From NCBI GenBank assembly GCA_964622645.1, contig CAZUSV010000001.1:5317-69316 (forward strand): DNA of 64,000 nucleotides. Reading direction: 5' to 3'. The notes below the pieces were generated by a model, which searched no databases, was not told the origin of the DNA, and was given only the letters and a program-made list of their open reading frames with translations. Of this stretch, positions 1-64,000 are shown piece after piece. The translations under genes and the position numbers were made by a program. The stretch is from an uncultured Anaerolineales bacterium (lineage in GTDB: Bacteria; Chloroflexota; Anaerolineae; Anaerolineales; UBA11858). How positions within the stretch are numbered: the stretch's first letter is position 1; the number at the start of each line of letters is the position of its first letter.

Positions 1-48
1 CCGGCAGATGATCAAACTGGCACATCTGCTGCTGATTTCCTGGTAGCC

Positions 49-2718
49 TTGCATTCCGTTTTTAGTGACCTAGAGCCGGGTGTCAGCATAGACCCAGGTC
101 CAAACCAGAGAACGCAAACCGTACGCTATATTGGGTCGACAGAACGCACGGCATTTGGCTGGATCATGTTCGAAGCCGACCGCTTGATGAAAAATCTGTC
201 CCTTGGCGAAGATAACGAGACCGGGGAACCCATCACGTCAGCTGTGCCAGGGCATGGCACTATGTTTGATTTTAGCTTTGCTTATCCTGGTGAAACAGGT
301 GTGGAAATCCGACGACGTTTCTGGTTTACGGTTGCCAATGTCCAATTGGGGCACACTGAGGACGGTTTGGGAATCGTCTTCCAAGACATCGACATACAAG
401 TTGAGACAGAATATCTCGATCAGAATTGGCAGACGCTCGAGATCCAGATGCCCGATCCAGCCGGGCAAGCATTTGCTGACCAACTCACCCAACATTATGA
501 TGAATATGCCCAAGAATTTCCCGTGCTGCGAGATCTAGAATCCCTGGTACGTTGGATGGCACTGGCGCGTTGGATTGAGGAAACCCCCCAGGTTATCAAT
601 ATCGATGCCCTGTTGTCTACGCCGGTTGACCTGATCGATACACCGGAAATGACGCCGGCCATCACGGTTGAACAAAGCCGTTCGACCACAACCAGTACCG
701 GTGAAGTCATCGAGACGATCACACTATGGGGTGGTGTTGATTTAGATTTCTCAATCGAATACTCAGACCTTGCTGCAGAAGAGGCTAATAACTTAGCAGC
801 TGCGATCGAAACGCAAAAAGAATGCGCCGGTGCGCGTTGTTCCCAGGCGAGTCGCGACGAAAATATCACTTCTCTGCAAACCTCAACTCTTTACAAAGGG
901 TATAGCTTAGACCTGGAGTTACCAAGTAGCCTGAGTTCAATCGGTGGTGAAAAAGTATTCACCATGATATACGATTCGACTTCCTCAGAATCTAATATTT
1001 CTAGTCCTGGTTGGTTGATTGGAGTACCTCATCTGGAATTTCCTCTCCCCGAACAAGAATACGAAGAATGGAATGAAGAACTTTATCCCACCATTGTCTG
1101 GGTGGATACTATTCAGGGCCACAGTCACCCAATGGTTTATCAAGGGAACATTGATGAGCAGGGAAATCTTTTATACATCAATCAAGAAGCCGGATTATTG
1201 CTAACCTGGAACGCGAGTGGATTTTCTCTTCAAAAAGCAACTTTTTACCCAGATGGAGGCTATTCTCAAAGTTCAGAATTCAGACAAGATTTCAATCGGG
1301 ATGGATTCTCCGTCAAATGGGTGTCAGATAGTGGCTCGCTTGTTTCGTATGCTTATACTGGTGGTTTGCTGAAAAAAATCTCTGGGCCTGAGGGTGATGT
1401 AGATTTCAAATACAATCAAGCAGGGAATCTCATCCAGATCACAAATCAGGAAACTGGTGATAGCCGGCGGTTTGACTATAATGATCAGGGACATTTAGTA
1501 AGAACAATTTCAACTGCTGGTGCAGTAATTTCTAGCTTTGTATATGATGATGACCAACGTTTAGTCGAGCAACGTAATGGGGATGACATTATTGAAAGCC
1601 AGCTGGCCTATGATAACTCAGGACGACTCCTCGCTCGAACGCATGATTCGACTGTTCTGGTTTACGATTGGCTGGCTGATGGGGGGGCACGTATTTACGG
1701 TTTGGGGGCTGGTAGTTCCCATTGGGTAGAGGGCTTAGGCACCCCAGTTCTAAAACAACTTGGAACAGTGATACGTATTTCGCTGCATGGAGCAAGTGTT
1801 GATCATGTTTTATACGTGCGTAAACTCGATGATAAAGCCTTGATGCTATTGGATGGCCGTACGCATGTACTACCTCTTGACGCGCTATCGAGTTCGAGAA
1901 TATTTCGGAATGCAATCAATGAGCTGAATCCTGCTATCAATCCAGATGATATTGTGCTGGTAGCAGATGGGGACAGTCAGGATATTGACTTTCAAGCTGC
2001 ATTTCCTGATTACCGCTGGCTGACGTCTGAGGGTTTGGATGAAAGTCAAATTCTACGCAATTTAGATGATTTTGAGTCTTTGGAGGTTCTTATGCCAGAT
2101 GTGACTGAGCTTTTCCTTGGCGTTCCTAGACCAGAAGAGGTTACAAAAGTTGGATTGAAAGCAGCAAATCGGGGGGACTGGGCAGGAGTTCTTGAGCAGT
2201 ATATAGAACTGGCAGAACGTTGGGATTTCGAACCTGCCACGGTTCAGCCTGAAAAAAAGTTAGCACAGCGAATGGAAGAGGCTTTTAAAGACAAAGCGGC
2301 TGTACTCATTGTGGTCGCGCATAGCGATGGCGAAAAAATATACTTACCAGATGGTACCTATTTTTCACCCGATGAACTATCCCAAGATGCAAGAGACGCA
2401 ATTGCAGCTAACAGGCCGGTGGTTATCTTAGTAAGTTGCCAGACAGCTCAGATGAATGATACTCGCTCTCTGGCCAAAAAATTGATTGATTTGGGAGCTC
2501 GTTTTGTTGTAGCACCCAAGGGAAATATCCCTGCTGTTTCCACGGTAGAATTCTTAAAGTCGTTTTTTGAGAACTCGGCAAAAAACCAACGCATTCCTGA
2601 CGCGTTATGGAATGCCAGTAGATTTATATACGAAATATATAAAAATATCCAATTCGAAAAAATAATTGGCCAAACCCCTCCGATCGATCAAGATATCAAG
2701 GAAAATCGGAGAGTATGA
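49..2718 (+). CDS. YD/RHS-repeat protein with C-terminal CHAT-like (caspase-fold) peptidase domain; frame is open back to nt 1, so the true start may lie upstream of the window
   Basis: 889-aa ORF; TTG at 49 is only the first in-window start. YD-repeat words: YAYTGGLLKKISGPEGDVDFKYNQAGNLIQITN, RRFDYNDQGHLVRT, FVYDDDQRLVEQ, LAYDNSGRLLART. The C-terminus has a His...Cys dyad context like CHAT domains: VLIVVAHSDGEKIYL ... RPVVILVSCQTAQ. Assignment from motif memory. Confidence 0.6.
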   Translation: MHSVFSDLEPGVSIDPGPNQRTQTVRYIGSTERTAFGWIMFEADRLMKNLSLGEDNETGEPITSAVPGHGTMFDFSFAYPGETGVEIRRRFWFTVANVQLGHTEDGLGIVFQDIDIQVETEYLDQNWQTLEIQMPDPAGQAFADQLTQHYDEYAQEFPVLRDLESLVRWMALARWIEETPQVINIDALLSTPVDLIDTPEMTPAITVEQSRSTTTSTGEVIETITLWGGVDLDFSIEYSDLAAEEANNLAAAIETQKECAGARCSQASRDENITSLQTSTLYKGYSLDLELPSSLSSIGGEKVFTMIYDSTSSESNISSPGWLIGVPHLEFPLPEQEYEEWNEELYPTIVWVDTIQGHSHPMVYQGNIDEQGNLLYINQEAGLLLTWNASGFSLQKATFYPDGGYSQSSEFRQDFNRDGFSVKWVSDSGSLVSYAYTGGLLKKISGPEGDVDFKYNQAGNLIQITNQETGDSRRFDYNDQGHLVRTISTAGAVISSFVYDDDQRLVEQRNGDDIIESQLAYDNSGRLLARTHDSTVLVYDWLADGGARIYGLGAGSSHWVEGLGTPVLKQLGTVIRISLHGASVDHVLYVRKLDDKALMLLDGRTHVLPLDALSSSRIFRNAINELNPAINPDDIVLVADGDSQDIDFQAAFPDYRWLTSEGLDESQILRNLDDFESLEVLMPDVTELFLGVPRPEEVTKVGLKAANRGDWAGVLEQYIELAERWDFEPATVQPEKKLAQRMEEAFKDKAAVLIVVAHSDGEKIYLPDGTYFSPDELSQDARDAIAANRPVVILVSCQTAQMNDTRSLAKKLIDLGARFVVAPKGNIPAVSTVEFLKSFFENSAKNQRIPDALWNASRFIYEIYKNIQFEKIIGQTPPIDQDIKENRRV

Positions 2719-2878
2719 TTATGGCCTTATTTGGATACCCTGGCACGGTCTGTGCTTACAGCGAGCCTCGCCGCTATGCGCGCCTTTGGCGGGTCAGACC
2801 GGCCTAAGCCCTTGAAAGGAAAACGAACGGTTACTTTGTTTACAGAGTATTAGCAATATTGCCAGAAGAGCCAATTCA

Positions 2879-4900
2879 ATGGCCAATTCAACAGGTGAAA
2901 AACCAAAATTGAATATTTTCGCCTTACCCAGCCAGACGACCCTGCTATTCTGGTTGATGGTCGTGGTGTTGCTAGCGGCTGTGATGCTTGGCAGCATTGG
3001 CCGTTCACCTATCCTCATCTGGCCCATGGCGGTTGGATTGTTATTCCTTCCGCTACGGGCATACCTGGCGCGCCCTGAGCGCGATTTCAAGCGCTTTGGT
3101 TTGGAGCATGCAGGGGAAGAATTTGCTCCTATCCGACAAGCTATAATGATTTACGCCATCAAATTGGGGTTGAAAAGGCATCCTGGGCTCGTAATCAGTC
3201 AAAGAGATATCCCTTTCCACACTTTCGGGACTTTTCGTCGTTGGTTTATAGCTATCGGACGAGAAGAAGCGGTAGATTTACTAGAGAGGATAAAAAATCC
3301 GGCGACTGCCTCCCAGGCATACGCCATGATCATTCACGAGCTTTATCATTTCAAAACGGGCGATTATTGGAAGATGGGCTATACAGGGGAATTATTGAAG
3401 ACGACCTTTATATTTTTAGGATGGGGGATTGCTTTCTTCTATGGGCTTGGGTTGTTGCTGGTTGTGGCTACTCCGGATTTCCTGGCGCTCAACCCCTCCG
3501 ATCTGATTTCGCAAATTGAAGGGATAACACCGGGAATGCAGCAAACCATGGTCCAACTATTGCCATCCGCAGCTGATATGGGCGTAATGCATCAAAGAGC
3601 GGCTGGGATAAATATGTCTTTGGTGCTCAACTTCATTATGAGTGCTATTTTCCCATTAGTTTTGATTGCCTTTCTCTTGTGGCGTTTTTACTGGCCCAAA
3701 CTTTGGCGAACACGAGAGTACTATGCCGACGCGGGCGTAGTGCATACTCAAGGAAAAATTGCACATTTTTTGTTAAGTTTTATCAAAGAGAAGTCACTCA
3801 AAGAAAGAGAAGAAAAATTTCAGCCGCGTGAAGATAATCGGTTTATTGCATGGTGGAGAAAACTATATGATGGCATATTGGATATGTCTCCCGCTTTTGT
3901 CCCAAGTTATGGCGCTTATACGGAAGAAGGTTTGGCTTCTCTATTTAATGGCGAGGTGATCCAGAGATCCCGTGGACAAAAAATTATCGCATGGTGGAAG
4001 AGAGTCACTTCTTACCATCCGGAAGTAATATCTCGAATTAATTGCGTGAAGAATCCTGCCTTGGCGTTTGACACCTGGTGGAGTACGGCTTTTCACGTAG
4101 GAAGCCTGACACTTCTACTGGATATTCTACTGAGTAGCCCATTAACATTAATTCATGTAGGTAACTGGCCGATGCATTTTTCCACCCTGGTCATCCTGGT
4201 GACAGTGTCGCTGGGATTTATACTCCCAACAATTGCACAAGGAAACCTGGTTTGGTTGGATCTAATTAAAATTGTTGGTCTGGTCGTTGGATTACGTCTG
4301 GCATGGCTTGCTTTTACTGTCTTAGCATTGTTTGTATCTCTTGTTATGGCTCCTGAATATCTCTCAGAGGCCCTCGAAGCTGCGGTGGCTAGCGTAGCAC
4401 ACTATGCGGGTTACGCAGATGACCTCGGTTTTGCTGATATAACTTCATTCTTACTGAGAGCAGCGCTACTCAACCTGGCTCAGATCTTGATCATTTTCTT
4501 CCTGCTCTTGTTCTCGTTGTATAGTATTGCTTGGTTGCTGCGTCGCCTCTTGACCTGGTACGGCTTCCCGCAAGTAGAAATACGCTTGATGCCGGTTGCT
4601 TCTCTGGTCGTTGTTCTGTGGGCAATTTTTACCGGGTTTACGATTTTGATGCCTATCACCCTGGCACTCTTGCATCCTGCTGACTTGATCAGGCCAGTTT
4701 ATCTCATATTGGAGTTGATTGGTTTCCTCCTGGCTTGTATTGGGATTGGTGTATTCACTCTAGCCGATCGAAAGTTCTCCAAAAGGTGTCCAAAATGCGG
4801 AACAGGTATCAGTGGTTTCTATTGGCTAGGTAAGTGTTGTGAAAATGATCAGTGCAAGGAAAAGCTTTTGCCCTGGTTGATCGCGGAGTATGAAGTGTGA
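2879..4900 (+). CDS. polytopic membrane protein with M48/M56-like HExxH zinc-metalloprotease motif and C-terminal Cys-rich zinc-ribbon
   Basis: 673-aa ORF with many hydrophobic helices. HExxH in AMIIHELYHFKTGDYW. C-terminal CPKCGTGISGFYWLGKCCENDQC. ATG start. Confidence 0.55.
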   Translation: MANSTGEKPKLNIFALPSQTTLLFWLMVVVLLAAVMLGSIGRSPILIWPMAVGLLFLPLRAYLARPERDFKRFGLEHAGEEFAPIRQAIMIYAIKLGLKRHPGLVISQRDIPFHTFGTFRRWFIAIGREEAVDLLERIKNPATASQAYAMIIHELYHFKTGDYWKMGYTGELLKTTFIFLGWGIAFFYGLGLLLVVATPDFLALNPSDLISQIEGITPGMQQTMVQLLPSAADMGVMHQRAAGINMSLVLNFIMSAIFPLVLIAFLLWRFYWPKLWRTREYYADAGVVHTQGKIAHFLLSFIKEKSLKEREEKFQPREDNRFIAWWRKLYDGILDMSPAFVPSYGAYTEEGLASLFNGEVIQRSRGQKIIAWWKRVTSYHPEVISRINCVKNPALAFDTWWSTAFHVGSLTLLLDILLSSPLTLIHVGNWPMHFSTLVILVTVSLGFILPTIAQGNLVWLDLIKIVGLVVGLRLAWLAFTVLALFVSLVMAPEYLSEALEAAVASVAHYAGYADDLGFADITSFLLRAALLNLAQILIIFFLLLFSLYSIAWLLRRLLTWYGFPQVEIRLMPVASLVVVLWAIFTGFTILMPITLALLHPADLIRPVYLILELIGFLLACIGIGVFTLADRKFSKRCPKCGTGISGFYWLGKCCENDQCKEKLLPWLIAEYEV

Positions 4901-5520
4901 AGATGAAATCTCGTTTGCTAACCTGGGTAACACGACTTTGTTGGGCAATTGTACTGCTTGATTTGTTGTTGATCTTTATTTTTCCATCCGAAATCTTCGC
5001 TGACAACCTGACCATGATGCTAGCCTACACTGTCTGGCTTTTGCTCACATTGTTTCTTACAATAACGTCATTGATGGTAATTTATCGCGGCTTATTTCAG
5101 TCTTGGATAGGTTGGATAACGCCGATTATCATATTAATATTCAGTAATTTGTTTTCCTCCGGTCAAATCCAAATCCATAATCCCAGGTTGTCCTTTTTTT
5201 ATGTCTTGCTTACCACTTTCAGTATGTGGGGGGTTGGTGTTGCTACGATAATTTTCCTTTGGTACCGGGATGTTGGATTGAAGCTGATAGCTTCAACATT
5301 AGTCATATTCACATGGGCTGGTTTTTTTATATGGTATTTCCAGGGCAATATATTTGATTTGCTGATTGCTAGTATAAATCAACCGGAAGTGACCTCACCT
5401 TTGTGGTGGCTCAATCCTTTCTTGTGTGTTTTTTGGTGGGTTATTCCTATTGGAATTAGTAGTTTCATTGTACATACTTTTCGAATCTTCGCCCGTGAGA
5501 TAAACCGTTCCAAATCTTAA
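4897..5520 (+). CDS. integral membrane protein, unknown function
   Basis: 207-aa ORF, about 6 hydrophobic helices. Its start overlaps the stop of the upstream gene by 4 nt (GTGA), which suggests translational coupling. Confidence 0.5.
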   Translation: MKMKSRLLTWVTRLCWAIVLLDLLLIFIFPSEIFADNLTMMLAYTVWLLLTLFLTITSLMVIYRGLFQSWIGWITPIIILIFSNLFSSGQIQIHNPRLSFFYVLLTTFSMWGVGVATIIFLWYRDVGLKLIASTLVIFTWAGFFIWYFQGNIFDLLIASINQPEVTSPLWWLNPFLCVFWWVIPIGISSFIVHTFRIFAREINRSKS

Positions 5521-5786
5521 TTGAGTAACTTTCGTAACCATTCGCTGGGGATGGATTAAGATAGTAGGGGTATTGTAGATAATAACTCTGTTAGTGTGGC
5601 ATAACCTCGAGAATAAGAACGCCTTCTAATTTGCCAAGTGATGTTTGTTGATATAGGCTTGTCAGTGTAAGAATCAGGAGATATTGGGGATAGTAATTAA
5701 TAGCAGAACATGTGGTTTCCTTATGCTACACAACCACGATTCTTTCTATATCACCCGTAACCCATTTTGTTGAAGTAGCCCCGACC

Positions 5787-6704
5787 ATGAATGAAAAATT
5801 AGATGCTATAGATAATACTCTAGTGGCTCAAGCCACAGCAACTACCAAACAGCACAACCCAACTGCCTATTTGTTGTCGAATTTATTGCACGATAAAGGA
5901 ATGACCCCAATATTTTGTCTTGTCTACGCATATTTCCGCTGGTTGGACGATTATATTGATGAATCAGGTACGGAATCTTTCTTATGTCGCCAGATGGTAG
6001 CTAGCCAAAAAGAACTCTTGGTTGAGGCTTATTCTGATCCCCGAATGTCAGCAAGCTCTATCCGTGAATCAATGCTAGTCACAGTTGCTAATTTTGACAA
6101 GAGCAGGCGAATGCTGTTGAAAACATCGATTTTTGATATGTTTTCAGCCCTCGAATGGGATTCTTATAGACGAGGAACGGTTGTATCATCTAAAGAATTA
6201 GCTCAGTATTCTTACTGGTTGGGTCGCTCCTACACAAAAGCTCTTCAGGCATGTATTGCTTACCCTTATGAGTATCCTGATCATGGATATAAATACTATG
6301 CTGGAGTTGGTGCCCATATTACTCATATTGTGCGTGATTTATTTGAGGATCTCGCAATGGGGTATATCAACATATCTAAGGAAGATATCAGGCGTTACTC
6401 GATAGATATTCGATGTCCAACTGCAACATCGCTGCGTGCGTGGACGCAAAAAACTGTATTATCTGCACGCAAGTATCTAAATTGGGGTAAGTTGTACCTA
6501 AATACACTGCCGATATTTCGGTGTCGATTAATGGGTTATTTGTACTGTTCGCGCTATGAGATGGTTTTGGATGCGATAGAGGATGCGAACTATGATTTGT
6601 CGATGAATCGATCTGAATCAGTTCGCAAAGGAAAATACTATTGGCAGGCTATCTCGAATGCTATATCAAGTCCAATGATGCGAGGCCACTTGCGAGTAGT
6701 ATAA
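5787..6704 (+). CDS. squalene/phytoene synthase family (head-to-head trans-isoprenyl diphosphate synthase fold), divergent
   Basis: Asp-rich motif 1 YAYFRWLDDYIDE; motif 2 region GAHITHIVRDLFEDLAMGYINISKED. The ORF track starts at GTG 5712; ATG at 5787 (MNEKLDAI) is preferred. Confidence 0.65.
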   Translation: MNEKLDAIDNTLVAQATATTKQHNPTAYLLSNLLHDKGMTPIFCLVYAYFRWLDDYIDESGTESFLCRQMVASQKELLVEAYSDPRMSASSIRESMLVTVANFDKSRRMLLKTSIFDMFSALEWDSYRRGTVVSSKELAQYSYWLGRSYTKALQACIAYPYEYPDHGYKYYAGVGAHITHIVRDLFEDLAMGYINISKEDIRRYSIDIRCPTATSLRAWTQKTVLSARKYLNWGKLYLNTLPIFRCRLMGYLYCSRYEMVLDAIEDANYDLSMNRSESVRKGKYYWQAISNAISSPMMRGHLRVV

Positions 6705-6726
6705 ATTATTGTAAGAGGAAGAGATC

Positions 6727-7557
6727 ATGATAGGTTATTCTCGCAGCCTAAGACTTGAATTGACGATGAAAGATATCGTTCAAGAAAATCAATATTATTG
6801 TGGATTGTGTCATGCACTACGTTTTGAAAACGGTACTCTTTTTTCCACATTGACAAATTATGATGGTCGTTTGGTTGGCATGCTTGTTGATGCCCAACGA
6901 ATTAATGAGCCCACCCAAGAAACGACAAAATGCCCCAGTCCTCCTTTCATCCATGAGCGAGATATTGTTGCTTATGGATCAACCACTCGATTTTCTGCTG
7001 CCCTCACAGTTTTGTTGGCTAGAGAGAAATTGTCGGATAATGTAATCGATGATTCAAATAAGCTTTCAAGATTTCTCTTGGGAAAGATTGATCCTTATGC
7101 AAACCGAGCCAAAGATACTTTGATGGAGTTGGGATTTCCCGTTGAAGAGATCGATGAGTTAAGGAACAGACAAGAGAATGTAGAGAAACAGACAGGTATT
7201 GAGCTAGACGAAATTTGTGCTCCAACATCGATGACACTTTCGCTGATTTTTCGGTTTACGGCTCATCTTTCAGGTAACCCTGGAAATATAAAAGAATTAG
7301 GAATGCTTGGTTCTGAGGTGGGAAAGGTTATATGTATGTTGGATGCTCTGAAGGATCTACATGCAGACCTCAATAAGAATCGCTACAATCCAATCGCTAA
7401 TTGTTTTGGAATTAATCTCGGGCAACAATTAACTTTAAAGGTGTACACAGAAATCCTTGCACTTCTCACAAGCCACCTACAATCAATTCATCGGTCTGTG
7501 CAAAAATTACAAATTTATCGCTATCGACATCCATTAGAGAATATTTTTTTGTGTTAG
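6727..7557 (+). CDS. DUF5685-like protein (uncharacterised family)
   Basis: N-terminus MIGYSRSLRLELTMKDIVQENQYYCGLCHALR...LTNYDGRLVGMLV matches my recollection of the DUF5685 signature (MxGY..EL...YYCGLC...L.YD). Lies 22 nt after the previous gene. Needs HMM confirmation. Confidence 0.45.
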   Translation: MIGYSRSLRLELTMKDIVQENQYYCGLCHALRFENGTLFSTLTNYDGRLVGMLVDAQRINEPTQETTKCPSPPFIHERDIVAYGSTTRFSAALTVLLAREKLSDNVIDDSNKLSRFLLGKIDPYANRAKDTLMELGFPVEEIDELRNRQENVEKQTGIELDEICAPTSMTLSLIFRFTAHLSGNPGNIKELGMLGSEVGKVICMLDALKDLHADLNKNRYNPIANCFGINLGQQLTLKVYTEILALLTSHLQSIHRSVQKLQIYRYRHPLENIFLC

Positions 7558-7597
7558 TTTTCCTCACCAAATCCAAAAAGCGCTTGATGCATTATCT

Positions 7598-8005
7598 GTG
7601 AATTCTGAGTGGGAGGGAGATCTTGCTCCCCCAATAGATGCTCAGCTCTGTCACTGCACTCGCTGCACTTCTATTCGTGAACAGGTAGATCATTGGCGTG
7701 TATATTTTGCCGAGAAAGCCTCTGACCTGCGCCCCGAGTGGGCTGCTGGAGCCCTACGGGAATTGCTGGGATTTGAAGATGCTTTGGGTAGGCGATGGAT
7801 ACAAGGGCAGTTGAAGAAAATGAGTACTGTGTATTTTGCAGCACTTCCATTACTCACTTTGCGACCCTTACAGCAGAGCAATCCTACTTGTGAAGATTCA
7901 TGTTCAGAGGGCTGTGGTGGATGTTGTCTTACGTATATGCTTTTATGTCCGTGTAGTGGTGAGGAGTGCACAATCTGCTGTTGTATGGGATCAGGTAATT
8001 ACTAA
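7598..8005 (+). CDS. hypothetical protein with extremely Cys-rich C-terminal tail
   Basis: 135-aa ORF (GTG start, no clear RBS). CHCTRC near the N-terminus. Residues 98-129 (CEDSCSEGCGGCCLTYMLLCPCSGEECTICCC) carry 11 Cys. An alternative ATG at 7820 would give a 61-aa product. Confidence 0.4.
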   Translation: MNSEWEGDLAPPIDAQLCHCTRCTSIREQVDHWRVYFAEKASDLRPEWAAGALRELLGFEDALGRRWIQGQLKKMSTVYFAALPLLTLRPLQQSNPTCEDSCSEGCGGCCLTYMLLCPCSGEECTICCCMGSGNY

Positions 8006-8069
8006 GTTCATGATGAGCCTGAAATTGATATCTCCCATAAGTATTGAATCTCGACGATAGGATCAAGAT

Positions 8070-9932
8070 ATGATCACCAAATACACTATTACTAACAACT
8101 TTGTTCTCTTATTGTTGATTGTCTTAGGTATTGGGGTGACTTTAATCGGATTTAGGAAAAACGATAATCCCCTCGAGAGAATGAATTGGATTATATATCC
8201 AACTTTTAATTTTTTTCTTGAGGCTGATTCTGTTCATCGGCCCTTCATGTCTACCGGTGATAGAATACATGAATCATGGATCGGCAAGAGTTATTGGTCT
8301 TCAAAGAATGAAAAGATAGATGGATTTGGAATGGGGTCATCCGCTCACTTGCGAGTTGGTGCGGATCAATTAGAAGCGGCGCTTGATGAATTGAAATCAA
8401 TGAATGTGCATTGGGTGAGAGAAGAAATCCCTTGGGCAGAAATCGAACCTTCGCCGGATTCTTTTCGCTGGGATTATTCTTTCGGAGAGACTCCTCGTGA
8501 TTTTTCCTTGCTCGTTTCTGAATTAGAAAAGCGAGATATCGAAATTGTGGCTCTCCTAGATTATGGCCCTATTTATGGAAATAAACCCATCCCTGAAGAT
8601 AAATTACTCATCCGCTGGGAGAATTATGTTCAAGCAGTGGTTATCAAATTTGGAGATCAGATAGATCATTGGGAGATCCAAAATGAGATGAATAGCCCTT
8701 TGTTTTGGGGGAAAGTTATATATACAGGGCAAAGCATAGATGCGCCTCCAGATCCCGAACTGTATACAAAAATGCTAGATCTTGCTTACACAGTAATCAA
8801 AAAACACAGTCCCGATGATGAGGTTGTCTTAGGTGGGTTAGTGGGTAATGTAAACGATAATTGTGAGACAAATCCTTTTGATTACCTTCATAAAGTACAT
8901 CAGGCTGGGGGTTGGAGTTCGTTTGACGTTATAGCAATACATCCTTATTGGGAAGCCAATCCACCAGAAGCTTTTATCAATCGTGGTCGGGGCCATTCTT
9001 CGGATTCAGGTGCTTGTCAATGGGATCAAACTGCAAATTACAATATGATCGGAGAGGCTCGTGCAATTCGCGACCTGGTCAATCAATTTGGTTCAAAACC
9101 TATTTGGGTCACAGAGGTAGGTTGGAGCCAAGGCTGGCTTGAAACATTAGCTGGTTATCGTGGCACAGATCCTGATTTTGCGGAGGCTGATTATCTAACC
9201 CGAACTTATATTCCGCTCCTTTCGGAACCAGGAGTGAACAAAGTGTTTTGGTATACACAATATGATGATCCTGGTATTTGGGATCAGTTTGCATTGGATT
9301 CGCCGGGCCAACAGGCTTTCCAGAATTTATCTTTCCTACTGACAGGGAGTACCTCACTTGGTCAATCCCAGGGGCAAGGAGATCAGGGCCTTCCAGGTGA
9401 CGATGATGTTTATGAATATCGTTTTGAAAAGGAGGGACAACTCATAATTGTGATTTGGAAATCGCGCGGAGGTGATGTCCCTCGAGATGTCACCATCAGC
9501 GATGTTGATGTTGATGAAATGCGCTTGTACAATCACGATGCTGATGACTTTTCTCCTGATGCAGGACGTGAGATTATTGTAGAAGATGGCAAATTGACCG
9601 TAAAATTGACAGAGCGTCCTGTAATCTTGATTTCTAGCGAGCTAAATTTGTTGGAACGCCTCCAATCAGATGCTCAGCGGAGAGTCGATGAATGGGTACA
9701 AGATCAAACTGAGAAAATATCTCGACAAATTGATGAATGGTGGCAGCGTCAGAGAGAAGAACTTGAACGACGGCTTACGGAATGGCTGCTATCCCAGTGG
9801 GAGAATTTTATTCAACAGCTTGAAGACGCTATCAACCGTTGGTTAGAAGAACAGTGCGCAAGTGTTGGCTTTGTTTTATTATTACCCCTGTTTGTATTAA
9901 TTGTCCGTCGAAAACAGAAGAAATCTGTGTAA
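8070..9932 (+). CDS. clan GH-A glycoside hydrolase (GH5/GH39-like) with N-terminal signal-anchor, C-terminal Trp-rich coiled coil and C-terminal TM anchor
   Basis: Acid/base motif HWEIQNEMN and nucleophile motif IWVTEVGW. N-terminal LLLLIVLGIGVTLIGF. C-terminal VDEWVQDQ...IDEWWQRQREELERRLTEWLLSQWENF...NRWLEEQ followed by GFVLLLPLFVLIVRRKQKK. Confidence 0.7.
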   Translation: MITKYTITNNFVLLLLIVLGIGVTLIGFRKNDNPLERMNWIIYPTFNFFLEADSVHRPFMSTGDRIHESWIGKSYWSSKNEKIDGFGMGSSAHLRVGADQLEAALDELKSMNVHWVREEIPWAEIEPSPDSFRWDYSFGETPRDFSLLVSELEKRDIEIVALLDYGPIYGNKPIPEDKLLIRWENYVQAVVIKFGDQIDHWEIQNEMNSPLFWGKVIYTGQSIDAPPDPELYTKMLDLAYTVIKKHSPDDEVVLGGLVGNVNDNCETNPFDYLHKVHQAGGWSSFDVIAIHPYWEANPPEAFINRGRGHSSDSGACQWDQTANYNMIGEARAIRDLVNQFGSKPIWVTEVGWSQGWLETLAGYRGTDPDFAEADYLTRTYIPLLSEPGVNKVFWYTQYDDPGIWDQFALDSPGQQAFQNLSFLLTGSTSLGQSQGQGDQGLPGDDDVYEYRFEKEGQLIIVIWKSRGGDVPRDVTISDVDVDEMRLYNHDADDFSPDAGREIIVEDGKLTVKLTERPVILISSELNLLERLQSDAQRRVDEWVQDQTEKISRQIDEWWQRQREELERRLTEWLLSQWENFIQQLEDAINRWLEEQCASVGFVLLLPLFVLIVRRKQKKSV

Positions 9933-10380
9933 TATAAAAATGCACTCTTTTTCTTGGATAATTGCTTGATGAAGTTGGATCGGTTTACCCGCATATTTAT
10001 TCCACAGCCCCGCCTTAACTTTGCCCTTCTCTTGCTCGCTTATGTTGTAGTTATCGGCTAAGGTTGCGCATTGCTCATTGTCCGTTCGCCAACAATATTT
10101 GCACACAGTATTCTGATTCTGTTGATATACAGCGGTGGAATGACAATGATTATGTTTGCCGTCGCCATGGGAAAAAGATGATAATTTGTACGAACGCAGT
10201 TAGAGCACCGTTGGGTAAGACAAGAGATCCAAGTGAGAGTGCATAGGGCGCAATTTTTTGTTTGGTTCGTCGCGCATCACTTGTTGTGGATATCTATTAG
10301 CAGCATTTCAATTTACTCTTTTCTGTTCATCTTTGGGATAAAGAATTGGATTCTTACTTTTTTAAGGCTCGGAATGTGGG

Positions 10381-10708
10381 TTGACTCCTTACACGGGGAG
10401 AAGTACAATTGTTCTAGTTCTGAATTGAGAGAAAAGAAGCTCTTTTAAATGAAGAAAGCTGCACAAGAAGTGCAGCAGTCACTCAGATTGTCTTATAAGT
10501 GGTTCTGCGGGGTTCTGTCCCCCTATTTTTACTTCGGGTGGTGTTCCCCTAGGGACGCATGGCGCACACCCCCGTCGGGACCGCCTGAAGTAAAAAACAT
10601 ATGACAGCCTGGTGTAACGTGAGTTGCTCCAGGCCTTTTTTGTTAAGAGACCGGGAGAATCTCGGTCATTTTTGATTCTCGGAGGTAATAAATGGAAAAA
10701 TCGATATG
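10381..10708 (+). repeat. copy 1 of a roughly 320-bp structured non-coding repeat (hairpin, 16-bp conserved stem with variable apex, two terminator-like hairpins)
   Basis: Collinear with 25822-26134. Hairpin GCTGCACAAGAAGTGCAGC. Stem arms TTTTTACTTCGGGTGG (10526-10541) and CCGCCTGAAGTAAAAA (10581-10596), 16 bp if two G-U pairs are allowed. GCCTGG...CCAGGC followed by a T-run. GACCGGGAGAATCTCGGTC (10649-10667) followed by a T-run. Confidence 0.8.
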
Positions 10709-10910
10709 GGAAACTCAGATACTTCTAAAAATGAATGAACCTGAGAACTTCGAGTTACCGGAGTCATATTCGTGTTGTAGGTAGAGAAGGTATCGTTTCA
10801 TCGAATGGATTATTCGATATTCGCGTTTTCAAGATGATCTTGCATAACCAAAAATGTGATACAATCAATGTGTCCACAAATGTGGAGCCATTTGTGTTTT
10901 GGAGGCTGAT

Positions 10911-11162
10911 ATGGTTACTGTAGGAGTACGAGAATTAAAACAGCAGGCCAGCGAGTTGATCCGCCAGGTACGTGAGGATGGCCAGGAAATTCAGGTAACT
11001 TACCGTGGTGAAGTTGTTGCACTGGTCGTACCTGTAAAAAGCCCACCAGAATCTGATAGTACAGCAGCCTGGGATCGCCTGGATGTGCTGGCGGCAGAGA
11101 TCGGTGCGCGCTGGCCAGAAGATGTCACCAGCGTCGAGGCTGTCGCCGAGGGGCGTTCATGA
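10911..11162 (+). CDS. type II antitoxin, Phd/YefM family
   Basis: MVTVGVRELKQQASELIRQVREDGQEIQVTYRGEVVALVVP. RBS GGAGG 5 nt upstream of ATG 10911. 4-nt overlap with the PIN gene. Inverted repeats CCACAAATGTGG / CATTTGTG at 10874-10896 are candidate operators. Confidence 0.75.
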   Translation: MVTVGVRELKQQASELIRQVREDGQEIQVTYRGEVVALVVPVKSPPESDSTAAWDRLDVLAAEIGARWPEDVTSVEAVAEGRS

Positions 11163-11575
11163 GTAAGTATCTCGTTGTCGATGCCAGCGTGTGGGTTGCC
11201 CGTCTGATTGCTCAAGATGCATTTCATGATCTCAGTCGTCGATGGTTGAATGTGCAGCGAGAACACGGGGTGCAATTTGTTGCTCCGACACTTTTGTTAG
11301 TCGAAGTCGCAGCTGCAATATCGCGCCGCACGGGGGACAGAGAGCTGGCAAAGCAGGCAGTGGAAGCATTGGAAGCTTTGGCTGACTTGCGTTTGGTGGA
11401 AATGGATCAGAGTGTTGTTCAATCCGCTGTTAATGCAGGCGCTGATCTGGGTGTGCGTGGCGCAGATGCATTTTATATCGCCATTGCCCAACAACTGTTC
11501 CTGCCTTTGGCTACTTTGGATAAGGATCAACTAGAACGTGCTAGTGACATGGTGGAGACAAAAACAATCGCCTGA
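11159..11575 (+). CDS. PIN-domain ribonuclease toxin (VapC-like)
   Basis: 138 aa. N-terminal LVVDASVWV (first acidic residue), internal LLLVEVA, C-terminal GADAFYIAIAQ...ATLDKD. Immediately follows the Phd-type antitoxin. Confidence 0.75.
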   Translation: MSKYLVVDASVWVARLIAQDAFHDLSRRWLNVQREHGVQFVAPTLLLVEVAAAISRRTGDRELAKQAVEALEALADLRLVEMDQSVVQSAVNAGADLGVRGADAFYIAIAQQLFLPLATLDKDQLERASDMVETKTIA

Positions 11576-11607
11576 TATCAGGATATTGGGAGCTTATATT
11601 GTATTGA

Positions 11608-11640
11608 AAAGAGCGAGAGCGCTGGCCTCGCTCTTTGATT
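11608..11640 (+). terminator. rho-independent-type hairpin after the first TA pair
   Basis: AAAGAGCGAG (11608-11617) pairs with CTCGCTCTTT (11627-11636), 9-nt loop, A-run before and T-rich after. The whole spacer is also bracketed by TATCAGGATA / TATCCTGATA. Confidence 0.5.
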
Positions 11641-11688
11641 TCATGGTTATCCTGATAATTTGGAGGAGAAGTACGATACAATTACTGT

Positions 11689-11949
11689 ATGCTCTCTGAC
11701 ACACCCCCAGAAATTGAAGCAATGCAGTTGGATTTACTGCGTAGAGCACCTCCCTGGCGGAAGGCACATATGCTTGGTCAAATGTACCAAACAGCAAAGA
11801 ATCTTGCCATGGTCGGATTACGTCATCGTAATCCCGATGCTTCTGAAGCTTATCTGCGCCATCGCTTAGCTTTTATATTGCTTGGTCCTGAACTAGCCGA
11901 AAGCGCTTATGGAGCATTAGACGAAATGCTGTTGGTCGATGTTGACTGA
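11689..11949 (+). CDS. small hypothetical protein, putative partner of the downstream nucleotidyltransferase
   Basis: 86-aa ORF overlapping the next gene by 11 nt. No recognisable motif. Confidence 0.4.
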   Translation: MLSDTPPEIEAMQLDLLRRAPPWRKAHMLGQMYQTAKNLAMVGLRHRNPDASEAYLRHRLAFILLGPELAESAYGALDEMLLVDVD

Positions 11950-12511
11950 ACCAATTCTGGTCACGTTACGTGTTGTGGAAGTTCTTGAGCAATTGAAACT
12001 TCCATATATTATTGGTGGTTCCATGGCTACTGCAGTGCATGGTATTGCTCGAGCCACGATGGACGTGGATTTGCTTGTTGATATAAGAGTTGAGCAAGTG
12101 AATATATTAGCACAACAACTGGGGGATGATTTTTTTGCCGATGTGGAGATGATGAAGAATGCTATCAAGCAGGGCATGAGCTTCAATTTAATTCATAAAG
12201 AAACCATGTTCAAAGTGGATATATTCCCAAAAGCAGATCGTCCTTTTGATCAGTCGCAACTGAATCGAGGTGTTTCCCTTCCACTGGCTGTGGATCCCAT
12301 GCGCACTGCATATATTGCCAGTCCCGAGGACAACATTCTTGCAAAGCTTGAATGGTACCGTAAGGGGAGCGAGATATCCGATCGCCAATGGCAAGATGTG
12401 ATTAACGTCATCAAAATTCAAGGGGATCGGCTCGATCATGATTATTTACATCAATGGGCTTTACAGCTGGGAGTAGAAGATTTGCTTGCCAAGGCGTTAT
12501 CAGAAGGATGA
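11939..12511 (+). CDS. minimal nucleotidyltransferase-fold protein (MNT/AbiEii-like TA component)
   Basis: NTase signature GGSMATAVHGIARATMDVDLLV (G-G-S ... D-x-D). 190 aa. Confidence 0.6.
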   Translation: MLTEPILVTLRVVEVLEQLKLPYIIGGSMATAVHGIARATMDVDLLVDIRVEQVNILAQQLGDDFFADVEMMKNAIKQGMSFNLIHKETMFKVDIFPKADRPFDQSQLNRGVSLPLAVDPMRTAYIASPEDNILAKLEWYRKGSEISDRQWQDVINVIKIQGDRLDHDYLHQWALQLGVEDLLAKALSEG

Positions 12512-12537
12512 TCTCCTAATATAGCGAAAAGCTCTTT

Positions 12538-12657
12538 GGCGCACACCCTGTCGGGACTGCCTGAAGTAAATACACTACTACAGAAAGTTCGGAAGGGATG
12601 GAAGACCCTCTGAGCTTTTTTGTTTTAAGATCAAAGAATTTGATGATGATTCTGAGA
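12538..12657 (+). repeat. partial, diverged third copy of the structured repeat (3-prime half only)
   Basis: GGCGCACACCCTGTCGGGACTGCCTGAAGTAAA matches the right arm region of copies 1 and 2. It is followed by a different hairpin, then TTTTTTGTTTTAAGA and TGATTCTGAG, collinear with the copy 1 and 2 tails. Confidence 0.6.
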
Positions 12658-12770
12658 AAACAACACTGGGGTGGGTAGAGAATATCCAAACCGCCCCAGT
12701 GTTGTTTCGGGGCGGTTTGGATGATATATCAATATCTTGTTACCAGCCGCTGAGATAAAGGTGGGTTTTG

Positions 12771-14384
12771 TCACGGCCAGGGAATATCTACCCAACCTGA
12801 ATTTATTGAGCAGTTTGAATTATAGCAAGCAACGATTTTTCCATAAGATTCATTTCCCATACAGGCATTATTGTCATAGACTGTGTAAGGAGACTTTACC
12901 CATTTTTCAAAATTCGTATCGTAATTTTCCCCGACACAATAGCCCGTTTCAATGTGAACACCCACTGCGCCAAGAGGTATGGTCCATGTAACTTCTACCT
13001 TATCCTCTTCATAATCTCTAACAGCTTTAATATTTCCAGGGGGATCATACGATTTTGTTACTGCCGCCGGCCAGGAAATTTCTTTCCAAGGGGATGAATC
13101 GTTACAGAAATGTGGATCGAAGCAAGTACGGACTTTCCCCCAGGATTTCTCTGAGCACAGACCCTTATCTGTTATAGTGTACGGTGAAGAAACATTAGGC
13201 ATGTCATAATATTGCATTTGGTTCTGGTCCCAACACACATTCACTTCTACCATATATCCTGTTGCACAAGGGACATCTGACCATGTTATCGTGACCTGGT
13301 CGCCATTGCGAGAGGCCGAAACGCTATCAGGTGGAACATGCGGGCAAGATGGTTCTTCGGGCTCCTGTTGGGAAGATTGTGAGCCATCAACGATCACAAT
13401 CTCTACATAAAGGGTGCTATCACTGGCGGGGCCAAAGAGAAAGGTCTCCCCTGAGCTGCTGCGCATCTTCCAGTGACTCCATTTCGTGCCCTCCGAAGTT
13501 GGCACGGCCATGTTCATGCTGATCTCGATTTGTGCGCCAGGCATCACGTTTGTGCTCGTGAATTGATAAGGAGAGTTTTCTGAACCAAAATCACCCCCGT
13601 GATAGGTCAGCCGGTAGCCTGCATCCCAGGTGCAGGTGCCCGTGTTTTCGATGCGCCAGATTTTGTTAATGGTTTCACCTGGATCAACAACGGTACCATC
13701 ATCGTAAGTTACATCGCCTCGCCATTGGGCTTTGTTGGTGCAGGTGGCCACCGCAGTGGTAGGCGTGTTGCTGGGTGTAAAGGTGAATGTTGGGGTAAAT
13801 GAGGGGGTAACGGTGTACTCGATGATCTCAGTAAAAGTGGGCGTGGGTGTATGTTGGGGCTCTGCGAGGGACTCCTCTGGTGCTTTTGTATGAGTAGGTG
13901 TGTTGGTTGGCCGATTAATTTCGGGCTCCGCTTCGACGACCTCGGCAACCACGATCTCCTTGGGTTCGACGCTTACCCAGGCACTGGCGCGCGAACTGGT
14001 CACACCAAACTCATTGATGGCCTCTACTTCCACCAGGTATTCGCCGGGATTTTGCGGCACCCAGGAATCAAATAGCACATCGACCAATGGTGAACTGGTG
14101 TCGGTATTTTTGCTCTCCCACAACTCGCCGTTGATATACAATCCCACCAGGGTGACCCCCGGCCCGTCGCCATCCCGCGCATGAGCCTGCACCAGGATGA
14201 ATTCTCCAGCCTTTCCCTGGGTGGGATTGCGGGGTTGGTCGAGCCAGATTACAGGCGCGCCAGCCTGAGCAAGAGATATCTCGGCTACTCCCGTAGTCGG
14301 CATTTCACAGGCGGAAAAAATATTTAACAAGCAGAAATATACTCCAAGCATCATATACTGATTGATTTTACATATGGTTTTCAT
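12771..14384 (-). CDS. secreted/lipoprotein-like multidomain protein: Ig-like, Pro/Thr linker, NBR1-like (FW) domain, two Cys-containing FN3-like modules
   Basis: Start moved to ATG 14384 (RBS AGAGG). Signal peptide ending LNIFSAC. PT linker NTPTHTKAP...TPSFTPTFTFTPSNTPTT. NBR1-like KIWRIENTGTCTWDAGYRL...WSHWKMRSSSGETF. FN3-like DQVTITWSDVPCATGYMVEV and DKVEVTWTIPLGAVGVHIE. Confidence 0.65.
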   Translation of the reverse strand: MKTICKINQYMMLGVYFCLLNIFSACEMPTTGVAEISLAQAGAPVIWLDQPRNPTQGKAGEFILVQAHARDGDGPGVTLVGLYINGELWESKNTDTSSPLVDVLFDSWVPQNPGEYLVEVEAINEFGVTSSRASAWVSVEPKEIVVAEVVEAEPEINRPTNTPTHTKAPEESLAEPQHTPTPTFTEIIEYTVTPSFTPTFTFTPSNTPTTAVATCTNKAQWRGDVTYDDGTVVDPGETINKIWRIENTGTCTWDAGYRLTYHGGDFGSENSPYQFTSTNVMPGAQIEISMNMAVPTSEGTKWSHWKMRSSSGETFLFGPASDSTLYVEIVIVDGSQSSQQEPEEPSCPHVPPDSVSASRNGDQVTITWSDVPCATGYMVEVNVCWDQNQMQYYDMPNVSSPYTITDKGLCSEKSWGKVRTCFDPHFCNDSSPWKEISWPAAVTKSYDPPGNIKAVRDYEEDKVEVTWTIPLGAVGVHIETGYCVGENYDTNFEKWVKSPYTVYDNNACMGNESYGKIVACYNSNCSINSGWVDIPWP

Positions 14385-14398
14385 GTTCCAACCTCTGA

Positions 14399-17300
14399 TT
14401 AAGGTCCCACCAATTGATATTCGAATGAAAATGTGCAATCTTCTTTATCCATTTGGTACGTCCCATGGGGGTTTTCTCGCCAATATTCAAGAGAACCTGC
14501 TTGAATAAAATACTCACTGATACATGAACTACCAGCATCAAAATAAAATACAGGGAAAGGGACTGTTATTTTTCCCCCTCCTCTTCGAAAAATATGTAAT
14601 TCTATTTTTAAATTGGGTTTCTCTTTATGCAAATTTACAATTAATAACGGTTTCTTTATTAGACCAAATTTAACCAGTTCGCTATAAGTAAATTCTCTAT
14701 TATGGTGGGATTTTATGCTGAGATCCACACCTTCAAGTAATTGATATCGCTCTTCATTCAAATTAATGAACATTTTTGAAATATCATCTTCCCAATCGGG
14801 AAATGTGATAGTATGCAAATTGATTTCAATAGCTAACTCGCATTTTTCAGGTGTTGATGTGAAAGGTGCACTTTTGGGGGAGATTTGATTATCCACAATT
14901 GCTTCAACCCAGAACGTCATCGTCGTCCCGCAAGGTGCTTTGTTAACATCTTCAATCACAAGATGTTGGGTGTCTTCAGGGATAATTGGCGTTAAAAGCT
15001 CTGCAAAGAGGCTGGGACCGCCATATTGGGCATGCTTGATGACCGAGAGACCATCCTCAGTTGCACTGTACTCAGCAGAGGGATTGATTTGACGATATAT
15101 GCGGAACCCCTGAAATACACGTCCTTCGAGATATTCTTCGGTATAAACGTAACCTTGAGGGTCATTTGTCCATAGCCAATCCCAAGAAAGGAACAAATCA
15201 GTTCCCATAGGAGTGAGACTAAGTCCATAGGGTGCATGTAAATCCTGATTTTCAGCAATAGATGCGGGGCTTTTATACTCTGGGTAGCATAGTGCATTTG
15301 AGCAAGTGTCTTCCTGAACTTCTTGAAACCTGTTTCCAGGTCGATAACAAACCTGAATGCGTCCTCTTTCCTCTTTCGGAGCACATCCTACAGGGCCAAT
15401 ATCAACAGTGATTGGCGAAGTTTGGCTCGGGGTGAAAACATCTTGCAGCCAGGTGTTGGTTTCCGGATCGCAAACCGAGTAAACCACCTGGTTTGCTACC
15501 GTTGAGAAATCTAATTTGAAGAGGCCGCCAACCCTGTATAAATTCAAAACATCTGGTAGTTCTACATCTGGGCTTATTGGTTTATCCACAATAAGCGGAG
15601 TGCAAAATTGTTTTGGCTCACTTAGCCCTGCTTCCAAAACAGCGCCGTTTTCAGATGTATAGCTGTGCAAGTCGCCGTCTGGGTTAGCCCTGTTTAGAAA
15701 ATCCTGGAAGCGGCCGACCGGGATTAGTTTATTCGCTAGCCAGCCATAACAATCCATCTCAACGGGGACATCTTCATTATCAGGCGCATTAATGGATAAC
15801 GGTGAGCTGAACATGGAAAGAGGGAAGACATTCTCGCGTCCGGGCAAATGACGCAAAAACCTTCCGACTTGGGTTGGTACGCGGTTGTATAAGCCATGAT
15901 GACCAATTTTCTGGTAACAATAAATGTCAGAAACGCCCATTGAATCCTCCGAGAGCATAAGATCCCCAAAATTGCTGACAATAGTATTCTTGCTTTCAGA
16001 TGCTTTTTGGGCAGGGCCGGTTTTGCAGAAAGGGGTGGCGTATTCCTGGCTGAGATGATTGGAGCGGAATCCCAGGGGGCTTTCGGCCTCAACCACGAGG
16101 GTATATTTTTCCCCCTCGATGAAGGTCTCCGGCGGCAATTCAAATTCGGTCTGATCAGGAGCAGTCTCTCCTACTTCCATCAATCCAACTTCGGTAAAGG
16201 CGCCTAAGGGGGGAATATAGGAAATAATATAGCGGCGGAAATCATCCCCAAGCGTGTTCCAGGTCAGTTTCACCGGGTCGCAGCCTCCTCCAGCAATTAC
16301 CAGGCCTTCGGGTGTGGGTGGTGTATCCACATCGCTGCCTATTTGCGTGTTCTCATCAGCGATGACTGTGAAGCCTTCGGTGGGGTCGGGGAGCGAAATG
16401 ACTTCGGGTTCAAAAACCAACTCAGGGACGACAATGGTTTCTCCTTCCGACAGGGCTTGATCAGCCTGGAAACCAGGATTGGCGTCAACGACGTCTTGGA
16501 CATCCACACCTACTTCATTGGCAATGGTTTGGATGGTTTCCCCCTCTTCGGCTAGCTCGATGGTTGCTGCAAGCACCTGCCCAGGCTCGGGATCGACAAC
16601 CATGAAGCGCAGCACGCTGGATTGTCCCATCTCTCCCTGGGTGTTATAAGCGCGTGCCACCAGGGTGTGCCAGCCTAATTCGTGGGGTACCAGGCTGGGT
16701 GTGAAGCTGAAGGTGTCGGAATAGCCGCTGGCGCTGTTTTCATATTGGACCAGGATCTCTCCATCCACCACCAGCTCGCCGCGCGTGACCCCATCCGCAT
16801 CGCGGGCGGTGGCGATCAGGGTCATTTGCCACTCACGCAGGACTTCATCGCCTGTATTTTGGGAGGTATTCAATTCAACAATGGGACCTGGGGCGCGGTA
16901 ATAGGTCACCGCTTGTGATTCTGGTTTCAAAAGTAATTGGTAAGCAAAATAGGCTCCGGCAAACAGGGCGGCAAACGCCAGCAATCCTGCCGTGATCCCT
17001 ATGGCGAGCCTGCCCTTGCGGAGTCTCCGGCGGGCTTGTTTTCTCGCCTTTCTGGTGCTGCGCCGGGGAAAGACGGCCGGTTGTGCCGGTACCTTCGAGC
17101 TGCTGCGGCCAACAGCCGGGGCGCCCGCTTGAACCTTCATCCCCAATGAGAGGCCGAGTTGTACAACGCTCTTTGGGCCCAAACGGGTGGGCTGTGTGAT
17201 GCGCTGGCCGTTGACAAAAGTGCCGTTGGTCGATCTAAGATCCTCAATCCACACCTGACCGGCCTGGACGGTGATGCGGGCGTGGTTGCGCGAAAGCGAT

Positions 17301-17815
17301 TCATCCAGAATGACAACCTCATTGCTCGGATCACGCCCGATGCTCTGGCTGCCCTCGTACAGCTCGAATGTTTGACCCTGATAAAGCCCTTCCAACACGG
17401 AAAGATGGAAGGCGGGTGGGGAAGCTGCCGGAGGATGAATCGCCGCGGTCGGCTGAGGAAGCGGTGTGGCCAATGGCTGATTGACCTGCACTTGCACAGA
17501 GGGTCCAATTTGCAGATTATCGCCCGGATTAAGCCAGGTCGCCTGTGTGATGCACTGGCCGTTGACAAAAGTGCCGTTCGACGAACCCAAATCCTGGATC
17601 CAGACTCCCTCTGGCTGAACCTGGAGCAAAGCATGTCGGCTGGAAATCGTGGGATCATTGAGTTGAATCTGGTTATCCTTATCACGCCCAATGAAATGCT
17701 GACCAGGCTCTAAAGTGAATGTCTGATTGGTCTGTGAACCGCTCTGAACGGTCAGGGTATAGAATCCCTGGTTGATATTCGAAGCTACCATTGTATCTGG
17801 CATGATTTCCTCCAA
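14399..17815 (-). CDS. tandem-FHA, single-pass membrane protein with large extracytoplasmic region (LysM, Ig/FN3-like modules)
   Basis: Two FHA cores (IGRDKDNQIQLNDPTISSRHALL...SSNGTFVNG and IGRDPSNEVVILDESLSRNHARI...STNGTFVNG). Basic stretch then TM IGITAGLLAFAALFAGAYFAY. LysM-like GETIQTIANEVGVDVQDVVDANP. Confidence 0.75.
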   Translation of the reverse strand: MEEIMPDTMVASNINQGFYTLTVQSGSQTNQTFTLEPGQHFIGRDKDNQIQLNDPTISSRHALLQVQPEGVWIQDLGSSNGTFVNGQCITQATWLNPGDNLQIGPSVQVQVNQPLATPLPQPTAAIHPPAASPPAFHLSVLEGLYQGQTFELYEGSQSIGRDPSNEVVILDESLSRNHARITVQAGQVWIEDLRSTNGTFVNGQRITQPTRLGPKSVVQLGLSLGMKVQAGAPAVGRSSSKVPAQPAVFPRRSTRKARKQARRRLRKGRLAIGITAGLLAFAALFAGAYFAYQLLLKPESQAVTYYRAPGPIVELNTSQNTGDEVLREWQMTLIATARDADGVTRGELVVDGEILVQYENSASGYSDTFSFTPSLVPHELGWHTLVARAYNTQGEMGQSSVLRFMVVDPEPGQVLAATIELAEEGETIQTIANEVGVDVQDVVDANPGFQADQALSEGETIVVPELVFEPEVISLPDPTEGFTVIADENTQIGSDVDTPPTPEGLVIAGGGCDPVKLTWNTLGDDFRRYIISYIPPLGAFTEVGLMEVGETAPDQTEFELPPETFIEGEKYTLVVEAESPLGFRSNHLSQEYATPFCKTGPAQKASESKNTIVSNFGDLMLSEDSMGVSDIYCYQKIGHHGLYNRVPTQVGRFLRHLPGRENVFPLSMFSSPLSINAPDNEDVPVEMDCYGWLANKLIPVGRFQDFLNRANPDGDLHSYTSENGAVLEAGLSEPKQFCTPLIVDKPISPDVELPDVLNLYRVGGLFKLDFSTVANQVVYSVCDPETNTWLQDVFTPSQTSPITVDIGPVGCAPKEERGRIQVCYRPGNRFQEVQEDTCSNALCYPEYKSPASIAENQDLHAPYGLSLTPMGTDLFLSWDWLWTNDPQGYVYTEEYLEGRVFQGFRIYRQINPSAEYSATEDGLSVIKHAQYGGPSLFAELLTPIIPEDTQHLVIEDVNKAPCGTTMTFWVEAIVDNQISPKSAPFTSTPEKCELAIEINLHTITFPDWEDDISKMFINLNEERYQLLEGVDLSIKSHHNREFTYSELVKFGLIKKPLLIVNLHKEKPNLKIELHIFRRGGGKITVPFPVFYFDAGSSCISEYFIQAGSLEYWRENPHGTYQMDKEDCTFSFEYQLVGP

Positions 17816-18223
17816 ATTCTCTCCGCCTGTGGCTAATGCGTGTATAGTTCAAATAGTTCCTTAATCTCGGTGATAGACAACACCCGGTTGTAGAGAAGTC
17901 GATTTCATCAGAATAGTATCCTGGTAAATTTTCAAAGAGTTTGCTTTCTTGAGCGGTTGGCGGGACGGCTTTCGTCGGTTGTGGTGGCGGGAGCGTTGAG
18001 GGATCACTCAGTAAAATCTAACTCCCAGGATCGCGACCGAGAATATTCCGACCCGGAATTAAAGAAATTATCATGCCGGTTTGAGGACGGCCCTGAGTAA
18101 TTAGGTTTATTGATTTTTGTTGACCCATTTGTTCAAAAATCCTACATCCTTAGCAGATTTCTTATTTGCAAACCAGGGTGTACTCAAGTGGGTCGCTCCG
18201 GTTACCTGCTTCATCCAAGATAC

Positions 18224-20132
18224 TTACTTGAAGGACAACCGTATAAGCATTATCGCCGCACTTCCATGTTCCAGTAACAACTGCGCCATTTTTTGTTCGT
18301 TTTCAGGAATATAAATATCTCCATTATTGATATAGATATCATCATTTGTCGTGGATATAAGCTCATATTCGATGCGATTTGCATCTCCATCTGGATCGAA
18401 AAACTCAAAATCTTTATAAATGATTAATGAACCCGAATCAGTATCTTCCCTGAGATTTACATTTGTGATAACCGGTCTGGATTGTTCTGATTGGTCGATC
18501 CCGTGTCGGGTGTTGAAAATGTAACCGTAGGTTGCCAGGAAAGCCCCCAGACATTTTCTATCGAAATAACCTGTTTCAAGTTTTCTCCATTCACATCGAT
18601 TATCCATATTCCCCCCCCTATCAGAATCATAAAAAGCGATCCACTTGCTGTCTGGCGACCATTGAGGGCAACCCCCAGAAATGAGTTTCTTTTCCTCATG
18701 TGGATTTGATGGGTTCAATAGAGTGATCTCTCCAGTTGTTAAGTAAGCAACCCAACGGCCGTCTGGTGACCACTCCGGGCAAATGGCTCCTCGATCGGTG
18801 AGGCTTACTCTGTTTGAACCATCAGCATTCATCATTTCGATAACACCCCCGTTTTTCAAAAATATGATTTTTTCCCCATCAGGAGACCATGAAGGAAATG
18901 ATCCCGAAATGTCATCTTCTGTTAGTTTTACAGGACCAGACCCGTCAATATTAGCTTTCCAGATACTATCTGGATACGTAGCAGATGATGCAAAGGTGAT
19001 TTCTTGGCCATTTTTCGATACATCCACGTGATAGATTAGCCCGTTGAATATTTTCCTACGGAACATACTTAGGTTTTCTAATTTCAGGGTCTTTATTCCC
19101 CCCCCATTCACCAAATACAATTTCACCTGTTGGCAACCAAGCATTGGTTTTAATATCACTACTTGTCTGAAGTTCAGATTTAATCAACTGTTTCCCACTT
19201 CCGTCAATATTTACAGAATTTAGATTTTGTTTGTCGTTAACTTCCTCCCAGAAATATATTTTTCCGGTTCCCCCACCGATGATTACTACGGGCGTTTGAG
19301 TTAGTGTGATCTTTGGTGTGTTTGTTAGTTCCATTGTAGATGTAGGATTGGGGGTGAAGGTTGTTGTCACCTCCTCTTGTAAATTTTCATCCAATATTGC
19401 CACTGCTTGTGTCGCCTGCGAAATCTGTGGTTCCGGTTTTTTGGGGGTTGGAAATACAAGTTCTTGAGTAGGAATAGTTTTCGGAGTCAATATAGATGGT
19501 AGATACAAAATTCCCACAACGATAATGGCCATCAAACCTAATACGCCTGCAGATATTCCTAGCCAGAGGATGATATTCTTTTCCTGGGGTTCTGCAGGTT
19601 GCCATAGCGATTGACTATCCTGGGGAGGCATCATTGGCGGCGCGCTTGCAAATCCGGGAGCGGGACCCGGGGTTGGTTCGATCGTAGGGGGTGGGGATTG
19701 GGTTGGAGGTGGTCCTGTAGGAGGCCGGATGGTCGGATGAGGACCAGATGGTGGACTTTCTGTTGGTATCACAGTCTGAATAGACTCTCTGGCCTTCGGG
19801 GTGATTGCTTTGGTAGAAGGATCGCGTGCCTGAATTATTACCAAGATGGAACCGCCAATTTGGAGAGTATCACCAGGATAAAGCCGTACAGGCGTGGTGA
19901 TCTTTTGGGCATTTACATAGGTTCCATTTGTCGAATCTAGATCCTGTATCCACAACTCAGCAGATAGAGCATTGAGAAGAGCATGTTTGTCCGATACAGA
20001 TGGGTCATCGAATATGATTTGGTTATCAATATTCCTGCCGATGGAATGGGTTCCGATACTCAGTTCCAAGCTTTGGTCGCTTAGTGCCCCGCTCTGGATA
20101 GTGAATATCCATTGTGATAAAGGCTTATTCAT
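18224..20132 (-). pseudogene. FHA - Pro-rich linker - TM - TolB-like (PD40) beta-propeller protein, interrupted by a frameshift in a G8 (plus-strand C8, 19098-19105) homopolymer
   Basis: ORF 19056-20132 carries the FHA (IGRNIDNQIIFDDPSVSDKHALL...STNGTYVN), linker and TM. ORF 18224-19159 carries the PD40 repeats (SWSPDGEKIIF, EWSPDGRWVAY, QWSPDSKWIAF). Reading GGTGAATGGGGGGGGAAT with one G fewer joins ...GEWGG to IKTLKLENLSMFRRK in a single frame. Confidence 0.7.
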
Positions 20133-20145
20133 ATCAAATTCTTAC

Positions 20146-20361
20146 TCACTTGGGTTTGCTATCCTCCAGCATGGCTAATACTTTTTCTGGAAGTGATTGA
20201 ATCTCCTGAAAATATTGCTTTTCACGTGTCCGCACATGCTCGATCATGCCGCGCCATTCACCGCTGGTTTTGGCCTGGTTGGGCTCCCACCACATGCGCA
20301 CCACAAATACGTGCTGTTCTTGCTGGGCATAGGTTGATGATTTCAAGGTAGATTTATTCAT
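20146..20361 (-). CDS. small conserved-looking hypothetical protein (71 aa)
   Basis: HVFVVRMWWEPNQ...SGEWRGMIEHVRTREKQYFQEIQSLPE resembles small proteins of the type xFVVRxWxE...WRGxIEHVxSGExxYF that I recall from Actinobacteria, Chloroflexi and cyanobacteria. Its stop is 14 nt upstream of the FHA gene start. Confidence 0.5.
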   Translation of the reverse strand: MNKSTLKSSTYAQQEQHVFVVRMWWEPNQAKTSGEWRGMIEHVRTREKQYFQEIQSLPEKVLAMLEDSKPK

Positions 20362-20456
20362 ATGAAAAAGAAAAAGCAGTGAAGAGTATTATTCTTCACT
20401 GCTCGAATCTAGCAAAGCCGCGTCCTGGAAACGTCCGAGCTTTGTCCTGGAAACGA

Positions 20457-20711
20457 TTATTCGGATGCTGCTTGCGCGAGTCCCCGGATGATGCTTTGTT
20501 CTGCTATCAGGAAAGTAATCAAGAGAGGGATGAAAGTGAGTACAGCCCCTGCCATTGCCAGGCCAAAGTCTGTTGTGTCGGCCACCGATACCAGTCGCGC
20601 TACCCCCACAGGCAGAGTATAGTGGGCACGATCTGCGGCCACGATCGATTGCCAGATGTAATCACGCCAGCGAGCGTTGAATATGAGTATCCCGACAGCG
20701 ATGATGGCTGA
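20457..20711 (-). pseudogene. orphan C-terminal remnant of a MalG-type carbohydrate ABC permease
   Basis: Minus-strand translation SAIIAVGILIFNARWRDYIWQSIVAADRAHYTLPVGVARL...TDFGLAMAGAVLTFIPLLITFLIAEQSIIRGLAQAASE* is the typical last 85 or so residues of a CUT1 permease. The frame is closed by TAG immediately upstream. Confidence 0.7.
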
Positions 20712-20950
20712 CTAAGGTTGCGAGTGTTTTAATATAAGTATCTCTCAGGCGTAGTCATTCAATAGTGATCCAGGGATCATCAAATCCCACGAGTAGATCC
20801 CCCCTGATAGATCTTTAAGGCTTTATATAGTAAGACCGGATTTGATTGGGCAATACTGAAATGGAATTCTTCTATGTCGAGCCGATATAAGTAAGCTCAC
20901 CTCGATATTCCCAAACAAGAATATGTCAATCAAAATCCGCTGATTATCCA

Positions 20951-23900
20951 TCATTCCTCATGGATTTGGGTATCTTTCCATGCTGAATAAATCTTCGTAT
21001 GAAGTGGAAATTCATGGATTTCCTGGCGCAGTTCCGGGTTTTTGATAAGATCAACTCGATCTCGTAATGTTTGATATGCTTTTTGGGCAAATATTTGGGC
21101 TTCATCATAGTTCTTTTGAGCTGATAAGGCAAGATAGCGGGCGTGGTAAATATATGGTTCAGAATATCCAGAATTATTGCCAAGTAATTCGATGGCTTCA
21201 GAAGTTACGAGAAATGCCCTTTCTATTTGACCAAGCCCTATGTGGATAAATGCCAACACTGGAAGGGTTAGTAAATAACTTTGAATATCTCCCATTTCTT
21301 GGAAAATATTTATAGCTATCTGCATATCCGAAAATGCAAGTTCTGCGTGTCCAGCGTCAAACTCTTCCCAGGCCAAGAGCGCGTGCCGCTGACCTTTTAC
21401 ATTTGGTCGGCTTTGCCATTGTCCTACCTTTTCTAAATTGTGGGCCGTTTCCCTGGTAGTTGTTAAATGATGGGTATCGGTTCTCAGTTTGATGATCATC
21501 TCCAATAAGTGAGCTTCGACCATCAGTCCACTAAAATCGATCAGATGCAAAGTATCAAGAGCATCTTCCAAAATGTTAAGGCTAAATTGTGTTGCTCCCA
21601 TAGCACCCATGCAATAGCTAAACTCTAATTTAGTTAGGACCACTTCATCACTTCTTACGTTCTGATGACTTTGTAATATAGCTAGACTTCGATTGAAAGC
21701 ATCTATGGATTGCTGATATGAGCCGGTACGGACGTGTATAGTCCCCATTTCACGCCAGGCTGCCGCATGCTGAACCTGACCATCCTCTGTTTGAAAAAAA
21801 TTGCTGTTATCAAAGATTGCCAGGGCTTGCTGAAGATCAGAGAAGGATTTCTGGATCCGCAATCCTCCGAAATTTGTGCGGCCACGTTCTACCAGGGCAG
21901 GAGCAAGCATAGTTTGATCATTGAGGTGCTTAATCAATTCAATGCATTCCTCGAGCACAGGTAATGCCTGTCGATATTGGCCACATTTGCGCAAAAAACG
22001 TCCGCGATTGTATAAAGCGCCTGCCAGAATGGCAACATCATCCGTTGAGCGCGCGGTTTTCTCCATCTCTTCCAGACTGGAGAGCATTCGTTCATAATCT
22101 CCTTCTCGTTCTTCGGACCGTAAACGACAAGTAAGTAGATCAAATTGAAGTTTCGGGTCTTTTTGGGGAAGATTTCTGAGTGCATCCAAAGCCAAGTCGT
22201 AATAATAGATCGCTTCTCCGTCAGCAAAACGCTTCTCCGCTCGGTGGGCAGCCGCCTCAGCGTATTCTAGTGCCTTTTGCCATACTTGTCCTCGGAAGAA
22301 ATGATAGGCAAGATCACCAAGAATATCTTCGTTACCTGGGTGCAAATTTTCAATTGTAGTTCCAACTAATTTATGCAAGTGATTACGACGGGACGGAGAT
22401 AATCCAGAATAAATTGCTTCGCGAACGAGGTGGTGATTAAAGAGGTATTGACCCTCGACCTTATTAGGCAAGATGAATTCATACCTCAACAGATCATCAA
22501 GTGCTGCAAGTGATTCGTTTAGTTCCAATTCCCCAGCCTGCTTAACAACTTCAAAGTCAAAAACTCTTCCAGCAACAGCAGCTGACTGGATAAAGGATTT
22601 TGTTTGAAGAGATAATCTTGCCGCGCGGCCATTTATGGTTGCCAACAAGGATTTTGGTAATTGGATTTCGAGTTCAAGGGCATCTTTCAAAAAGGTACCT
22701 GACCAAATTCCATCATTAAGGATGATGTGCCCTGCGCTGATCAGCTCGCGGATCATTTCGTGCAAGTAAAAAGGGTTCCCTAAAGTTTCTTGATAAATGC
22801 GCTTAGCTGCATTAGTGACAACCACGCTTTCAAGACCTGACAACTTGGTAACCAGATCATGATTAGCTTCCTGGGATAATGGAGGCAGAATAAATGATGA
22901 TGCCAGTCCGGTTCGTACATAACGACGTTGCATCCGTGCAAGGGAATGTTGTGTTCCGATTTCCTCGCTCCGGTAGGTGATTGTTAGAAGAATATTGCTG
23001 TCAGCCAGGTGAGGAATGATGTATGTTAACCAATCTAATGTGGAATTAGAGGCCCAATGGGTATCTTCAAGCACGAACAAGGTGGGTTGGATCCGAGCTA
23101 AGCCTAGGCAGATTTGCAGTAAGGCTTCGAAGAGTTGTAAGCGAGACTCGCTTTCCGAGAGGATCTGGTCATCATTGATTGATCTCGTTGCACCAAGGAG
23201 GTCTGGGGCTACTTGAGAAATAATGGCGCGATGTGCTGGCAGAATATTTATGTGTGGGAGGATATGTTTTGCTGAGCGAAGCAATTCGATGATAGCCTGA
23301 TAGGGTACAGCACGCTCAAATTCATAACAGTGACCTAGAAGAACATGCCCTCCCTGCTGTGTTGAAAAGTCTGCTAGATTTTGTGCTAAATAACTCTTCC
23401 CAATACCTGCTATTCCGCTGATCAGAACAGCTGTCCCTTGTCCTTGAGAAGCCTTGAGCCATAACTTTCCCAATTCAGCCATCTCGGTTTCCCGTCCAAT
23501 GGGTTGTGGTAAGGGAATTTTTTGGTCTGTTTTTTTGGGGGGTATTTTTTCGATTTGTGTTGGAAGGGGATTTTTGTTCTTGATGGCTTCATACACTGCC
23601 TGCGTTTCGGGCATCGGCTCGATGTCAAGTTCATTTTGAAGGATGGTACATAGCTGCTTGTAAGCCCCGGTGGCTGCCATGCGATCGCCGTTGAGATAGT
23701 GTAATGAAATCCATTGGCGATGCGCAACCTCCGATAAGGGATTAAGGTCCACCAGTTGCCCCGCGAAACGCAGCGCACAATCGTAATCGCCCAGGGCGCG
23801 GTAGTGAGTCGCCAACTGTTCCAGGATACTTCCTTGGGCCTGGCGCAGGCGTTCTCTCTCAATGACGACCCATTCTTCGTCAATGTCTGATAACAAATCG

Positions 23901-24325
23901 CCAGTATAGAGATCCGCAGCAGTGTGGAGCGCTTCTACACTTGCATTTTTCCTTGAAGCCTCATAATCTGAGATATCCAACCAATATTCGTTGTGTGAGT
24001 TCCATTGGATATCTCCATCGATAGTCAGGATCCATTCTCCTTGATCTAGCTCTGCCAGAGTTTTTCGGAGCTCACTCAAGGCGCGGCGCAACTGCCCTAG
24101 AGCATCTTTTTCTGGAATACCAGGCCACAGGGAAAATGCAATGCTTTCTCTGGGAGTGGGGGTATTGCGATGAAGTAGTAAGTAAGCCAGCAAGCGTTTA
24201 GCCCGCTTAGAGAAATGGCCAAGATTCGATGCCCCACCATCGGTCACTTGCAGATGACCGAAAGCTCTAATCCGAAGAGTCACCAATAACAACCCCTTTG
24301 CGCGATCCGGGATGATATTTTTCAA
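20951..24325 (-). CDS. SARP/AfsR-like regulator: winged-helix DNA-binding domain + BTAD + P-loop NTPase + TPR array
   Basis: N-terminal LRIRAFGHLQV...RAKRLLAYLLLH. BTAD region ALHTAADLYTGDLL...EWVVIERERLR...QWISLHYLNGDRMAATGAYKQL. Walker A ISGIAGIGKSYL. Long TPR-like C-terminus. Confidence 0.8.
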   Translation of the reverse strand: MKNIIPDRAKGLLLVTLRIRAFGHLQVTDGGASNLGHFSKRAKRLLAYLLLHRNTPTPRESIAFSLWPGIPEKDALGQLRRALSELRKTLAELDQGEWILTIDGDIQWNSHNEYWLDISDYEASRKNASVEALHTAADLYTGDLLSDIDEEWVVIERERLRQAQGSILEQLATHYRALGDYDCALRFAGQLVDLNPLSEVAHRQWISLHYLNGDRMAATGAYKQLCTILQNELDIEPMPETQAVYEAIKNKNPLPTQIEKIPPKKTDQKIPLPQPIGRETEMAELGKLWLKASQGQGTAVLISGIAGIGKSYLAQNLADFSTQQGGHVLLGHCYEFERAVPYQAIIELLRSAKHILPHINILPAHRAIISQVAPDLLGATRSINDDQILSESESRLQLFEALLQICLGLARIQPTLFVLEDTHWASNSTLDWLTYIIPHLADSNILLTITYRSEEIGTQHSLARMQRRYVRTGLASSFILPPLSQEANHDLVTKLSGLESVVVTNAAKRIYQETLGNPFYLHEMIRELISAGHIILNDGIWSGTFLKDALELEIQLPKSLLATINGRAARLSLQTKSFIQSAAVAGRVFDFEVVKQAGELELNESLAALDDLLRYEFILPNKVEGQYLFNHHLVREAIYSGLSPSRRNHLHKLVGTTIENLHPGNEDILGDLAYHFFRGQVWQKALEYAEAAAHRAEKRFADGEAIYYYDLALDALRNLPQKDPKLQFDLLTCRLRSEEREGDYERMLSSLEEMEKTARSTDDVAILAGALYNRGRFLRKCGQYRQALPVLEECIELIKHLNDQTMLAPALVERGRTNFGGLRIQKSFSDLQQALAIFDNSNFFQTEDGQVQHAAAWREMGTIHVRTGSYQQSIDAFNRSLAILQSHQNVRSDEVVLTKLEFSYCMGAMGATQFSLNILEDALDTLHLIDFSGLMVEAHLLEMIIKLRTDTHHLTTTRETAHNLEKVGQWQSRPNVKGQRHALLAWEEFDAGHAELAFSDMQIAINIFQEMGDIQSYLLTLPVLAFIHIGLGQIERAFLVTSEAIELLGNNSGYSEPYIYHARYLALSAQKNYDEAQIFAQKAYQTLRDRVDLIKNPELRQEIHEFPLHTKIYSAWKDTQIHEE

Positions 24326-24548
24326 TATAAGTATACATTAATTCTTGTGCAAAATATTGCTATCCTGATTGGGTTTAAAAATAAATTTGGCATTTATCCA
24401 CATACACCAATTCGAACTGTAGCCCGTCGGGTTAGCTCACGGCATAAGTATTTCCGTCTAAGGTGCCTTCTACCGGACTGATGCTCATAATCCGAAGATC
24501 CCAGATTCGAGTTGAATAAATAGAATGCGCCTTATTCTGGTTTTTTTC

Positions 24549-25821
24549 TATCAATTGCTGACCTTCAGACAAAAGATCGGACAACTATACAAGAAAGATG
24601 GGAACCTCTAATCTCCGGGTAGCAGACCCGAAAGGAGTGAAAAGGTTCCCATGGATAAGTTTACCCGCATTTCAGAATTTACAGACCAACTCTTTGATGA
24701 TCAAAAGACATCGCAACAAGCCAGTGAAATCATTGAAGGCATATTGGAGACACGCTCACCACGGATCAGCGATATCGCATCCAGGATGAAGGGTAGTGAA
24801 GCAGGTTGCTACAAAAGGGTGCAGCGATTTCTGCATCAGAATGATCCTTGCCAAGAACTGAAGCTGTTATTCAACGAAGGAGTGAGTTTGTGATTGGAGA
24901 TCCCACGGAAATTGAGCGTCCAAATGCCAATAAGACCAAGTATGTTGGCACGCTGAAGGATGGGCAGACCAAAGGCTTTTGCGTGTTGACCTTGGCAACA
25001 CCAGTGCGAGGCAGAGCGATCCCATTTCATTTTCTAACCTATTCGTCTCGAACGTTTGAAGACCAGATAAGTTCAAGGAACCTGGAGCATTTCAAAGCCA
25101 TTCAAGAAATCAAGACTTTGATTGGACGGAGACCGATCGTTTTTGACAGGGAGTTTTCCTACTTGATGTTATTGAAGAGCTTGGTCGCCAGTGACGTTCA
25201 GTTCGTGATCCGCTTGAACACGGGCAGTAACCCACCAAACTTCTACTACGATGCTGATCAAAAACAACAGCTACGTCTGGCCATCGCGCCACTCAACAAG
25301 CCCCAAATCTATCGCCAGGTGTACTACATGGGAGAAGTGCCTTTGAATGTGATTGGTATTTGGCAGTATGGTTTCAAATCGCCCATCTGGATTATGACCA
25401 ACCTGGAACCAGAAGATGCATTGAAGCTCTATTTCAAGCGTATGAAGATTGAAATTTGCTTCCGTGATCTCAAAAGCCTGCTCAAGATCAACAAGATCAT
25501 GAACAAATCACAAACCTTACTCAACAAAATGATCGCTATGGTGATGTTGGCCTATTCCATCAGCATCGTCATTGGCGAAGCAATCCGTGATGTGCAGTAT
25601 GCTGGCGTTTCCCCAAAAGACTTCAATTTATTGAACGTGCCAGATGTTGAGAAACGCTCGCGTTGGCATTTGTTTTCAGGCCCATTCCTGTTCATCAAAC
25701 AGCGTTACTCCTTGCCTGATACCGTCTTAGCTACTATTGTTGAGATTGCCTTGCTTGTCTTCACCAATTTGATCTTTGCTTTCAATGTCCGAACTCTTGT
25801 CCCAACATGAGTCAATTGATA
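24549..25821 (+). mobile_element. IS4-family-like insertion sequence (1273 bp) with imperfect terminal inverted repeats of about 36 nt
   Basis: IRL TATCAATTGCTGACCTTCAGACAAAAGATCGGACA (from 24549) against the reverse complement of the right end, TATCAATTGACTCATGTTGGGACAAGAGTTCGGACA (ending 25821). The first 9 nt are identical, then there is a 14/16 block. No obvious target-site duplication. Confidence 0.65.
24651..25810 (+). CDS. DDE transposase (IS4 family), split over two frames with a -1 shift needed near 24880-24890
   Basis: The N-terminal 80 aa (24651-24893) end ...LKLLFNEGVSL*. The rest (24848-25810) carries VIGDPTEIER (D), IVFDREFS (D) and YFKRMKIEICFRDLKS (E, Y-x2-R-x3-E-x6-K). No classical slippery heptamer is visible. 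Confidence 0.7.
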
Positions 25822-26134
25822 TTGACTCCTTACACGGGGAGAAGTACAATTGTTCTAGTTTCGACTTGAAAGAAAAGAAGTACTTTTAAATGAAGAACGC
25901 TGCACAAAAAGTGCAGCAGTCACTCTAGATGATCATATAAATGGTTTCGAAGGGTTCTGTCCCCCCATTTTTACTTCGGGTGCGCGCAGCGCCACCCCCG
26001 TCGGGACCGCCTGAAGTAAAAAACATATGACAGCCTGGTGTAACGTGCGTTGCTCCAGGCTTTTTTTGTTAAGAGACCGGGAGAATCTCGGTCTTTTTTG
26101 ATTCTCGGAAGTGAAACATGGAAAAATCGATATG
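25822..26134 (+). repeat. copy 2 of the roughly 320-bp structured repeat, abutting the IS right end
   Basis: Collinear with 10381-10708. The same basal stem and both terminator hairpins are present (GACCGGGAGAATCTCGGTC 26075-26093 plus T6). The apical segment between the stem arms is shorter and different. Confidence 0.8.
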
Positions 26135-26157
26135 TGTATGATCGATGAGTTATCCCG

Positions 26158-26185
26158 TTGAGAATCTCCAAATACATGCTATAAT
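26158..26185 (+). promoter_or_regulatory. candidate sigma-70-type promoter of the second TA pair
   Basis: TTGAGA (26158-26163), 16-nt spacer, TATAAT (26180-26185). RBS TAAGGAG before ATG 26234. Confidence 0.4.
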
Positions 26186-26233
26186 ATATATTGAAATATA
26201 TATTCACGAATAAATGCTGATAAGGAGTATGCC

Positions 26234-26506
26234 ATGCAACTGATTGTTGGTGTAACCGAATTGCAGCGCCGTTTCCGTTCGTTCTTCGATCAGGTAGTTG
26301 GCAAACGCACGCCGATCGTGCTGACCCGCGGTTCACGCCCTGAAGCAGCCTTGATCCCCTATGAGGATTATTTGCGCTTCCAGCAAATGCAAGAGAGCGA
26401 AGTTTTGGCCCGTTTCGATCAGGTCTGGAACCGGCTGGATGAACTCAACGCGGCATACAGTGATGATGAAATCGCAACTGATATCGAAGCCGCTCGCCAG
26501 GGATAG
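26234..26506 (+). CDS. type II antitoxin, Phd/YefM family
   Basis: MQLIVGVTELQRRFRSFFDQVVGKRTPIVLTRGSRPEAALIPYEDYLRF; 90 aa. The PIN gene starts 4 nt after its stop. Confidence 0.75.
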   Translation: MQLIVGVTELQRRFRSFFDQVVGKRTPIVLTRGSRPEAALIPYEDYLRFQQMQESEVLARFDQVWNRLDELNAAYSDDEIATDIEAARQG

Positions 26507-26509
26507 CTA

Positions 26510-26920
26510 ATGCGAGCCGTTATTGATACGGGTATATTCGTCAGCGCCTTGATCCGCAAGCGGGGACCCCTCGGTTCTATTCTGGGTGCCTTGCGCGATG
26601 GACGCTTTACAGCTATTTATACTACCGACATTATGGTAGAAATTATTGACGTCCTTGGGCGGGACAAATTTCGGGTCAAGTATCACATCGAATCTGATGA
26701 CGTTTCGGCCCTGATTCACTTGATTCGATTGCGCGGAGAGTTGGTCATTCCCAGCGAAAAAGTGACAGCCTGCCGCGACCCGAAAGACGACAAATTTCTG
26801 GAAGCTGCGCTGGCAGGCAGCGCTGATTGCATCGTTTCCTGCGATGCAGATCTACTCGATATGGAATCCTTTGACGATATTCCCATCATGCGCCCAGCAG
26901 AATTTAGTGCCCATATATGA
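26510..26920 (+). CDS. PIN-domain toxin (PIN_3 / TIGR00305-like)
   Basis: MRAVIDTGIFVSALI ... ACRDPKDDKFLEAALAGSADCIVSCDADLL. A different PIN subfamily from 11159-11575. Confidence 0.75.
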   Translation: MRAVIDTGIFVSALIRKRGPLGSILGALRDGRFTAIYTTDIMVEIIDVLGRDKFRVKYHIESDDVSALIHLIRLRGELVIPSEKVTACRDPKDDKFLEAALAGSADCIVSCDADLLDMESFDDIPIMRPAEFSAHI

Positions 26921-27078
26921 CTGCTGCGAGGATTCCAAAGGTGAATTCTAAGAGTTTTGAGTTGATTCCTTATACCTGTTCAGGGTATTCATTACAATAA
27001 TCCCAGGAAGGCTTCTTCCGTAATGGCTGAACACCAGCATAAGGCAAAAAACCGTAGAGATCTGGCGAGGAAATCACC

Positions 27079-28641
27079 ATGAAATGGACAATCTCGATTG
27101 GCCGCATCCGGGAGACAGAGATCCAATTACATCTCACCTTGATCCTGGTGGTCATCTATGTTCTGGTCGTTGGACAACCTGGTAGCGTGGGGACGGCCTT
27201 GTGGACCATCGGCACCATTTTAGCGCTGTTTGCTTGCATCTTTTTGCATGAATTGGGGCATACCCTGGTCTCATGGGCTTATGGCATCAAGGTCAGCAGC
27301 ATCATCCTGTGGCCGCTGGGCGGCTTTGCCGTTTTGGAACGCCAACCGGAAAAGCCGCTTGCTTCCATGCTGATTGCTGGCGTAGGACCGCTGGTCAATC
27401 TCGTACTGGCTGGCCTGGTGCTGGTAGTACTATTTAGCGGGTCATTATTCCAATTTCTCCCTGAGATAAATTTGCGCTCACCCCTGGGCGGTTTCCTGGC
27501 GATCCTGGTGATTATGAACGGCATTTTGGCCTTGTTCAATCTGTTCCCCATCTACCCCCTGGATGGCGGACGCGTGCTGCATGCGTTGTTCCAGATGGTT
27601 ATGGGGGCAGAGCGTGCAGACACCGCAATGCTGATCATCACTCTGCCATTGATCTTTGTGATGGCCGTCTATGCCATCCTGAGTGGAGAATTCCTACTGT
27701 TACTCACCAGTCTGCTGCTGTTGATGGGCGCCAGCACGCTCAACCTGAAATTGAGGCGTTGGGTCTCCCTGGCTTTCACAGCCCTCACCAATCGGGGCTC
27801 CTATTGCCTGCTTAGACGCGATTACGATAAAGCCATTACCCACTACAGCCGTTCGATCAAACGCTGGCCGTGGAATATTAATCTATATTTCACACGCGGC
27901 ATTGCCTATCTGGTTATTCAGGAAATCGATAAAGCCCAGGAGGATGCCGAAATGGCTTTCAAACTGGCTCCTGAGAACCCGCTGGCCTGGATCCTGAAGG
28001 GAGAAATATACGAAGCCAACGATGATCTCGAACAAGCGCTGGCCAGCTACCAACGTGCTGCGGAACTCAAACCAGGCTGGTACCTGCCCTATGCAGACTG
28101 TGCTGGTGTGCATATGGCCAGGGGAGATTTTTCCAAAGCTCTGGCTGACCTGGAGCAATCTTTCAAACTCAACCCCAGGTCCGATCTTGTGCATGTTTTG
28201 CGCTCCATGGTTCGCTACCGTCTGGGCGACCTGGATGGTTCTCAAAAAGATGGCGAGAAAGCCATCAAGTTGTTGCCGGAAAATTCACTTGTCTTTCCAG
28301 GGCCATTCCTGGTGCTGATGAAAGATCAGGTCGACTGGGCCGAAGGATATTATCACCAGGCGATGCAGATGTTGCCCAATTCATCGCTGCCCCATCAAGG
28401 TCTGGCAGACGCCTATGGCGTCAATGGGGAGTATGAAAAGGCTTTGATCGAGTGGGATCTGGCGATCCAAAAATCGCCCAAGCGAGCTGCCCTTTTCCTG
28501 GGTCGGGGGAGTGCCTACCTGCAGTTGGGAGAACGAGAGCAGGCGGGGGCTGAATTCCGTAAAGTGCTTTCTTTGAGCAAAAAAGCCCACATCCGACGGC
28601 AGACTGAGGTACAACTGCAAGCCCTGGCAGAAGAGACCTAA
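27079..28641 (+). CDS. M50 (site-2 protease family) zinc metalloprotease fused to a C-terminal TPR domain
   Basis: HExxH in IFLHELGHTLV. Second M50 motif NLFPIYPLDGGRVL. Several TM helices. The C-terminal half consists of TPR-like repeats (AITHYSRSIK..., ALASYQRAAELKP..., ALIEWDLAIQKSP...). Confidence 0.8.
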   Translation: MKWTISIGRIRETEIQLHLTLILVVIYVLVVGQPGSVGTALWTIGTILALFACIFLHELGHTLVSWAYGIKVSSIILWPLGGFAVLERQPEKPLASMLIAGVGPLVNLVLAGLVLVVLFSGSLFQFLPEINLRSPLGGFLAILVIMNGILALFNLFPIYPLDGGRVLHALFQMVMGAERADTAMLIITLPLIFVMAVYAILSGEFLLLLTSLLLLMGASTLNLKLRRWVSLAFTALTNRGSYCLLRRDYDKAITHYSRSIKRWPWNINLYFTRGIAYLVIQEIDKAQEDAEMAFKLAPENPLAWILKGEIYEANDDLEQALASYQRAAELKPGWYLPYADCAGVHMARGDFSKALADLEQSFKLNPRSDLVHVLRSMVRYRLGDLDGSQKDGEKAIKLLPENSLVFPGPFLVLMKDQVDWAEGYYHQAMQMLPNSSLPHQGLADAYGVNGEYEKALIEWDLAIQKSPKRAALFLGRGSAYLQLGEREQAGAEFRKVLSLSKKAHIRRQTEVQLQALAEET

Positions 28642-28692
28642 CCGGCTCCCGTAAGTCAACCCCCAGGATTTCTCATAGATTTGATATCCCCC

Positions 28693-29408
28693 ATGGCCAA
28701 AATAAATGAGTTGCTTCTGACCTATTATGGGGATGATTTAACAGGATCGACGGATTCACTGGAAGCATTGGAATTAGGTGGTGTTTCCACAGTTCTGTTT
28801 TTGGAGCCGCCGACTCCGGAGCAGTTGGCTCGATTTCCCAAGGTATGTGCCGTCGGTCTGGCGGGTGTCAGCCGCACGATGACCCCTGATGCGATGGATG
28901 ATGCCCTCCCAGGAGCATTCCAAAGCTTGAAGAATCTTGGAGCGCCGTTGACTCATTATAAAGTTTGCTCGACCTTCGACTCTTCCCCTGAAATTGGTAG
29001 CATCGGCCGGGCGACTGAGATTGGCAAGCGTGTATTCGCTACGCCGCTTATTCCAGTGATGGTAGGCGCGCCCAAGCTCAAGCGCTATGTGGTGTTTGGA
29101 AACCACTTTGCCAGCGTAGGAAATACCACCTATCGTCTTGACCGCCATCCAACCATGAGCAGACATCCTATCACCCCCATGGATGAAGGGGATCTGCGAT
29201 TGCACCTTGGGAAGCAAACCGACCTTTCCGTGGATATAATTTTGGTGGTTATGTGCTGGAATTTTTGGTCCCTTTGGGCGTGGCTACACCACTTTGCCGG
29301 GCTGGCTCTCATGACACTAATTTCGATGGGTTGGAGATCGCTTTGAAGGGGGGCCAACTAGGAGAAATTGATTTCTTTGAACGGGTATTAAGCGGACGAA
29401 AGATTTAG
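28693..29408 (+). pseudogene. four-carbon acid sugar kinase (DUF1537, OtnK/DtnK-like) gene with internal loss/frameshift
   Basis: N-terminal YYGDDLTGSTDSLEAL is the ADDxTGA-type motif. The ORF degenerates into nonsense (…LVVMCWNFWSLWAWLHHF) and stops at 29346. A different frame at 29343-29408 reads LKGGQLGEIDFFERVLSGRKI*, typical of this family's C-terminus. The central part is missing. Confidence 0.6.
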
Positions 29409-29424
29409 TAAGTTAGATTATACG

Positions 29425-29628
29425 TTATGTCAGTTTTGGGACAAATCTCCCTGAATTTTGCTGATATTCACGATATTTCTCTCCGAAAGTTTCCACAAGC
29501 ATGGCCTCTTCACTTTGGACGCGGTCGATGATCAACAAACTGTAGATAAATCCAATTGGGTGATCGTGCTGATGGGGTATCGCGATTTGAGTTGGGATGC
29601 GTTCCCTTATAAAGAATATTACCCCCAC
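29425..29628 (-). pseudogene. C-terminal fragment of an isoprenylcysteine carboxyl methyltransferase (ICMT)-like membrane methyltransferase
   Basis: ...HDHPIGFIYSLLIIDRVQSEEAMLVETFGEKYREYQQNSGRFVPKLT* resembles the RHPxYxG...EExxLxxxFGxxYxxYxxxxxRxxP tail. No N-terminal half is present. Confidence 0.4.
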
Positions 29629-30039
29629 TATTTTGGCCCCTATTGGTGGGAGGTATTTCTGGTGCCGGTTTGGGCTTTGGCCTGCCTTGCTACTTCCTGG
29701 GGTGATGGTTGGGAGGTATGGGCACCTTCAAACAGGTCATTGCTATGATCGTGCTGGCCTCAGTGGTTTCTTTGCCAATCATGTTTACGGTCGACCTGCT
29801 CTTGCCTGACCCAGAATATCTACCTAATTTTACGCATCATTTCTATCATTGTTTTGATCTTAGGCATCGCCATGCTGGTGTATTGGGGTATGTATGTCCT
29901 CCAGGGGATGCCTGGTGACAGTTTAGATTTTTCGTCCCCTTTTGGGGCTTTTACCGATGCTGTGCTGTTTCAGCTGATACTCGTCTTTACGGTTTTCCTG
30001 TCAGTTATCGTCTGGCAGAATCGAGCATTATTTAAGTAG
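29458..30039 (+). pseudogene. probable frameshift-riddled membrane-protein gene
   Basis: Four consecutive overlapping plus-strand ORFs in different frames (29458-29748, 29597-29809, 29709-29918, 29854-30039), each encoding hydrophobic helix-like segments. Confidence 0.3.
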
Positions 30040-30094
30040 AACGGCTTGATTTCCTTGAAAAGCATTCAATAACAGCAAGGTTTGAGAGGTAGTG

Positions 30095-30529
30095 ATGGCA
30101 AAACAATATCAAGTAAATAGACAAGTCCGCTTTGTGAACAAAATGATAGCGCGCATGATCCGCTGGAACATCGCCCCGCCGCGCACCTATCTAATGACGG
30201 TACGCGGACGTAAAACAGGCAAACTTTATTCTACGCCCGTGACCCTGATTGAGCGGGACGAACAACGCTGGTTAGTCTCACCTTATGGAGAAGTCAACTG
30301 GGTCAAGAATGCGCGTGCTGCAGGCGAAGTCAGCCTTTCCCGCGGTGGCAAGACGGAGACGTGTAGTCTGCATGAACTTGACCTGAAAGAAAGCGCCGTA
30401 GTGGTCAAAGAGTATCTCACCATTGAGGGATTCGTTCGCCCCTATTTCGATGTCGGCCCCGATTCACCTATTGAAGCGTTCGAGGCTGAAGAAGCTCAAC
30501 GTCCAGTATTCCGTTTGGATGCAAAATGA
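30095..30529 (+). CDS. DUF385 / deazaflavin-dependent nitroreductase-family (PNPOx-like split barrel) protein
   Basis: FVNKMIARMIRWNIAPPRTYLMTVRGRKTGKLYSTPVTLIERDEQRWLVSPYGEVNWVKNARAAGEVSL. RBS GAGAGG 8 nt before ATG 30095. Confidence 0.6.
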   Translation: MAKQYQVNRQVRFVNKMIARMIRWNIAPPRTYLMTVRGRKTGKLYSTPVTLIERDEQRWLVSPYGEVNWVKNARAAGEVSLSRGGKTETCSLHELDLKESAVVVKEYLTIEGFVRPYFDVGPDSPIEAFEAEEAQRPVFRLDAK

Positions 30530-30534
30530 AAACC

Positions 30535-30848
30535 AATTGTTAATCACCTGGTCGAGCGATATGGCGCAGACGAAGGATGAAACGATCTGCTCTCCATTGA
30601 ATTTGCCCTCGTTGGCGTAAAGCAGGCCGAATTTGGCCAAATCGCGAGCTGCGAAGTGGATTTCGCCATGCCCGATGTAGTAGCCGTCTTGATCTTGCGT
30701 TCATTTGATGACTTCAACGCCTGCAACCAGATAGCCATTCTTGAAGACCAGCAAGCTGTAGCCCGTTTCCGGTTGGGAGGCGTTGCAATACAGTTCTGCT
30801 ACAAGCTCTGGGGCGAGTCCCAATTCCTCGGCTGTTTTCTTTGTCCAG
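30535..30848 (-). pseudogene. remnant of a serine hydrolase (beta-lactamase/transpeptidase-like family)
   Basis: Minus-strand translation ...GYSLLVFKNGYLVAGVEVIK*TQDQDGYYIGHGEIHFAARDLAKFGLLYANEGKFNGEQIVSS... The segment DLAKFGLLYxNxGKxNGxQIVS is typical of the family. There is an in-frame stop and no start. Confidence 0.5.
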
Positions 30849-30850
30849 GG

Positions 30851-31996
30851 CTATCCAATGTCAGCAGATCGCCAGTTAGATTTCACCAGTTGAGCTATTG
30901 ATCGATATCCCGAGACAACCAGATTGCTGGCCAAATAGGTCAAGGTGATCAGCAGTACCCATTTCAGGACGGCGGGCAGGCCGGTGTTCAGCAGCAGCGT
31001 GCCGAAAACCCCAATCATGATCACATGGATGATGTACACACCGTATGAATTGCGGTTCAGTTCACTCCAGACCTTTCCCGTTTTATCCAGGTAGCGCCAG
31101 AAACTTTCTACCAGCACATAGACCATCACTAGGGAAGATAGGTGGAAGCTTACGAACCAAAGGATCCGGTATAAGGGTGTAACTGAAAAATCGCCGGTGA
31201 GGAAAGGCCACAGGCGGAGGAAGATATGCCCGGTAACCGGCAGCCAGGCGACCGAATTTGCCACGGTGTAGAGCGTTTTACTCTTAGGCAGCTCTTCAAA
31301 GACCTTCTGCTGGTAGCACAGCGCACCGACCAGGAAAAACAGCAAGTGGGCCAACACCCTTTCATTTTCAAAGTCCAGGATCGGGGTCAGGGTCCAGCTG
31401 CGGAAGCCCAACAGGCCGCCGATAACATAGCTGAAAGCCACGCTGAGTAAGAAGAACAGGATCACAACCCAGACCAGTGAGAGCTTATGGAATTTGATTC
31501 CGGCTTTGTCGAGCAGTAGATAGATCAGGCTGAACAAAAAGAGCAGCGGCAGGAACCAGAGCCAGTTCTGGCTGTTGGGGTTGGTGATATGGAAATATGT
31601 GCTCCAATTCTCTTGTGGCATGCCGCGCGAATACAGGAAGATCACCTTGTAGAGCGGGATCAGCGTCAACACGGCAACCAACCAGGGCAGCAGCAGGCGG
31701 TTAGCCTTGGTCTTGATAAACTGCCAATCCGTTTTGGTCTCCAGAGAGGCCGGTGCCAAATATCCAGAGATGAAGAAGATCGCCGGCATGACCAGGATAT
31801 CGAACATGATCCCCACGATTCCCACCCAGGTGATGGTGTCGGGGTCATCAACGATCCAGAACCAGCCCCACAACCCGGCAGCTTCGTATACGCCCCCGAC
31901 GTGGTACAGCACTACCAGCAGGATGATGATTGTTCTGAGGTTGTCCATCCAGTGGATGCGGTTCTTTTGGGTTGGAGAGTGTTCTTGTGTGGTCAT
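30851..31996 (-). CDS. acyltransferase family 3 (OafA/OpgC-like) integral membrane O-acyltransferase
   Basis: RIHWMDNLRTIIILLVVLYHVGGVY at the N-terminus and about 10 TM helices. Start moved to ATG 31996 (RBS AAGGAG 7 nt upstream). Confidence 0.75.
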   Translation of the reverse strand: MTTQEHSPTQKNRIHWMDNLRTIIILLVVLYHVGGVYEAAGLWGWFWIVDDPDTITWVGIVGIMFDILVMPAIFFISGYLAPASLETKTDWQFIKTKANRLLLPWLVAVLTLIPLYKVIFLYSRGMPQENWSTYFHITNPNSQNWLWFLPLLFLFSLIYLLLDKAGIKFHKLSLVWVVILFFLLSVAFSYVIGGLLGFRSWTLTPILDFENERVLAHLLFFLVGALCYQQKVFEELPKSKTLYTVANSVAWLPVTGHIFLRLWPFLTGDFSVTPLYRILWFVSFHLSSLVMVYVLVESFWRYLDKTGKVWSELNRNSYGVYIIHVIMIGVFGTLLLNTGLPAVLKWVLLITLTYLASNLVVSGYRSIAQLVKSNWRSADIG

Positions 31997-32092
31997 ATTT
32001 TTCTCCTTGTACAAAGAATACTGTTGAACTTCATTCACTTGCTGGCCCTTCTCTTGTCCAGAGAGGGTGTCGCATAATTCCCCTGTGTCGGT

Positions 32093-32788
32093 CTAAAACT
32101 GTTTGAACATATTTCGCCTGGCTTCTTGGATATGTGCTTGCATAAGGTTTTCTGCAGTTTCCATATCGTTTGCAAGAATTGCATCGACGATATCCTTATG
32201 TTCTTGGGTTCCTTGCACAAGATATGAAGCGTTGTAATAATCCTGGAAAACAATACCCACTACTCGATTCCTTGCCTCAAGAACAAGTTTTCCGAGCAAT
32301 CTGTTAGGGCAATACTCACTTAGCGTTTCATGCCATATTGTGTCTGCTTTTGACCAGGCCAGACGATCACCTGCTTGGGCAGCTTTTTCCATTTCCTGAG
32401 TGGTTTCTTGCATTATTTTTCGTGCTTCATCGGGCAGGCTGCCGGCTGCCAAACGCGTCAGTTCTGGTTCGAGCAATTCTCGGATGTGGAGTGCATCCAG
32501 AACATCTTGGATTGAAGGTGCGGCAACTGCGATAGCTCGGCCAGGGATGACTTGAAGTACTCCCTCCTGAGCCAAACGGCGAATCGCCTCTCGAACCGGA
32601 GTTCTGCTGATCCCTAACGCCTTAGAAATGCGACCTTCCGAAAGTAAATCACCAGGATGAACCTCAGTCTGTTTTAGCGCGATCTTCAAACGTTCATATG
32701 CCACTTGATGCAGCAGGCGAGAATCTGTATCATCGATTGGCTCCATCGCTGAAATAAATTGTTCCAGATTTTTCATTGATTTGCTCAT
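32093..32788 (-). CDS. GntR-family transcriptional regulator, FadR/FCD subfamily
   Basis: wHTH LSEGRISKALGISRTPVREAIRRLAQEGVLQVIPGRAIAV plus an FCD-type helical C-domain. 231 aa. Confidence 0.85.
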   Translation of the reverse strand: MSKSMKNLEQFISAMEPIDDTDSRLLHQVAYERLKIALKQTEVHPGDLLSEGRISKALGISRTPVREAIRRLAQEGVLQVIPGRAIAVAAPSIQDVLDALHIRELLEPELTRLAAGSLPDEARKIMQETTQEMEKAAQAGDRLAWSKADTIWHETLSEYCPNRLLGKLVLEARNRVVGIVFQDYYNASYLVQGTQEHKDIVDAILANDMETAENLMQAHIQEARRNMFKQF

Positions 32789-32901
32789 AATGCCATTCTT
32801 TCTGATGTATACAACATGTATATGGCCTATCTAGAGTGTCCAATTGAACATAATTTCCTTGGTTTTGTCAAGCAAATATGATCACCAATGGTTTTACCTT
32901 A

Positions 32902-33000
32902 ATGTCAACTTCGCGAGAACTTCCGAAAATAGGGGGATGCGGGGGCGCGGAGCACCCCCGCATCCCCCTATTTTCAGGCTCCTCGTCTGAAAGTTGACAT
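32902..33000. repeat. 99-nt imperfect palindrome with a perfect 21-bp GC-rich inner stem, in the divergent GntR intergenic region
   Basis: Outer arms ATGTCAACTT (32902-32911) / AAGTTGACAT (32991-33000). Inner arms GAAAATAGGGGGATGCGGGGG (32925-32945) / CCCCCGCATCCCCCTATTTTC (32955-32975), 9-nt loop. Confidence 0.85.
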
Positions 33001-33054
33001 TGTCAAGCTAGAAACCATTTCTGGTGAATCAAAAATATTTTAATGTTTGGGAAG

Positions 33055-33082
33055 TTGACAAGCTACATACTTCATGTATAAT
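33055..33082 (+). promoter_or_regulatory. near-consensus sigma-70-type promoter for the plus-strand GntR gene, followed by a TGTATACA palindrome
   Basis: TTGACA (33055-33060), 16 nt, TATAAT (33077-33082). TGTATACA at 33097-33104. The same octamer occurs at 32806-32813 in front of the minus-strand GntR gene, which has TTGACA-N17-TTCAAT on its own strand (-35 is the reverse complement of 32867-32872). Confidence 0.45.
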
Positions 33083-33140
33083 CAACAAATACATGCTGTA
33101 TACAATCCATATATTGGCAGAACACAATCGTTAAGCCCCT

Positions 33141-33836
33141 ATGGATGACTCCCTGAATTCAACACTTCAACAAGACGACCCAATATCCGCAGAATCGCCG
33201 CGCCTTTTAAGCGAAGTTGCTTACGAGCGCATCAAGGATGCTATTCGCAATGCGGACCTTGAGCCTGGACAACCACTTTCAGAAACTAAACTCTCAAAAC
33301 TGCTAGGAATCAGCAGGACACCAGTTCGCGAAGCGATACATCAATTAGCTCAAGAAGGTTTAGTGCAGATAATTCCCGGACGGGCAGTAACAGTTGCATC
33401 TCTTTCAGTTCAGGAGGTACTCAACGCTGTCCATGTGCGGACAATTCTGGAGCCCGAAGTGGCCCGTTTGGCAGCAGTGTCTATTTCTCCAGAAGATCTT
33501 GAGGCGCTTTGGAAAATTTTAGTGCAAATGGAACAAGCGATTGAGGGTGAGGACCGGGTAGCGTGGGCCAAAGCGGACAGCCAGTTTCATGAAATTTTGA
33601 GTGCTTCATGTCCGAATAAACTCCTGGGGGATATGGCTATTCAAGTTCGTAACCGGATTTCTTATCTGTCATCTGATAATCAAACGGGCCAAAAACGCAT
33701 GCAAGCCTGTACCCAAGAACACCGCCAGATTGTTGATGCCATTGCCGCAGGGGATCCACAAGAGGCTGAAGAAACCATGCGTAATCATCTGACTATGCTT
33801 CGAGAAAGTTATTTCCGTCGGCTTACGCTAACCTGA
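33141..33836 (+). CDS. GntR-family transcriptional regulator, FadR/FCD subfamily (paralogue of 32093-32788)
   Basis: LSETKLSKLLGISRTPVREAIHQLAQEGLVQIIPGRAVTV plus an FCD domain. Same length (231 aa) and alignable end to end with the divergent neighbour. Confidence 0.85.
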   Translation: MDDSLNSTLQQDDPISAESPRLLSEVAYERIKDAIRNADLEPGQPLSETKLSKLLGISRTPVREAIHQLAQEGLVQIIPGRAVTVASLSVQEVLNAVHVRTILEPEVARLAAVSISPEDLEALWKILVQMEQAIEGEDRVAWAKADSQFHEILSASCPNKLLGDMAIQVRNRISYLSSDNQTGQKRMQACTQEHRQIVDAIAAGDPQEAEETMRNHLTMLRESYFRRLTLT

Positions 33837-33986
33837 GAATTATGTTCGAGAAGCATAAATCTACTTGCCCTGGTAACCTGGGGCTTGAAAGGAGGTGAGG
33901 TGCCCAAAAAAATATAAATAGGCAAATCAACAATACGTATCTTAAAGTCAACCTTTTACTTAATAAAATACAAGGAGAAGAACATT

Positions 33987-35312
33987 ATGTCGAAAAGATT
34001 AATTGTCGTGTTGATGCTCAGTCTGGTCTTTATTTTGGCTGGTTTTAGATCAGCTGATTCTCATATCTCTGAGATCACGATTCTCTGGGCACAATGGGAC
34101 CCGGCAGACTACTTGCAGCAGATCGGCAATATGTACGAAGCCGAGACCGGCATCAAGGTGAACATCGTTCAGGAGCCCTGGGGATCCTTCCAGGATCGCT
34201 TCTTCACCGAGATGGCAGCCGGTGGCGACGCCTGGGACATGGTTGTTGGTGACAGCCAGTGGCTGGGTGCAGGTTCGACCCAAGGTCACTACTTGGACCT
34301 GACTGAGTTCCTGACTAGCACCGGCATTGCTGACACGGTCACGCCCGCAACCTTGACCTACTATGGTGAATATCCAACCGGATCGGGCAATTACTGGGCT
34401 TACCCCACTGAGGGTGACGCCGATGGTTGGGCCTACCGCAAGGACCTCTTCGAGGATCCCGATGAAATGGCCGCCTTCGAAGCCGAGTATGGCTATCCTC
34501 TGGACGTTCCTGAAGACTACACTCAGTTCACGGACATCGCCAAATTCTTTACCCGACCAGATGAAGGCCTTTACGGCGTGGCCATCTACGGCCAGAATGG
34601 TTATGACTCCATGGTGATGGGTGTCGAGAACACCATGTTTGCCTGGGGTGCTTCCTGGCAGGATGAGAACAATGTCGTCGAGGGTGTGGTTAACAGCGAG
34701 CGTGCTGTTGAAGCACTCGAGGCCTACAAAGAACTCTTCGATTGCTGCAGTCCACCAGGTATGTCGGCGGCTTTCTTTACCGAGACCAATGATGCCTTCA
34801 TCAGCGGCCAGTCTGTGATGGCGATGAACTTCTTCGCCTTCTTCCCGGCTCTCGTCAGTCCGGATGTCAATCCCTATGCCGAAGGTACTGGCTTCTTCGC
34901 CAACCCCGCCGGTCCCTACGGCGATCGTGGTGCGGCTCTGGGTGGCCAGGGCATGAGCGTCATCAACTACATCAGTGATGATCGCAAACAGGCCGCCTTG
35001 GACTTCATCGAGTGGTTCGCTCAGGAAGATATTCAGCTCGAGTGGGCGGCATTGGGCGGCTACACCTGCAATGCCAATGTGCTCGAATCCGACACCTTCC
35101 TGAATGCTACCCCCTTCAACCCGGCCTTTGCTGAGACCATGACCATCGTCAAAGACTTCTGGAATGTCCCGGTTTATGATCCTCTGCTGCAGGCTGCCAA
35201 TAAAGAATTTGGTGCCTACATCATCGAGGGTATCGGCACGGCTCAAGAGACAATGGATAACGTTGCTGAACAGCATACCGAGATCCTCCAGGATGCTGGC
35301 ATTCTCGAATAG
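33987..35312 (+). CDS. ABC transporter extracellular solute-binding protein, family 1 (sugar, CUT1)
   Basis: 441 aa, signal-anchor N-terminus, RBS AAGGAG. Typical SBP_bac_1 features (ITILWAQWDPADYL..., GDAWDMVVGDSQWLG). Confidence 0.8.
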   Translation: MSKRLIVVLMLSLVFILAGFRSADSHISEITILWAQWDPADYLQQIGNMYEAETGIKVNIVQEPWGSFQDRFFTEMAAGGDAWDMVVGDSQWLGAGSTQGHYLDLTEFLTSTGIADTVTPATLTYYGEYPTGSGNYWAYPTEGDADGWAYRKDLFEDPDEMAAFEAEYGYPLDVPEDYTQFTDIAKFFTRPDEGLYGVAIYGQNGYDSMVMGVENTMFAWGASWQDENNVVEGVVNSERAVEALEAYKELFDCCSPPGMSAAFFTETNDAFISGQSVMAMNFFAFFPALVSPDVNPYAEGTGFFANPAGPYGDRGAALGGQGMSVINYISDDRKQAALDFIEWFAQEDIQLEWAALGGYTCNANVLESDTFLNATPFNPAFAETMTIVKDFWNVPVYDPLLQAANKEFGAYIIEGIGTAQETMDNVAEQHTEILQDAGILE

Positions 35313-35426
35313 GATTCCATCTCAAAACTGTGGATAGGAGACTGTCTGCAGTCGTTTACAACCATTGGAGAGGCGGTGAAAGCCGCCTCTCCAATGGACA
35401 CGATTTTCACAGAAAGAGGACAACTT

Positions 35427-36365
35427 ATGGCCTCAACCAATCCACAAGCATTATCAGAGCGGCGTGGACCACGCTTGGGTGATCGCACGATTCAAAACCT
35501 ATTTATCTGGCCTACTTTGATACTGCTGATTTTGATCAATGTTTTTCCCCTTTTCTACAGTCTTTATTTGAGCTTTACCGACTACTCAGCCATTGCCCGC
35601 CAGGCTCCAACGTGGATCGGCTTTGCCAACTTTGCAGAAGTGCTCAACGATGAGCAGTTGTGGAAATACTTTGCCACAACGGGTCGCTTTGCCTTTCTCA
35701 CGGTTGGGTTGCAAACCCTGCTTGGATTTGGTTTAGCAATGCTTGTGCGGGAAAAATTTGCGGGCAGCGGCATTATTACAACTCTGATCCTGATTCCGAT
35801 GATGCTCTCGCCTGTGGTGGTCGGGCTCTTTTGGAAGCTCATGTACAACCCGACCTTTGGTTACCTGAATTTCCTTTTAGGTTTTACCAATCCAGCGGTC
35901 GCGCCCGACTGGTTGGCCAGTCGTATTGGCAACCAACCCACACCGGGTCTGGCTTTGTGGTCTGTGGTGCTGGTCGATGTGTGGATGTGGAGCCCCTTTG
36001 TTATGCTGTTGGCGCTTTCTGGGTTGAAAGCCATCCCGGATTATCTCTATGAGGCTGCTTCTATTGACCGCGCCAGTCCCTGGTTCCAATTCTGGCGCAT
36101 CACTGTGCCTCAGGTTGCCCCGCTATTGTTGATTGCGATCTTGTTTAGGACCATCGAGGCTTTCAAAGCGTTCGATTTGGTCATGGGGATGACCGGAGGG
36201 GGGCCGGGTGACCAGACGGAGTTGATCGCTGTGAACCTATATCGCTTAGCGTTTACACAGTGGGATACAGGGGTTTCTAGCGCATTGGCGTATATTATCT
36301 TGATCATCATTATCGCCATCAGCAATCTCTATATTAAGTATTTGAACCAGATGAGAGGCGAATAA
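35427..36365 (+). CDS. carbohydrate ABC transporter permease (MalF/UgpA-like)
   Basis: Six-TM permease with EAA-loop region EAASIDRASPWFQFWRITVPQVAP. Start moved to ATG 35427 (RBS GAGGA). Confidence 0.85.
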   Translation: MASTNPQALSERRGPRLGDRTIQNLFIWPTLILLILINVFPLFYSLYLSFTDYSAIARQAPTWIGFANFAEVLNDEQLWKYFATTGRFAFLTVGLQTLLGFGLAMLVREKFAGSGIITTLILIPMMLSPVVVGLFWKLMYNPTFGYLNFLLGFTNPAVAPDWLASRIGNQPTPGLALWSVVLVDVWMWSPFVMLLALSGLKAIPDYLYEAASIDRASPWFQFWRITVPQVAPLLLIAILFRTIEAFKAFDLVMGMTGGGPGDQTELIAVNLYRLAFTQWDTGVSSALAYIILIIIIAISNLYIKYLNQMRGE

Positions 36366-36367
36366 CC

Positions 36368-37456
36368 ATGGCTACTTTTGAAGAAACGGGCCCACGCGCT
36401 CCGGTAACCACAAGTACGCGGGTTGATAAAATTCGCCCAAGTGCACGTGTTGGGAAATCGATCCGCATGGTCATTGTATTTATATTGACGATTGTTGGCT
36501 TGGTCCCAGTCGTTGCTATGGGGATTACGGCCTTCAAATCCCGCAGTGCTGTGGTCTCTGTCCCCCCCAGTTTGATCCCAGTACCCGATGGAGATGAACT
36601 GCGCGTCGAAGCGGTCGAGTTGTGGCGGGAAACCAAAGAGACGAGTATCGAGCGTCACTATTTCGAACCAACCCTGGAAGGCTTCGTCTTCTTGTTGACC
36701 GAACGGGCCCAGGCGGGTCCAGCCCGAGCTGAAGAACTCAAGGAACTGGCTCAAAAAGGTGACTTGTCGGTCTTTGACCAGATCGCCTTGAATAATGGAC
36801 AGGAGATCCTGGGACCGAGCGATTACGTCTTTCGATTACGCAACTCGCTGATCATCGCTGGAGTATCCACTGTTGCCTCGGTAGTTTTGGGGTTATTTGC
36901 GGCCTACTCTTTCAGCCGCTTTAACATCAAAGGTGAAAGCGATCTGCTCTTTTTCATCCTGAGCACGCGTATGTTGCCGCCGGTTGTCGTCACTATTCCG
37001 CTCTTCTTGATGTACCGGCAGCTAAAATTGCACGATGCCCATCTCGGAATGATCTTGCTGTATACAGTATTTAACCTTTCCCTTTCTGTTTGGCTGCTTA
37101 AAGGTTTTATCGACGAAATCCCTAAAGAATACGAAGAGGCAGCCCTTGTTGATGGGTATACACGATTGCAGGCATTTTTCAGAATCGTGCTGCCGCAGGC
37201 CGTAACTGGTATAGCCGCCACAACTGTTTTCTGCATGATCTTTGCCTGGAACGAGTATGCCTTCGCGCTTATGCTGACCAGTGAAAAGGCCCGTACGGCC
37301 CCGCCCAGTATTGCCACGATGTTGGGCAGGGGAGGCATAGAGTGGTCTGCCATTGCTGCAGGGAGTTTAGGATTCTTGATTCCAGTGGTGATCGTGACTT
37401 TCGCGCTGAGGAACTATTTGTTGCGTGGTGTCACCTTCGGCGCAGTGCGAAAATAG
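36368..37456 (+). CDS. carbohydrate ABC transporter permease (MalG/UgpE-like) with an unusually long first extracytoplasmic loop
   Basis: EAA loop EAALVDGYTRLQAFFRIVLPQAV. About 100 extra hydrophilic residues between TM1 and TM2 (SRSAVVSVPP...SDYVFRLRNS). Confidence 0.85.
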   Translation: MATFEETGPRAPVTTSTRVDKIRPSARVGKSIRMVIVFILTIVGLVPVVAMGITAFKSRSAVVSVPPSLIPVPDGDELRVEAVELWRETKETSIERHYFEPTLEGFVFLLTERAQAGPARAEELKELAQKGDLSVFDQIALNNGQEILGPSDYVFRLRNSLIIAGVSTVASVVLGLFAAYSFSRFNIKGESDLLFFILSTRMLPPVVVTIPLFLMYRQLKLHDAHLGMILLYTVFNLSLSVWLLKGFIDEIPKEYEEAALVDGYTRLQAFFRIVLPQAVTGIAATTVFCMIFAWNEYAFALMLTSEKARTAPPSIATMLGRGGIEWSAIAAGSLGFLIPVVIVTFALRNYLLRGVTFGAVRK

Positions 37457-37468
37457 CAGGATGTGATT

Positions 37469-38569
37469 ATGGCTACTATTGAACTAAAGCAAATTGAGAA
37501 GAGATTTGGCGATCTTCATGCTGTCAAGCCAATGGACTTGACCATCAATGATGGAGAGTTTGTCGTTTTGCTGGGCCCCTCGGGTTGTGGAAAAACGACC
37601 ACCCTGCGGATGATCTCGGGACTGGAAGCGGTTAGTGGGGGAGAGATTACCCTGGATGGACGCAATGTGACCTGGTTGCATCCCAGCGATCGTGATATCG
37701 CCTTTGTGTTCCAATTATACGCTCTGTACCCGCACCTGTCCGCCCGACAGAATATTGCCTTCCCATTGCAAGCGCAAGGCGAATCCCGCGAGACGATTGA
37801 TAAACGTATCAATGAGGTTGTAGTGATGCTGCGCATCGAGCACCTGCTCAAGGCAAGACCAGGTAAGTTAAGCGGGGGTGATCAACAGCGTGTGGCTCTG
37901 GCGCGTGCCCTGGTGCGCCGTCCGGCGGCCTTCTTGATGGACGAGCCATTAGGCGCTTTGGACGCAGATTTTCGAGAAGCGATGCGTGCCGAGATCAAAC
38001 GCCTGCATATTGCGCAACATGCCACCACCGTATACGTCACCCACGATCAGGTTGAGGCAATGGCCATGGGCGATCGCATCGTAGTCATGTCTGCCGCGGA
38101 AATCCAGCAAGTGGGCACACCGGCAGAGGTCTACTACAAACCATCCAATTTGTTTGTGGCTCGATTTATCGGTAGTCCCGGGATGAACCTGGTTGCTGGG
38201 AATTACGCCGACGGCCTTGTACGGCTGGCTGGAACTGATATCCAATATAAGGTTACCCAAGATTGGCAGAAACCCGTCAGCGAAGGAATCGATGGACAGG
38301 GTGAGGTCATTATCGGTTTCCGGCCCGAGGCGGCAAAATTGAGCGAAAATGGCGAACTATCTGGCGAAGTATATGCCAGCGAATTGCAGGGCGCCTATAC
38401 CGTCTTACATGTCAACATCAACGAACATGAGATTGTGCATATTCGTAGCGACCGGATGGTGAATTACCCCATCGGCGCGTCAGTAAAGTTTGACCTAGAT
38501 CCCCAGATGGTGCGCTTCTTCGAACCTACCACTGAATATGCCATCCGACGGGAGGTGGGTGATGAGTAA
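37469..38569 (+). CDS. ABC transporter ATP-binding protein (MalK/UgpC-like), copy 1
   Basis: Walker A GPSGCGKTT, signature LSGGDQQRVALARAL, Walker B FLMDEPL, C-terminal TOBE-like regulatory domain. Confidence 0.9.
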   Translation: MATIELKQIEKRFGDLHAVKPMDLTINDGEFVVLLGPSGCGKTTTLRMISGLEAVSGGEITLDGRNVTWLHPSDRDIAFVFQLYALYPHLSARQNIAFPLQAQGESRETIDKRINEVVVMLRIEHLLKARPGKLSGGDQQRVALARALVRRPAAFLMDEPLGALDADFREAMRAEIKRLHIAQHATTVYVTHDQVEAMAMGDRIVVMSAAEIQQVGTPAEVYYKPSNLFVARFIGSPGMNLVAGNYADGLVRLAGTDIQYKVTQDWQKPVSEGIDGQGEVIIGFRPEAAKLSENGELSGEVYASELQGAYTVLHVNINEHEIVHIRSDRMVNYPIGASVKFDLDPQMVRFFEPTTEYAIRREVGDE

Positions 38570-39623
38570 TGTCAAAATCAATCATATAACCAAGCATTTC
38601 CCAGGTGTCACCGCCTTGAAGGATGTCTCCTTCGAAATCCAGGATGGAGAATTCTTTGTCTTGTTAGGCCCCACTGGGGCAGGAAAGACAACCACCTTGC
38701 GTGTGATTGCCGGTTTGGAGAGACAAGATGAAGGCAGTGTTACCTTTGATGATGTGCCTGTTGATAATGCGCCTCCAGCGGAACGTGACATCGCCTTTGT
38801 CTTTCAGCAGTATTCCTTGTATCCGACAATGACGGTCTATGACAATCTGGCTTTCCCGCTGCGTTCACCGATGAGAAAAATCTCCGAAGACGAGATTCGT
38901 GCAAAGGTCGCAGATACTGCAGAGACGCTGCGTATCAGCCACCTGCTGGAACGAAAGACAGCCAATTTGTCGGGCGGCGAGATGCAGCGAGTTTCTATCG
39001 GACGCGCCATTGTCCGGGAGCCACGCATCTTCCTGATGGATGAGCCCCTCTCGAATCTGGATGCTAAATTGCGAGAAGCCCTGCGCGTGGAACTGCAGCA
39101 CTTGCAGAAAACCCAGGGCAGCACGACCTTGTTCGTAACCCACGATCAAATCGAAGCCCTGACCATGGCAGATCGTATTGCCGTTTTGAATGAGGGACGC
39201 ATCATTCAAGTGGGTAGCCCGGAAGATATCTATGACCGTCCGGCAACGACCTTTGTGGCCACATTGGTCGGTACACCTCGCATTAACCTGTTTGAAGCTC
39301 ACCGAGAAAACAGCCGTGTCCTGATCAAAGACACCTCCTTACATTTGCCCGCTCCGAAGGATTGTGCTTTACCGGGGACGTTCACCCTAGGTATTCGTCC
39401 CGAGGACATCCATCCCGATTCCGCTGGAGAGTTTACCGGCCAGGTGGCCTTGACGGAGCCTTTAGGTGTAGAAACCATCTTACATATTCAATCAGGTGAG
39501 CGGACCTTGGTGAGTCTGGTTCCCGGCATGACAGATGTCAAGATCGGTGATGAGTTGAAGTACAAGATCACCCACGAGCGCATTCACTGTTTTGGATTGG
39601 ATGGAAGTCGAATTCAAAATTGA
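38562..39623 (+). CDS. ABC transporter ATP-binding protein (MalK/UgpC-like), copy 2
   Basis: Walker A GPTGAGKTT, signature LSGGEMQRVSIGRAI, Walker B FLMDEPL. ATG 38562 (RBS GGGAGG) overlaps the stop of copy 1 by 8 nt. Confidence 0.9.
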   Translation: MSNVKINHITKHFPGVTALKDVSFEIQDGEFFVLLGPTGAGKTTTLRVIAGLERQDEGSVTFDDVPVDNAPPAERDIAFVFQQYSLYPTMTVYDNLAFPLRSPMRKISEDEIRAKVADTAETLRISHLLERKTANLSGGEMQRVSIGRAIVREPRIFLMDEPLSNLDAKLREALRVELQHLQKTQGSTTLFVTHDQIEALTMADRIAVLNEGRIIQVGSPEDIYDRPATTFVATLVGTPRINLFEAHRENSRVLIKDTSLHLPAPKDCALPGTFTLGIRPEDIHPDSAGEFTGQVALTEPLGVETILHIQSGERTLVSLVPGMTDVKIGDELKYKITHERIHCFGLDGSRIQN

Positions 39624-39650
39624 TTTTCGATCGAGGAAGGAGAGGAAACC

Positions 39651-40499
39651 ATGAAATTTGGTGTAAACACCTGGGTATGGACATCACCCCTTACTACAGA
39701 AAAATTAACCGAATTGGCACCAACTATAGCTGATATCGGGTTTGATCAGATCGAAGTGCCGCTGGAAAGTCTCGATGATCTGGATTTTCGGGAAGGGAAT
39801 GCTATCATCAAAGACAACAATCTATTGGTGAGCGCCTGTGCAGCCATGGGTCCGGATCGTGATTTGATCCATCCCGAAGCGGATATTCGCGAAAATGGCC
39901 TCGATTACCTGCGCGGTTGTATCGAGGCCTGCCAGACCCTGGGGGCGACCAATCTGGTGGGTCCGCTGTATTCTTCCGTCGGCCGAACCTGGCAGCAAAC
40001 ACCTGACGATCGTGCCAAAGACCTGGATCTGCTGGTCGAAAATCTAGGCGCTCTGGCAGCGTACGCCGCAGATCATGGTGTCATCTTGTGTGTCGAACCA
40101 CTCAACCGTTTCGAGACTAGTTTTATCAATCTGGCAGAACAAGCCATTGAAGTCGTCGATCGGGTGGATCATCCGGCATGCCAGATCATGTTAGATACTT
40201 TCCATATGAATATCGAAGAGAAGTCCCTTGGTGAAGCCATCCGGGCAGTTGGACCGCGTCTCAAGCACCTGCATAGTTGTGAAAATGATCGCGGTGCTCC
40301 TGGCTCTGGCAACGTCACCTGGAACGAAGTCGCCGAGGCTCTCAAGGCGATCAATTACGATGGTCCGGTGGTGATCGAGTCCTTCACCCCTGAAGTGAAG
40401 AGCATTGCTCGTGCTGCGGCTATCTGGCGTCAGCTGGCTCCCAGTTCTGAGTCCCTGGCGCAAGATGGGCTCAAATTCTTGAAAGGATTGCTCAATTAA
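39651..40499 (+). CDS. xylose-isomerase-fold TIM barrel, ketose 3-epimerase-like (sugar phosphate isomerase/epimerase family)
   Basis: 282 aa. ILCVEPLNRFE and MLDTFHMNIEE motifs as in D-tagatose/D-psicose 3-epimerases. RBS GGAAGGAG. Confidence 0.7.
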   Translation: MKFGVNTWVWTSPLTTEKLTELAPTIADIGFDQIEVPLESLDDLDFREGNAIIKDNNLLVSACAAMGPDRDLIHPEADIRENGLDYLRGCIEACQTLGATNLVGPLYSSVGRTWQQTPDDRAKDLDLLVENLGALAAYAADHGVILCVEPLNRFETSFINLAEQAIEVVDRVDHPACQIMLDTFHMNIEEKSLGEAIRAVGPRLKHLHSCENDRGAPGSGNVTWNEVAEALKAINYDGPVVIESFTPEVKSIARAAAIWRQLAPSSESLAQDGLKFLKGLLN

Positions 40500-40678
40500 G
40501 TAAACCGCTAAGGCGCGAAGAACGTAGTTGAATAAGCGCAAAGGCATAAGATCAGGTTATATAAATTTAGAAGCGTGTTTTCCCAATTCCATCTTTGCGA
40601 CCTTTGTGTCTTCGCAGTGAAGAATTTTTCATAAGTACCGTATTGGCACCAAGTTAAATCACGAAAGGAGTAGAAGTC

Positions 40679-41683
40679 ATGGCAAGACCTGTCACATTAT
40701 TTACCGGCCAATGGGCCGATCTGACCCTGGAAGACCTGGCGAAAAAAGTCAGTGGATGGGGTTTCGATGGCCTGGAACTGGCTTGTTGGGGGGACCACTT
40801 TGAGGTCGACAAAGCCCTGGAGGACGATGGCTATGTGAAGACCCGCTGGGACATCCTCAACAAATACAACCTGAAATGCTTCGCCATCAGCACCCACCTG
40901 GTTGGGCAGTGCGTTGCGGATGATCCCATCGATGAGCGCCACCAACGCATTTTGCCAGAACGCCTGTGGGGGGATGGTGATCCTGAAGGTGTCCGCCAAC
41001 GCTGCGCCCAGGAGATGAAGGATACTGCCATAGCTGCCAAGAAATTTGGCGTCGACGTTGTCAATGGCTTCACCGGCAGCGCGGTCTGGAAGAACTTGTA
41101 CTTCTTCCCTCCCACCACGCAAGATGATATCAATAAGGGCTATGAAGACTTTGCTGCTCGCTGGAAGCCGATCATGGACGTCTTCCAAGAGAATGGCATC
41201 AAATTTGGCCTGGAAGTGCACCCCACTGAGATTGCCTACGACATCATTACCTCACACCGGGCTTTGGAGGCTCTGGATCATCATCCTGCCTTTGGTTTCA
41301 ACTTCGACCCCAGCCACTTTGTACACCAATTCCTTGACCCGGTCGAATTCATCAATGACTTCGCTGACCGTATCTGGCATATGCATGTCAAAGATTCGCG
41401 CGTACAGCTCACCGGACGCAACAGCATCCTTGCCTCTCACCTGGATTTTGGTGATCATCGGCGCGGCTGGGACTTCGTTTCACCGGGACGGGGTGGCGTG
41501 GATTGGGACAAAATCGTGCGCGCCCTCAATCGCGTTGGTTATGATGGCCCGCTGTCCATCGAGTGGGAAGACTCGGGCATGGACCGCGAATGGGGTGCCC
41601 CTGAAGCCCTAGAAATGATCCGCAATCAGGACTTCACGCCTTCGGCTGTAGCCTTCGATGCGGCCTTCAGTTCAGATGATTGA
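40679..41683 (+). CDS. sugar phosphate isomerase/epimerase-family TIM barrel (larger subtype usually paired with a Gfo/Idh/MocA oxidoreductase)
   Basis: 334 aa. [56 protein letters not shown]. Confidence 0.7.
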
Positions 41684-41728
41684 CTCGCGCGGTATGCGCG
41701 TGATTGGAAAGTATTAGGAGGTTTTTTA

Positions 41729-42934
41729 ATGAGCGAAGAAAAGAAACAATCCTTTACGGCGCAGGCCGGGGCTAAAGCCGAGGGTGATGTGCCAGTTATA
41801 GGTATTGGAATGCTGGGCTATGCCTTCATGGGCAAAGCCCATTCCAATGCTTTCAAGAAGATCCCCTATATGATGTACCCGCCTCCTGCCATCCCTGGCT
41901 TGGCAGCAATTTGTGGACGCAATGAAGAAGCTACTGCTGAAGCAGCCAAGCGATTTGGCTATGCCAAATACTACACCGATTGGCGTGAAATGCTGGAAGA
42001 TGAGGCTGTTCAACTCTTTGATAATGGTGGTCCCAATGACACCCATGCCGAGCCCTGCAATACGGCGGCCGCAGCCGGCAAGCATATCCTTTGTGAGAAG
42101 CCCCTTGCCCGCACAGCTGAAGAATCCAAGGGTATGTTGGACGCCGTCGAAAAGGCTGGCGTCAAGCACATGGTGGCCTTTAACTACCGCTTTGTTCCTG
42201 CTATCCGCCAGATTCGCAACCTGATCGACAGCGGCGCATTGGGGAAGATCTATCACTGGCGTGCAGTTTACAACCAGGAATGGATTTTGCCCCACTATGG
42301 CACCCCCAAGATTTGGCGCTTAGATAAGAGTGTTGCTGGTAGTGGTGCTCTTGGCGACCTGGGTGCCCACATCATTGATCTGGCACACTATCTGGTTGGT
42401 GGTGTTAAGAGCCTGTCCGCCTACACAAAGACATTTATCGAAGAACGCCCCATGCCTGATGACTCGAGCAAAATGGGGAAGGTCGATGTCGATGATGCTT
42501 ATGTTGCGGTTTGTGAATTCGAGAACGGCGCCTTAGGAACCTTCGAATCGACACGCTTTGCCCTTGGGCGCAAGAACTTCAATAATTTCGAGATCAATGG
42601 CGAGAAGGCCAGCGTGCGATTCAATCTTGAGCGATTGAACGAGTTCGACATCTTCTATCGCGATCATGAACCAAAGGAGACTATGGGCTGGACGAATGTC
42701 CTGGTTACCGAAGGCCATCATCCCTGGTGGGAGAATTGGTGGCCGCATGGTCATATCATTGGCTGGGAACACACTTTCGTGCACGAGGTTACTCATCTGT
42801 TAGATTGCATTGTCAATGATAAAGAGGTTGGCCCTCATGGTGCGACCTTCGAAGATGGTTACCGAACTGCTGTAATTTGTGATGCAATCACCGAAGCATC
42901 AGCTACGAAGAAACAGGTAGATATAAAGTATTAG
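41729..42934 (+). CDS. Gfo/Idh/MocA-family NAD(P)-dependent oxidoreductase
   Basis: Rossmann N-terminus VIGIGMLGYAFMGKAHSNAF. GKHILCEKPLA motif. 401 aa. Confidence 0.85.
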   Translation: MSEEKKQSFTAQAGAKAEGDVPVIGIGMLGYAFMGKAHSNAFKKIPYMMYPPPAIPGLAAICGRNEEATAEAAKRFGYAKYYTDWREMLEDEAVQLFDNGGPNDTHAEPCNTAAAAGKHILCEKPLARTAEESKGMLDAVEKAGVKHMVAFNYRFVPAIRQIRNLIDSGALGKIYHWRAVYNQEWILPHYGTPKIWRLDKSVAGSGALGDLGAHIIDLAHYLVGGVKSLSAYTKTFIEERPMPDDSSKMGKVDVDDAYVAVCEFENGALGTFESTRFALGRKNFNNFEINGEKASVRFNLERLNEFDIFYRDHEPKETMGWTNVLVTEGHHPWWENWWPHGHIIGWEHTFVHEVTHLLDCIVNDKEVGPHGATFEDGYRTAVICDAITEASATKKQVDIKY

Positions 42935-43023
42935 CGGGGGAGACAGGGAGAAGGGGAGCAAGGGAGAAGCATCACCCCTGCTCCCCGTCACCCATGCGCC
43001 CCATACAAAAAAACGGAGTCAAT

Positions 43024-43467
43024 ATGGCAGAGACTCGCTTTAAATTCCCCTTTGGACTAGTAATTACGGCCGTTGTGCTGCTGATTTTGGGGCTGGCTGC
43101 TGGGCCTCTGATCCGCTCATGGGCGACAGAAGAACAGCTTGCTACGAATGTGCTGCTTAGCGCCATTCCATTTATTTTGATCTTTGTGTCGATTCTTTTA
43201 GGGTTCATCACGGTGATCACGGTGGTTGCCAGGCTGCTCAACGACAAGATACAGCCAAAAATCTATCGTGTCATCGAAGGTGTCATCATTGCGGGTATCG
43301 TTTTAGGTGTCGTTGGTCTGTTCCAACCCTGGCAAATGATATTTTATAAATATGGTTTCATGGTTCTATTGATCTCTACGCTATCATTTATCCTATGGAG
43401 TCACGTCCGGCCTGCGAGAGAGCAGCGACAAGAAGAGATTGCGACCGTGTCCTCAGTGGGTGAATGA
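43024..43467 (+). CDS. small membrane protein, unknown function
   Basis: Four hydrophobic helices. ATG 43024 with RBS ACGGAG preferred over ATG 42994. Confidence 0.45.
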
Positions 43468-43478
43468 TAGGAGTAGTG

Positions 43479-43967
43479 ATGACAGATCGCTATACTCCCA
43501 AACCAGAACATAAATTTACCTTCGGCCTTTGGACTGTTGGGAATATTGGACGAGATCCTTTTGGCGAGCCCGTACGTGAGCCGCTTTCGCCCGTAGAGTT
43601 AGTTCACCTTCTCGCGGAAGTGGGTGCTTACGGGGTCAACCTGCATGATAACGACCTGGTGCCCATTGATGCAACACCGGCTGAACGAGAACAAATCGTC
43701 AAGGATTTTGCCCGCGGCTGCATGCGCACGTACTTGATCTTGAAGCAAAAAGCCGATCAGTGGAACCAGGACAAAGAAATTCAGGCTTTGGTAGCTGAGA
43801 TCAACGCTGATCCAGAAGGTGCTGCAACTCTTGTAGGAGCTTACAGCACCGAGAAAGCCAGGCTACTCAAAGGTAAATCCTTCGACCGAAAGGCTCTAGG
43901 GGCACGCGGCCTGCCTTATGAGCGCCTTGACCAGTTGACAGTGGAAGTTTTATTGGGTATGCGCTAG
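43479..43967 (+). pseudogene. xylA: class I (actinobacterial-type) xylose isomerase with a large in-frame internal deletion
   Basis: The N-terminal part [58 protein letters not shown] joins directly to the C-terminal part [16 protein letters not shown]...[21 protein letters not shown]. The central part of about 230 residues that carries the metal ligands in Streptomyces-type XylA is absent. Confidence 0.7.
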
Positions 43968-43999
43968 CTTGGAAGGATTTCATTAAGCTTGGAGAAAGC

Positions 44000-45496
44000 A
44001 TGTCCTATTTTTTAGGAATTGACACCTCGACAACGGCTACGAAGGCCCTGTTGATCGATGAGATGGGGATGGTGATCGGCGTAGCTGCGACGACCTATCC
44101 TTATGATACACCTGAGCCCCTTTGGAGTGAGCAGGATCCCGCTTTGTGGTGGGATGCCACGCATCGCAGCGTTGGTCAAGTCATCAAGGAAACCGGTGTC
44201 GCTCCCAAGGATATTGCCGCTGTAGGACTCACCGGCCAAATGCACGGGCTGGTGCTGCTCGATGAGGCAGGCGAGGTGCTGCGACCTGCTATCCTTTGGA
44301 ACGACCAGCGCACTGGGGCACAATGCGATGAGATCCGTACCCGGTTAGGAAAAGATCGTCTGATCCAAATTACCGGCAACGATGCCCTGACTGGTTTCAC
44401 CGCCCCGAAAATTTTGTGGGTGGCGGGTAATGAGCCTGAAATTTATGCCAAAACGCGACAAATCTTGCTGCCTAAAGATTACCTGCGTTATAAGTTGACC
44501 AATGCATATGCAATGGATCGGGCCGGCGGCGCAGGTACACTGCTCTTCGATTTGAAAACCCGTACCTGGTCGGCCGAAGTCCTCTCTGCCCTGGATATTC
44601 CCGCTGAATGGCTGCCGCCGACATATGAAGGCCCTCAAGTGACCGGCACGATCAGCGCTGAAGCTGCCTCGGTGACCGGGCTGGCTGAAGGAACACCTGT
44701 AGTGGGCGGCGGTGGTGATCAGGCTGCCCAGGCCGTCGGTGTTGGGGCTGTGCACCCTGGTGTGATTGCGCTTACCCTGGGTACTTCCGGCGTAGTGTTT
44801 GCCACGACAGAGTCTCCCCTGATAGAACCCGAGGGACGCTTGCACGCCTTTTGCCACGCTGTGCCAGATCGCTGGCATTTTATGGGTGTGATGCTCAGCG
44901 CAGCGGGCAGTTTGCAGTGGTATCGCGATACCTTTGTCCCAGAGATCAGCTTCGATGATTTGGTGAGTGAAGCAAATGATGTGCCGCCTGGTTGCGAGGG
45001 AGTATTGTTTTTGCCCTATCTGACCGGTGAGCGCACCCCGCATCCTGATCCGCTGGCGCGCGGCGCTTTTGTCGGGCTGACCGTACGCCACAGGCGAGCC
45101 CATCTCACCCGTGCAGTTTTGGAAGGGGTCGCCTTTGGCATCAAGGACAGTTTCACTTTGATCCAGAACGCCGGATTGGGAGATATCGAGCAGGTGCGTA
45201 TTTCGGGTGGTGGCGCCAAAAGCCCCATCTGGCGCCAGATCATTGCCGATGTGCTGGGTGTCGAACTGGTCACGGTCAACACCACTGAGGGAGCGGCTTA
45301 TGGCGCCGCTTTGCTAGCTGGCGTTGGCGCGGGAGCGTTCGATAGCGTCCCCGCGGCCTGTGAAGCTGCGATTCAGATCACCGGACGTACCACCCCGAGC
45401 AAAGCATCGCAGATCTATCAGAAGGTGTATCCTCGTTATCAGGCCTTATACCCAGCATTGAAGAACGAGTTCAAAGCCTTATCAACTCTCAATTGA
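44000..45496 (+). CDS. xylB: xylulokinase (FGGY family)
   Basis: YFLGIDTSTTATKALLIDEMG, GLTGQMHGLVLLD, ISGGGAKSPIWRQIIADVLG. 498 aa. Confidence 0.85.
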   Translation: MSYFLGIDTSTTATKALLIDEMGMVIGVAATTYPYDTPEPLWSEQDPALWWDATHRSVGQVIKETGVAPKDIAAVGLTGQMHGLVLLDEAGEVLRPAILWNDQRTGAQCDEIRTRLGKDRLIQITGNDALTGFTAPKILWVAGNEPEIYAKTRQILLPKDYLRYKLTNAYAMDRAGGAGTLLFDLKTRTWSAEVLSALDIPAEWLPPTYEGPQVTGTISAEAASVTGLAEGTPVVGGGGDQAAQAVGVGAVHPGVIALTLGTSGVVFATTESPLIEPEGRLHAFCHAVPDRWHFMGVMLSAAGSLQWYRDTFVPEISFDDLVSEANDVPPGCEGVLFLPYLTGERTPHPDPLARGAFVGLTVRHRRAHLTRAVLEGVAFGIKDSFTLIQNAGLGDIEQVRISGGGAKSPIWRQIIADVLGVELVTVNTTEGAAYGAALLAGVGAGAFDSVPAACEAAIQITGRTTPSKASQIYQKVYPRYQALYPALKNEFKALSTLN

Positions 45497-45523
45497 CAAT
45501 TCAGAATTACTAATTATCTCTTG

Positions 45524-46468
45524 ATGAACAAGCCTATTCTCTGCCTCGGAATTATGGTCGCCGACGTCGTCGGTCGTCCGTTGCGTGCTGTTCCCGATCC
45601 TGGACGATTAGTGCTGGTTGATGAGATGGGTTTGCATACGGGCGGCTGTGCGATCAATGCTGCCACAGCATTACGCCGACTTGGGTTGCCCGTAGAAATC
45701 ATTGGTAAGATCGGCTCTGATCCGCTGGGGGATTTCTTACTAAGTGAACTGGCTGATCGCGGCATCGGCGCGGCTGGTGTCAAGCGTGATTCCCAGGTAG
45801 GTACCTCAGGAACCATGGTGATGGTCGAACCCGATGGTGAGCGTCGCTTTGTGCACTATATTGGCGCCAACGCCATGCTGACTCTGGATGACATCGACTT
45901 TTCTGTCGTCAAGGATGCTGCTATCTTGCATGTTGCTGGTTGCCTGGTCTTGCCTGGAATTGACGGCGAACCTACCGCTGAATTGTTGCAGCGCGCCAGG
46001 GATGCTGGTGTGATCACATTTTTAGATGTTGTCTGGGATGACACTGGACGCTGGATGGAACTTGTGGGGCCGAGTTTGCCATATCTTGATTATTTCGTGC
46101 CTAGTTTGCCTGAAGCGCAAGCCATCACAGGCCGGGATGACCCTGTCGAAGCTGCCCAGGCGTTACTGGATCACGGCGTGGGTACGGTTGGTCTTAAGAT
46201 GGATTCGGAAGGCTGTTTGGTGATGACCAGTGATGGTGCAGTCCTCCGCCAACCCGCTTATGAAGTTGATGTTATCGATGCCACTGGTGCGGGAGATGCC
46301 TTTGCCGCAGGCTTTGTAGCTGGCGTGTATCACGGTTGGTCTATGGAGAAAATCGCGCCTTTTGCCAACGCCGTCGGAGCGCTGTGCGTCACTGGCCTCG
46401 GTGCCACCGGGGGTGTGCGCTCTTTGGATGAGACATTGGAATTTATGCAAAGCACACCACTAAGATAG
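45524..46468 (+). CDS. PfkB-family carbohydrate kinase (ribokinase fold)
   Basis: GGCAINAATALRRLG (GG switch region) and C-terminal DATGAGDAFAAGF. Confidence 0.85.
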   Translation: MNKPILCLGIMVADVVGRPLRAVPDPGRLVLVDEMGLHTGGCAINAATALRRLGLPVEIIGKIGSDPLGDFLLSELADRGIGAAGVKRDSQVGTSGTMVMVEPDGERRFVHYIGANAMLTLDDIDFSVVKDAAILHVAGCLVLPGIDGEPTAELLQRARDAGVITFLDVVWDDTGRWMELVGPSLPYLDYFVPSLPEAQAITGRDDPVEAAQALLDHGVGTVGLKMDSEGCLVMTSDGAVLRQPAYEVDVIDATGAGDAFAAGFVAGVYHGWSMEKIAPFANAVGALCVTGLGATGGVRSLDETLEFMQSTPLR

Positions 46469-46552
46469 GATTAGATCCACTAAGGGCCACGAAGAGATAG
46501 TCTGAATATTCGTGCCCTTCGTGTTCTTCGTGGATCAAAACAGGAGAGTGAG

Positions 46553-47584
46553 ATGGAAAAATTCGGATACCGCTTTTCGTTTGGCCCCTGGAATATTCAC
46601 GAGGGAGCAGATCCCTTTGGGCCGACGGTGCGTCCATCTGTGCCTTTCGATGAAAAGCTGAAAACGCTCAAAGATTTGGGCTTCGATGCCATGCAGTTCC
46701 ATGATGATGATGCTGTGCCTGGTTTGGATGATCTTTCTCCAGCGGAAATCCGTGCCAAGGCCCAGGCCATGAAAACCAAACTCGACGACCATGGCCTGGT
46801 CGCAGAATTCGTCGCCCCGCGTCTTTGGGAGCATCCCCTGACCATCGATGGTGCCTATACGGCCAATGACCCCCAATGCCGACAGTATGCCATCGAGCGT
46901 TCCAAAAAGGCCGCCGATATTGCGCAGGCGTTAGGTTGCGATCTGATGGTGCTGTGGCTGGCCAGGGAAGGAACCTATCTTCGAGAAGCCAAAGATGCTT
47001 CCAAAGCTACACATCAATTGTTGGAAGCCATTGACGCAATCCTGAATTATGACAATAACTTGCGCATCGTTGTTGAACCCAAGCCCAATGAGCCCATGGA
47101 TTTAGCCTACATTCCAACGATTGGCCATGCCCTGGCTTTGGGCTTCCAAGCCAGTGAGCCTGAACGTGTTGGCTGCCTGGTCGAGTCGGCTCATGCAGTG
47201 CTGGCGGGATTGGACCCCTCCGATGAAATGGCCTTCGCCCTGGCGTTTGACAAATTGTGGAGCGTTCACCTGAACGATCAGAACGGCCTGAAGTTTGACC
47301 AGGATCGCTCCTTTGGTTCAGTGGATTTGCGCCGGGCATTCAACCAGGTGCTGGTTCTGGATGATGCCAAATTCTACGAGAAAGGCATGGTTGGGTTGGA
47401 TGTCAAAGCCATCCGCACGCAGTTACCTGAAGTTGCCACCAAGCATTTGAGCAATAGTCTCAAGACCTTCTTACGGTTGGTCGAAGTGGTGCGCTCGCTC
47501 GACCGCTCTAAGATGGATGAATTGATCGCCGCCCGCGATTACGAAGAATTGGATCTGCTGATCTTGAATGCCCTGATGGGCTAA
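46553..47584 (+). CDS. divergent xylose-isomerase-like sugar isomerase (short, 343 aa)
   Basis: RFSFGPWNI, FHDDD, IVVEPKPNEP, VESAHAVLAGL, HLNDQNGLKFDQDRSFG parallel the XylA signatures (FGLWTV, FHDDD, EPKPNEP, E-x-x-H, KYDQDLRFG). It lacks the long C-terminal helical extension. Confidence 0.7.
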   Translation: MEKFGYRFSFGPWNIHEGADPFGPTVRPSVPFDEKLKTLKDLGFDAMQFHDDDAVPGLDDLSPAEIRAKAQAMKTKLDDHGLVAEFVAPRLWEHPLTIDGAYTANDPQCRQYAIERSKKAADIAQALGCDLMVLWLAREGTYLREAKDASKATHQLLEAIDAILNYDNNLRIVVEPKPNEPMDLAYIPTIGHALALGFQASEPERVGCLVESAHAVLAGLDPSDEMAFALAFDKLWSVHLNDQNGLKFDQDRSFGSVDLRRAFNQVLVLDDAKFYEKGMVGLDVKAIRTQLPEVATKHLSNSLKTFLRLVEVVRSLDRSKMDELIAARDYEELDLLILNALMG

Positions 47585-47674
47585 TTAACCTTCTTATAAA
47601 ATAGTACACGGAAGAACACGGACGCCTACGGCGTCCGTGAAATCCGTGTACAAAAAAACAGTAAAGGATACTTT

Positions 47675-49114
47675 ATGGAAAGTGACCTATTTTTAATCGA
47701 GATGATTCGCAGTGAACTGGCCGAGATCGTCGGCCAGGAGAATGTGTCGGTGGCGGAGAGTGACAAGCTGGTCTACTCCACCGATTGGTCCTGGATGCCG
47801 CAAATGTGGCTCGACCGCGGAAAACCTCTCACAAAACCCGATTACATCGTTCATCCTGGCTCTTCAGAAGAAATCTCTGAGATTATGGATATCGCCAACA
47901 AGTACCGTATGCCTGTAGTCCCTTGGGGTGGTGGTTCTGGTACGCAGGGCGGCGCGCTGCCACTGTTTGGCGGAATCCTGCTCGATATGAAGCGCATGAA
48001 CAAGGTCATCGAAATCGATGAAAAATCACTCACTGTAACTGCTGAAGCGGGCATCATCATTTCGCAACTGGAAATGGTTGTCAATGAAGTCGACTTGATG
48101 CTGCCGCATTATGCCGCCTCAAGCAACTGCGCTACCCTGGGTGGTGCATTGGCCCCGCGCGGCACCGGCACCATCAGCACCAAATACGGCAAAGCCGAAG
48201 ATATGGTCTTGAGCATGAAAGTGGTGCTGCCTACCGGTGAGATCATTCAGACGCCGCCGGTGCCCCAACACGCTGCCGGCCCAGATTGGTGGCGCATTTT
48301 CCTCGGGGCTGAAGGCACCTTCGGGGTTATCACCGAAGCTACCATGCAGCTCGATTATCTACCCGAGGAGCGCCTGCTGCGTGCCTTGCTCTTCGATGAT
48401 CTCAGCATCGCCCTGGAAGCCGGGCGCCAGATCATGACCCGCCGCTTGAATCCTTTTGTTATTCGGCTCTATGATCCCGAATCGACCAAATCCCGCGTCA
48501 AGAGCATCTTGGGGTACGAATATGAAGGTGCTTACATGGTGATGGGCTTTGACGGCGATCCAGACATCGCTGCCCTGGAGGAGCAGAAAGCGCTCAAGAT
48601 CTGTACTGACCTGGGTGCGCAGGATTTAGGCCGTGAACCTGGCGAAAAGTGGTGGAACCACCGCTATGATTTCTACTACCCGCCCATCAACTTGAAACTG
48701 CCCTGGATGTACGGCACCACCGAGACCATCACCACCTACGATAAAATCGAGAATCTGTACTGGGCGGTCAAGAACGCCGTCGAAGGCGGCTTCACAGATT
48801 GGGATATCAAGTTTATTGGCCACTTCTCACACTGGTTCCATTGGGGTGTGATGCTCTATTCGCGCTTCATTATCGAAGAGCCGCCCCAGGACGCCCAGGA
48901 AGCCCTGCGTCTGCACAACAAGGTCTGGAATGCGGCCATGCAGGCGGTGATCTCCAATGGCGGTATGATCAACGAGCACCATGGTGTGGGCTTGAAACTC
49001 TCTCGCTATATGCGCGGCCAGTTTGGTGAAGCCTGGCCGCTGCTGCTGAAACTCAAGAAGACCTTCGACCCCAACGGGATCATGAATCCCGGCAAGACGG
49101 GATTTGGATTTTAG
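47675..49114 (+). CDS. FAD-linked oxidase (GlcD / D-lactate dehydrogenase / alkyl-DHAP synthase superfamily)
   Basis: FAD-binding PCMH-type N-domain with PVVPWGGGSGTQGGALP. C-terminal HHGVGLKLSRYM ... FDPNGIMNPGK. Confidence 0.85.
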   Translation: MESDLFLIEMIRSELAEIVGQENVSVAESDKLVYSTDWSWMPQMWLDRGKPLTKPDYIVHPGSSEEISEIMDIANKYRMPVVPWGGGSGTQGGALPLFGGILLDMKRMNKVIEIDEKSLTVTAEAGIIISQLEMVVNEVDLMLPHYAASSNCATLGGALAPRGTGTISTKYGKAEDMVLSMKVVLPTGEIIQTPPVPQHAAGPDWWRIFLGAEGTFGVITEATMQLDYLPEERLLRALLFDDLSIALEAGRQIMTRRLNPFVIRLYDPESTKSRVKSILGYEYEGAYMVMGFDGDPDIAALEEQKALKICTDLGAQDLGREPGEKWWNHRYDFYYPPINLKLPWMYGTTETITTYDKIENLYWAVKNAVEGGFTDWDIKFIGHFSHWFHWGVMLYSRFIIEEPPQDAQEALRLHNKVWNAAMQAVISNGGMINEHHGVGLKLSRYMRGQFGEAWPLLLKLKKTFDPNGIMNPGKTGFGF

Positions 49115-49125
49115 GAGCGCATGTT

Positions 49126-50226
49126 ATGGTCACTCAAGAATTAATCAACACTACTGCCGATAACTGCCGCTACTGCCTGATGTGCCGACACCTGGCATCC
49201 GTCGAGTTGGTCACCCACAAAGAGACCTACTCCCCTCATGGCTGGGGAATCCTGATTGCTTCGGAACGCCGCGGGCTGCTGGAATGGAATGAAGATTCTG
49301 TGCATGCCCTCTATGCCGCAGTGGATAATGGCAACTCTCGCGCCCATTGCGTTACCGACCAGCCCTTCCCGGAGATCATCGCGGCCGTGCGCGCCCAGTT
49401 GGTGGAGAAGAAGCTCGCGCCTGATGTGGTCTACCAGCTCGAAGATGCCTTCAAGAAATTTGAGAACCCCTTCGCAGAGAAATCCCCCCAGGCTTCGGAA
49501 GGCAAAGGTGAAGTGGCTTTGTTTGTGGGGGATGAGGCCCAGTACCTCTGGCCGGATGCACTCGACTCGGCCCTGAAGTTGCTGGCTGCCCTTGATGTTG
49601 ATCCTGTTCTCGTTGGGGTGGGGCGCAATAACGGCTACCTGGCCAGCTCTCTCGGTCTGCTGGAGACCGCCAAGGAACTCGCTCGAGCCACCCTGGAGGA
49701 ACTCAATGCCACGGGTGCCAAGCGCATGTTGGTGCTCTCTCCGGGGGATTACTTCACTTTTAGTCAGCTCTACGAAGAACGCTTAGGCCTTCCCTGGCCT
49801 GAAGATGTAGAACTCCTCGAGCTGACAACCCTTCTGGCTGAGCAACTTGAGCAGGGTGTGCTTAAGTTCAAGAAATCAAATCACGCCTCGGTCTTCGCCT
49901 ACGTTGATCCAACCCTGTCCGTGCGGGTGCCGACACGCCATCAGGCCCCGCGTAGCTTGGCGGCAGCAGTGCAGCCCTCCTCGGGCGTAGAACTGCTTTG
50001 GAGAAAAGAACGCGCCCACCCTGTAGGTAGTACGGCGCTCCAGTTCACCAGGCCAGATATCGCTGAAAAGTTGACCCATGCCCGCTTGCAAGACGCTCAA
50101 CGGGTTGGTGCTCAAACGATGATTACGGAAGATCCCGGAACCTTGCATAAATTGTCTGGGATGGCCGATCAGTATAACCTACGCATCCAGGGACTTTATG
50201 AATTACTGGCTGAACACCTGGCTTAG
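49126..50226 (+). CDS. GlcF/LutA-like partner protein whose CCG cysteine-rich domains have lost all cysteines
   Basis: N-terminal CRYCLMCRHL (CxxCxxC) plus one more Cys (RAHC). No Cys in the remaining 290 or so residues, although segments echo CCG-domain proteins (ALFVGDEAQYLWPD, FAYVDPTLSVR, MITEDPGTLHKL). 12 nt after the flavoprotein gene. Confidence 0.55.
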   Translation: MVTQELINTTADNCRYCLMCRHLASVELVTHKETYSPHGWGILIASERRGLLEWNEDSVHALYAAVDNGNSRAHCVTDQPFPEIIAAVRAQLVEKKLAPDVVYQLEDAFKKFENPFAEKSPQASEGKGEVALFVGDEAQYLWPDALDSALKLLAALDVDPVLVGVGRNNGYLASSLGLLETAKELARATLEELNATGAKRMLVLSPGDYFTFSQLYEERLGLPWPEDVELLELTTLLAEQLEQGVLKFKKSNHASVFAYVDPTLSVRVPTRHQAPRSLAAAVQPSSGVELLWRKERAHPVGSTALQFTRPDIAEKLTHARLQDAQRVGAQTMITEDPGTLHKLSGMADQYNLRIQGLYELLAEHLA

Positions 50227-50305
50227 TCGTAGACGGGCGTTTTTTGCCCAAGGGAACCAATCAACTATCAAACTACCAAACTAACCAACTATAAGGAGGT
50301 ACAAA

Positions 50306-51199
50306 ATGCATCTGTCAATGCACAACTGGATGAGGGCAGAGCCCATTGATGTCACGATTGCTCGCCTGGCTAAATATGGTTATGAGAGCATCGAGATCGG
50401 TGGTGAGCCCGATCGCTACGATACCAAGGAGGTCAAGAAAATTCTCGACGAGCATGGTATCCGTTGTTGGGGTGCGGTTACCCTGATGTTCGAAGGACTG
50501 CACCTGCCATCCCCAGACCCGGCCGTTCGTGAGCACACCGTGCAGTATGTCAAGAACTGCATCACCATGGTCAAGGAGCTCGAAGGTGAGATCATCACCA
50601 TTGTTCCGGGTACAGTTGGCAAAGTCAACGCCGATGCCACCCCCGAAGAGGAATGGGCCAACGCCGTTGAGGGTATGAAGGAGATCGACGCCTGGAGCAA
50701 GAAAGAAGGCGTGCGCATAGCCGTCGAGCCCATCAACCGCTTCGAGACCTACTTTGTCAGCCGGGCCAATCAGGCCATGGCGCTGGCCGAGGCCACCAGC
50801 CCTGAGTGTGGCGTTTGTTTGGATGCCTTCCATATTAATATGGAAGAAGTCGATCCCTTCGAAGCCATCCGCTCGACCAAGGGCCGCCTGGAAGACTTCC
50901 ATGTGGCTGACACCAACCGCTTCGCCTGCGGCTGGGGTCACTGGGATTGGGCTAAAGTGGTTGGAACGCTCAAGGAAATCGGCTACGATGGCGCCCTGAC
51001 CGTCGAGTTCGTCGCACCTGTGGACCGCACTCCAGCCAATCCGTACCCTGATATGGTCGAGACCGATCTGAGCAGGCTGGACATCAGCGAAGAACAGAAG
51101 AAATTCATCATCGATCACGGTTCCAGCTTCCTCACGGAGGAGTTCTACAGTGGCCAGGTAAAGGCCACCGCCGATACCTTGCTGCCGTTGATCCAGTAA
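50306..51199 (+). CDS. xylose-isomerase-fold TIM barrel, sugar phosphate isomerase/epimerase family
   Basis: RIAVEPINRFE and CLDAFHINMEE motifs. RBS AAGGAGG. 297 aa. Confidence 0.75.
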   Translation: MHLSMHNWMRAEPIDVTIARLAKYGYESIEIGGEPDRYDTKEVKKILDEHGIRCWGAVTLMFEGLHLPSPDPAVREHTVQYVKNCITMVKELEGEIITIVPGTVGKVNADATPEEEWANAVEGMKEIDAWSKKEGVRIAVEPINRFETYFVSRANQAMALAEATSPECGVCLDAFHINMEEVDPFEAIRSTKGRLEDFHVADTNRFACGWGHWDWAKVVGTLKEIGYDGALTVEFVAPVDRTPANPYPDMVETDLSRLDISEEQKKFIIDHGSSFLTEEFYSGQVKATADTLLPLIQ

Positions 51200-51302
51200 G
51201 CAGTATTCAGTTATCAGTAGTCAGTGAGTGGTGATCAGTGTGCAATTTTTCGCACTGGTTACTGCTTACTGTTTACTGGTTACTCTCCAAGGGAGTACCG
51301 CT

Positions 51303-52538
51303 ATGGGAAAAACCGTTGTCATCATCGGTACGTTGGATACCAAAGGGCCAGAGATCGCCTATCTGCGCGATCGTCTGCAGGCACTTGGTTTGGAGACGAT
51401 TGTGATCGATTCGGGCATTCTCGGAGAGCCCTTGGGGATCACTCTGGACCCTGCACGCGACTTCGACCACGCCAAAGCTGCGCGTTATGGTGGCACAACC
51501 ATCGCAGCGTTGCAGAATGCCGGTAGCCGCGGCAAAGCTGTCGAGGGAATGCGCGCGGCGGTCAAGAAATTGACCCTGGATTTATATGCCCAGGGCAAGC
51601 TGGACGCTATCACCAGTATGGGTGGAGCCGAAGGGGCGGTGATGGGTGCCGCGGCGATGATGGTCCTCCCAGTGGGTGTGCCCAAGGTATTGGTTTCGCC
51701 GATTGCCTCGGGATTACACTTTTTTGACCCTTTGGTGGGTACCAGCGATATCATGGTGGTGCACTCGATTGTCGATATCCTGGGGTTAAATCCGATTGCC
51801 ACTACTGTCTTCGACAATGTTGCGGCGGCGTTAAAGGGCCTGGCAGAACATGGTCATGAACTGGCACCGCCTGCGCCTGGTGATAAATTTGTCGCTGTTA
51901 CCATGCTGGGTAATACTACCAAGGCAGTGATGGCGCTCAAAGACCGCCTTGCCGACGATGGCTACGAAGCCGTGATCTTCCACTCTAATGGGGTCGGAGG
52001 TCCAGCCATGGAAGAGCTTGCCGAGGCAGGTCAGTTTGTGGGCGTGATTGACTTCACCACAAACGAATCCTACGACCCCATGACCGGCGGCATCCACAAC
52101 GGCGGCCCTGATCGTCTGAAGCGGGTCGGTCTGGCAGGCATACCTCAGGTTGTTGTTCCCGGCTGTATCGACTTTTCGGTATTCCATGCTGGACATATCC
52201 CGCAGGAATTGCAAGGCCGTCCAGTCTATGACCACAATCCTGAATACACCCTGGTGCGTGCCACACATGATGAAATGGTCGCCTTGGGGTATTTGTTTGC
52301 TGAGAGGCTTAATGTTTCTAAAGCCCCGGTGGTTTTAGCAATTCCCACACAAGGATTGTCGATCCCCAACGTCCCCAGCGGCCCCTTCTGGAATCCTGAA
52401 GCCGATGCTGCATTCCTGGAAGCACTGCGAAAAGATATCCGCACGGATTTCCCCATCCATACCTATCAACGCCACGTCAACGATCCGGAATTTGGTGTTG
52501 AAGTTGCGGAGTTGTTTATCGAATTGATGTCTTCATAA
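51303..52538 (+). CDS. UPF0261 / Tm-1-like ATP-binding domain protein, copy 1
   Basis: MGKTVVIIGTLDTKGPEIAYLRDRL. Alignable along its length with 61207-62412. Start moved to ATG 51303 (RBS AAGGGAG). Confidence 0.75.
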   Translation: MGKTVVIIGTLDTKGPEIAYLRDRLQALGLETIVIDSGILGEPLGITLDPARDFDHAKAARYGGTTIAALQNAGSRGKAVEGMRAAVKKLTLDLYAQGKLDAITSMGGAEGAVMGAAAMMVLPVGVPKVLVSPIASGLHFFDPLVGTSDIMVVHSIVDILGLNPIATTVFDNVAAALKGLAEHGHELAPPAPGDKFVAVTMLGNTTKAVMALKDRLADDGYEAVIFHSNGVGGPAMEELAEAGQFVGVIDFTTNESYDPMTGGIHNGGPDRLKRVGLAGIPQVVVPGCIDFSVFHAGHIPQELQGRPVYDHNPEYTLVRATHDEMVALGYLFAERLNVSKAPVVLAIPTQGLSIPNVPSGPFWNPEADAAFLEALRKDIRTDFPIHTYQRHVNDPEFGVEVAELFIELMSS

Positions 52539-52611
52539 TCATTTGGACGCAGATGAAAGTAGATTTACCAGGATAAAAGAAATTTTGGAATGGTCAAAGA
52601 AACCTGAATAT

Positions 52612-52692
52612 CTGTCATTGCGAGCGGATGAAGCAATCTCCACCGCAAAAATGGGAGATTGCTTCATCCGCTACGCTCCCTCGCAATGACAG
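52612..52692. repeat. 81-nt imperfect palindrome (REP-like) between UPF0261 and creatininase-family genes
   Basis: Left arm CTGTCATTGCGAGCGGATGAAGCAATCTCC (52612-52641). Right arm GGAGATTGCTTCATCCGCT[ACGCTCCC]TCGCAATGACAG (52654-52692): 19 bp plus 11 bp perfect with an 8-nt bulge. Confidence 0.8.
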
Positions 52693-52764
52693 GCGAAAAT
52701 GTGTAAACATAATAAGACCGCGTATCTCCGCGTCAAAATCATTGAATAAGAAAGGAGCTTGTCT

Positions 52765-53685
52765 ATGCTCAATCCTGGCCCAAAGTATCGTGACTTACCC
52801 CACTTGGTTGAAGAAAAAGAGTTCCGTGAGAAATTCATCTCTTGGGACCTGGGAGACTTGTCCTTCGTCGATGTGCAAGAATATTTGAAAGTAAAAGATC
52901 TCATCCTGGTACCCATGGCATCGCTGGAGCAGCATGGGCCGCATTTGCCGATCTATACCGATACAGTAACTTGTTGGGAGATCGCTACACGAGTGTCTGA
53001 GATGATCGCTGTGATGCACGCCCCGGCGATCTGGATGGGGTATTCCCCCCAACACATGCACGAACCAGGCATGGGACGCGGCACCATCACTGTACGCAGC
53101 AGCACCTTGCTTAACCTGGTCAACGATGTTGCTCGCAGTCTGATCCACCATGGTTTCAATAAGATCGTCTTCATCAATGGGCATGGCTCCAATGTCAAAG
53201 TTATCGATCCGGTGCTGCGCAAACTGCGCTATGAGACCGGAGCTTTGATCAGCTTTGTAAAGCCCTACATGGAGAACTATGTCGGTATTCTCGAAGGCCT
53301 GATGGAAAATCCCTGGGACGAGACCCCTGGCTGGCACTCCAGCGAGTTGGAGACATCCCAGGACTTGGCCTGGAACGAGAAGCTGGTGCGCATGGATCGC
53401 GCCGACTTCACGCGTGCCCATATCCCTGAGAATCTGCCCGAAACCTTCGATAAGAAAGACGGTATGCCTGATGTGGCCTTCGAGGGCTACAAATACTTCA
53501 CCTTCCCCATGGATCATCATGAATTCATCGAGAGCGGCGTCATCGGCAATCCGCTGCGTGCCACCAAGGAGAAGGGCGAAGAGGCTTTCCGCCGCCTCTC
53601 TGAGCATGTCGCCCGTGGCGTGCTCGAATTGATGAAAGTGCCTGTCGAGGTGCATACCCGAGAGTTCGTAGACCGCGTTCTCTAG
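52765..53685 (+). CDS. creatininase-family amidohydrolase
   Basis: PMASLEQHGPHLPIYTD, VFINGHGSN, GWHSSELETS. RBS AAAGGAG 8 nt before ATG 52765 (the ORF track starts at TTG 52759). Confidence 0.8.
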   Translation: MLNPGPKYRDLPHLVEEKEFREKFISWDLGDLSFVDVQEYLKVKDLILVPMASLEQHGPHLPIYTDTVTCWEIATRVSEMIAVMHAPAIWMGYSPQHMHEPGMGRGTITVRSSTLLNLVNDVARSLIHHGFNKIVFINGHGSNVKVIDPVLRKLRYETGALISFVKPYMENYVGILEGLMENPWDETPGWHSSELETSQDLAWNEKLVRMDRADFTRAHIPENLPETFDKKDGMPDVAFEGYKYFTFPMDHHEFIESGVIGNPLRATKEKGEEAFRRLSEHVARGVLELMKVPVEVHTREFVDRVL

Positions 53686-53690
53686 TTATA

Positions 53691-53810
53691 GGAGTTACGC
53701 ACTTGCCCCCCTGTCCCCCCAACCTTGGGGGGAACCTTTGGAAATCCCCCCCCAGAATTTGGGGGTTGGGGGGGCTTCATAGGTTAAATGTTTTCCAACT
53801 GCGTAACTCC
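53691..53810. repeat. MITE-like 120-bp element with perfect 11-bp terminal inverted repeats and alternating C- and G-homopolymer runs
   Basis: GGAGTTACGCA (53691-53701) / TGCGTAACTCC (53800-53810). Internal runs C6, C6, G6, C8, G5, G7. A second start-like copy GGACTTACGTACTTGGGG lies at 53878, and a 9-bp hairpin GGGGGGTGG/CCACCCCCC at 53835-53872. Confidence 0.6.
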
Positions 53811-54004
53811 AAAGTTTATTGAAATATAGAATATCGGGGGGTGGGAGATCATTCCACCCCCCTTTGTTATAGCAACAGGACTTACGTACTTGGGGTAGCT
53901 GGCCCAACCATGTTGGGCGTAGAAAAGGTGAACCGACACCCAACGCGGTTGGTTTCCTACCCTGGAAATGTGCAAACTGCATAAGTCAATTAGTGAATAT
54001 TCTG

Positions 54005-55018
54005 ATGATAAAAGTGATCCTGGTTGGCATTGGTGGGTTTGCCAATGCCTGGATTCCAGTTATTATTGATTCGACTGAAGTCGATTTTGCCGGGTTTGTC
54101 GAGATCAACCCCAAAGTCATCAAGCAGCAGGTCAAGAAATATGGCTTTGCGCAGCAATTGATCTTCCCAACGTTGGAAGATGCTTTCGTTGAGGTGGAGG
54201 CTGATGGGGTTATCAATGTCACACCGCCTGCGGAGCATAAGGGTATCTCGCTGACAGCACTCCAAGCGGGCATTCCCGTTTTGTCAGAAAAGCCCTTAGC
54301 GGACTCCATGGCCTCGGCGCGTGAAATTGTACAGAAATCTACTCAAACTGGGGTGCTGCATATGGTCGCTCAGGATTACCGCTACAAGATCCCCATTCAA
54401 ACGGTGAAAGCTGTCTTAGATTCGGATGAGTTGGGCCGGGTGGACTCGGTTCGTGTGGATTTTTACAAGGGACCTCATCTGGAAATGAGCTATCTCGACG
54501 ATCTGCCTTATCCATTGCTGATGGATATGGCGATCCATCATTTCGATTTGATGCGCTTCTTTTTGGGGAGCAACCTTTCAGCTGTCAACGCACATAGCTG
54601 GGCACCGCCTTGGAATTGGTTCAAGGGCGAGAGCGCGGTTTCCGCGGTGCTCGAATTTGAGAACCAGGCCGTGGTCTCATATACCGCTAGTTGGTGTAGT
54701 ACTGGCCAGGAAACCACCTGGACTGGCAATTGGCGTTTTGATTGTGAGAATGGCGTCTTGTTGCTGCTCGATGACAAGGTTTATATTCAGCATCGCACAG
54801 ATGAGCTCGAAGACCTAGGAGGGTATTCTCAATACATCAGTGAAGATCTGCTTGAAGTGCCCTTGCTTGATCCTCCTCGAGTTGGGCGTGACTATTTGTT
54901 GCACGAATTCTGTCAGGCTATCTCAATGGGTGTAAAACCTAAAAATACGTGTATAGATAATATCGAATCGCTCAAAATCGTATTCGATGTCATAGAGGCT
55001 GCTGAGCTATGGAAATAG
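54005..55018 (+). CDS. Gfo/Idh/MocA-family oxidoreductase
   Basis: MIKVILVGIGGFANAW Rossmann start (GTG 53993 is also possible). GIPVLSEKPLA motif. About 337 aa. Confidence 0.8.
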   Translation: MIKVILVGIGGFANAWIPVIIDSTEVDFAGFVEINPKVIKQQVKKYGFAQQLIFPTLEDAFVEVEADGVINVTPPAEHKGISLTALQAGIPVLSEKPLADSMASAREIVQKSTQTGVLHMVAQDYRYKIPIQTVKAVLDSDELGRVDSVRVDFYKGPHLEMSYLDDLPYPLLMDMAIHHFDLMRFFLGSNLSAVNAHSWAPPWNWFKGESAVSAVLEFENQAVVSYTASWCSTGQETTWTGNWRFDCENGVLLLLDDKVYIQHRTDELEDLGGYSQYISEDLLEVPLLDPPRVGRDYLLHEFCQAISMGVKPKNTCIDNIESLKIVFDVIEAAELWK

Positions 55019-56280
55019 AACTCACTTACGGTCGCACCGGATTGAAGATATCCTTGCCCTTGGATGCAGACGTAATTACACCACGCTATGTAGAAGGTCT
55101 GCATGATGAAGCCAGCGCTCTCCAGGAACCCCTTCGCAATCCCATTGAATCCCCGGCCCTGGCTGAAAAAGTAGAGCCTGGCGATTCTGTTGTGGTGGTG
55201 CACACAGATATCACCCGCGCTACGCCTAATGATCGTATCCTGCCTGTTTTGTTGGGAGAACTGGAAACAGCGGGAGTCCGACCCGAGGACATCACGATGC
55301 TCAATGGCCTCGGTACCCATCGCCCTCAAACCGACGCCGAGTTGAGAGAGCTTTTGGGCGATGAAATCGTCGAGAATTATCGTTGTTTGCAGCATGATTG
55401 TCACGACGATGACAATCTTGTATCGCTAGGGGAAACATCATTAGGGCATCCAGTGCGGATCAACCGCCGCTACCTCGAAGCCGATGCCCGCATTTTGACC
55501 GGCTTCATCGAGCCGCACTTCTTTGCTGGATTTAGTGGGGGCCCCAAAGCGATTTTGCCCTCCCTGGCAGGTTCAGAGAGTGTTTTTACCAATCATGGCA
55601 TCGACATGATTGCACATGCCAAAGCAGCCTGGGGGATAACCACTGGCAATCCTATTTGGGAGGAGATGCGCGAGGTCGCATTGCGCACTGAAGCGACCTT
55701 TTTGCTAAATGTGGCTCTCAACGCTAAACGCCAGATCACCGGGGTCTTCGCCGGGGATATGCTGGCTGCCCACGCCCGGGGCTGTGAGTTCGTCAAAGAG
55801 AACGCCATGGTAGCTGTTGAGCATCCTTACGATATTGTCATCACCACCAACAGTGGCTACCCACTCGACCAGAATCTGTACCAATCCGTTAAGGGGATGA
55901 GCGCGGCCAGCCAGGTTGTGCGCAAGGGGGGCGCGATCATCATGGCCGCGGCCTGTGAAGATGGATTGCCCGATCATGGATTATATGCTTCGTTGCTGGC
56001 CGAGGCTGGTTCTCCCCAGGCTGTCTTAGATTTGATATCGAAACCTGGCTTCAGCGCCCAGGACCAATGGCAGGTGCAGGTCCAGGCCCAAATCCAGCAA
56101 AAGGCTGAGGTTTTCGTGTACAGCGATGGACTGACCGACCAGCAGATTGAGCGCGCCCTATTTACCCCCAGCCGGGATATCGCCGTCACCGTGAGCCAAT
56201 TGGTAGAAAAAATCGGCCCTCAGGCGCGCATCTGCGCCATCCCCGAAGGCCCGCAAACCATTCCTTATCTGCGAAATTAG
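55009..56280 (+). CDS. LarA-family (DUF2088) nickel-pincer-cofactor-dependent racemase/epimerase homologue
   Basis: VVVVHTDITRATPNDR, LNGLGTHRPQT, GFIEPHFFAGFSGGPKAILP correspond to the LarA Arg/His/His/Lys catalytic and cofactor-tether motifs as I remember them. Overlaps the upstream gene by 10 nt. Confidence 0.75.
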   Translation: MEIELTYGRTGLKISLPLDADVITPRYVEGLHDEASALQEPLRNPIESPALAEKVEPGDSVVVVHTDITRATPNDRILPVLLGELETAGVRPEDITMLNGLGTHRPQTDAELRELLGDEIVENYRCLQHDCHDDDNLVSLGETSLGHPVRINRRYLEADARILTGFIEPHFFAGFSGGPKAILPSLAGSESVFTNHGIDMIAHAKAAWGITTGNPIWEEMREVALRTEATFLLNVALNAKRQITGVFAGDMLAAHARGCEFVKENAMVAVEHPYDIVITTNSGYPLDQNLYQSVKGMSAASQVVRKGGAIIMAAACEDGLPDHGLYASLLAEAGSPQAVLDLISKPGFSAQDQWQVQVQAQIQQKAEVFVYSDGLTDQQIERALFTPSRDIAVTVSQLVEKIGPQARICAIPEGPQTIPYLRN

Positions 56281-56310
56281 GAACACGGTTCCTCTAAGGA
56301 ACCGTGTTCC
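56280..56310 (+). terminator. perfect 14-bp hairpin directly after the LarA-like gene (no U-run)
   Basis: GGAACACGGTTCCT cta AGGAACCGTGTTCC. It begins with the last base of the TAG stop codon (56278-56280). Confidence 0.45.
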
Positions 56311-56407
56311 TCCAAAGAATAAAGAATAAATCAAAAGTCATTTCTCAAATCAAACTTTTTTGCTCTGTGTTCTCCGCGACTCTGCGGTGAAAAATTGGGA
56401 TCAAATT

Positions 56408-57199
56408 ATGGACAGTAAATCCTATCGAATGAAAGAAATCATCAATTCGGCAGATCAGCGCAGTTTGATCGTCGAGACCAGTGCTGGATTGACCCTGGGG
56501 CCGGTGCCTGGCCTGGAGCGGTTCTCCAAGGCGGTGCTGCCGCTCCTGCCGCTGGTCGATGGCTTAGTCTGCAGCCCTGGGCAGGCACGCAAACTCATCA
56601 GCCGCACGCGCCAGGATGCGGGTCTGTTGGTGCGCGCTGATTGGACCAACGCCATACGCGGCCCCGATTTTGTCTTGCCTCCAGAGTCGATCAAGCATAT
56701 CCCTTTGCTGACACCCACGCAGGCCCTCGATCTGGGCGCGGCCGCGCTGGTCTTGACCTTCTTGCTAGGCCATGAGGAGCAGATCGAAGCCGAATGCCTG
56801 CGTCGAACGGTGCAAACCGCCCTGGAGGGAAGTCGCATTGGCGTGCCGCTGATCTTAGATATCCTCCCCAGCGGCCCTCGGGTAGTCCTGTTCAAGAAGG
56901 CTGTGGAACTGGGCGTGTCTTACGCGCTCGAAGGCGGTGCCGACGGCGCAGCGATCCCCTGGCCTGGATCAGAGTCCTTCGAAACGATCATCACTATGGC
57001 CGGCGAAGTGCCGATCTGGGTGAAGCCCTCCTCGTTGAATAATACTGAAGCTGAATTATCCCAGGCGCTCGACCTGGGTGGAGCCGGTTTATGGCTGGAC
57101 GAAACTGTTTTCGCTGAAGACGATACTATGGACCAATTGCGTGCATTCAAAGCGCAATTGCACACCGAAAAGTCCCCTCTCCCCCTGGGAGAGGCTTAG
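56408..57199 (+). CDS. DhnA/FbaB/LsrF-type class I aldolase paralogue lacking the Schiff-base lysine (probable pseudoenzyme)
   Basis: Alignable with the N-domain of the next gene. GADALKIPYTGDVESF (next gene) corresponds to GADGAAIPWPGSESF here, so Lys is replaced by Ala. Confidence 0.6.
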   Translation: MDSKSYRMKEIINSADQRSLIVETSAGLTLGPVPGLERFSKAVLPLLPLVDGLVCSPGQARKLISRTRQDAGLLVRADWTNAIRGPDFVLPPESIKHIPLLTPTQALDLGAAALVLTFLLGHEEQIEAECLRRTVQTALEGSRIGVPLILDILPSGPRVVLFKKAVELGVSYALEGGADGAAIPWPGSESFETIITMAGEVPIWVKPSSLNNTEAELSQALDLGGAGLWLDETVFAEDDTMDQLRAFKAQLHTEKSPLPLGEA

Positions 57200-57218
57200 G
57201 GTGAGGGGAGCATCGATC

Positions 57219-58511
57219 ATGCAACCTGGATTACAAACCCGCATGGACCGCTTATTCAACCGCCACGGTGATGGCCGGGCGGTATGCGTCGCTGCCGATC
57301 ACGGCTATATGAGCGATGTCACCGATAACGTCGTGCAGCTGCGCCCGATCACCGAAGCTGTGATTCGCGGTGGTGTGGACGGCATCTTGCTCAGCCCGGG
57401 GCAGGCCATGAGACTGGCACCGCTATTTCAGGGTCGTGATGGCCCCGCGCTGATCATACGCGCCGATTGGATGAATATGCCCCGCCTGGGTACCTCCAAT
57501 GTCGCCAACTCCGTGCCGCAGCGCACTCTATTCCACCAGAAAGTGATCACTGCTGAACAAGCGTTAGCTTTGGGGGCCACGGCGATCACCATTTATCTGT
57601 TTCTGGGCAACAGCGACCGCATCGAAGCCGCCGGCATCGATGTCTGCGCCCGTTTTGCTGCCGAATGCCGGGAAGTAGGATTGCCCTGCATCATGGAGCC
57701 ACTGGCGGTCGGAGGACAGGTGACCGGGGCCAATATCGTCGAGATCCTTACCCTGGGGGCGCGCATGTGCGTCGAGTTAGGCGCCGACGCCCTCAAGATC
57801 CCCTACACCGGAGATGTGGAATCTTTCCGCCATCTGGTCGAGGTGTCTGAAGTGCCTGTTTTGGTATTGGGCGGGGCGCGCAGCGATTACGAGCGTGACG
57901 CCTTGGAGTTATTCGCTGAAGGGCTCGAAGCCGGGGGCCGCGGCTGCCTGATGGGCCGCAATGTGACCAAGTCGCCCGATCCCCAGCGCATGATCGAGCA
58001 GTTGTGCGGCATTGCCCATCAGGGCTGGTCTGTGGACCGCGCCTTGCGTACCGAAGAATGGGAATATCTGAAATTAAAAGCCCACCCAAGGAAATGCACC
58101 GGCTGCGACCTGTGCGTGGTGGCCTGTGTCGCTCATCATGAAAGGGACGCCTATGGTACCCATCTCTCTCGCCTGCGCATCGACCCTGGCAACAAACCCG
58201 GCCAGCACAAGGTCATGTTCTGTACGCTGTGCAAGAAATGTCTGGACGTCTGTCCTACGGATGCGCTGCGCTGGCACCCAGAGACCGGGGCGGTTGAGCT
58301 ATTGGTCGATAAGTGCACCGCCTGCGATGAGTGTGTGCAGATCTGCCCGACCGGGGTGATCGTCCACAGCGATGAGGGAATCCAACTATCATCCGGCGAA
58401 TACCTGGAATGGTACCCCGTAGATTGCGATCTTTGCGGAGGTGAACCGGAATGCACGCGCATCTGTCCCACAGGCGCCATCTTTGTCGATGAACGGGTGG
58501 AGGTGGCCTGA
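57219..58511 (+). CDS. class I aldolase (DhnA/FbaB/LsrF family) fused to a C-terminal four-cluster [4Fe-4S] polyferredoxin domain
   Basis: Aldolase part: VCVAADHGYM, ALIIRADWMN, ELGADALKIPYTG, LMGRNV. Ferredoxin part: CTGCDLCVVAC, CTLCKKCLDVCP, CTACDECVQICP, CDLCGGEPECTRICP. RBS GAGGGGAG before ATG 57219. Confidence 0.7.
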   Translation: MQPGLQTRMDRLFNRHGDGRAVCVAADHGYMSDVTDNVVQLRPITEAVIRGGVDGILLSPGQAMRLAPLFQGRDGPALIIRADWMNMPRLGTSNVANSVPQRTLFHQKVITAEQALALGATAITIYLFLGNSDRIEAAGIDVCARFAAECREVGLPCIMEPLAVGGQVTGANIVEILTLGARMCVELGADALKIPYTGDVESFRHLVEVSEVPVLVLGGARSDYERDALELFAEGLEAGGRGCLMGRNVTKSPDPQRMIEQLCGIAHQGWSVDRALRTEEWEYLKLKAHPRKCTGCDLCVVACVAHHERDAYGTHLSRLRIDPGNKPGQHKVMFCTLCKKCLDVCPTDALRWHPETGAVELLVDKCTACDECVQICPTGVIVHSDEGIQLSSGEYLEWYPVDCDLCGGEPECTRICPTGAIFVDERVEVA

Positions 58512-60316
58512 TGAATCTGCAAAAACGAGCCTACTGTGACCGTCTGCTGCGAGTGGATCTATCCAGCGGGAAAATCGAGACCACGCCGTTACCCGCCGAG
58601 GCCATGCCATCGATTTTGGGCGGCAAGGGTCTGGGAGCTTGGCTGCTCTATCATGAGCAACCCGTCGGTGTTGACCCCTTATCCCCCGAAAACCACCTGA
58701 TATTCCATAACGGCCCGCTAACGGGCACCACCGCCCCCACCGCCGGCCGCTTTGGCTGTACGACGCGCAGCCCGGCCACGGGCACATACAGCGATTCGTA
58801 TTGCGGTGGCTATTGGGGGCAGACACTCAAATATGCCGGTTATGACGGCGTGGTTTTGACTGGCGCCGCCTCGGGGCCAGTGGTCCTGCTCATCGATGAC
58901 GATCACGCCAAACTTGAATCCGCAACCCATCTTTGGGGGCAGAATATCACCGAGACCACGCACCAGCTCTGGGATCAGTACGGGCGTGACTGGCAGTCCC
59001 TGGTCATCGGCCCACCGGGCGAAAAGCAGCGTAATCTGGCGGGTGTTTTCAATGAGACGCGTGCCCTGGCACGCGGCGGTGTGGGCGCGGTGATGGGATC
59101 AAAGAACCTAAAAGCCATCCTGGTGCGCGGGCAGGGTTACGTGCGCGTCCAAGATCCAGAGAAATATGAGCGAGCCCTGCAGTTGGCCTTCCGCGCAGTA
59201 CGCATGTCCAGCGAGACCACCTTACTCAGCAAAGAGGGCACAGCCAATATCCTGGAGATCGTCAACGTCATGGGCGCTTTGCCCACGCGTAATTTCCAGC
59301 AGGGCCAGTTCGAAGCTGCCGAAGACGTTTCGGGCTGGGCTTTTCGCGAGCACGAATGGGTCAAGGAATATGCCTGTTTTGGCTGCCCTATCGCCTGTGG
59401 TAAATATACTCGCCCTTTTAGTGATGGCAAAGTTATCGAAGGGCCAGAATACGAGACCATTTTCGCCTTCGGCCCCAACTGTGCCATTGGCGATCGGCAG
59501 GTGATCAACCAACTGAACTGGTGGTGCGACGAGTACGGCCTGGACACGATCAGCGCCGGTGGGGTGATCGGCTTTGTGATGGAGGCCTTCGAGCGCGGGC
59601 TGATCGCTTCAAGTGATTTAGATGGTATTGAACCGCGCTTTGGAGATGCCCAGGCCGCCTTGGCATTAGTGGAAAAGATGGCTTGCGTCGAAGGCTGCGG
59701 CGAGTGGCTTTCCCAAGGTGTGGCCGCCATAGCCGCACGCTATCCCGAGGCCTCCGCTTTCGCCATGCATGTCAAAGGCTTAGAAATGCCTGCCTATCAT
59801 CCCAGCGCGGCCAAAGGCACCGCCCTGGCCTACGCCGTCTCGGAGCGCGGCGCCTGCCATTTACGCGGCGCGCCCCTCGGCGAGCTTTTCAGCGGAGCAG
59901 CCGAGCCCTTGAGTACGGAGGGCAAGCCGCAGATGTTCCGTGACCACCAGGCTGATAAAGCCGTCTGGGACAGCGCCTGTTTGTGCTATTTCCCCGGCTA
60001 TGGCATGAAGCTCAAAGAGTTGTGGCAGTTGGTCACCGCAGCTACCGGGTTTGATTATCCAACTGTGCATGAGTTCGAACGCATCGGTGAGCGAATTTCG
60101 ACCCTGGCGCGACTCTTTAACGTGCGCGAGGGCCTCAATCGCTCAGCAGACACACTGCCAGCCCGCAACCTCTCCCAACCGCTTCCGGTGGGTGCTGGTG
60201 GGGGGCAGATCGTCGACCTGGCGCCCATGCTGGATGAATATTATCAACTTATGGGCTGGGATGCGCAGGGTGTTCCCACGCCAGAGCGATTACGCGATTT
60301 AGGGATTAGGGAGTAA
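58511..60316 (+). CDS. tungsten-type aldehyde:ferredoxin oxidoreductase (AOR family)
   Basis: N-terminal LLRVDLSSGKIETTPLP...LGGKGLGAWLLY. Cluster Cys motif CFGCPIAC. Pterin-binding DEYGLDTISAGG. 601 aa. ATG shares one base with the upstream TGA (TGATG). Confidence 0.85.
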   Translation: MNLQKRAYCDRLLRVDLSSGKIETTPLPAEAMPSILGGKGLGAWLLYHEQPVGVDPLSPENHLIFHNGPLTGTTAPTAGRFGCTTRSPATGTYSDSYCGGYWGQTLKYAGYDGVVLTGAASGPVVLLIDDDHAKLESATHLWGQNITETTHQLWDQYGRDWQSLVIGPPGEKQRNLAGVFNETRALARGGVGAVMGSKNLKAILVRGQGYVRVQDPEKYERALQLAFRAVRMSSETTLLSKEGTANILEIVNVMGALPTRNFQQGQFEAAEDVSGWAFREHEWVKEYACFGCPIACGKYTRPFSDGKVIEGPEYETIFAFGPNCAIGDRQVINQLNWWCDEYGLDTISAGGVIGFVMEAFERGLIASSDLDGIEPRFGDAQAALALVEKMACVEGCGEWLSQGVAAIAARYPEASAFAMHVKGLEMPAYHPSAAKGTALAYAVSERGACHLRGAPLGELFSGAAEPLSTEGKPQMFRDHQADKAVWDSACLCYFPGYGMKLKELWQLVTAATGFDYPTVHEFERIGERISTLARLFNVREGLNRSADTLPARNLSQPLPVGAGGGQIVDLAPMLDEYYQLMGWDAQGVPTPERLRDLGIRE

Positions 60317-60437
60317 GGAGTAAGGAAATAGGGAGTAAGGAAGTAGGGAGTAGGAAGTAGGGAGTAGGAAGTAGGGAAAACTCGGTACCCTACTCACATA
60401 CTCCCTACTCCCATACTCCTTACTCCCCAAAGGTTTT
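60296..60437. repeat. strand-asymmetric tandem-repeat hairpin: 84-nt C-free purine-rich arm, 46-nt G-free arm, then a T-run
   Basis: No C from 60296 to 60379, with GGGAGTAAGG/GGAAGTAGGGAGTA words repeated. No G from 60385 to 60430 (CCCTACTC...CCTTACTCCCC). GGTTTTTT at 60431-60438. It starts inside the last codons of the AOR gene. Confidence 0.8.
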
Positions 60438-60441
60438 TTCC

Positions 60442-61188
60442 ATGATGCCTGATCAGTCAATACTATTCTACATTGTATTCGCCTTCGTAGCTTTCCTGAT
60501 TGGCCTGGCCAAAGGGGGCTTCGGCGGTTTGATGGGCGCCCTGGCGACACCCTTGATGGCCTTGGTAATGCCTGTTGACCAGGTAATCGGATTGGTCTTG
60601 CCTGTGCTCATGTTCGCCGATCTCTTCGCCTTGGCTTTCCACTGGCAGCGCTGGAATGGGCGCTTGGTCTTGTTGCTGCTGCCAGGCGCTGTGATCGGTG
60701 TGACCATTGGCACGCTCTTCATCACCAACGCACCTACCGAGACCTTGCGTTTGGCGCTGGGGATCATTGTGCTGATATTTGCCATCTACAAAATTCTCGA
60801 GAACCGCATCATCGGTTCCTTGGAGTATGAAAGCCGCAATTGGCATGGGTTGTTAGGCGGCACGATCACCGGTTTTTCTTCAGCGCTTGCTCACACCGGG
60901 GGGCCGCCGGTGAGCATCTATTTGTTGATGCAGAATATTTCCCCGCGAGTTTTTGTGGCTACTGCAGCCCTGTTTTTCTTCTCGTTGAACTGGATCAAAG
61001 TGCCGTATTACTTCTACGCCCAGTTATTCGATTTTCAAAAGCTGTGGTCGGTCATCTGGTTGGTCCCCCTGGTTCCCTTGGGGGCCTGGTTTGGCCGCTG
61101 GGTCAGCGAGAAAATAGATCCTAAAAGTTTTGAGCGCTTCATCCTGGTTTTGCTGACAATTTCAGCGCTGATCTTGATTGTTACCTGA
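60442..61188 (+). CDS. TSUP (TauE/SafE, DUF81) family anion exporter-like membrane protein
   Basis: 248 aa, 7-8 TM. GLAKGGFGGLMGALATPLM and ALAHTGGPPVSIYLL motifs. Confidence 0.75.
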   Translation: MMPDQSILFYIVFAFVAFLIGLAKGGFGGLMGALATPLMALVMPVDQVIGLVLPVLMFADLFALAFHWQRWNGRLVLLLLPGAVIGVTIGTLFITNAPTETLRLALGIIVLIFAIYKILENRIIGSLEYESRNWHGLLGGTITGFSSALAHTGGPPVSIYLLMQNISPRVFVATAALFFFSLNWIKVPYYFYAQLFDFQKLWSVIWLVPLVPLGAWFGRWVSEKIDPKSFERFILVLLTISALILIVT

Positions 61189-61206
61189 TGCGAAAGGAGT
61201 GAGTCG

Positions 61207-62412
61207 ATGCCCCAGCCCGTTGTTTTGGTTGGTTCACTGGATACGAAAGGGGAAGAATTTCAATTTGTCAGGGATTTGATCCAGGCGCAAGGCCTGGAGA
61301 CGATCCTGGTGAATTTCGGCGTTTTGGGTGATCCTGTACTTGAAGCGGATGTCAGTTCCGATGAGGTGGCGCGCGCCGGGGGCTTCAGCCTCGCTGAGTT
61401 GCGCCAGAAAGAAGACAAAACCATGGCCATGCGCACCATGACCGCGGGGCTGACCCAGGTCGTGGCGGACCTGTTCGAAAAAGGCCGCCTGGGCGGCATC
61501 CTCGGGATGGGTGGCGGCGGGGGCACCTCCATCGCTACCGCGGCTATGCGCGGCCTGCCTACCGGGGTACCCAAATTGATGCTCTCCACCGTAGCCGCTG
61601 GTGATGTGGCCCAATATGTTGGCACTCGTGATATCACCATGATGCCCTCGGTGGTCGATGTGGCTGGTATCAATTCCATCAGCCGCCAGATCTATGCGAA
61701 CGCCGCCGGGGCTATTGCCGGGATGGTGAGTCAAAAGCTCGAAGAAGTTGCTGAGGAAAAACCCCTCATCACGGCCAGCATGTTCGGCAACACCACTGAA
61801 TGCGTCACCCGGGCGCGTGAAAAATTAGAAGCCGCCGGTTACGAGGTGCTGGTTTTTCATGCCACTGGCACCGGTGGGCGCACCATGGAAGACCTGATCG
61901 CGGATGGATTTATCGCCGCTAATTTGGATATCACCACCACCGAACTGGCCGACGAGGTCTGTGGTGGCGTTCTCAGCGCCGGTCCCGAGCGCATGCTGGC
62001 TGCGGCAAAAGCTGGTATTCCCACATTGCTGGTTCCTGGTTGTGTGGATATGGCCAACTTCTGGGGGCGCGATACCGTGCCGGAGAAATATCAGGAACGA
62101 TTGCTCTATGAGTGGAATCCTAACATCACCTTGCTGCGCACCAACGTCGAAGAGAATAAGCGCATGGGTGAAATGATCGCCCAGGCCGCCAACCAGTCCA
62201 CTGGGCCGGTAGCGATCTTAATACCATTGAAGGGCGTTTCGCAGTTGGACTCTCCCGGTGGTGATTTCTGGGATCCCGAAGCCGATCAAGCCTGTTTCCA
62301 GACCATAAAGGAGAACCTCAAGGCTGGGATTCCAGTCGTCGAACTGGATCACAACATCAATGACCCCGAGTTCGCCGACACAGCGGTTGAGCTGTTGTTG
62401 GATATGCTTTAG
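61207..62412 (+). CDS. UPF0261 / Tm-1-like ATP-binding domain protein, copy 2
   Basis: MPQPVVLVGSLDTKGEEFQFVRDLI. RBS AAAGGAG. Paralogous to 51303-52538. Confidence 0.75.
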   Translation: MPQPVVLVGSLDTKGEEFQFVRDLIQAQGLETILVNFGVLGDPVLEADVSSDEVARAGGFSLAELRQKEDKTMAMRTMTAGLTQVVADLFEKGRLGGILGMGGGGGTSIATAAMRGLPTGVPKLMLSTVAAGDVAQYVGTRDITMMPSVVDVAGINSISRQIYANAAGAIAGMVSQKLEEVAEEKPLITASMFGNTTECVTRAREKLEAAGYEVLVFHATGTGGRTMEDLIADGFIAANLDITTTELADEVCGGVLSAGPERMLAAAKAGIPTLLVPGCVDMANFWGRDTVPEKYQERLLYEWNPNITLLRTNVEENKRMGEMIAQAANQSTGPVAILIPLKGVSQLDSPGGDFWDPEADQACFQTIKENLKAGIPVVELDHNINDPEFADTAVELLLDML

Positions 62413-62417
62413 AGAAT

Positions 62418-62529
62418 CTCACCGCTGAGACGCGGAGACCGCAGAGATGTACTTGAAGTAGAGACAAAGATGATTGTTGATCTCCCTCTCAAAGTATTCT
62501 CTGTGTACTCTGTGTCTCTGCGGTGAAAA
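62418..62529. repeat. 112-nt imperfect inverted repeat filling the spacer between UPF0261 and the PEP-hydrolase-like gene
   Basis: TCACCGCTGAGACGCGGAGACCGCAGAG (62418-62446) against TTCTCTGTGTACTCTGTGTCTCTGCGGTGAAAA (62497-62529). Confidence 0.7.
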
Positions 62530-62543
62530 TAAGGAGATTCAGA

Positions 62544-63374
62544 ATGGCCATTGCACGAAAAGAGATCATCAAACGTTTGAAGGCCCAGACCAAAGCCGGC
62601 AAGCCGATCGTCGGCTGCGGCGCGGGCACTGGCATCTCGGCTAAATTCGCCGAGGCTGGCGGCGCTGATATTATCATCATCTACAACTCCGGGCGCTACC
62701 GTATGGCTGGGCGTGGCTCTTTAGCAGGGTTGCTGCCCTATGGCGATGCCAACGGCATCGTGGTTGAGATGGCTGCTGAAGTACTGCCAGTGGTCAAGGA
62801 TACGCCAGTGCAGGCCGGAGTCTGCGGCACAGACCCCTTCCGTTTGATGCCGGTGTTCTTGAAGCAGTTGAAAGAGATAGGCTTCTCCGGAGTGCAGAAT
62901 TTCCCTACTGTCGGGTTATTCGATGGTAAGTTCCGCAACAACCTGGAAGCAACTGGAATGGGTTATGACAAGGAAGTCGAAATGATTCGGCTGGCCCATG
63001 AAATGGACTTCTTTACCACGCCTTATGTCTTTGCTGTGGAAGAGGCTCAAGCCATGACAAGAGCCGGAGCTGATCTGTTGGTCTGTCACGTCGGCCTGAC
63101 TACCGCGGGCAGCATCGGCGCGGCTGAGGCCTTCACGCTCGATGAAGCCATCGATAAGGTCATGGCCATGGCTGAGGCTTCATGGTCGATCAACAGAAAG
63201 CAGATGGTGATTTGCCACGGCGGTCCTTTTGACGAGCCCGAAAATGTCGGCGTTGCACTGAAGAAGATGCCCGGGATTGTTGGATTCTTTGGCGCTTCCA
63301 GTATCGAACGTTTACCGACGGAGCGCGCCATTCGCGGGCAGGTGGATGCGTTCAAGGGTCTGCAGATGGCGTGA
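62544..63374 (+). CDS. phosphoenolpyruvate hydrolase-like TIM barrel (PF09370-type, Tm-1 C-domain-like)
   Basis: [79 protein letters not shown] 7 nt before ATG 62544. Confidence 0.7.
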
Positions 63375-63415
63375 TACCCTCCCACGTAATTCCGGCCACG
63401 GTGGAATTGGATTAT

Positions 63416-64000
63416 TTACGGGGCTTCACTCTGGAGGCTAATCCCACGCAAACCAACGGCAGCCAACCCAAATGCCAGCAAGGCTGCCACAGGCATAACC
63501 AGCAGTGAAGTTTGCAGGTTGGAGTGGCGCGCGATCAAAGACATCAAAAAAGGCAATAATATCCCGCCAATGGGAATTGCCACCTTGATTGTGCCAATGA
63601 CAGTTCCAGCCATATCTTTGAAGAGCAATCCTGCCAAAGTGATAATCAGGGGGAGTAGGGCAGATAAAGTTATTCCTGCAATATATATCAAGGGATAGGT
63701 AAATTCGTTCAGGTCTAAGTAATAAAGCCCAAAAAAGAGCATCGTTGCCAGGGCAAATAGCGTCTGCAGATATTGAACGATCTGGTCTTCACGCGTCAGC
63801 AGGCCAATAATCAGGCGACCCGAGGCGACACCACCCAGGAAAGTGATCAAGCCTATCTTTGAGGTCAGCTGTGTGAAATCGCGCAGCTCCATCAGGTATG
63901 TGGTCAGAATGCCGATGGTGCTTAATTCAACGCCAACTGCCAGGATGGTGAGCAAAAAAAGCATGACCACGGTGCGATTTTTTGCCAGTACTAAAATTTT
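63416..64000 (-). CDS. polytopic membrane transporter, MFS-like; 5-prime end lies beyond the window
   Basis: The minus-strand ORF is open to nt 64000. Six or more hydrophobic helices. Loop GGVASGRLIIGLLTRED is reminiscent of MFS. Confidence 0.5.
   Translation of the reverse strand, partial: KILVLAKNRTVVMLFLLTILAVGVELSTIGILTTYLMELRDFTQLTSKIGLITFLGGVASGRLIIGLLTREDQIVQYLQTLFALATMLFFGLYYLDLNEFTYPLIYIAGITLSALLPLIITLAGLLFKDMAGTVIGTIKVAIPIGGILLPFLMSLIARHSNLQTSLLVMPVAALLAFGLAAVGLRGISLQSEAP

Follow-up and report, generated by a model that had tools for sequence, protein, structure and literature searches.

A squalene/phytoene-synthase-like enzyme and a DUF5685 protein with a cysteine-string tail form a conserved two-gene, probably isoprenoid module in an uncultured Anaerolineales bacterium

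The window (the whole 64,000-nt stretch of DNA analyzed here, from an uncultured Anaerolineales bacterium) contains three co-oriented ORFs at positions 5712-6704, 6727-7557, and 7598-8005, separated by gaps of 22 and 40 nt. A sequence-only reading of this DNA had described them as three separate genes forming an orphan unit without a described system. The arrangement and the orphan status were borne out, as were the family assignments, with PF00494 (ORF1) and PF18937 (ORF2) both scoring above their Pfam cut-offs. The number of genes was not: ORF3 proved to be the frameshifted C-terminal part of gene 2, and we read the locus as a conserved pair of genes forming an isoprenoid module.

Gene 1 (5787..6704, + strand) encodes a 305-aa SQS_PSY-like head-to-head prenyl-diphosphate condensing enzyme that matches PF00494 with 53.5 bits (cut-off 26; 3.7e-14) along positions 2-252 of the 263-position model. 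Its start is more likely the ATG at 5787 than the in-frame alternative upstream, a GTG at 5712, because gene callers choose the ATG and a product of 305 aa matches the lengths of its homologs. Both Asp-rich motifs reported in the sequence-only reading were found, the first being WLDDYIDE (5940..5963, +), with D54, D55, and D58, and the second RDLFEDLAMGY (6333..6365, +), followed by INISKE and supported by a motif table and by alignments with L122 and L123. Residues D54, D55, D58, D184, and D188 were invariant across 26 homologs. Since both motifs are kept, the enzyme is predicted from its sequence to bind and condense prenyl diphosphates. The nearest solved relative is the phytoene synthase 5iys (E 4e-6), and the nearest relatives overall (30-34% identity) adjoin CrtI-family desaturases, i.e., they belong to ordinary carotenoid-type pairs. 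Gene 1 missed the NCBIfam equivalog cut-offs of HpnC (25.5 of 250 bits), HpnD (24.0 of 279), and CrtB (18.5 of 550), and its product is best described as a predicted divergent member of the squalene/phytoene-synthase family. Of 10 sequences whose genes or lineage point to pairing with DUF5685, 9 have a second motif of the form HI(L/V)RD(F/L)...NIS; for P0160, pairing was predicted from this form and then confirmed. P0212 is an exception, in that NIS is present there too, yet with HMLRDT.

Gene 2 is preceded by a Shine-Dalgarno-like element, AAGAGGAAGAG (6713..6723, +), as read from the sequence. Its 5′ part (6727..7557, +) encodes the DUF5685 catalytic domain, cut at residue 276 within the last helix, and matches PF18937 with 139.2 bits (cut-off 26.7; 2.3e-40) over model positions 1-262 of 272; the intact homolog P0218 gave 134.7 bits over positions 1-269. 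Two cysteines of a Cys triad lie in YYCGLC (6793..6810, +), where C28 is invariant and C25 is kept in at least 90% of 50 sequences. The third, C69, lies in KCPSPP (6928..6945, +), is invariant in alignments A2 and A4, and sits on a β hairpin that spans residues 64-81 in the AF2 model. The first Asp-rich motif, LSDNVIDD (7030..7053, +; D104xxxD108), and the second metal-binding motif, LDALKDLHAD...NRYNP (7339..7392, +; D206xxxD210xxxD214 and N221), are invariant as well. The residues scored as invariant for DUF5685 are C25, C28, C69, D104, D108, Q149, E153, D206, D210, and D214, and the window protein has the whole Cys triad and every Asp of the two motifs.

ORF3 (7598..8005, +) encodes the C-terminal 135 residues of the DUF5685 protein. 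Besides helices and a short run of hydrophobic residues, it contains a CHCTRC knuckle (7649-7666) and the Cys string noted in the sequence-only reading (7889-7984), which has 11 Cys in 32 residues, ends in ...CCCMGSGNY, and contains no Trp. Scans of ORF3 against Pfam and NCBIfam gave no match, and AF2 confidence was low across residues 300-429 of the intact P0218 model.

Several observations show that ORF2 and ORF3 are a single gene split by one extra T in a T-run (7544..7550, +). DNA alignment showed T7 at this position in the window and G plus T6 in a sister haplotype, in which a single continuous ORF gives one protein of 429 aa; the intact haplotype coexists in the same sample (3300009314). 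In P0002 and P0218, which are ~82-85% identical to the window, ORFs of 378 and 429 aa, respectively, run uninterrupted across ORF2 and ORF3, and the terminal helix of P0218 (residues 267-292; pLDDT >90) passes over the break position. The 16 codons between the break and ORF3 (CVSFPHQIQKALDALS; 7550..7597, +) look intergenic yet are coding in the ORF3 frame, with five synonymous and no non-synonymous differences from P0002/P0218 and identical amino acids. The dN/dS ratio was 0.10 for this linker plus ORF3 and 0.22 for the ORF2 part, and 0.12 for ORF3 against L008; by these ratios (~0.1), the linker and ORF3 are under purifying selection. Removal of one T yields an uninterrupted ORF of 425 aa, and the listed family representatives (n = 150) are mostly 330-450 aa long. 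When the sequence was inspected, no Shine-Dalgarno or comparable element was found at the GTG of ORF3, and no ATG. The part of the sequence-only reading that had treated gene 3 as a protein in its own right therefore holds for protein-level conservation and fails for a translation signal of its own. We regard this gene structure as highly probable. It is the extra T that makes the tail look like a separate gene, and the case illustrates how a one-base homopolymer frameshift can masquerade as an additional gene. An independent RiPP precursor was considered for ORF3 and rejected, as it has neither Shine-Dalgarno nor ATG, its frame is already coding across the linker upstream, and relatives carry the tail fused.

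The split allele is probably a recent mutation, and the window copy, being frameshifted, may be non-functional. It is quite conceivable, though in our judgment not the likelier case, that it is a decaying pseudogene in which the frameshift truncates the last helix, removes the tail, and leaves ORF3 untranslated; this concerns the allele and not the function of the family, and is compatible with any mechanism. In favor of decay, seven independent assemblies (L001-L007) share T7, the reading frame ends within a helix predicted with confidence, ORF3 lacks initiation signals, an intact haplotype is present in the same sample, and a recombination breakpoint within a variable region of low GC coincides with the locus. 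Against decay, the 456 nt downstream carry no second lesion, a +1 slip on UUU_U would bring the frame back exactly, and the tail is constrained (dN/dS 0.10), which leaves room only for a very recent inactivation. An error of sequencing or assembly at the homopolymer, with T6 and one intact gene in the true genome, would fit the error-prone nature of such runs and the perfect 425-aa ORF gained by a one-base correction. We consider it improbable, however, given that the seven assemblies sharing T7 were made separately, from different samples and by different pipelines (JGI and ENA), and are 100% identical over the covered part of 5712-8005 (1.6 to 2.3 kb each), and that a 7-nt run is short for systematic short-read error. 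Least credible is a programmed +1 ribosomal frameshift or transcriptional slippage at T7 that yields truncated and full-length DUF5685: tRNA-Phe could re-pair perfectly on UUU_U in the +1 frame, a 0-frame stop follows three codons past that UUU (TTT-TTG-TGT-TAG), and the downstream frame is intact and constrained, but relatives do not share the frameshift (all of them, the sister haplotype included, stay in frame), the RNA after the site shows no stimulatory structure (z = +0.69, not beyond chance), and neither a clear SD-like stimulator upstream nor an Rfam match was found. In our main reading, split gene 2 is either defective or rescued at a low level through +1 slippage on UUU_U.

DUF5685 is a large family without an assigned function, with 2,238 cluster representatives at E ≤0.001 from sources that include human-gut Firmicutes; a search of the literature found no report on its function. 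SQS_PSY-like and DUF5685 genes adjoin in eight independent, deeply diverged lineages, namely the window lineage, L027, L033, L034, L035 (in reversed order), L117, L122, and L123. Among hosts spanning 38-61% GC, pairwise identities of the gene 1 proteins rise and fall with those of the DUF5685 proteins (r = 0.85). The sequence-only reading had proposed looking for the trio as neighbors elsewhere, and an SQS_PSY-like enzyme, DUF5685, and a Cys-dense tail do recur together in L117, L033, L122, L034, and L035. No neighborhood conservation was found beyond the SQS_PSY-DUF5685 pair. Other isoprenoid genes occur nearby in some relatives: L124, a further lineage, has a canonical polyprenyl_synt gene (1.7e-50) in place of the SQS_PSY-like one, DUF5685, and a geranylgeranyl-reductase-like gene, in that order, and L035 has DUF5685, SQS, and a geranylgeranyl-reductase-like gene. 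About 85 gut and other DUF5685 loci, the bulk of the family, have no SQS_PSY partner. In the window itself, the claim that the 64 kb hold no other isoprenoid gene was upheld, as scans of the main, mutually non-overlapping ORFs with 180 aa or more gave no other polyprenyl synthetase, SQS_PSY, CrtI-type desaturase, or cyclase.

The AF2 model of the DUF5685 domain (pLDDT 96.1) has a trans-prenyltransferase fold. Its top Foldseek matches were MoeN5 (E 1e-4), then GGPPS, HexPPS, and OPPS, with E up to 1e-2 and TM scores of 0.55-0.65. As modeled, the domain has the all-α isoprenoid-synthase fold with Asp motifs on opposing helices. At the level of sequence profiles, PF00348 gave no match at E ≤1, and the best PDB profile match, the polyprenyl synthetase 4lob, was not significant alone (E 0.046); in that weak match LSDNVIDD aligns with the FARM "DDVVDE" and DxxxDxxxD with the SARM region "IIDDILDYTSD." The model places DUF5685 in the terpenoid-synthase superfamily, and the family probably consists of isoprenoid-diphosphate enzymes. 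From fold and motifs together we infer that DUF5685 binds prenyl diphosphates, and the invariant Cys triad is likely a site for Zn or another metal. Where the sequence-only reading had listed gene 2 as an unknown Cys-motif protein, the proposed DUF5685 identity was correct; its prenyltransferase fold and superfamily went unrecognized.

Cys-string tails are fused to DUF5685 in 69 of the 150 family representatives; 53 of these tails have no TM-like segment ahead of them, and 15 come after such a segment and could be extracellular. Elsewhere the tail belongs to a neighbor: separate zinc-ribbon/TM/Cys-tail genes lie 3′ of DUF5685 in L117 (two copies), L033, and L122, and a TPR protein with a Cys tail comes after DUF5685 in L034. 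In the assessable SQS-paired loci, the tail was on DUF5685 or on a neighbor and never on both; L123 has no such tail in either place, and the L027 sequence does not extend far enough to judge. A J-domain protein with a Cys-string tail, the arrangement of gut Firmicutes, lies 3′ of DUF5685 in 72 of 99 loci; the counts of Cys-tail neighbors draw on many near-identical gut loci, so the independent lineages are few, roughly seven; DUF5685-DnaJ fusions were also found. C-terminal CC/CxC endings are only modestly enriched (27 observed, 16.7 expected). In many DUF5685 proteins the tail is made of hydrophilic repeats, (CxxCGxx)n or Cys/Asp/Gly, that look more like the metal binders of metallothionein or the DnaJ zinc finger than like lipidation sites, and zinc ribbons are widespread. 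The repeated link between DUF5685 and Cys strings hints at an undescribed isoprenoid-protein chemistry.

The explanation we favor, to which we assign a probability of roughly 35%, is a two-gene module in which DUF5685 acts as a prenyl-diphosphate-dependent transferase that alkylates the thiols of the Cys string. The intact gene 2 product (~425 aa) would combine a trans-prenyltransferase-fold domain, the Cys triad, and a cytosolic C-terminal extension ending in the Cys string. Mg2+ on the Asp motifs would let DUF5685 bind an allylic prenyl diphosphate, which it would ionize before moving the isoprenoid to Cys-string thiolates of its own tail or of a neighboring protein; thiolate activation may fall to the metal of the Cys triad, in the manner of zinc-dependent thiol alkylation. 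The outcome would be a lipid-anchored protein. The donor, for instance a C30 or C40 cyclopropylcarbinyl diphosphate, would be supplied or remodeled by the gene 1 enzyme. S-prenylation by DUF5685, taken by itself, is a tentative proposal that we think more apt to be wrong than right. The thiol acceptor and the role of gene 1 are purely hypothetical, and no observation accounts for what the SQS_PSY partner does. Against S-prenylation also stand the tails that resemble metal binders, those that could be extracellular, the slight enrichment of CC/CxC endings, the small number of independent Cys-tail lineages, and the Trp preference of characterized trans-IDS-like peptide prenyltransferases. The sequence-only reading's idea of terpenylation of a Cys-rich product has gained support from the prenyltransferase fold and from the polyprenyl synthetase and geranylgeranyl-reductase-like neighbors, although here the Cys-rich product is not a separate polypeptide.

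The main rival to S-prenylation is a free-lipid pathway of the CrtE/CrtB kind, which we rate only slightly below the favored explanation. DUF5685 would be a prenyl-diphosphate or terpene synthase that, with the SQS_PSY-like enzyme, makes a free C30/C40-type lipid, saturated in some relatives by the geranylgeranyl-reductase-like enzyme; the Cys triad, zinc ribbons, and Cys string would not be substrates but would serve structure, metal-dependent regulation, or tethering to the membrane. The chain-elongating enzymes among the nearest folds, the carotenoid-type neighbors of gene 1's nearest relatives, the geranylgeranyl-reductase-like genes of L035 and L124, and the lack in the 64 kb of another polyprenyl synthase to feed gene 1 all agree with it. 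However, most DUF5685 loci have no SQS_PSY gene, so the function of the family cannot depend on that partner; L124, with its canonical polyprenyl synthetase next to DUF5685, has no need of another chain-elongating enzyme; and with PF00348 unmatched, alignment to trans-IDS enzymes is weak and confined to the two Asp motifs. A free lipid also leaves unexplained the Cys strings that move between DUF5685 and otherwise unrelated neighbors. A module for metal or Fe-S handling or linked to chaperones, with the terpenoid fold as scaffold only and J-domain neighbors pointing to Hsp70-assisted cluster or client handling, would suit the metallothionein-like or CxxCxGxG-type tails, the J-domain neighbors and fusions, and the widespread zinc ribbons, but is improbable, since five invariant Asp at FARM/SARM diphosphate-Mg positions argue for catalysis on a diphosphate substrate, the consistent neighbors are SQS_PSY, polyprenyl_synt, and geranylgeranyl-reductase-like genes, and no metal-transport, Suf/Isc, or metalloregulator gene was found near the locus; the sequence-only reading's suggestion of this kind found no specific support past Cys content.

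For DUF5685, the fold with its diphosphate-binding motifs, the isoprenoid gene contexts, and the Cys-string and J-domain links provide new handles. Should the tails be acceptors, DUF5685 would become the first trans-IDS-like prenyltransferase directed at Cys, with a bearing on membrane targeting of chaperones and use as a tool for protein lipidation; native S-prenylation of bacterial proteins has, to our knowledge, not been reported before. The broader notion that DUF5685 is a new class of bacterial protein lipid-transferase, a Mg/Zn metalloenzyme that S-prenylates cysteine strings on itself, on zinc-ribbon membrane proteins, and on J-domain proteins, is speculative and doubtful. If true, the J-domain targets would parallel, in bacteria, the lipidated J proteins of the cysteine-string or Ydj1 type, and the SQS_PSY-like partner in this clade would make an unusual C30/C40 diphosphate donor. 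If the tails are not acceptors, the SQS_PSY-DUF5685 pair would still point to an isoprenoid lipid pathway, so far undescribed, in uncultured bacteria of marine and sediment habitats.

Compared with CrtB, CrtM, HpnC, and HpnD, gene 1 shares membership in PF00494 and both Asp-rich motifs, but its scores (18-25 bits) lie far from the equivalog cut-offs (250-550), it has "GYxNIS" where 5iys has "GRIYL" at the aligned position, and its partner is DUF5685 and not a desaturase, with no carotenoid or hopanoid genes near. MoeN5 and the trans-prenyl diphosphate synthases (PF00348) are the nearest structural matches to DUF5685, the Asp motifs aligning weakly with FARM and SARM. They are only 8-17% identical to it, and DUF5685 gives no PF00348 match and has an extra β hairpin, the Cys triad, C-terminal zinc-ribbon or Cys-string extensions, and DxxxD and DxxxDxxxD at the positions where PF00348 enzymes carry DDxxD twice.

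In FTase and GGTase, which are α-α barrel heterodimers, a prenyl diphosphate alkylates a zinc-activated thiolate. CaaX-type prenylation was nevertheless rejected for the present system, as the fold of DUF5685 is not that barrel and the window tail (...CCCMGSGNY) has no CaaX box and no CC or CxC end. Cys-dense C-terminal tails act as lipid anchors in proteins of the DNAJC5 type, to which the J-domain neighbor of DUF5685 in Firmicutes, with its Cys string, may be likened by analogy; DNAJC5 is palmitoylated by DHHC enzymes and not prenylated.

A precedent is offered by the trans-IDS-like enzymes ComQ, PalQ, and ChrPC-P, which prenylate peptides (PMC13290415, PMC10853753). Like DUF5685, the enzymes of ComQ/ComX, PalQ/PalX, and the ChrPC P domain belong to the isoprenoid-synthase superfamily, lie nearest to trans-prenyl diphosphate synthases, and keep one or more Asp-rich motifs. 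Their genes adjoin or are fused with the acceptor gene, the Cys-string polypeptides of DUF5685 being candidate acceptors only, and they take longer prenyl donors (PMC13290415, PMC10853753). ComQ lacks a SARM, whereas DUF5685 has the invariant Cys triad and the DxxxDxxxD second motif, and ComQ-type systems have no SQS_PSY-like enzyme, whereas DUF5685 is paired with one. All characterized trans-IDS-like peptide prenyltransferases modify Trp and not Cys, and a 2026 review has no Cys-targeting member among them (PMC13290415); the candidate acceptor of DUF5685, in contrast, is a Cys string, which in the window contains no Trp.

Three co-oriented ORFs, ORF1 (5712-6704), ORF2 (6727-7557), and ORF3 (7598-8005), are separated by gaps of 22 and 40 nt, respectively. 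ORF1 matched SQS_PSY (PF00494; 3.7e-14; 53.5 bits vs. a cut-off of 26) and ORF2 matched DUF5685 (PF18937; 2.3e-40; 139 bits vs. a cut-off of 26.7). These are the families that the sequence-only reading had proposed, and all of the motifs it quoted for the two proteins were found in the ORFs. The start of ORF1 favored by gene callers and homologue lengths is the ATG at 5787, giving a 305-aa product; judged from its sequence, this protein (gene 1) is a PF00494 member that belongs to no curated equivalog. ORF3 had no match in Pfam or NCBIfam scans, and its tail does contain 11 Cys in 32 residues (7889-7984), as had been noticed. The reported absence of other isoprenoid genes also held: Pfam scans of the 64-kb window, covering its main non-overlapping ORFs (180 aa or longer), found none. 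Scans of 5300-8300 gave no Rfam family, no terminator, no repeat, and no promoter above chance.

ORF3 had been taken for a separate third gene. When used as the query in a word-indexed protein search it gave no match, and its relatives were reached solely by cluster look-up and through P0002, the sole close ORF2 relative in the first search (82% identity), which extends beyond the ORF2 stop and includes all of ORF3. Cluster look-up also provided P0218, the full-length 429-aa form. At the break, the window reads GAGAATATTTTTTTGTGTTAG vs. GAGAATG-TTTTTTGTGTCAG in the relative; the T-run at 7544-7550 is one T longer in the window (T7), which shifts the downstream part to the +1 frame, and deletion of one T in silico produced a 425-aa ORF. 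Between the stop of ORF2 and the GTG of ORF3 lie 16 codons that specify the same amino acids as those of the relative, with five synonymous and no non-synonymous differences; the ORF2 part had a dN/dS of 0.22, as against 0.10 for this linker together with ORF3. AlphaFold modeled P0218 with a helix (residues 267-292; pLDDT >90) that continues across residue 274/275, where the break falls. ORF2 is preceded by a strong Shine-Dalgarno sequence (AAGAGGAAGAG), and none was found before ORF3. Finally, the best 150 of 2,238 DUF5685 cluster representatives (E <= 0.001) are mostly 330-450 aa long, i.e., the domain plus a C-terminal extension. Given the linker codons, dN/dS values, uninterrupted helix, lone Shine-Dalgarno sequence, and family lengths, ORF3 is the tail of ORF2 and the two form a single gene (gene 2), so the separate gene, fused in P0002 and P0218, does not stand.

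The T7 allele recurs in seven independent assemblies, which share 100% identity with one another throughout the locus, and this makes a genuine allele more probable than an assembly error; an intact haplotype occurred in the same sample. Low-level rescue is conceivable, since tRNA-Phe slipping by +1 on UUU_U would bring the reading exactly back into frame. Nothing supports a programmed frameshift at T7, as the shift is not kept in relatives, no RNA structure was found 3′ of the T-run (z = +0.69), and there was no Rfam match. By sliding-window alignment, the co-occurring sister haplotype (L113) matched the window with 100% identity from 2701 to 6750, and a single blastn segment covered window positions 1-7999. 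Its identity fell to ~85% from within gene 2 onward, with a breakpoint at ~6800-6850 (window 1-8300 vs. L113-L116); this is a recombination junction within the DUF5685 gene. L113 has an additional Amidase_3 gene between its DUF5685 gene and the next gene.

Surrounding the cassette are genes for RHS/CHAT, FHA, and BTAD-AAA-TPR proteins, a toxin-antitoxin pair, sugar ABC transport, and sugar catabolism. Positions 1-26000, with RHS/CHAT, the cassette, the PhdYeFM/PIN pair, and FHA proteins, have a GC content of ~42-47% for the most part, one 2-kb bin (16-18 kb) reaching 55%; positions 26000-64000, with sugar transport and catabolism and an aldehyde:ferredoxin oxidoreductase, are mostly 50-59% GC. 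The cassette may belong to a region that is variable or was acquired. The PhdYeFM antitoxin and PIN toxin genes (~10899-11575, + strand), ~3 kb 3′ of the cassette, are annotated on the identical contigs L001-L003. Upstream, a 673-aa multi-pass membrane protein (2879-4900, + strand) has HELYH and REYYAD motifs (M48/HtpX-like) and a C-terminal CPKC...zinc ribbon, with an NCBIfam HtpX match at an E of only 0.34. Its gene overlaps by 4 nt that of a 207-aa membrane protein without a family (4897-5520, + strand), and synteny of the two is confined to the window lineage. Downstream, a 620-aa protein (8070-9932, + strand; 85% identical to the sister-haplotype copy) showed a weak match to a glycosyl-hydrolase catalytic core and has a hydrophobic and basic C-terminal end with a GlyGly-CTERM-like match below threshold (E 0.44). 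All three were rejected as module members because their conservation alongside the pair does not extend beyond the window lineage. A link of the 673-aa HExxH protein to CaaX proteases was considered and dropped, its sole support being the HtpX match and motifs picked out by eye.

Alignment of 50 diverse DUF5685 proteins identified the following residues as invariant or near-invariant: C25, C28, and C69; D104xxxD108; Q149, E153, and P166; G195 and G199; D206xxxD210xxxD214; and N221. The AlphaFold2 model of DUF5685 (pLDDT 96.1; pTM 0.92) was all-alpha with one beta hairpin; residues 300-429 of the intact protein had low model confidence. Foldseek against the PDB returned MoeN5 as the top match (E 1e-4), and next GGPPS (1wy0 and 5jfq), HexPPS (2azk), OPPS (3wjk), and a Methanosarcina geranyltranstransferase; TM values among these reached 0.65. 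Against PDB sequences, the family profile had only marginal matches (E 0.05-1), to polyprenyl synthetases, which set the DUF5685 Asp motifs on the first (FARM; DDVVDE) and second (SARM; IIDDILDYTSD) Asp-rich motifs. Taken as a whole, the residues, model, Foldseek results, and profile matches place DUF5685 in the isoprenoid-synthase superfamily as a divergent member, with the diphosphate-Mg binding signature kept and a Cys triad added. Profile-profile comparison of DUF5685 with the clade of gene 1 gave no significant match (probability 1.3%); at the sequence level the partners are not detectably homologous. DUF5685 is also fused to C-terminal regions of 1,100-1,470 aa in P0030, P0085, and P0142 and at L036:5806-10218 and L039:2719-6966, these giant extensions including Big_1/MG4 Ig-like and Lcl_C domains. 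The extension of P0061 had a sub-threshold match (E 7e-4) to DUF2600, a family of class IB terpene synthases.

Pairing was sought with local HMMs of gene 1 homologues and DUF5685 representatives against six-frame ORFs of all fetched loci; a genome scan using an alignment of 11 closer sequences had given mostly gut Firmicutes. An SQS_PSY-like gene abuts or overlaps the DUF5685 gene in the window lineage and in L027, L033, L034, L035, L117-119, L122, and L123. At L027 (36% identity) the upstream fragment shares 43% identity with gene 1 (E 3e-20), and at L035 the gene order is reversed. The two genes are thus kept as neighbors, as the proposed unit implied, in eight lineages, whose hosts range from 38 to 61% GC and whose pairwise identities are 28-55%. 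Partner identities co-vary (r = 0.85, ten pairs), as would be expected for long co-inheritance, and the pair has no other shared neighbor in the compared loci. Most DUF5685-paired gene 1 sequences have the second Asp-rich motif HI(L/V)RD(F/L)...GYxNIS; the remaining homologues have H(M/L)LRD...GYxNIP, and the three examined adjoin CrtI-family desaturases. P0160 was predicted from its motif to be DUF5685-paired, which was then confirmed. In a ninth relative, L124, a canonical polyprenyl synthetase (PF00348; 1.7e-50) replaces SQS_PSY and a geranylgeranyl-reductase-like FAD enzyme lies downstream; L035 also has a geranylgeranyl-reductase-like gene (GGR_cat; 29.9 bits vs. a cut-off of 27). Both are high-GC relatives (L124:1-3579; L035:6001-9356) in which DUF5685 with a CC or Cys-string tail accompanies the reductase-like enzyme, and the SARM region of the L124 synthetase is degenerate (FQLQNDINN). 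No SQS_PSY neighbor was found in ~85 more distant loci, mostly of gut Firmicutes, and pairing therefore marks a sub-clade, not the entire DUF5685 family.

Defining a Cys string as at least six Cys in the last 40 residues, we scored tail types in the best 150 representatives. A C-terminal Cys string was present in 69, a zinc-ribbon-like end in 22, and another type in 50; nine were shorter than 300 aa. Of the 69 Cys-string representatives, 53 have no TM-like segment between domain and tail, and neither does the window protein; these tails should therefore be cytosolic, like the domain. Where a paired DUF5685 has a zinc ribbon only, a Cys-rich tail is encoded by a separate 3′ gene: L117 has two paralogous zinc-ribbon/TM/Cys-string proteins (one terminating ...VCCFCAWFYRCCCCCELPP), L033 a 76-aa protein of this type, L122 another, and L034 a zinc-ribbon/TPR protein with the C-terminal end CLFCLARCMY. 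Where the tail is fused (window, L035), no separate Cys-tail neighbor was seen. A J-domain + TPR protein (PF00226; about 1e-20) with a hydrophobic C-terminal Cys string such as ...NFCMDLCLANLLCNCCMPC lies 3′ of DUF5685 in 72 of 99 other loci, although such loci are highly redundant and the Cys-string association amounts to approximately seven independent lineages. In 61 to 71 of these loci, the gene 5′ of DUF5685 encodes a small double-zinc-ribbon TM protein, and P0070 and P0111 are DUF5685-DnaJ fusions. This conserved Firmicutes triad (L009-L026, L040, L043-L112; e.g., L009:2115-3984) runs from the zinc-ribbon TM protein through DUF5685 to the J-domain + TPR protein, which looks like a bacterial cysteine-string J protein. 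Firmicutes carrying DUF5685 include Lachnospira and Coprococcus, and PMC9403866 lists a DUF5685 protein for C. difficile R20291. A literature search found no functional work on DUF5685, PF18937, or such J proteins. Enrichment of CC/CxC endings was only modest and so was not used as evidence.

We are highly confident of the anatomy of the locus, a two-gene module whose products are, by sequence and model, both isoprenoid-superfamily proteins with intact Asp-rich motifs. Relatives occur in an isoprenoid gene context, and Cys strings are tied to DUF5685 in cis or in trans. DUF5685 would bind and ionize a prenyl diphosphate, and we put the probability that it is an isoprenoid-diphosphate enzyme at roughly 0.7. 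The main alternative for the Cys-rich parts is that the pathway makes a free lipid and they serve as metal-binding or tethering elements; many DUF5685 tails resemble metallothionein or DnaJ zinc-finger repeats, which fits this explanation and counts against lipidation. S-prenylation is hypothesized with considerable doubt: a Cys-string thiolate would be the acceptor of the ionized prenyl group, metal at the Cys triad would take the part played by zinc in thiol-alkylating enzymes, and gene 1 would supply or reshape the donor. The tail as acceptor is a real but minority possibility that, if true, would be categorically new.

No described system combining these parts was found; the isoprenoid-synthase superfamily is represented here by an architecture and a gene partnership that are both new. 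MoeN5 and the trans-prenyl diphosphate synthases resemble gene 2, including ORF3 (PF18937), in fold, but gene 2 is not a PF00348 member by sequence. ComQ, PalQ, and ChrPC provide a precedent for the same fold acting on polypeptides; the known members of that group all target Trp (PMC13290415, PMC10853753), whereas the candidate acceptor of DUF5685 is a Cys string.

Follow-up and report, generated by a model that had tools for sequence, protein, structure and literature searches.

A cysteine-dense peptide of an uncultured Anaerolineales bacterium is probably the C-terminal tail of a split DUF5685-family gene

A squalene/phytoene-synthase-like gene, a DUF5685 gene and an open reading frame with a Cys-dense end follow one another on the + strand of the window, the whole 64-kb stretch of DNA analysed here. 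The first gene (5787..6704) encodes 305 aa from ATG 5787, the mechanical open reading frame beginning at GTG 5712, and matches Pfam SQS_PSY (E = 3.7e-14). It retains both Asp-rich motifs (FRWLDDYIDE and RDLFEDLAMGY), and its matches to HpnC, HpnD and CrtB of NCBIfam are weak and sub-threshold. The DUF5685 gene begins 22 nt after its end and encodes 276 aa in the 0 frame (6727..7557), ending in ...HPLENIFLC-TAG. The third open reading frame (7598..8005) encodes 135 aa from GTG 7598. A glycosyl-hydrolase-like protein and proteins without family are also encoded nearby. A defence system, suggested by RHS/CHAT and PIN neighbours, was rejected after zero PADLOC matches. No RNA family of Rfam was found anywhere in the 64-kb window.

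The Cys-dense tract is encoded by nt 7889..7984 (+) and contains 11 Cys in 32 residues (CEDSCSEGCGGCCLTYMLLCPCSGEECTICCC), which are residues 98-129 of the 135-aa open reading frame and are followed by MGSGNY. The position and sequence given for it by an earlier sequence-only reading of this DNA are exact. Among about 128,000 windows of 32 residues in the six frames of the 64 kb, this is the only one that reaches 11 Cys; the runner-up open frame has 5 Cys per 32 residues and Cys makes up 1.8% of the residues on average. The Cys density of the tract is thus far above chance. The 135-aa open reading frame has no match in Pfam or NCBIfam (E <= 0.01-0.1), and thus none to a metallothionein family. 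As a lone query it retrieved zero homologues in a word-indexed search, and an exhaustive phmmer search returned 3 matches only, all of them spurious repeat proteins; the tail by itself is therefore not traceable by sequence.

The product of 6727-7557 matches PF18937 with E = 2.3e-40 and 139.2 bits (cut-off 26.7) over model positions 1-262 of 272. In 21 diverse members of the family the residues G3, C25-G-x-C28, C69, K101, D104, D108, E153, G199, D206, D210, D214 and N221 are invariant, and the window protein holds all of them (MxG, CGxC, C69, KLxDxxxD, DAxxDxxxD and the N of (Y/F)N(P/A)). The same is true of the protein of a sister strain (P0008), which scores 134.7 bits. In the searchable literature, DUF5685 is named in one in-silico annotation paper only and PF18937 in none.

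The sister strain co-occurs with the window strain and is 86% identical to it in this region. Its allele, found on 6 contigs, is a single 429-aa open reading frame with the DUF5685 domain and the tail, uniting the upstream gene with the reading frame of the Cys tail. Alignment of the two DNA sequences shows one extra T in the window, which gives a +1 frameshift. The site is a T7 homopolymer at 7544..7550 (+), where the sister has G+T6 and stays in frame. The extra T ends the DUF5685 domain at TAG 7555-7557 and leaves the linker and the Cys tail to the +1 frame; this frame opens at 7538, upstream of GTG 7598. By this alignment the gene is split in the window strain by a one-base insertion in the T-run, and the 135-aa open reading frame corresponds to residues ~291-425 of the reconstructed full-length protein, namely a linker and the Cys tail. 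A full-length protein across the T-run would carry the junction peptide ENIFCVSFPHQ / ...HPLENIFCVSFPHQIQK. Between the T-run and the GTG lie 16 codons of the tail frame (CVSFPHQIQKALDALS; 7550..7597, +), which have no start codon and encode the same protein as in the sister, with 5 synonymous differences. The first mismatch to the sister haplotype (L011) is at 6828; identity drops from 100% over nt 1-6827 to about 86% beyond, which points to recombination with its breakpoint within the DUF5685 gene.

Comparison with the sister haplotype gave a dN/dS of 0.19 for the DUF5685 domain, 0.10 for the extension (150 codons) and 0.008 for the 37-codon Cys tail, in which 14 differences are synonymous and 1 is non-synonymous. 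The frame that carries the tract is genuinely coding, and the tract is conserved in the sister strain. The extension begins with a C-x-C-x2-C motif, CHCTRC (7649..7666, +), whose counterpart in a 38%-identical relative (L100) is CNCPTC, within a zinc-ribbon-like tail.

The sequence-only reading had doubted GTG 7598 as a start and had offered the internal ATG at 7820..7822 (+) in its place. The doubt is justified, as no Shine-Dalgarno-like purine run precedes the GTG, whereas the DUF5685 start at 6727 is preceded by AGAGGAAGAG; in the sister 429-aa open reading frame the GTG is an internal Val codon. The proposed substitute fails as well, for the ATG is replaced in the sister by ATC (Ile) within a single protein. 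Judged from the alignment, neither GTG 7598 nor ATG 7820 is a conserved gene start. Translation from ATG 7820 to 8005 would yield 61 aa beginning with MSTVYFAALPLLTLRPLQQSNPT, and the hydrophobic N-terminal part followed by a Cys-rich C-terminal part, with a weak purine-rich stretch upstream of the ATG, gives it the superficial look of a stand-alone RiPP-like leader-core precursor. That origin is highly improbable. An independent small open reading frame with a conserved start was not found at the tract; protein conservation is not confined to the tail but runs in the same frame 270 nt upstream of ATG 7820, past both starts to the T-run. In more than 25 other lineages the tract is the C-terminal end of proteins of 330-500 aa, and no RiPP maturation enzymes (cyclodehydratase, LanM/LanB, radical SAM, RRE) are adjacent to it. 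The Cys-dense peptide is instead very probably the C-terminal cysteine-string module of a DUF5685-family protein of about 425 aa.

The extra T itself is almost certainly not a sequencing or assembly artefact hiding an intact gene. Homopolymers are error-prone on some platforms, but T7 recurs in the JGI, ENA and Logan assemblies of several samples, on 10 independent contigs, and T6 in all 7 contigs of the sister haplotype, partly from the same samples. The two states do not mix: T7 occurs in 10/10 window-type sequences (the window and 9/9 contigs) and T6 in 7/7 sister contigs. Phase variation was rejected, as each state is strictly tied to one of two haplotypes that are ~14% divergent.

Recoding at the T-run, by +1 ribosomal frameshifting on UUU-U or by transcriptional slippage that drops one U, would restore the full-length protein and is quite unlikely. 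The in-frame stops TAG 7535-7537 (+1 frame) and TAG 7555-7557 (0 frame) confine any frameshift or slippage to the overlap 7538..7554 (+), which is only 17 nt and mostly slippery U7. Downstream, the frame is unbroken and purifying selection acts on it, the start-less 16 codons included; the allele has also reached fixation in the population. The U7 within this overlap and the downstream dN/dS of 0.10 are necessary but not sufficient for recoding. Against it, the sole close relative carries an in-frame T6 on 7/7 contigs, so that no recoding signal is conserved; the A-site codon UUG is neither hungry nor a stop, and the upstream SD-like element is only weak. A run of 7 is also short for efficient slippage of RNA polymerase.

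A tolerated gene fission, in which the 276-aa DUF5685 protein and the 135-aa Cys-tail protein from GTG 7598 would act in trans, is likewise unlikely. A two-protein layout of these modules is the rule in Firmicutes (enzyme and J-protein); at least 4 biosamples share the split allele, which is fixed and clonal, the 151 downstream codons have no second lesion and a low dN/dS, and some gene callers annotate the 135-aa open reading frame. GTG 7598 nevertheless lacks the Shine-Dalgarno-like sequence that its neighbouring genes have, the break falls within the domain's final predicted helix (267-291, to which the AF2 model assigns the codons at 7550..7597) rather than in a linker, and those 16 perfectly conserved codons would stay untranslated. 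The split state is probably the result of a recent frameshift mutation that became fixed in the population, with a full-length product that would be absent or made by rare slippage only. The comparison covers two haplotypes, too few to date the frameshift, and the low dN/dS is compatible with continued expression too.

The fold of the DUF5685 domain was predicted with AF2 (residues 1-290; pLDDT about 80-90) from a shallow MSA, an alignment of 6 sequences. The top 50 Foldseek matches of this model in the PDB all have the isoprenoid-synthase fold and include MoeN5 (E = 3e-4), GGPPS, polyprenyl synthases and Ord1; the best TM-score, again for a model from a shallow MSA, is 0.65 on the target. From these matches we infer an all-alpha fold like that of trans-isoprenyl diphosphate synthase enzymes (trans-IDS). 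A profile of 21 sequences puts K101/D104/D108 and D206/D210/D214 opposite the FARM and SARM of GGPP synthases (marginal, E = 0.04), and hhalign places both Asp motifs in register with those of the SQS-like neighbours (E = 1e-3, with a probability of only 21%). The Asp motifs of DUF5685 are of the DxxxD type and not the canonical DDxxD, and three Cys (CGxC and C69) are invariant.

Cys strings were surveyed in 82 loci, namely 80 reference-genome loci, which were reached with a profile (A2) after the lone window DUF5685 protein gave no contig match, and 2 loci of distant homologues. A Cys string was found with every evaluable DUF5685 gene of this census. It is fused to the C-terminus of DUF5685 in 26/82 loci. 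Another 54/82 loci, all from Firmicutes, have an adjacent J-domain/TPR protein, with at least 6 Cys in the last 35 residues in 52 of the 54; one further locus (L018) has a Cys-rich neighbour. A cruder tally of metagenome loci found the string in 58/67 evaluable cases. The fused tails contain 7 to 37 Cys and also vary in length among lineages. In many homologues they abut transmembrane segments, and a distant homologue (P0012) combines such segments with a 19-Cys tail. From this survey, Cys strings appear to accompany DUF5685 almost always across many bacterial phyla, either fused or on a neighbouring J-domain/TPR protein.

The J proteins next to DUF5685 in Firmicutes match DnaJ (E = 3e-18) and carry a 10-Cys tail, with a -CC-COOH terminus in 35/52. 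Their tails follow the fixed pattern C-x2-C-x4-C-x2-CCC-x-C-MGGD-x3-CC, in which D and E are invariant. The window tail loosely resembles a J-protein tail, C..C..LLCADCCCECMGGD; this link is a post hoc regular expression only and suggestive at best. An HMM of the Firmicutes J-protein tails gave zero scorable matches to the fused tails and shuffles, which leaves homology between the two types of tail unproven. An HMM of the polytopic membrane protein of Firmicutes matched neither the window's 207-aa membrane protein nor any open reading frame in the first 20 kb. A literature search on bacterial cysteine-string J proteins returned nothing relevant.

An SQS_PSY-like gene adjoins DUF5685 in four lineages; the homologues of the window's gene have 39.6% identity in L020/L101, 34.5% in L100 and 25% in L021/L036, and L020 also carries a geranylgeranyl-reductase-like gene. 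This adjacency is confined to the subclade of the window; the loci of Acidobacteriota and Firmicutes lack it.

We favour a tail that serves a trans-prenyltransferase-like enzyme as its acceptor or ligand module and that may be S-prenylated. In the preferred mechanism, the domain would bind a prenyl diphosphate via Mg2+ and the Asp motifs, and the prenyl group would be moved to the thiolates of the Cys string. The outcome would be a lipidated membrane anchor, formed in cis for the window protein and, for Firmicutes, in trans, and the adjacent squalene/phytoene-synthase-like enzyme would act in the same isoprenoid pathway. Taken as a whole, this mechanism, which leans on the modelled fold, is a tentative proposal that may well not hold. 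The sequence-only reading had also considered a membrane-associated acylated or prenylated segment, for which the fold, the adjacent SQS_PSY-like gene and the tails abutting transmembrane segments offer circumstantial support. Against prenylation stand the marginal sequence links to prenyltransferases (E = 0.04; hhalign probability 21%), the 6-sequence basis of the fold model, the Trp specificity of every characterised trans-IDS-like peptide prenyltransferase, the restriction of the SQS_PSY adjacency to the window's subclade, and the rigid Cys spacing of the Firmicutes tails with their conserved D, E and GGD. These tails have more the look of a folded knot that binds metal than that of a string for lipidation.

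In the main rival reading the tail would bind metal, as a metallothionein-like module, a Zn/Cu cluster or an Fe-S-like site, and would not be a lipidation site; the DUF5685 domain would make use of it or be under its control, for example in membrane metal or redox sensing. Such a role is possible but on the whole unlikely. The composition of Cys, Asp/Glu and Gly with CC, CxC and CxxC motifs is metallothionein-like, and the fixed Cys pattern of the Firmicutes tails, with D and E invariant, points the same way. In L100, the closest intermediate relative, a zinc-ribbon-like tail (CxCxxC...CxxC) replaces the string, and the CGLCKAL motif of the domain is similar to the CGHC sites of thiol oxidoreductases. 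Zero matches to metallothionein or other metal-binding families speak against this role; a fold that binds prenyl diphosphates and a squalene-synthase-like neighbour are unlinked to metal storage, and 7-37 Cys in tails of variable length typify a low-specificity string over a defined cluster site.

Extended to the whole family, the preferred S-prenylation reading would make DUF5685 a widespread, undescribed group of trans-IDS-like protein prenyltransferases that S-prenylate Cys strings. In the window clade, Chloroflexota, Acidobacteriota, Armatimonadota and Bacteroidota they would act in cis on the C-terminal tail of the enzyme itself, and in Firmicutes in trans on the adjacent J-domain/TPR co-chaperone. 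The squalene-synthase-like enzyme of the window's subclade would supply or modify the isoprenoid. This wider proposal is rather improbable.

The results correct the annotation of the locus, as the 135-aa hypothetical gene is a mis-called, out-of-frame C-terminus of the DUF5685 gene. They also bring out a rule, the nearly constant pairing of a family of prenyltransferase-like predicted fold with a Cys string, and no description of this partner was found in the searchable literature. If the coupling rests on S-prenylation, this would make it the first native system of protein Cys-prenylation in bacteria; it would extend the trans-IDS-like peptide prenyltransferases beyond Trp and would give bacteria their own equivalents of lipid-anchored cysteine-string and Rab-type proteins. 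If it is metal binding, it would be a new metal-thiolate module on a protein of isoprenoid fold. Either way, the DUF5685 family is directly testable by simple expression and mass spectrometry.

Several known systems resemble the locus in part. The body of the window gene scores above the gathering cut-off of PF18937 and has every invariant residue, whereas the Pfam model covers the domain of ~270 aa only and the Cys-string partner lies outside the family definition. The neighbouring gene resembles the SQS/PSY family (HpnC/HpnD/CrtB) in its SQS_PSY match and its two Asp-rich motifs, but it is far below the HpnC, HpnD and CrtB equivalog cut-offs and pairs with DUF5685, not with hopanoid or carotenoid genes. 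The bacterial metallothioneins SmtA/BmtA share with the tract a very high Cys content, CxC, CC and CxxC motifs and few aromatics. The tract differs from them in having no family match and no His ligands, and in forming the end of a large, enzyme-like protein, often in a juxtamembrane position.

The cysteine-string protein CSP (DNAJC5) consists of a J domain and a lipidated Cys string that is S-palmitoylated by DHHC enzymes, and Rab tails (CC/CXC) are doubly geranylgeranylated by the alpha/beta-barrel GGTase-II. The J-domain neighbour of DUF5685 in Firmicutes resembles CSP in ending in a 10-Cys string and the Rab proteins in its C-terminal CC; both likenesses concern architecture only, and no homology is claimed. 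The window protein differs from CSP in having no J domain, the J domain and the string being joined on one polypeptide only in the Firmicutes neighbours, and neither a DHHC enzyme nor GGTase-II is present at the window locus.

Trans-IDS-like enzymes that prenylate peptides exist, namely ComQ, PalQ and ChrPC, and every characterised enzyme of this kind modifies Trp, not Cys (PMC13290415). DUF5685 resembles the trans-IDS-like peptide prenyltransferases (ComQ/ComX, PalQ, the P domain of ChrPC and Ord1) and MoeN5 in its predicted fold and its two Asp-rich motifs, and resembles ComQ-ComX further in the genetic coupling of the enzyme to a short peptide, which in ComX is the substrate. It differs from all of them in having DxxxD and DAxxDxxxD instead of DDxxD, an extra CGxC and Cys triad, and as its partner a Cys string that is often fused to the enzyme itself.

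A Cys-dense open reading frame (ORF) of 135 aa (7598..8005, + strand, start GTG 7598) lies directly downstream of a DUF5685 ORF (6727..7557, + strand, 276 aa; PF18937, E 2.3e-40). Residues 98-129 of the 135-aa ORF (nt 7889-7984, + strand) form the Cys string CEDSCSEGCGGCCLTYMLLCPCSGEECTICCC, with 11 Cys in 32 residues; the coordinates and sequence given for this tract in the sequence-only reading are exact. Among all 32-residue windows in the six frames of the 64 kb, exactly one holds 11 Cys, so the density of the tract is not due to chance; the best count in any other open frame of at least 100 aa is 5. The 135-aa ORF has no family match in Pfam or NCBIfam and, as a stand-alone query, no detectable homologue. 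As had been noted from the sequence, GTG 7598 is preceded by no purine-rich ribosome-binding sequence, unlike several neighbouring genes.

Exact-sequence look-ups identified marine metagenome contigs that carry the window sequence, and a co-occurring sister strain (the sister haplotype) whose DUF5685 and Cys-rich parts are joined in a single reading frame. The full-length sister protein (P0008, 429 aa) is present on six contigs. A 378-aa version (P0002) comes from a gene cut by the divergent 5' end (about 100 nt) of its contig, L010. Over roughly its first 110 nt, L010 departs from every other sister contig and has lost the CGLC motif, probably because the contig end is chimeric; the truncated call of P0002 is accounted for in this way. 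DNA alignment of the two haplotypes shows A+T7 in the window (T run at 7544-7550, + strand) where the sister has G+T6. As a result of T7 in place of T6, the DUF5685 frame of the window reads ...ENIFLC and stops at TAG 7555-7557, and the tail lies in the +1 frame (open from 7538), where the translation is RIFFCVSFPHQIQKALDALSVNSEWEG....

No start codon occurs among the 16 codons that separate the T run from GTG 7598, and their translation is the same in the window and the sister allele, with five synonymous differences. A Nei-Gojobori comparison of the two alleles puts dN/dS at 0.19 in the DUF5685 part and at 0.10 in the 150-codon extension; across the 37-codon Cys tail it falls to 0.008, with 14 synonymous changes and 1 non-synonymous. 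Hence the tail frame codes for protein, and it does so from upstream of both proposed starts. The Cys tail is thus part of a DUF5685 protein. A leader-core precursor encoded by a short ORF, with a 61-aa product from ATG 7820, had been proposed; this is refuted by the single sister frame, by the conservation upstream of both starts and by the ATC (Ile) codon of the sister haplotype at 7820. In the alignment with the sister allele, conservation is not confined to the tail.

The T7 run is present in the window and in 9/9 window-type contigs (JGI, ENA and Logan assemblies, several samples), whereas T6 is found in 7/7 sister contigs, some from samples shared with the window type; an assembly error is thereby ruled out. 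The gene shows zero polymorphism within each haplotype. On/off phase variation is rejected because each run length is strictly tied to its haplotype. The frame break falls inside the last predicted helix of the domain (model residues 267-291), outside any linker, which favours a recent disruptive mutation as the probable origin of the frameshift, judged from the two haplotypes compared. Neat fission into two proteins is unlikely given a break in a helix instead of a linker, and recoding at the U7 run, which the same position disfavours, is a little more unlikely still; both retain some probability because no second lesion is found downstream of the T run.

Window nt 1-6827 is 100% identical to the sister haplotype and identity is about 86% from 6828 on, which places a recombination breakpoint inside the DUF5685 gene. 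The ranges compared were window 1-6827 and 6828-9953 against 1275-9272 and 10045-11687 of the sister contig L011. The identical 6.8 kb, sharply bounded between co-occurring strains, holds an SQS-like gene and three genes on the same strand as the locus, conserved in both haplotypes, which encode a large RHS-repeat/CHAT-domain protein (49-2718), a 673-aa protein (2879-4900) and a 207-aa polytopic membrane protein (4897-5520). The latter two have no family in Pfam or PADLOC, and the 207-aa protein has none in NCBIfam. Downstream, L011 9306-11666 encodes an Amidase_3 domain fused in frame to a glycosyl-hydrolase-like domain and is interrupted by an in-frame stop (...PWSEI*PSPDSFRWDY); window 8070-9932 is an intact 620-aa ORF with no amidase part, and its N-terminus is different and contains a TM segment. 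In this variable segment, then, there is a single broken gene per haplotype, the split DUF5685 gene in the window and the interrupted amidase/hydrolase gene in the sister. A PhdYeFM antitoxin and PIN-domain toxin pair (10911-11575) lies just downstream of the locus. No defence-system or Rfam families were found in the window, the remainder of which resembles ordinary chromosome (xylulokinase, dehydrogenases, FHA and TPR proteins). Positions 1-33000 have a G+C content of mostly 42-47%, rising locally to 50-55% at 16-18 and 26-32 kb, and carry RHS/CHAT, DUF5685, toxin-antitoxin, FHA and TOMM-kinase-like genes; positions 34000-64000 have 50-59% and carry genes for sugar metabolism, xylulokinase and oxidoreductases. 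Possibly the left half is an island that varies between strains.

When the species representatives of GTDB were scanned with a profile, 80 loci of 262 relatives were obtained, to which the loci of two distant homologues, L017 (P0012) and L018 (P0010), were added. P0012 (450 aa), found by homology search with the full-length protein, has two hydrophobic segments in addition to its DUF5685 domain, and its tail is GWCDSCECCCCDGGCCDGCDCCSGCCDNCDCGGCCDCSCD. Fused tails occur in 26 of the 82 loci; the DUF5685 proteins concerned are 330-500 aa long, and their last 60 residues include 7-25 Cys. Of these 26, 19 have at least one transmembrane-like segment beside the tail. Their hosts are Acidobacteriota, Armatimonadota, Anaerolineales, Saprospiraceae, Heliomicrobium and two high-GC MAGs (labelled Deltaproteobacteria/Pseudomonadota). 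Firmicutes DUF5685 proteins are about 288 aa and lack the tail. Clustering of neighbouring ORFs identified a protein of about 205 aa (the J protein) beside the DUF5685 gene in 54 loci, essentially all the tail-less ones. It combines a J domain (DnaJ, E 3e-18) with TPR repeats and ends in a Cys tail (consensus C-x2-C-x2-LL-C-AD-CCC-E-C-MGGD-x-I-x-CC), with at least 6 Cys in the last 35 residues in 52/54 proteins and a -CC terminus in 35 of these 52. In 44 tail-less loci there is also a gene for a polytopic membrane protein (about 175 aa) without a family. The conserved three-gene unit of Firmicutes (among L022-L099) runs DUF5685, J-domain and TPR protein (10-Cys tail), then the membrane protein, for example at L026 5870-6478 and 6445-7014. 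L018 is the one other complete tail-less locus and shows a third mode of pairing: the gene at 8885-10687, whose start is overlapped by the DUF5685 gene (P0010), encodes a 600-aa protein that belongs to no known family and contains GCDCDCGGCDAEGCDCNGCDCCDC.

Given the fused tails, the J-protein neighbours and the L018 neighbour, a Cys string is found in cis or next door at every evaluable locus of the 82; a cruder tally of 80 loci from metagenomes gave a Cys string in 58 of 67 evaluable ones. Genetic coupling between the DUF5685 domain and the Cys string extends across phyla. The tail in the window, C..CC.TYMLLC...CCCMGSGN, bears a loose likeness to the Firmicutes J-tail motif C..C..LLCADCCCECMGGD. 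The window has a single match to a post hoc pattern that is found in 30/54 J tails and in 0/1,923 other ORFs; the likeness is at most suggestive of homology, since a test with an HMM yielded no scorable hits.

An AlphaFold2 model of P0008, built on a 6-sequence alignment, predicts an all-helical domain at residues 1-290 (pLDDT mostly 80-95) and an extension with pLDDT below 50. The top-50 Foldseek PDB matches are all isoprenoid-synthase-fold enzymes, including the prenyltransferase MoeN5 (E 3e-4, TM up to 0.65 on target), GGPP, hexaprenyl and octaprenyl diphosphate synthases and the Trp prenyltransferase Ord1. Invariant positions in 21 diverse members are G3, C25-G26-x-C28, C69, K101, D104, D108, E153, G199, D206, D210, D214 and N221. 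The best PDB sequence matches of this 21-sequence profile are GGPP synthases (E 0.04, marginal), and the same marginal match aligns KLxDxxxD with their FARM and DAxxDxxxD with their SARM. In hhalign, the two DUF5685 motifs pair with the two Asp-rich motifs of the SQS-like neighbours (E 1e-3, probability 21%). These three weak, independent lines agree on a divergent member of the isoprenoid-synthase superfamily, and the modelled domain shows an isoprenoid-synthase-like fold with conserved acidic motifs. The N-terminal invariant CGxC motif (YCGLCHAL, window 6796-6810; also YCGLCKAL) resembles the protein disulfide isomerase site WCGHCKAL at motif level only, matches to such sites being weak and non-significant.

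A squalene/phytoene-synthase-like gene (E 3.7e-14) precedes the DUF5685 ORF in the window, and such a gene adjoins the DUF5685-tail gene in four lineages (window and sister, L100, L020/L101 and L021/L036); it is absent at Acidobacteriota and Firmicutes loci. In L100, gene order is kept, with 38% identity for DUF5685 and 34.5% for the SQS-like protein. In L020/L101 (Anaerolineales), the SQS-like gene (39.6% identical) is followed by a geranylgeranyl-reductase-like flavoprotein gene. This flavoprotein (L020 7142-8359; FAD_binding_3, GGR_cat) is encoded directly after the SQS-like gene beside DUF5685-Cys, forming a three-gene isoprenoid-flavoured cluster. The DUF5685 protein of L100 (gene at 3399-4436), the closest intermediate relative, ends in the zinc-ribbon-like CNCPTCGKAINSRFCTNCG (CNCPTCG...FCTNCG) in place of a Cys string; this tail shares a CxCxxC motif with CHCTRC at 7649-7666 of the window.

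DUF5685 is a catalogued but uncharacterised family named in one in-silico paper. The searchable literature yielded no mention of PF18937 and no description of its obligate Cys-string partner, the Firmicutes J-domain "cysteine-string-like" proteins, a prenyltransferase-like fold or the SQS-like neighbour. The DUF5685 domain would bind a prenyl diphosphate, and the Cys string may serve it, on the cytoplasmic side of the membrane, as an acceptor or ligand module. S-prenylation of the Cys string is tentatively favoured; the main rival, a metal-thiolate module, is only slightly less probable and is supported by the zinc-ribbon tail of L100 and by how rigidly the Cys residues are spaced in the Firmicutes tails. 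The Cys tract points to a coherent and testable variant, probably a new one, within a known enzyme class. Trp is the target of all characterised trans-IDS-like peptide prenyltransferases (2026 review, PMC13290415). The proposed prenylation would be analogous to that of the ComQ-ComX enzyme-peptide pair, but on Cys instead of Trp.

Follow-up and report, generated by a model that had tools for sequence, protein, structure and literature searches.

The repeat of about 320 bp that lies twice in full in the stretch of DNA analyzed here (64,000 nucleotides of an uncultured Anaerolineales bacterium, below called the window) is a real feature and no chance repeat. It probably represents a small-RNA gene of marine Anaerolineales that doubles as an attachment site, with decayed insertions lying behind the copies. 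Each of the two full copies in the window is a three-part mosaic consisting of a promoter with ~190 nt of structured sequence, a 24-nt core, and a right arm that we call the B arm.

Copy 1 (10381-10708) and copy 2 (25822-26134) were recovered by a repeat search and by BLAST at the same coordinates at which the first-pass annotation, made by reading the sequence by itself, had described them as collinear and near-identical in blocks. Their alignment has 87% identity over 329 columns, with 92% in the 5' part, 84% in the middle, and 95% in the B arm. The partial third copy proposed in the same annotation was found at about 12537-12627 on the + strand; this copy 3 retains the 3' part of the unit, that is, 10 nt of the apical region, the core, and the terminator of a different right arm, the A arm, and it matches positions 176-262 of a profile of the unit with E = 7e-16. 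The 21-nt core pattern occurs three times in the window and was absent from all 100 shuffles. The same arrangement was found in several independent assemblies made from different samples and is therefore not an artifact of the assembly of this contig. We saw no larger duplication: local alignment of the DNA upstream of copy 1 with that upstream of the insertion sequence (IS) abutting copy 2 gave a score of 18 vs a shuffle mean of 18.9. An empty site of the window's own locus was not found, as every contig that encodes the 620-aa flanking protein has the same arrangement, and the 555-aa protein encoded downstream gave no record.

Scanning public genomes and metagenomes with the core pattern yielded two more full-length copies, L011 in an Anaerolineales metagenome-assembled genome (MAG) from the Black Sea and L012 in a MAG labelled Desulfobacterales. 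Further copies, which the first-pass annotation had proposed to count, thus do exist, but the genes downstream of them are not toxin-antitoxin (TA) genes. The full-length set comprises four independent copies (window copies 1 and 2, L011, and L012), and the identity of L011 is only ~71-75%. The exact core was present in only 3 of 185,579 representative genomes. Searches of plasmid and phage collections by blastn gave no match to the unit, and three pattern scans of viral contigs likewise gave none.

In all four full copies the similarity begins at the -35 box of a promoter and ends at a terminator, and the flanking sequences are unrelated. The promoter is of the sigma-70 type (TTGACT-17-TACAAT, a 10/12 match in the promoter scan) and starts at the first base of the repeat, at 10381..10409 in copy 1 and at 25822..25850 in copy 2, both on the + strand. 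Its hexamers and spacing are identical in copies 1 and 2, L011, and L012. When the start is placed from the -10 box and the end at the T-run of terminator 1, copy 1 is predicted to encode a small RNA of ~225 nt (10416..10641, + strand). For copy 2 a small RNA of ~210 nt (25857..26067, + strand) is predicted from its fold (z = -4.73) and from the alignment. Both RNAs would be transcribed from the repeat's own promoter.

No ORF is conserved across the copies. A 51-aa ORF of copy 1 (10449-10604) meets an early stop in copy 2, and ACG replaces its ATG in L012. The first codons of the repeat had been read as a conserved peptide tail, with the suggestion that the repeat may start inside the 3' end of a lost gene. 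The reading frame does exist, but the evidence is against coding: the frame spans the -35 and -10 boxes and so lies mostly upstream of the predicted transcription start, the sequence upstream is unrelated in all four contexts, the stop is out of frame in L011, and in copy 2 the frame opens inside the terminal repeat of the IS. The repeat starts at the -35 box, and a start inside a lost gene is not supported. Coding potential was rejected on these grounds together with the lack of conservation of the 51-aa ORF. No gathering-level match to Rfam 15 was obtained for the whole window, so the Rfam scan that had been suggested gave no matching family, and permissive scans of copy 1 and L011 returned only noise (E >= 0.9). 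ARAGORN detected no tRNA or tmRNA in the window. The 5' two-thirds of the repeat looks like a self-contained noncoding RNA gene with its own promoter. The last ~125 bp appears to consist of element-derived terminators, a ribosome-binding site (RBS), and the truncated start of an excisionase-family gene, and would lie outside the RNA.

As RNA, the + strand of copy 1 is predicted to fold with -110.7 kcal/mol (z = -4.15) and that of copy 2 with -104.6 kcal/mol (z = -4.73), in both cases much more stably than shuffled sequences. The - strand of copy 1 folds more weakly (-91.5 kcal/mol, z = -2.81). The structural parts listed in the first-pass annotation, namely a small hairpin, a 16-bp stem containing G-U pairs with a variable apical segment, and two terminator-like hairpins with T-runs, are all present. 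The conserved hairpin GCTGCACAAGAAGTGCAGC (10458..10476, + strand; GCTGCAC-loop-GTGCAGC) has seven pairs and varies by one G-C to A-U compensatory change in L011 and by one G-U pair in L012. The 5' strand of the long stem, TTTTTACTTCGGGTGG (10526..10541, + strand), pairs with 10581-10596 to give 16 bp, including two G-U pairs that can form only in plus-strand RNA. A 15-nt indel distinguishes the apical segments of the two window copies, and 14 of 15 pairs of the stem never vary. L011 retains the promoter hexamers and their spacing, the hairpin, the GGGTTCTGTC motif, both strands of the long stem, and the terminator. A check for covariation, which had also been proposed, found compensatory change in 3 of 46 pairs and an invariant long stem, in a set of four sequences that is without statistical power. 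The proposed secondary structure is based on thermodynamics and conservation, covariation being weak. The 3' strand of this stem is under a second constraint, since it doubles as the recombination core.

The core, CCCGTCGGGACCGCCTGAAGTAA(A), lies on the + strand at 10571..10594 in copy 1, where it overlaps the 3' strand of the long stem, at 25997..26020 in copy 2 (located by pattern match), and with 2 mismatches at 12547..12570 in copy 3. In related metagenome contigs it joins three unrelated left arms (LA1, LA2, and LA3) to the two right arms (A and B), and five combinations were seen: LA1+A, LA1+B, LA2+A, LA2+B, and LA3+B. LA1 is the 5' part of the RNA, ~190 bp. LA2, which has TAGATCGCGGGATCTAAT at its end, is preceded by a Thg1-like gene, and LA3 is a ~190-nt conserved segment with a palindrome that adjoins a divergent cI-like, FtsK-like, or AP2-domain gene. 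LA1 is never present at the element-type loci (LA2 and LA3). An nhmmer profile built from the four full copies was run on the contigs that encode excisionase-family homologues; every one of these contigs matched, but in each case the match began no earlier than profile position 182-186, the first base of the core.

One locus was recovered in two states. The contigs L011 and L015 are identical (100.000%) for 2331 nt, until the first C of the core is reached, and unrelated thereafter; in L011 a DnaB_C-like gene follows the intact RNA gene, and L015 has LA2 (38 nt of the alternative arm are available). Among further contigs from this locus, four (L051-54) have LA1, one (L055) has LA2, and one (L056) begins at the core. 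The final k-mers of assemblers are usually longer than 24 nt, and chimeric joins via a core of only 24 nt are therefore unlikely. These data support the conclusion that the 24-nt stretch in the 3' stem strand of the predicted RNA is a recombination breakpoint common to many unrelated flanks. In our model, recombination at this breakpoint would be mediated by an integrase.

The A arm, which is carried by L011, L012, and copy 3, has a single terminator, AGAAAGTTCGGAAGGGA.... The terminator of copy 3 is 80-86% identical to those of L011, L012, and L015. As the A-arm terminator is homologous in L011, L012, and copy 3 and the DNA beyond it differs each time, we take the A arm as the native 3' end of the RNA gene. 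That the A arm might be a piece of the DnaB_C-like module that follows it in L011 was considered and rejected. The left boundary of this module is its own and lies ~50 nt ahead of its ATG, the point at which homology among the related modules (L039-L049) begins, and these occur without the core.

The B arm, which is carried by window copies 1 and 2, has two terminators and GGAGG followed by ATGGAAAAATCGATATG.... In copy 1 the arm (10595..10719, + strand) is 93% identical to L013 and 91% identical to L022. The terminator scan placed terminator 1 at 10607-10641 and terminator 2 at 10649-10673, each with a T-run and on the + strand; the RBS, GGAGG, follows at 10681-10685 (+ strand), and an ATG at 10692 (+ strand) opens a remnant of about 9 codons of an excisionase-family gene. 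The B arm of copy 2 (26021..26134, + strand) likewise has two terminators and the RBS, then ~6 excisionase-family codons, and is 91-94% identical to L022/L013; its homology ends 7-12 nt earlier than that of copy 1. After the remnant, both window copies run into unrelated DNA. In L022 the ATG of the B arm opens an intact 85-aa HTH_17 protein (P0004), whereas the excisionase ORF of L013 is itself short and ends after 35 codons. L014 has a more divergent B arm and then an 82-aa excisionase homologue. The protein belongs to the excisionase-family HTH proteins (TIGR01764, 2e-11; PF12728).

An intact B arm always precedes a conjugative-type element of the excisionase-FtsK-ParA-Rep kind. We followed the excisionase-linked element by two protein-anchored walks, to 19.7 kb. 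After the excisionase gene come genes for a 363-aa protein, an FtsK_SpoIIIE protein, ParA, a 704-aa DnaA_N-domain protein, and an 833-aa HerA-like ATPase, and fragments of IS3 and IS21 are also found in the element sequence. In Pfam searches covering up to 19.7 kb of these incompletely recovered elements, neither an integrase of the tyrosine or serine type nor a resolvase turned up, and the Pfam lists for about 35 kb around the window copies contain no integrase. The B arms of copies 1 and 2 are 95% identical and the RNA bodies 84-92% identical, a gap that fits a separate origin of the B arms.

Phd/PIN modules start 100-190 nt downstream of both full window copies and in the same orientation. 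Behind copy 1 lie a Phd antitoxin and a PIN toxin gene (10899..11575, + strand; PF02604, 3e-8; PF01850, 6.5e-14) and behind copy 2 a Phd antitoxin and a PIN_3 toxin gene (26234..26920, + strand; PF02604, 1.6e-10; PF13470, 2.6e-19), the latter module having its own promoter-like site at 26158-26185 (11/12 match). The two pairs do belong to different PIN subfamilies, as had been noted. The modules are unrelated, as is the linker DNA that separates each from its repeat, and the flanks show no larger duplication, which upholds the earlier view that this is not a simple duplication of repeat plus TA genes.

Between the cores at 10571-10594 and 12547-12570 lies a 1.9-kb remnant that contains the first Phd/PIN module and a second, unclassified two-gene pair. 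The genes of this pair (11689..12511, + strand) encode proteins of 86 aa and 190 aa, overlap by 11 nt in a TA-like layout, and had no Pfam or NCBIfam match. Because copy 3 bears 10 extra LA1 nucleotides to the left of its core, it represents a truncated gene and not a simple attR. The window contains no clean attR (element left arm, core, and A arm), and copy 2 has no downstream partner core there. On its left, copy 2 is delimited by an IS4-family element (24549..25821, + strand) that directly abuts the -35 box; it has a frameshifted transposase gene (DDE_Tnp_1 and NCBIfam IS4) and imperfect terminal inverted repeats of ~35 nt. Of the full copies outside the window, L011 lies upstream of the DnaB_C-like gene module and L012 upstream of an IS630-like ORF, with a HicAB pair directly upstream of the L012 copy. 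More than 20 loci with the 3' part of the repeat sit upstream of an excisionase-family gene, and none of them is followed by a TA module.

Our preferred explanation of these data is as follows. The RNA gene would consist of a sigma-70 promoter, a structured RNA of ~210-225 nt, and an intrinsic terminator, and its 3' region would hold the attB site for a family of integrative conjugative-type elements. Recombination would occur within the 24-nt core CCCGTCGGGACCGCCTGAAGTAA, the 3' strand of the RNA's long stem. An incoming element would bring its own core, followed by two terminators and an excisionase-family gene, so that integration would rebuild a complete, terminated RNA gene. Copies 1 and 2 would be attL-type junctions composed of the host promoter and 5' RNA, the core, and the 3' arm of the element. 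The elements behind them would have decayed, leaving 6-9 excisionase codons and then unrelated DNA that includes the Phd/PIN modules, which may be self-stabilizing cargo that resists loss. Copy 3 would be a 5'-truncated copy with a native-type terminator that closes the 1.9-kb island remnant. The TA genes are most likely leftovers of decayed insertions and not partners of the RNA, and it is such decay that would have given rise to the association. The first-pass annotation had offered the repeat as either an RNA gene or 3' UTR element associated with TA cassettes, or a recombination element at cassette boundaries; each of these options appears to be right in part, but the TA link was not seen at other loci.

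Several findings speak against this model. No integrase was found in the regions searched, the window has no clean attR, and covariation among the four full copies is weak. The excisionase remnants of the two window copies end within 7-12 nt of each other, a closeness that is hard to reconcile with independent random deletions. Moreover, two full copies within 15 kb, each beside mobile DNA, also fit an RNA borne by mobile elements. The RNA would then not be a host gene; it would be either the outward end of yet another mobile element or itself a small mobile unit, LA1 would be one more recombining arm, and the RNA would regulate or assist the life cycle of the element through immunity, copy control, or excision control. 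We consider this unlikely, although every full copy adjoins mobile or accessory DNA (the IS4-family element and TA genes in the window, HicAB and the IS630-like ORF in L012, and the movable DnaB_C-like module in L011), the two window copies are 15 kb apart, and the exact core is as rare among representative genomes as reported above (3 of 185,579). Against it, nothing upstream of the -35 box is common to any two of the four copies, so that LA1 would be a unit of only ~190 bp without an associated gene. In L011 and L051-54, LA1 lies between a MalT-like regulator gene and the DnaB_C-like module in four independent assemblies, and the element-type loci LA2 and LA3 never contain LA1. That the repeat is instead non-functional, either the relic of a larger duplication or a MITE-like repeat with incidental hairpins, seems quite improbable. 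The weak covariation is in its favor, and copies 1 and 2, at 87% identity, could share their structure by descent, but L011 at ~71-75% identity keeps the promoter, the hairpin with its compensatory change, GGGTTCTGTC, both stem strands, and the terminator. The repeat is also without terminal inverted repeats or target-site duplications, and its flanks do not lie within a larger duplication.

A functional partnership between the Phd/PIN cassettes and a structured RNA, leader, or 3' UTR element, which might for example control their expression, would account for the placement of both full window copies 100-190 nt upstream of such modules in the same orientation, and a partial copy after a TA-like pair and the HicAB pair directly upstream in L012 point in the same direction. 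We nevertheless judge it very improbable, for two terminators and a truncated excisionase start separate the RNA from the TA genes, the module behind copy 2 has its own 11/12 promoter match, and the two modules and their linkers are unrelated. Moreover, outside this population neither the repeat nor its 3' part is followed by a TA module at any locus, and both of the full LA1 copies found there (2/2) are without one. The chance that the RNA is an active partner in recombination, guiding or gating it at the core in the manner of a bridge RNA, is slimmer still. The idea arises from the complementarity between the 5' stem strand UUUUUACUUCGGGUGG, which never varies, and the 24-nt core common to all recombining partners. 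It would also fit the result that the roughly 20 kb searched in the elements yielded no conventional integrase. Hardly to be expected at all is an integron-like element, or a cassette-boundary element of another kind, whose long imperfect palindrome would fold in single-stranded DNA and be recombined as an attC-like site. Conservation of the stem with a center of variable length, the short cassettes between repeats, and a breakpoint inside the 3' strand of the stem would suit such a site. However, the stem mismatches are G-U pairs only in + strand RNA; in single-stranded DNA they would be G-T (+ strand) or C-A (- strand). Recombination does not require the palindrome, since its 5' stem strand is missing altogether from the partner sites LA2 and LA3. 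No integron integrase is listed among the Pfam matches for about 35 kb around the copies, and the unit is 320 bp long and bears a promoter and terminators.

Integron attC sites are about 57-141 bp long with R''/L''-L'/R' boxes, and IntI and attI are found nearby. Membership of the repeat in this class was rejected, given its 320-bp unit, the lack of an integrase in the Pfam lists around either copy, and partner sites that are without the 5' half of the palindrome.

Several known systems come close to what is described here. When tRNA or tmRNA (ssrA) genes serve as attB, the integrating element regenerates the 3' end of the gene. The situation here is similar in that the breakpoint lies in the 3' part of what appears to be a structured RNA gene, in a stem strand, and in that the element seems to supply a replacement 3' segment with a terminator. 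The locus is likewise found in intact and altered states, a partial 3' copy is present as a direct repeat, and what we interpret as decayed island remnants pile up behind the gene. The differences are that the target matches no tRNA or tmRNA (ARAGORN) or Rfam family, that no integrase was seen in the regions searched, and that at least two target copies lie within 15 kb. In IS110 elements, a bridge RNA is encoded within the IS beside the gene of a DEDD recombinase. Like the IS110/IS1111 bridge and seek RNAs, the RNA predicted here is a structured noncoding RNA of ~200 nt with a strong promoter at a recombination junction, and one of its segments is complementary to the recombination site. In contrast to the IS110 bridge RNA, that segment would be used in an intramolecular stem, the ORFs downstream are Phd/PIN, DnaB_C-like, or IS630-like, with no DEDD/IS110-type recombinase among them, and the only nearby transposase is of the IS4 family (DDE_Tnp_1) and lies upstream.

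The elements joined to the B arm invite comparison with actinomycete integrative and conjugative elements (AICEs) such as pSAM2 and SLP1, which have Xis, FtsK/SpoIIIE-type Tra, Rep, and Int modules, with xis and int adjoining attP. In common with AICEs, the B-arm elements have genes for an excisionase-family HTH protein, a translocase of the FtsK/SpoIIIE type, a replication-initiator-like protein, and ParA, and their insertion site appears to be the 3' end of an RNA gene. Unlike AICEs, they have a Chloroflexota host and a target other than a tRNA gene, no Int was found in them, and they also have the 833-aa HerA/VirB4-like ATPase. The enterobacterial small-RNA genes ryeB and ryeE are known as prophage integration targets, beside tRNA and tmRNA genes (PMC3603311), and the present gene would resemble these (ryeB/sdsR and ryeE/cyaR) as a stand-alone small-RNA gene with a stable hairpin that is a hotspot for the integration of mobile DNA. 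It differs in its Chloroflexota (Anaerolineales) host, in the lack of any sequence relationship, and in the greater length of the predicted RNA (~210-225 nt), and the elements are of the FtsK/ParA/Rep conjugative type rather than phages.

Integration into the 3' ends of RNA genes is a well-known class of mechanism; the novelty lies in the RNA, the host lineage, and the element family. If our explanation is correct, it adds an unannotated and apparently strongly promoted RNA family of ~210-225 nt to the poorly studied uncultured marine Anaerolineales, and integration into the 3' ends of structured RNAs would reach beyond tRNA, tmRNA, and a few enterobacterial small RNAs to cover a Chloroflexota RNA and FtsK-type conjugative elements. 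The TA association carries a caution: it looked functional, but the decay of islands, with addictive modules left behind, is the better explanation. The core would also provide a 24-nt marker for delimiting islands in these MAGs, whose assemblies break at it: five contigs (L013, L036-38, and L056) start exactly at the core and another (L024) one base earlier, the pattern expected from a fork in the assembly graph at an att site.

A related contig recovered from metagenomic data (L007, 3.5 kb, ENA ERZ23498639) matches window positions 8746-10708 and 25822-27670. In it the body of copy 1 of the ~320-bp repeat (10381-10708), preceded by its upstream flank, runs straight into the toxin-antitoxin (TA) module found downstream of copy 2 (25822-26134). 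This junction is either a population variant lacking the 15.4 kb between the direct repeats as a result of homologous recombination or an assembly chimera formed through the 320-bp repeat. The -35 box of copy 2 is directly abutted by an IS4-family insertion sequence (window 24549-25821) whose terminal inverted repeats are imperfect and ~35 nt long (TATCAATTG...GATCGGACA). The transposase is broken into two frames (24651-24893 and 24848-25810), and no obvious target-site duplication was seen at the insertion.

Two other features of the window were recorded. An overlapping pair of genes encoding 86-aa and 190-aa proteins in a TA-like layout (11689-12511) separates the Phd/PIN module from copy 3, the 3' fragment of the repeat; no match for the pair was found in Pfam or NCBIfam. 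A family of 69-nt direct repeats (17186-17254, 17537-17605 and 19887-19955) falls within large minus-strand genes. As precomputed Pfam lists give these genes multiple FHA domains, the 69-nt units are probably repeated FHA-domain coding segments.

Among the related contigs, LA3, a left arm of ~190 nt (L014:1146-1322, L057:355-531 and L030:1923-2123), is kept while the gene past it differs, being FtsK-like, AP2-domain or cI-like. At the start of the arm is a perfect palindrome (AAAAAGCGCCTTGC-N-GCAAGGCGCT) that has the form of an intrinsic terminator on the minus strand. It could serve as an operator; alternatively, a second small RNA, with transcription leading away from the core (the 24-nt recombination breakpoint of the repeat), could end here. 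In L030:1-5083 the segment in which LA3 is joined through the core to the B arm (the right arm with two terminators and the start of an excisionase-family gene) lies between a cI-like gene and the excisionase-family gene. Both are followed by near-identical genes for a 209/210-aa membrane protein and an FtsK-like protein, and these gene sets form an inverted duplication flanking the segment.

In L022-L029, where another left arm, LA2, is joined to core and B arm, a Thg1-like tRNA-His guanylyltransferase homologue (PF04446, 3e-32; example L026:606-1343) is located immediately upstream of the junction and two large histidine kinases are encoded downstream of the excisionase-family gene. As cargo or as context, these genes are unusual for this element family.

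A compact conserved module of eight genes was found in L011, L015 and L039-L056 (example L051:10001-15336). The genes encode, in order, a DnaB_C-like ATPase, proteins of 160, 120, 147 and 310 aa, an M23 peptidase, a 362-aa wHTH protein and an HTH_17 protein. Within the set of 160-, 120- and 147-aa proteins, the homologue in L046 gave a weak PrgI match. Because its genomic surroundings vary, the eight-gene set probably constitutes an uncharacterised mobile or transfer module in its own right. Its ATPase has more than 380 homologues of at least 60% identity across Anaerolineae.
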